Positions 1 to 8,856 of a stretch of DNA of 8,856 nucleotides are shown here, one piece after another (the stretch's first letter is position 1; every line of letters begins with the position of its first letter). The stretch covers positions 1-8,856 of the forward strand of contig NW_021828408.1 in NCBI RefSeq assembly GCF_006345805.1, read 5' to 3'. The notes under the pieces were generated by a model. The model ran no database searches. It was not told the DNA's origin and saw nothing but the letters and a program-made list of their open reading frames with translations. The DNA is from Octopus sinensis (lineage: Eukaryota). The position numbers were made by a program, and so were the translations under genes.

Positions 1-1583
1 CTCCCCTTGCTAATCTGTGGAGAAACTCACTGGATGCTGGCTATATTCCTAAAAACTTTCTGTCCCAGTCTGTTGTCCCAGTTTTCAAAAAGGAAACAAG
101 TCCCTTGCAGTGAATACCGTACCGTCCGATCTCACTCACTTCTCCTATCATCAAGGTATTGAGAGGGTGGGTGAGATCTCGAATAACCCAATTTCTGGAA
201 AGCAACAGACGGCTGATCTCTAACCAACATGGTTCCGTAATGGAAGGGACTGCCTAACGCAGCTCCTGCATCACTTTGATGACATTTGAGAGCTTTGGGA
301 GAGGGCTCCAACACCGATGTCATCTACCTTGATTTCAGCAAGGCCTTCGACAGTGTCGATCACAAGATCCTATTGAAAAAACTATCCAACATTGGTGTCT
401 CTGGAAAGTCACTGAAATGGATCAAGTGTTTCCTGACAGACAGATCTCAACATGTTATAGTTGAAAGGAGTAAAATCAAGCCCAGCCAAAGTCATTAGTG
501 GCGTTCCGCAAGGCACTGTGCTGGGCCCACTCACTTCTTTCATCATCTACATTAATGACATTAATGACATCATCAAGCACAGCAACATAGAAATCTTTGC
601 AGATGATTCCAAGCTCCAGAAGGTCATAAATGAGCGAGTGACCGGACATGCCTTCAGTCAGATCTACTGGCTGTTATCCAATGGGCAGAAAAGAACAATA
701 TGCTGCTGAACGAGGATAAATTCGAGTTAATCCACTTTGGAAAAAGGATGCCCTGAAACTCCCATACTCCCTTCCTTCAGGTGAAACTCTCGTGGCATCT
801 AACAACATCAGAGACTTGGGAGTAATCGTGGACAACAACATAAGCTGGGCCACTCATATAAACAACCAAAGTTGACATGGGCCGCAGAATGTTTTCCTGG
901 ATTCTCAGAACTTTCCAGTCGAGAGATATCCACACACCATTTCTCCTCTCTCTCTCCACTTTTACGCCCGACCCCACCTTAATATACTGTTGTCCACTGT
1001 GGTCTCCCCACACAAAACAAAGTATCATAAAAGTTGAAGCACCTCAAAGGTCAATCACAAAAAAGATAGATGGCATGACAGGCCTCGACTATTAGGGTCG
1101 ATTAGAAAAGCTAAAACTTTATTCCTCTCCAACGTCGCCATGAGCGCTACACAACTGCATGATGTGGAAAATATTCCATCAGCATTGCCTAAATGATGTT
1201 GGCATCACCTTTAAGGTACATCCAAGCTTGGGCCCCGTGCCATCCGCCCACAACAAAAATCGCACTCTCATCTCAAACAACAATACGGCACAATTATCCA
1301 CCTCACTGACTGGCCCCGCTCTCTTTACATTACACCAAAACACATTAAAACAGAACCGAGAGACCCTATAGGGTTCAAGAAGTCTTTGGACAGATTCCTT
1401 CAAGAAATCCCGGATAAACCTCCTACACCCGGATATGTCTCTGTAAACAATAACTCTCTACTTGAGTGGGCCTTAGTGCCCAAATTCTGACTTGAAAGAC
1501 TTCACCAGGTGGTGCTATTAAGTTAGAGATGGCCTGGGCCAATAATGGCCGAAACCTATCAAAGTATCAAAGTATCAAAGTAT
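1..1583 (+). mobile_element. Decayed 3' portion of a CR1-group (CR1/L2/Crack-like) non-LTR retrotransposon, running off the left window edge
   Basis: RT-like peptides in register across frameshifts, a short 3' UTR (1491-1556) with a GGCCA-ATAA-TGGCC hairpin (1537-1550), and an 8-bp tandem tail (TATCAAAG)x3 at 1557-1580. A 3' stem-loop followed by a short tandem-repeat tail is typical of CR1/L2-group LINEs. Confidence 0.92.
3..1490 (+). pseudogene. LINE ORF2 reverse transcriptase domain and C-terminus, disrupted by several frameshifts and stops
   Basis: Manual translation across frames gives PLANLWRNSLDAGYIPKNFLSQSVVPVFKK, (Y)RPISLTS, NQHG, VIYLDFSKAFDSVDHKILLKKL, GVPQGTVLGP, IFADDSKL (catalytic [Y/F]ADD), RDLGVIVD, YCCPLWSP and FKKSLDRFLQEIPDKPPTPGY...NSLLEW, ending at TGA 1488-1490. 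Confidence 0.93.
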
Positions 1584-1620
1584 ATATATATATAAATATA
1601 CAAACATATACACCTACACA
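1557..1620 (+). repeat. LINE tail (TATCAAAG)x3 merging into a (TA)n/(CA)-like microsatellite
   Basis: Read directly from the sequence. Confidence 0.85.
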
Positions 1621-1866
1621 CATTGTAATACATTTTCATACATAGGTACATTTATTCATCAAACACGAATGACAGTCGGCTCCACCCCATTCTATCATTA
1701 TTATCATTATTATTGTCATATCCGTGACATGTTTTTGTATTTGACTAACATTAGATTCTGACAGGAGCAAATCTTCTCTTTTTCTTTCATTTCTCCTCCT
1801 AAACCCATACACACAGACACACGATAAATGTCTATTTGTCTCTCTGAGTGTATATTAGACTTTACA

Positions 1867-1936
1867 TCTCTCTCTCTCACTCCCTCCCTCTCTCTCACTC
1901 CTCCTCTCTCTCACCCCCCTCTCTCTCTTTCTCTCT
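1867..1936. repeat. Degenerate (CT)n microsatellite
   Basis: Interrupted tctctctc runs. Confidence 0.9.
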
Positions 1937-2348
1937 ATTTCGTATGTATGTGTTCATTTTTTCATACACGCCCAAACATAATATACATACATTTATATAG
2001 ACACATACATATATATCCTCTACTGACACATACTTATACACACACACACATACACACATGTTCACTTTCTTACTTTATGAGGACCGAGAATGTATTCAGA
2101 CTAAATTTGATTTTTTGTTGTTGTTGTCCCCCTCTTTTCAGCGACAGGTAAATGTATTGGGGAACAACGACCAACAAAAATAATTCAATATGACTAAAAC
2201 GATGTTTATCGTTGTTATATATATATATATATTATAATCTATTTACATATATTTCTATATATGTTTATAGACATGTATATACATGTATGAGCGCTGTGTT
2301 TATATGTTAGTATATATACATATACATATATATGTGTGCGTATAGATA

Positions 2349-2560
2349 TTCTTTTTTCTTTTATTTTTTTCAGTCATTTGACTGTGACCATGCTGGAGCA
2401 CCACCTTTAGTCGAGCAAATCGACCTCAGAGCTTATTCTTCGTAAGCCTAGTACTTATTCTATCGGTCTCTTTTGCCGAATTGAGCCGCTAAGTTACGGG
2501 GACGTAAACACACCAGCATCGGTTGTCAAGCGATGTTGGGCGAACAAACACAGACACACA
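2349..2560 (-). mobile_element. SINE-like interspersed repeat, copy A (3' part; octopus-type family)
   Basis: Reverse complement of copy B and colinear with copy C. T-rich tail at 2349-2370. Orientation is inferred from the A-rich tail; no tRNA-derived head is seen in the window. Family recognition is from memory. Confidence 0.85.
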
Positions 2561-2561
2561 A

Positions 2562-2746
2562 GCTTGACAACCGATGAAGGTGAGTTTATTTCCCCGTAAA
2601 TTTGCAGATCGGTTCGGCAAAAGTAACCCATAGAATAAGTACTAGGCTTACGAAGAATAAGCCCTGGGGTCGATTTGCTCGACTAAAGGTGGTGCTCCAG
2701 CATGGCCGCAGTCAAATGATTGAAACAAGTAAAAGAATAAAAGAAT
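2562..2746 (+). mobile_element. SINE-like interspersed repeat, copy B (3' part)
   Basis: gcttgacaaccgatg...ggtgctccagcatggccgcagtcaaatgattgaaacaagtaaaagaataaaagaat. I counted 142/161 ungapped matches to the reverse complement of copy A. Confidence 0.85.
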
Positions 2747-2748
2747 GT

Positions 2749-2752
<4 letters not shown>

Positions 2753-2809
<57 letters not shown>
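2753..2809. repeat. (AT)n followed by (GT)n microsatellite
   Basis: Read directly; follows the SINE B tail. Confidence 0.97.
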
Positions 2810-2812
<3 letters not shown>

Positions 2813-3442
2813 ACGTAGGTATGTATACATTTATGTCAGGTCACTCTCCAGTGCTGTTGGAAATATGTAACCCAGTACAACCTGCCGAATGGTCGGGTTG
2901 TCGGCGACTAAACCGGCAAACGCACCAATCTTACTTGGTGACGAAGGAGACTTGGGCATCCTGGGGGATGAAAAATGATATGTCCCATTTTGTTTCTCTG
3001 CTGGACTGGCCCGAACGGTGTACCTTTGTCGAGTGACCTTACTGACTGTGATTGTCCACATTAGCAGTGGACCAGCTCACTTCTCGCCTGGAGGCGTCCG
3101 CCACGACAAAGAACAAAACCTGTCAAAGGGTAAGCGTCAACGTCCATTCAGTAGAGCGTATAAGGAGGAGTTAACCTTTATGACGAAAAATCTCCGAGCC
3201 AGCGACATGGGGAGTAGCATGACAGCTCTGAGTTGTGTACGTTGAACTTCATTCGATGTATGATCTTCATTCGGCGAAACTACATGACACAATATGGGTA
3301 GCGGAAGATTCTCTTCAACCAACGGTCAGTCTAGGGTCAAAATATCCAATTAAAGGATTAATGTGAGTTGGTTAATCACTTTAGCTATTTAATAACACCA
3401 TGAGGTTCTGGAACCTAATATTGTCACCGATTGAGGTTGGAT

Positions 3443-3517
3443 GAGTAGTAGTAGTAGTAGTAGTTGTTGTTGTTGTAGTAGTAGTAGTAGTAGTAGTATT
3501 AGTATTAGTATTAGTAT

Positions 3518-3558
<41 letters not shown>

Positions 3559-3577
3559 TGTATGTATGTATGTATGT
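3443..3577. repeat. Compound microsatellite: (TAG)n, (TTG)n, (TAGTAT)n, (TAG)n, (TATG)n
   Basis: Read directly. It accounts for the poly-S, poly-L and poly-T ORFs in the track. Confidence 0.97.
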
Positions 3578-3713
3578 ACCCACGTATGATAATTATCATC
3601 TTATGATAATGTATATATATATCTGGTTTAAAAAGCCACATCAGCTGCCATGATGGTTCTAAGGTGTAAGTACAGGAGGTGGTCAAACTCTGCATAAGGA
3701 GACCAAACCCACC

Positions 3714-3766
3714 ATATATATATATATATATATATCTATATATATATATATACATACACACACACA

Positions 3767-3818
<52 letters not shown>

Positions 3819-3830
3819 TACACACACACG
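3714..3830. repeat. (TA)n followed by (CA)n microsatellite
   Basis: Read directly. Confidence 0.97.
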
Positions 3831-4028
3831 CACGAACGGGTGCTGAAAATTTCCTGGCTTTGACTAACAGAAAATACAAGTGGATTATAAATTATAATTT
3901 TATTCAACATATTTCCCTCTCAAATTAACACACTTATTGTAGCGGTCCTTCAGTTTTTTAAGAGCTGTAAAAGAAGCCAGAAATTTGGGACTCCAGCCAG
4001 GCTAGAACCGTTTTCAGCAACCACCGTA
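3831..4028. mobile_element. Mariner-type non-autonomous element (MITE), ~200 bp, copy 1
   Basis: Degenerate terminal inverted repeats: left cacgaacgggTGCTGAAAAtttcctggc, right gccagg...TTTTCAGCAaccaccgta, ending in TA. The interior 3901-4000 aligns with 6161-6260. Confidence 0.78.
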
Positions 4029-4044
4029 TACATACATACATACA

Positions 4045-4097
<53 letters not shown>
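4029..4097. repeat. (TACA)n followed by (TA)n microsatellite
   Basis: Read directly. Confidence 0.97.
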
Positions 4098-4099
<2 letters not shown>

Positions 4100-4300
4100 C
4101 TGTTTTTCTTTTAAATTGATTCAGTCATTTGACTGCGGCCATGCTGGAGCACCGCCTTTAGTCGAACGAATCGACCCCAGGACTTATTCCTTGTAAAACG
4201 AGTACTTATTCTATCGGTCTCTTTTGCCGCTACGTTATGGGGATGCAAAAACACCAGCATCGGTTGCCAAGTGATGTTGGGGAAGGGGAACAAACACACA
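4098..4300 (-). mobile_element. SINE-like interspersed repeat, copy C (3' part)
   Basis: cagtcatttgactgcggccatgctggagcaccgcctttagtcga...gtacttattctatcggtctcttttgccg...accagcatcggttg, colinear with copy A and ending in (CA)n. Confidence 0.85.
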
Positions 4301-4305
4301 TGCAC

Positions 4306-4349
<44 letters not shown>

Positions 4350-4375
4350 TATACTATATACATATATATAAATAT

Positions 4376-4415
<40 letters not shown>

Positions 4416-4459
4416 ATATATATATGCATGTATATGTATATCTATGTCTCTCTCTCTCT

Positions 4460-4521
<62 letters not shown>

Positions 4522-4533
4522 TATATAAAATAT

Positions 4534-4567
<34 letters not shown>

Positions 4568-4580
4568 GCATATATATATA
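4293..4580. repeat. Compound (CA)n/(TA)n/(CT)n microsatellite block
   Basis: Read directly. Confidence 0.97.
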
Positions 4581-5216
4581 AAAATGCAATGCAAAGGGAG
4601 GGAACGTGCCTGTGTATTTGCGTCTCTTCCTCTGTTTATGTCTCATCTCTTCTCCTCGCCGGCAACCTATCTTATTCCATTACATTCTGTCCATGCTTTT
4701 CAAATAAAAACCTATCCTTTTACTCGTTGTCTGGACAAACATACAAACATGGAATTGCATTTCATAGTGTTGTTTTGAAGGAATCGGTTTATTTGCAATG
4801 TATAGACTCTAGAATTTGCCCTCAGCAATTTGTCTGTTTAGGATCACTTCACACGACGTACAGCAACGCCAGCCAATCTCGCTTTTCAAAAACATACCTT
4901 CAACGCCGTATTACGTTCTTCTTCCCATTCCAAGGCCAATGCACTCCCGCGCCGTCCACACACACACCACAGACGATTTATACCCGTACACCGAATATTT
5001 CTACAGATTCCATATTTTGTTAACATTCACTTAGCATCGTATTGGCAGGTTTCCACTGCCATTATTTACTGTTTCTAAAAGATTCTCGGCCACAGACAAC
5101 AAACGCGCAAGTCAAGTATAGTGTGTGTATGTATGTATGTGTGTGTTTACAAGGTATATGATTCAGTATACGTGCATGTCAGACATGCGCACATGCTCAC
5201 ACAGCTACACACGCGA

Positions 5217-5218
5217 GC

Positions 5219-5267
<49 letters not shown>
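5217..5267. repeat. (TA)n microsatellite
   Basis: Read directly. Confidence 0.97.
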
Positions 5268-5268
<1 letters not shown>

Positions 5269-5560
5269 CAATTACGTGTGCATGTGCGTCAGTGTTTGCT
5301 CATACATAAATATATAAATATATGCATACAAATACTGATATTTGAAGAATCAGTATTGTCAGTGGATTCAAACTTTTGGTCACTTAGGCCAATCGTTGGG
5401 CTGCGATACACTGATGTTAAACCGGCTAAAACTCCGAAGTTACAGTCAATAATATTCTTGTGTAAGAGTAACACATTTGTACACTACAAACATTTAGAGT
5501 AACCCATCAGATTAATGTGAATTTTGTTTAATTATAACTGAACATAAAAACAACCATAAA

Positions 5561-5666
5561 CTATATATATATATAGTCTATATACATACATACTCCCACA
5601 CACATATGTAATATATATACATATACGTATCTACATATAATATATAATACATACATACATACATAC

Positions 5667-5723
<57 letters not shown>

Positions 5724-5736
5724 GTATGTATGTATA
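5561..5736. repeat. Compound (TA)n/(TACA)n/(TATG)n microsatellite
   Basis: Read directly. Confidence 0.95.
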
Positions 5737-6009
5737 TGCAGTAATCCATCGACAATCGCGGGGGGTGGGGGTTGGAACGTAACACCCGCGTGAAAATCTG
5801 CGAAGTAGAAACAGTGCTGTATATATATATTTTAAAATTATTTTTATTATTTATATATATTTATTTTGTTAATTTTATATACCTAAGCTTTCATAAACCC
5901 TCCTCACATTTTTAGGAGTACCCGTGTCTTCTCTTTTTTACCTCCTGACTTTAGCTTTCCATACAGTATATGTGATAGGTGAACCGCGATATGGCGTATG
6001 ATTACTGCA
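5737..6009. mobile_element. pogo/Tigger-type (Tc1-mariner superfamily) MITE, 273 bp
   Basis: Termini TGCAGTAATC (5737-5746) and GATTACTGCA (6000-6009) are perfect inverted repeats, with a further shared ATCGCGG/CCGCGAT just inside. Flanked by TA at 5735-5736 and 6010-6011. A CAGT-start TIR plus a CGCGGG...CCCGCG subterminal hairpin resembles Tigger/MER2-type ends. Confidence 0.8.
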
Positions 6010-6160
6010 TAAATATATTGGGTTTAGTTAACAGAAAAAAAACTACAACACATTAATTAATAGTATACTTTCCTTTGTTGCTTAGACTTCCTTCCATCGT
6101 TCACTAAGTTTTTCGATGCCCCGGGGAGGGATAGAAATCTCCCGGTCTTGACTCAAAGAA

Positions 6161-6308
6161 TATTCAAGATATTCCCCTCCCAGATTCACACACTTATCGC
6201 AGAGATCCTTCAGTTTTCCAAACCCCGTAAAAACCTCGGAAGATTGGACCTCCAACCAGCCTTTCGCGAAACCCTTAAACCTAAGACCTTTTTCAGCACC
6301 CTCTCGTG
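6161..6308. mobile_element. Mariner-type MITE, copy 2 (right portion only)
   Basis: Aligns to 3901-4028. TTTTCAGCACCC at 6290-6301 is the exact reverse complement of GGGTGCTGAAAA at 3838-3849 in the left TIR of copy 1. The left ~70 bp are missing. Confidence 0.78.
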
Positions 6309-6668
6309 TTTTTTTAATTTTCTCCTGGTTTACGGAATTAATATTTTTTTTGCGGTTGAAGCCTTGGCTGCTATTTCTAGTGGGTTGAACGGCCTATTAT
6401 GGCCGTTCCTAAATTTTGCTGTTGAATTTATTAATAGTCTCTGACTATTTCCTTTTTTTCCCACTAGGCCGCTGGTGGCAAATAATTTCTACTGAATTTT
6501 TTGCTACCCTATATTGATAAATTATGAATTTTCTGTTTAATTCCTAAATGGAATCGGCAGCGTATATTTGCTGCCGATAAATTTGGCGCGAGTACGATGA
6601 TTTGAAAATTTTAGGTCAGATATTGCCGAGACAGTAGTGGTGCTGCCTCGTGAAAATATCGGTCCCAT

Positions 6669-6785
6669 CTGGCTTACTTTACTGATGAATTTGTTGGCCT
6701 ATGGAAGATTAGCTTGATTTAATTTAATCAGGCTGATTTACCATTAAAAAACAGACGAAACGATGCTTTGTATAAAGTATTACAG
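6669..6785 (+). ncRNA. Type I hammerhead ribozyme motif, copy 1 (predicted cleavage GUA|U between 6772 and 6773)
   Basis: Stem I UACUUUA 6675-6681 pairs perfectly with UAAAGUA 6773-6779. Core CUGAUGA at 6682-6688. Stem II AUUUGUU 6689-6695 / AACAGAC 6750-6756 plus a 19-bp extension (6701-6719/6726-6744). GAAA at 6757-6760. Stem III is A-U, C-G, G.U, A-U with loop UGCU, then GUA at 6770-6772. Distal stem I CUG 6669-6671 / CAG 6783-6785 lies beyond a 3x3 internal loop. Caveat: 10.1-11.1 is A.C rather than the usual G-C. Confidence 0.85.
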
Positions 6786-7151
6786 GGTAAATGTTTTTTT
6801 AATTTTCTCCTGGTTTACGGAATTAATATTTTTTTTTGCGGTTGAAGCCTTGGCTGCTATTTCTAGTGGGTTGAACGGCCTATTATGCCGTTCCTAAATT
6901 TTGCTGTTGAATTTATTAATAGTCTCTGACTATTTCCTTTTTTTCCACTAGGCCGCTGGTGGCAAATATTTCTACTGAATTTTTTGCTACCCTATATTGA
7001 TAAATTATGAATTTTCTGTTTAATTCCTAAATGGAATCGGCAGCGTATATTTGCTGCCGATAAATTTGGCGCGAGTACGATGATTTGAAAATTTTAGGTC
7101 AGATATTGCCGAGACAGTAGTGGTGCTGCCTCGTGAAAATATCGGTCCCAT

Positions 7152-7271
7152 CTGGCTTACTTTAACTGATGAATTTGTTGGCCTATGGAAGATTAGCTTG
7201 ATTAATTTAATCATCAGGCTGATTTACCATTAAAAAACAGACGAAACGATGCATTGTATAAAGTATTACAG
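7152..7271 (+). ncRNA. Type I hammerhead ribozyme motif, copy 2 (predicted cleavage between 7258 and 7259)
   Basis: CUGAUGA at 7166-7172, GAAA at 7243-7246, GUA at 7256-7258, stem I 7158-7164 / 7259-7265. One extra A (7165) must bulge from stem I. Stem III contains the palindrome AUGCAU (7249-7254). Same A.C at 10.1-11.1 as copy 1. Confidence 0.8.
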
Positions 7272-7393
7272 GGTAAATGTTTTTTTAATTTTCTCCTGGT
7301 TTACGGAATTAATATTTTTTTTGCGGTTGAAGCCTTGGCTGCTATTTCTAGTGGGTTGAACGGCCTATTATGGCCGTTCCTAAATTTTGCTGC

Positions 7394-7409
7394 TATATAT
7401 ATATATATA
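7394..7409. repeat. (TA)8 microsatellite at the right junction of the ribozyme array
   Basis: Read directly. Confidence 0.95.
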
Positions 7410-8423
7410 GTAGGTTATTGTGATCTATTTGGGTTGAATCTTTCCCGCTATTAGCAACCGATGGATAACATTATGCAAAGGAAGAGAAGAGGTGATTGGA
7501 TTGGAATCCATTAACTTTCAATACAGGTTGATAGATTATAGATTGTAGATTATAGGTTGCTATCTAACATTAACCGGAAATAATCATCTTCGTCAACCTA
7601 TCTGAATGCAACTTTCAGCATTAAGCATGAGAGTGTGGTCGACTGCAATCAAGAGGACGGCCATTGCGCAACACTGCGTGTCTAAGACTACCTTATCCTC
7701 TGTATACTACCATGGTGCTTTTAACTCCTTCCTGCCACCTTATGAATGTTGAACACTCGTGCTTGTCCATATTGAAAGAGAAAGCCGCTTAAAATTACTT
7801 ATTAAAATATCAAATATGTGTAACTTTGGATGTTACTCTCTTCACAGTATCAACGCATTGTCTGGCGATGTACGTTTAATAAAACAACTAAAACAAGATA
7901 CCTCTCTATTATTATATTCAGAATAAGCGCACAAGCGTAAATTTTATTTTAAGGTCCCAGATCAACAATGATTGAGAAAGTAAAAGACGTCCCACTTATG
8001 ATCATCCAAGCTTTCATTTTTTAAATGTATCTAAGACTACATTATCTAATTTATCCGACATTTTTTTAAACAAGACAGCCTGGTGTCATTTAAGGGTGAT
8101 TTGGGTGCTATCGTTAGCAGATCGAGCAACCAACCAGAGTTTGGTTTGTTAGCTGTGACTCAAATCTGTTCCGATCTATCACACTTAAGATGAAAGGCGT
8201 TCTAGCCATGGCAGATTTGTCTTTGTGTAACTAAGACTACCTTGAACAAATGTGTGACTCATTTTTATGTCTGTATAGCGTTACATAATGGAGAATGTTT
8301 CAGTTTTTTCTAGCAAGACGGGTGACCAGTATGAGCGTTTTTTTCCCCTCTTGTGTCCAGTTTGGTATAATCATAAACGTGGCAACGAATGAAATAAAAT
8401 AATATACCAGTCATATACTATGT

Positions 8424-8545
8424 CTACTGTTTTAGTTCGAGTGATCGCATTGCGTTCTCTGGATTGCTCAGGTTGTTGTATTTGTTGTTCTTATTTGTGC
8501 AATGGTCTCCGATAGTTGCTGTCGGAGACGGTATTAGAATTTCAT
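8424..8545 (-). CDS. Candidate terminal coding exon of an unidentified gene: (D)EILIPSPTATIGDHCTNKNNKYNNLSNPENAMRSLELKQ*
   Basis: On the minus strand, an acceptor ctctaatctttcAG (with CTAAT branch-like motif) ends at 8546. Of the three frames entering the exon, only phase 1 is open (39 codons, then TAG at 8426-8424). No homology support. Confidence 0.4.
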
Positions 8546-8619
8546 CTGAAAGATTAGAGGTAGCAAATACAAACATCTTCACACAGCAAAACTAACAAAA
8601 ATGAAAGAGAAAAACTCAC

Positions 8620-8638
8620 CTCCATCTTCAATGCTTCC
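8620..8638 (-). CDS. Candidate 19-nt exon (GSIEDG plus the first base of D)
   Basis: Minus strand reads tacatttcatAG|GGAAGCATTGAAGATGGAG|GTGAGT, a consensus donor. A 74-nt intron (8619-8546) joins it to the exon above in a phase-compatible way. Confidence 0.35.
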
Positions 8639-8739
8639 CTATGAAATGTATTTGTTTTGAAATTGAATGAATGTACCAATGTATTTCAAGCAATGTATGT
8701 CATGCTTTTGGAGTATGGAAAATAAATATAAAATAAAGA

Positions 8740-8809
8740 GACGGAGAGAGCGAGAATATAACATAGGGAAAGAGAAAGACAGAAAAAGGAGAAGGAAGAT
8801 AAGAAAGAG

Positions 8810-8849
<40 letters not shown>

Positions 8850-8850
8850 T
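8740..8850. repeat. Purine-rich tract ending in (GA)n microsatellite
   Basis: Read directly. Confidence 0.93.
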
Positions 8851-8856
8851 ATGTGT

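What the first reader, a model, noticed from the sequence alone, without database searches (positions are those of the whole stretch)
6307..7392. Tandem repeat with a hammerhead ribozyme in every unit: candidate non-LTR retrozyme
Seen: both full ~485-bp units contain every type I hammerhead element in the right order and spacing. These are the stem I strand UACUUUA, CUGAUGA, a closed stem II, GAAA, a short stem III, the GUA triplet and the complementary UAAAGUA immediately after the cut, plus a 3x3 internal loop in stem I suited to tertiary contacts. The ORF track does not reveal this. Established: type I hammerheads in tandem genomic repeats occur in newt, schistosome and cricket satellites and define non-autonomous non-LTR retrozymes of animals, which are expressed as linear and circular RNAs. 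Inference: this is a retrozyme family in a probable cephalopod genome. I cannot tell from the sequence whether it is already described.
Basis: partly seen in the sequence, partly recalled or inferred. Interest (0 to 1): 0.95.

Follow-up and report, generated by a model that had tools for sequence, protein, structure and literature searches.

The report
Hammerhead-ribozyme tandem repeat in octopus-like DNA
A 1.1-kb stretch made of 2.2 copies of a 486-base non-coding repeat carries a self-cutting "hammerhead" RNA motif in each full copy, which fits a known kind of small animal jumping element (a non-LTR retrozyme), here in an octopus-like genome, though these two copies look weakened.

Summary
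The observation mostly holds. Window 6307-7392 is 2.24 head-to-tail copies of a ~486-bp, 36% GC, non-coding unit, about 98% alike. Unit 1 has a complete type I hammerhead layout: 7-bp stem I, CUGAUGA, closed stem II, GAAA, 4-bp stem III, GUA, predicted cut at 6772/6773. No motif as strong in all three stems appeared in 19,840 shuffles of the window.

Caveats:
- The conserved G10.1-C11.1 pair is an A·C mismatch in both units.
- Unit 2 has an extra A between stem I and the core.
- No Rfam hammerhead model matches, even at E<=10.
- Predicted folding disfavours the catalytic fold.

The array sits exactly between the end of an interspersed repeat and a (TA)8 microsatellite. A second copy of that repeat in the window runs straight into its microsatellite, which reads like an empty site. 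This fits retrotransposition into AT-rich DNA, as Penelope-like elements do.

Another repeat in the window matches only Octopus bimaculoides gene models, so "cephalopod" is supported.

Not shown: other copies, covariation, expression, cleavage.

Verdict: a new member of a known kind (non-LTR retrozyme), and this copy is probably weak or decayed. Interest is modest.

The parts
6307..7392 (+). Whole array: 2.24 head-to-tail units of a ~486-bp non-coding repeat. It starts at position 20 of the cut-to-cut monomer and ends at position 134.
   Evidence: boundaries read
6773..7258 (+). One monomer as hammerhead cleavage would release it (486 nt, 35.6% GC). This is the predicted linear, then circular, RNA.
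   Evidence: Circular MFE is -130.9 kcal/mol against -102.7 +/- 5.9 for 200 shuffles (z -4.8), with 63% of bases paired
6664..6790 (+). Hammerhead motif of unit 1, including the distal stem I (CCC..CUG 6664-6671 with CAGGG 6783-6787) and the 3x3 internal loop (6672-6674 / 6780-6782)
6675..6681 (+). Stem I, 5' strand UACUUUA (positions 2.7-2.1), unit 1
6682..6688 (+). Core box CUGAUGA (C3-A9), unit 1
6689..6756 (+). Stem II with its long extension. It holds the A10.1 (6689)·C11.1 (6756) mismatch; 6 bp at 6690-6695/6750-6755; a 5x5 internal loop; AUGG/CCAU at 6701-6704/6741-6744; and a 14-bp apical hairpin at 6706-6719/6726-6739.
6757..6772 (+). GAAA (G12-A15.1), stem III (6760-6763/6768-6771, loop UGCU) and GUA. 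Predicted cut after A6772.
6773..6779 (+). Stem I, 3' strand UAAAGUA (positions 1.1-1.7), unit 1
7158..7265 (+). Hammerhead motif of unit 2. Elements: UACUUUA 7158-7164; extra A 7165; CUGAUGA 7166-7172; GAAA 7243-7246; stem III/loop 3 ACGAUGCAUUGU 7246-7257, a perfect palindrome if G.U pairs are allowed; A17 at 7258; UAAAGUA 7259-7265. Predicted cut 7258/7259.
6757..6797 (+). Competing hairpin that sequesters G12-A17 (6757-6772 paired with 6781-6797) in the minimum-energy fold. The same structure occurs at 7243-7283 in unit 2.
7358..7379 (+). Perfect 8-bp hairpin GAACGGCC-UAUUAU-GGCCGUUC, 13 nt before the 3' end of the array (also at 6387-6408; one G is deleted in unit 2). It may lie near the site where reverse transcription began (inference).
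7393..7409 (.). C(TA)8: the microsatellite directly after the array, and the presumed AT-rich target
6126..6306 (.). 3' part of interspersed repeat 'X', which ends exactly where the array begins. It may extend upstream to about 5882.
   Evidence: About 77% identical to 3838-4025
3834..4094 (.). Second copy of repeat X (3834-4025). Its end runs straight into (TACA)n(TA)n at 4026-4094, so it is a paralogous 'empty site' for the array.

Best explanation
This is a retrozyme-type insertion: a non-autonomous, non-coding retroelement of the kind described for animals in 2020, sitting in an octopus-like genome.

Shown:
- There are 2.24 tandem units of ~486 bp.
- Each full unit carries, on the + strand only, a type I hammerhead motif with all invariant core bases.
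- The unit RNA is predicted to be much more structured than shuffled sequence.
- The array lies exactly between the end of an older interspersed repeat and a TA microsatellite, where a second copy of that repeat has nothing inserted.

Inferred mechanism, from published work on this class:
1. A multimeric + strand transcript forms hammerheads.
2. Stem III with its loop is self-complementary (perfectly so in unit 2). Two neighbouring motifs can therefore pair into a double hammerhead with a 12-bp helix III.
3. Cutting after GUA (6772/6773 and 7258/7259) releases a 486-nt RNA with 5'-OH and 2',3'-cyclic phosphate ends.
4. A host tRNA ligase closes that RNA into a circle.
5. A reverse transcriptase from an autonomous element, most likely a Penelope-like element, nicks AT-rich DNA and copies the circle more than twice round. 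This would give a non-integer number of units with arbitrary start and end points.

These two copies are probably poor ribozymes:
- Both have an A10.1·C11.1 mismatch.
- Unit 2 has a one-base insertion at the stem I/core junction.
- Helix II is AU-rich.
- A competing hairpin covers half the core.
For: Tandem structure.

Motif: all core positions are present (C3-A9, G12-A14, A15.1-U16.1, A17), with three helices in type I order. The relaxed descriptor gave 27 hits in 19,840 window shuffles, none as strong in all three stems.

Dimer pairing of stem III: the unit 2 homodimer is -16.5 kcal/mol with 12 contiguous pairs, against 0.0 for its hairpin. The unit 1 x unit 2 heterodimer is -12.5 kcal/mol. 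A short helix III capped by a palindromic loop is the published signature of metazoan type I hammerheads that work as dimers.

Class features: low GC (35.6%) and a structured monomer (z -4.8). No ORF longer than 81 codons, and no protein homologue for any frame of the unit. These match the published features of the class.

Insertion evidence: repeat X ends in ...TTTTCAGCA.CC.C.CG in both copies. It is followed by (TACA)n(TA)n at 4026, but by the array and then C(TA)8 at 6307-7409.

Penelope-like elements: they nick AT-rich DNA, start reverse transcription inside the RNA at a site not homologous to the target, and favour (TA)n. Recently active Penelope-like elements are reported in Octopus vulgaris.

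Host: repeat Y matches only Octopus bimaculoides gene models.
Against: - No Rfam hammerhead model matches at any threshold tried.
- The G10.1-C11.1 pair, the most conserved pair after A15.1-U16.1, is an A·C mismatch.
- Unit 2 fails the descriptor because of the extra A at 7165.
- The catalytic fold is 6 kcal/mol above the minimum-energy fold for unit 1. In the ensemble of the dimer transcript, stems I and III have a probability of 0.5% or less.
- Three of the seven differences between units fall in the ~115-nt hammerhead region, so nothing suggests selection on it within this array.
- Only one locus is in hand. There is no covariation, copy number, target-site duplication, Penelope-like ORF in the window, or expression data.
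- Five of the seven differences between units are homopolymer-length changes, which may be assembly errors.
Confidence: 0.7

Rival explanations
1. The array is the terminal repeat (pseudo-LTR) region of an autonomous Penelope-like element. It is either a truncated partial tandem that lost its ORF or solo pseudo-LTRs, rather than a separate non-autonomous family.
For: Penelope-like elements carry type I hammerheads in their pseudo-LTRs, insert as partial tandems and favour (TA)n targets. Their hammerheads have a longer helix II (6-8 bp), as seen here. A 2026 preprint finds that vertebrate retrozymes are sister to pseudo-LTRs.
Against: No reverse transcriptase or GIY-YIG ORF of that type lies next to the array. 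The only RT in the window is a frameshifted LINE fragment 5 kb away. The unit repeats at 486 bp, not at the 3-4 kb of a full element. Helix I here is 7 bp, not the 4-5 bp of the minimal Penelope-type motif, and a real helix III is present.
Confidence: 0.15
2. The array is a small block of hammerhead-bearing satellite DNA, as in newt satellite 2 or cricket pDo500, and it was amplified in place by unequal exchange or slippage. Retrotransposition through a circular RNA played no part.
For: The unit length (486 bp) is like pDo500 (463-505 bp). The units are 98% alike and could come from a recent local duplication. There is no target-site duplication.
Against: There are only 2.24 units, in a dispersed, microsatellite-rich setting rather than a long array. 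The ends are sharp and sit in the middle of the unit, between repeat X and its TA tail, with a paralogous empty site in the same window. The pDo500 hammerhead is a compact 49-nt motif, unlike this 105-nt one.
Confidence: 0.1
3. An ordinary minisatellite contains hammerhead-like boxes by chance.
For: No covariance model recognises the motif. The catalytic fold is thermodynamically disfavoured. The sequence is AT-rich, which makes short stems such as UACUUUA/UAAAGUA easier to find. In a scan of a whole genome, a per-window chance of about 1e-4 still gives some false hits.
Against: None of 19,840 shuffles was as strong in all three stems. Beyond what the descriptor asks for, the motif has a palindromic helix III/loop 3, lies in a tandem repeat of the right size and composition, sits on one strand only, and has a continuation of stem I beyond a symmetric internal loop.
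Confidence: 0.05

Closest known systems
Metazoan non-LTR retrozymes (Cervera and de la Pena 2020, PMC7229834; Li, Clavereau and Pollet 2026 preprint, 10.64898/2026.07.22.740005), for example the 350-390-bp repeats of the mussel Mytilus galloprovincialis
   Same: Short tandem units each carry a type I hammerhead. GC is low. There are no ORFs, LTRs or tRNA-like parts. The monomer is highly self-paired, the number of units is small and non-integer, and the host is a mollusc.
   Different: The unit (486 bp) is above the 170-400 nt quoted for invertebrates, though inside the 51-972 bp range of the 2026 survey. Helix II carries a ~55-nt extension, so the motif spans 105 nt. Positions 10.1/11.1 are an A·C mismatch. 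Expression, circles and copy number were not shown here. No paper in the searched library reports such elements in cephalopods.
Hammerheads of Penelope-like elements (Cervera and de la Pena 2014, PMC4209133; Frangieh et al. 2024, PMC11167929)
   Same: Type I topology, a long helix II, a palindromic helix III region suited to dimers, low expected activity as a monomer, and insertion next to AT-rich or (TA)n DNA.
   Different: No adjacent RT/GIY-YIG ORF. Helix I is 7 bp, not 4-5 bp. A 4-bp helix III is present. The conserved G10.1-C11.1 pair is absent.
Hammerhead satellites: newt satellite 2 and Dolichopoda pDo500 (PMC2837043)
   Same: A tandem genomic repeat with one type I hammerhead per unit. 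The pDo500 unit is 463-505 bp. Double-hammerhead models have been proposed for both.
   Different: Those are long satellite arrays with compact motifs (49 nt in pDo500). This is a 2.24-unit dispersed insertion with a 105-nt motif.
Rfam Hammerhead_1 (RF00163) and the other Rfam hammerhead families
   Same: Same invariant core boxes and helix order, by direct reading of the sequence.
   Different: No match at gathering score or at E<=10. The long helix II insert and the 10.1/11.1 mismatch probably explain this, but I could not test that with the tools available.

Membership tests
Hammerhead ribozyme, type I | Invariant core: C3 U4 G5 A6 N7 G8 A9, G12 A13 A14, A15.1-U16.1, H17 (not G) | tested here: met
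   CUGAUGA 6682-6688, GAAA 6757-6760, U16.1 6771, A17 6772. The same elements occur in unit 2.
Hammerhead ribozyme, type I | Three helices around the core, with helix I open and helices II and III closed | tested here: met
   Unit 1 has 7, 6 and 4 bp in helices I, II and III. Unit 2 meets this only if A7165 is bulged out.
Hammerhead ribozyme, type I | G10.1-C11.1 pair at the base of helix II | tested here: not met
   A6689 lies opposite C6756, and A7173 opposite C7242. The literature ranks this pair as the most conserved after 15.1-16.1.
Hammerhead ribozyme, type I | Score at or above the gathering threshold of an Rfam hammerhead covariance model | tested here: not met
   No hammerhead family was listed at gathering score or at E<=10, even on the 126-nt motif alone.
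Hammerhead ribozyme, type I | Tertiary contact between helix I loop or bulge and loop 2 | tested here: inconclusive
   A 3x3 internal loop exists 7 bp from the core, and a 5x5 loop lies 7 positions up helix II. The helix lengths differ from the canonical 6 and 4 bp. No contact can be inferred from sequence alone.
Hammerhead ribozyme, type I | Compensatory changes in the helices among related copies | not testable with these tools
   No other copy was found: translated-frame search; pattern scans of metagenome, prokaryote-genome and viral collections gave only chance hits. The two units differ by no compensatory pair.
Hammerhead ribozyme, type I | Mg2+-dependent self-cleavage at H17 | not testable with these tools
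   This needs a bench assay. The predicted catalytic fold is 6 kcal/mol above the MFE and rare in the ensemble.
Non-LTR retrozyme | Short tandem repeat units (about 150-450 bp; 51-972 bp in the 2026 survey), each with a type I hammerhead | tested here: met
   2.24 units of 485-486 bp; ranges taken.
Non-LTR retrozyme | [quoted passage not shown] 2026 for an 'active' element) | tested here: inconclusive
   Unit 1 passes my descriptor. Unit 2 fails by one inserted A in a T/A run, which could be a mutation or an assembly error.
Non-LTR retrozyme | Low GC (<45-50%), and no LTR, ORF or tRNA-like parts | tested here: met
   GC is 35.6%. Open frames are 81 codons or fewer, with no homologue. No tRNA and no Rfam family. 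PBS and PPT were not searched for separately.
Non-LTR retrozyme | Monomer RNA highly self-paired | tested here: met
   Circular fold is -130.9 kcal/mol, z -4.8 against shuffles, with 63% of bases paired.
Non-LTR retrozyme | Dispersed multi-copy family in the genome | not testable with these tools
   The host genome is not in any searchable collection.
Non-LTR retrozyme | Expressed as linear and circular RNA of unit length | not testable with these tools
   No transcriptome data are available here.
Non-LTR retrozyme | Co-occurrence with autonomous Penelope-like elements in the host | not tested
   None is in the window. The literature reports recently active ones in Octopus vulgaris and remnants of Naiad-type ones in cephalopods.
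Penelope-like element pseudo-LTR | The hammerhead lies in repeats flanking an RT plus GIY-YIG ORF | tested here: not met
   No such ORF lies within 6 kb upstream or 1.4 kb downstream.
Hammerhead satellite DNA (newt sat2, pDo500) | Long homogeneous arrays | tested here: not met
   Only 2.24 units, with unique flanks on both sides.

The most novel reading that the evidence does not exclude
The element defines an undescribed octopus retrozyme family. Its hammerhead works despite an A10.1·C11.1 base and a ~55-nt helix II extension, perhaps only as a double hammerhead or with help from a Penelope-like element protein. It would give abundant ~486-nt circular RNAs in cephalopod tissues. In that reading, the helix II extension or the hairpin next to the 3' end of the array serves as the recognition and start site for the reverse transcriptase.
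Probability: 0.25. Interest if true: 0.45.

Novelty: new member of a known kind. Interest (0 to 1): 0.3.

Why it matters
If real and expressed, this would extend ribozyme-made circular RNAs to cephalopods. The searchable literature reports no retrozymes or hammerhead repeats in that group, and recent repeat catalogues do not mention them.

The locus is also a tidy single example of where such an array lands. It sits exactly at the junction of an older repeat and its TA microsatellite, with an unfilled paralogue nearby. That fits the proposal that Penelope-like elements mobilise retrozymes.

There is a practical point. Tandem Repeats Finder did not report this array, and no Rfam model saw the motif. 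Pipelines built on those two steps would therefore miss it.

None of this changes the picture of the class; it adds a member.

Tried and rejected
1. Rfam covariance models, three runs: whole window at gathering score, 1.2 kb at E<=10, and the 126-nt motif at E<=10. No hammerhead or other ribozyme family matched. The weak C/D-box snoRNA and miRNA hits are chance matches to UGAUGA/CUGA boxes and to the helix II hairpin.

2. Looking for other copies through spurious ORFs. I joined seven open frames of the unit into one query against 5.8 billion proteins. Nothing scored E<=0.01.

3. Exact pattern CTGATGAATTTG-N50-70-CGAAACGATG:
- Six metagenome loci were hit, none similar beyond the pattern.
- One Verrucomicrobiota contig was hit.
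- No viral contig was hit.
All are chance matches.

4. Sequence strings of the motif searched in the literature returned only unrelated primers.

5. Host identity from the LINE reverse transcriptase at 1-1400. The best hits were 47-52% identical (65% on a 208-aa fragment). Named relatives are ctenophores, so this is not informative. Repeat Y gave the answer instead.

6. Exact look-ups of a window ORF and of the Octopus proteins, made to fetch more genome, found nothing on record.

7. The minus-strand ORF in the 5' flank hit one 2756-aa protein (E 3e-31, 13 stretches). That protein is a translated ~58-aa satellite, and each stretch scores only about 9 bits, so I rejected it as an artefact of summing. 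Pfam found nothing.

8. No target-site duplication was found. The longest word shared by the two flanks is 5 nt.

9. pDo500 identity was rejected. The unit length is similar, but its hammerhead is a compact 49-nt motif.

10. Reading A6689 as the extra unpaired base seen between A9 and 10.1 in Penelope-type motifs was rejected. It would leave U opposite C11.1, which is still unpaired.
Full report
**1. What is there**

Window 6307-7392 is a head-to-tail repeat. Copies start at 6307, 6792 and 7278, with spacing of 485 and 486 bp.

A three-way alignment shows seven differences between the two full units:
- Five are homopolymer-length changes.
- One is a small rearrangement at the tip of a hairpin.
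- One is a substitution.

BLAST of the cut-to-cut monomer 6773-7258 against the window gives 97.9% identity over 471 bp (6307-6772) and 98.5% over 135 bp (7259-7392). Nothing else in the window matches. The array is therefore 2.24 units.

Tandem Repeats Finder did not report it, either in the tool's own run or in two runs of mine with a maximum period of 2000.

The unit has 35.6% GC. Its longest open frame is 81 codons, and no frame has a protein relative. There is no tRNA and no Rfam family.

**2. The hammerhead motif**

Unit 1 reads, 5' to 3':
- UACUUUA (6675-6681)
- CUGAUGA (6682-6688)
- A (6689)
- UUUGUU (6690-6695)
- a 54-nt imperfect hairpin
- AACAGA (6750-6755)
- C (6756)
- GAAA (6757-6760)
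- CGA-UGCU-UUG
- U (6771) and A (6772)
- UAAAGUA (6773-6779)

All invariant core positions are present. Helix I is 7 bp. Helix II is 6 bp, one of them G.U. Helix III is 4 bp (A-U, C-G, G.U, A-U) with a tetraloop.

In a fold constrained to the hammerhead, helix I continues past a 3x3 internal loop (GCU/UUA) into CUG/CAG and CCC/GGG.

**3. Is it more than chance?**

I wrote a relaxed type I descriptor. It required:
- CUGANGA
- GAAA within 96 nt
- helix I of at least 5 bp
- helix II of at least 3 bp, with a mismatch allowed at 10.1/11.1
- helix III of at least 2 bp
- U then H before helix I

It found one site in the window, the one in unit 1. In 19,840 dinucleotide-preserving shuffles of the whole window, scanned on both strands, it found 27 sites. 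None was as strong in all three helices, and two had as many stem pairs in total.

The per-window chance is therefore about 1e-4 or less.

The two units are copies of one another and count as one observation.

**4. What does not fit a good ribozyme**

(a) Position 10.1 is A opposite C11.1 in both units. The literature read here calls G10.1-C11.1 the most conserved pair after A15.1-U16.1. It notes that a U·U mismatch is the best tolerated mispair. One axolotl retrozyme family has such a U·U mismatch.

(b) Unit 2 has an extra A (7165) between helix I and C3, and so fails the descriptor. The change lies in a T/A run and could be an assembly error.

(c) No Rfam hammerhead model matches at gathering score or at E<=10, even when only the 126-nt motif is given. 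The 54-nt insert in helix II probably costs most of the score, but I could not test a shortened version.

(d) Thermodynamics do not favour the catalytic fold:
- For 6655-6800 the catalytic fold is -34.0 kcal/mol against an MFE of -40.0.
- In the ensemble of the 636-nt dimer transcript, helices I and III have a probability of 0.5% or less.
- In that ensemble G12-A17 pair with 6781-6797 in a 15-bp hairpin, and CUGAUG pairs with an upstream CAUCUG.
- The competing 3' arm is transcribed after helix I is complete. A co-transcriptional window for cleavage is therefore conceivable, but that is inference.

(e) Three of the seven differences between units lie in the hammerhead region, so nothing suggests constraint within this array.

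**5. Features that fit the metazoan class**

Helix III plus loop 3 is self-complementary. In unit 2, ACGAUGCAUUGU can form 12 contiguous pairs with a second copy (-16.5 kcal/mol), while its own hairpin scores 0.0. Unit 1 has U for A in the loop and gives -8.5 kcal/mol, and the heterodimer gives -12.5.

A short helix III capped by a small palindromic loop, with activity as a double hammerhead in tandem transcripts, is the published signature of metazoan type I motifs. This adds only modest statistical weight, because any hairpin stem can also pair between two molecules. The extra information is the palindromic tetraloop, roughly a 1-in-16 event.

The monomer folded as a circle gives -130.9 kcal/mol, against -102.7 +/- 5.9 for 200 shuffles (z -4.8). 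This agrees with the 'highly self-paired' retrozyme RNAs.

**6. How it got there**

The 5' flank of the array (about 6126-6306) is ~77% identical to 3838-4025. Both copies of this interspersed repeat, which I call X, end in ...TTTTCAGCA.CC.C.CG.
- At 4025 that end is followed at once by (TACA)n(TA)n.
- At 6306 it is followed by the array, and then by C(TA)8 at 7393-7409.

Joining the two flanks in a script lines them up with the other copy. This is a paralogous empty site, not an orthologous one. It still shows that the array is an insertion with sharp ends, placed between X and its TA tail. There is no target-site duplication.

The array starts at position 20 and ends at position 134 of the monomer. 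That is what rolling-circle copying of a circular template would give.

Penelope-like elements nick AT-rich DNA and begin reverse transcription inside the RNA at a site not homologous to the target. They favour (TA)n. They have been proposed as the mobilisers of animal retrozymes.

The 3' end of the array lies 13 nt past a perfect 8-bp hairpin. This recalls the stem-loop start site described for the anole element, but it is a single observation.

**7. Host**

The LINE reverse-transcriptase fragment at 1-1400 was not informative. Its best hits were 47-52% identical, with ctenophore names.

A different interspersed repeat, Y, occurs three times: 2352-2540, inverted at 2562-2741, and 4103-4281. 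Its translated frames hit only three proteins among 5.8 billion. All three are Octopus bimaculoides gene models of unrelated function (liprin-alpha, VWFC-domain protein, FAM98A), at 77-79% identity over 40-48 residues. This shows the repeat has been taken into gene models there.

Octopus vulgaris is reported to have recently active Penelope-like elements. That repeat catalogue does not mention ribozymes.

No paper in the library pairs hammerhead ribozymes with cephalopods, apart from one on Penelope-like elements and one on twister ribozymes.

**8. Comparison with known systems**

The locus works like, and by structure belongs with, the non-LTR retrozymes of animals. Mussel repeats of 350-390 bp are the nearest described mollusc case.

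It differs in three ways:
- The unit is larger.
- Helix II is very long.
- Positions 10.1/11.1 are mismatched.

It shares the long helix II and the dimer-prone helix III with Penelope-type hammerheads. It lacks their ORF, their short helix I and their G10.1-C11.1 pair.

It is not pDo500 or newt satellite 2.

Membership of the hammerhead class by covariance model was tested and not met. Membership by core and helix layout is met, apart from one conserved pair.

**9. Verdict**

This is a real hammerhead-bearing tandem insertion of the retrozyme kind in an octopus-like genome.
- Confidence that the motif is a hammerhead by descent and the array a retrozyme-type insertion: about 0.7.
- My estimate that these particular copies cleave detectably in vitro: about 0.35.

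It is a new member of a known kind.

Noticed in passing
window 2352-2540 (+), 2562-2741 (-), 4103-4281 (+): An interspersed repeat 'Y' of ~180-190 bp occurs three times, each next to microsatellites. The first two copies form a 180-nt inverted repeat, 88% complementary, with a 30-nt spacer. If transcribed, that would make a long double-stranded RNA hairpin. Its translated frames match segments inside three unrelated Octopus bimaculoides gene models, so the repeat has been exonised or mis-annotated there.
   Followed up: partly
window 3834-4025 and about 5882/6126-6306: An interspersed repeat 'X' occurs twice, ~77% alike. Both copies share the same 3' end followed by a TA-rich microsatellite, and the first copy is shorter at its 5' side, which looks like a 5'-truncated retroposon. 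It has no Pfam or protein relative. Its minus-strand 82-codon frame is probably chance.
   Followed up: partly
window 1-1400 (+): A frameshifted fragment of a LINE reverse transcriptase (RVT_1). Its best protein relatives are 47-52% identical. A 786-bp ENA metagenome contig (L007) is 76.6% identical in DNA over 593 bp. The fragment ends in (TATCAAAG)3 and TA-rich repeats at 1557-1660.
   Followed up: partly
window 1557-5737 and 8768-8849: Microsatellite density is very high, with (TC)n, (TA)n, (TG)n, (AGT)38, (AC)n, (ATAC)n and (GAAAGA)n tracts. The repeats X and Y and the hammerhead array all border such tracts.
   Followed up: no
window 6307-7392: Tandem Repeats Finder does not report the 485-bp period under three parameter sets, although the units are 98% alike. 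Retrozyme pipelines that start from that program would miss this array.
   Followed up: partly
window 6367, 6412, 6469, 6492, 7165 (unit 1 against unit 2): Five of the seven differences between the units are one-base changes in homopolymer runs, a pattern typical of long-read assembly errors. One of them is the extra A that breaks the unit 2 hammerhead. Another removes a G from the perfect hairpin GAACGGCC-TATTAT-GGCCGTTC.
   Followed up: no
window 6553-6578 and 7036-7061: A perfect 9-bp hairpin, ATCGGCAGC-GTATATTT-GCTGCCGAT, occurs in each unit. It is one of several near-perfect local hairpins that account for the strong predicted structure of the monomer.
   Followed up: no
P0121 (2756 aa, library protein): A giant predicted 'protein' in the public library is a translated ~58-residue tandem satellite. 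It gave a misleading E-value of 3e-31 against a 74-residue query, through 13 weak repeated matches.
   Followed up: yes
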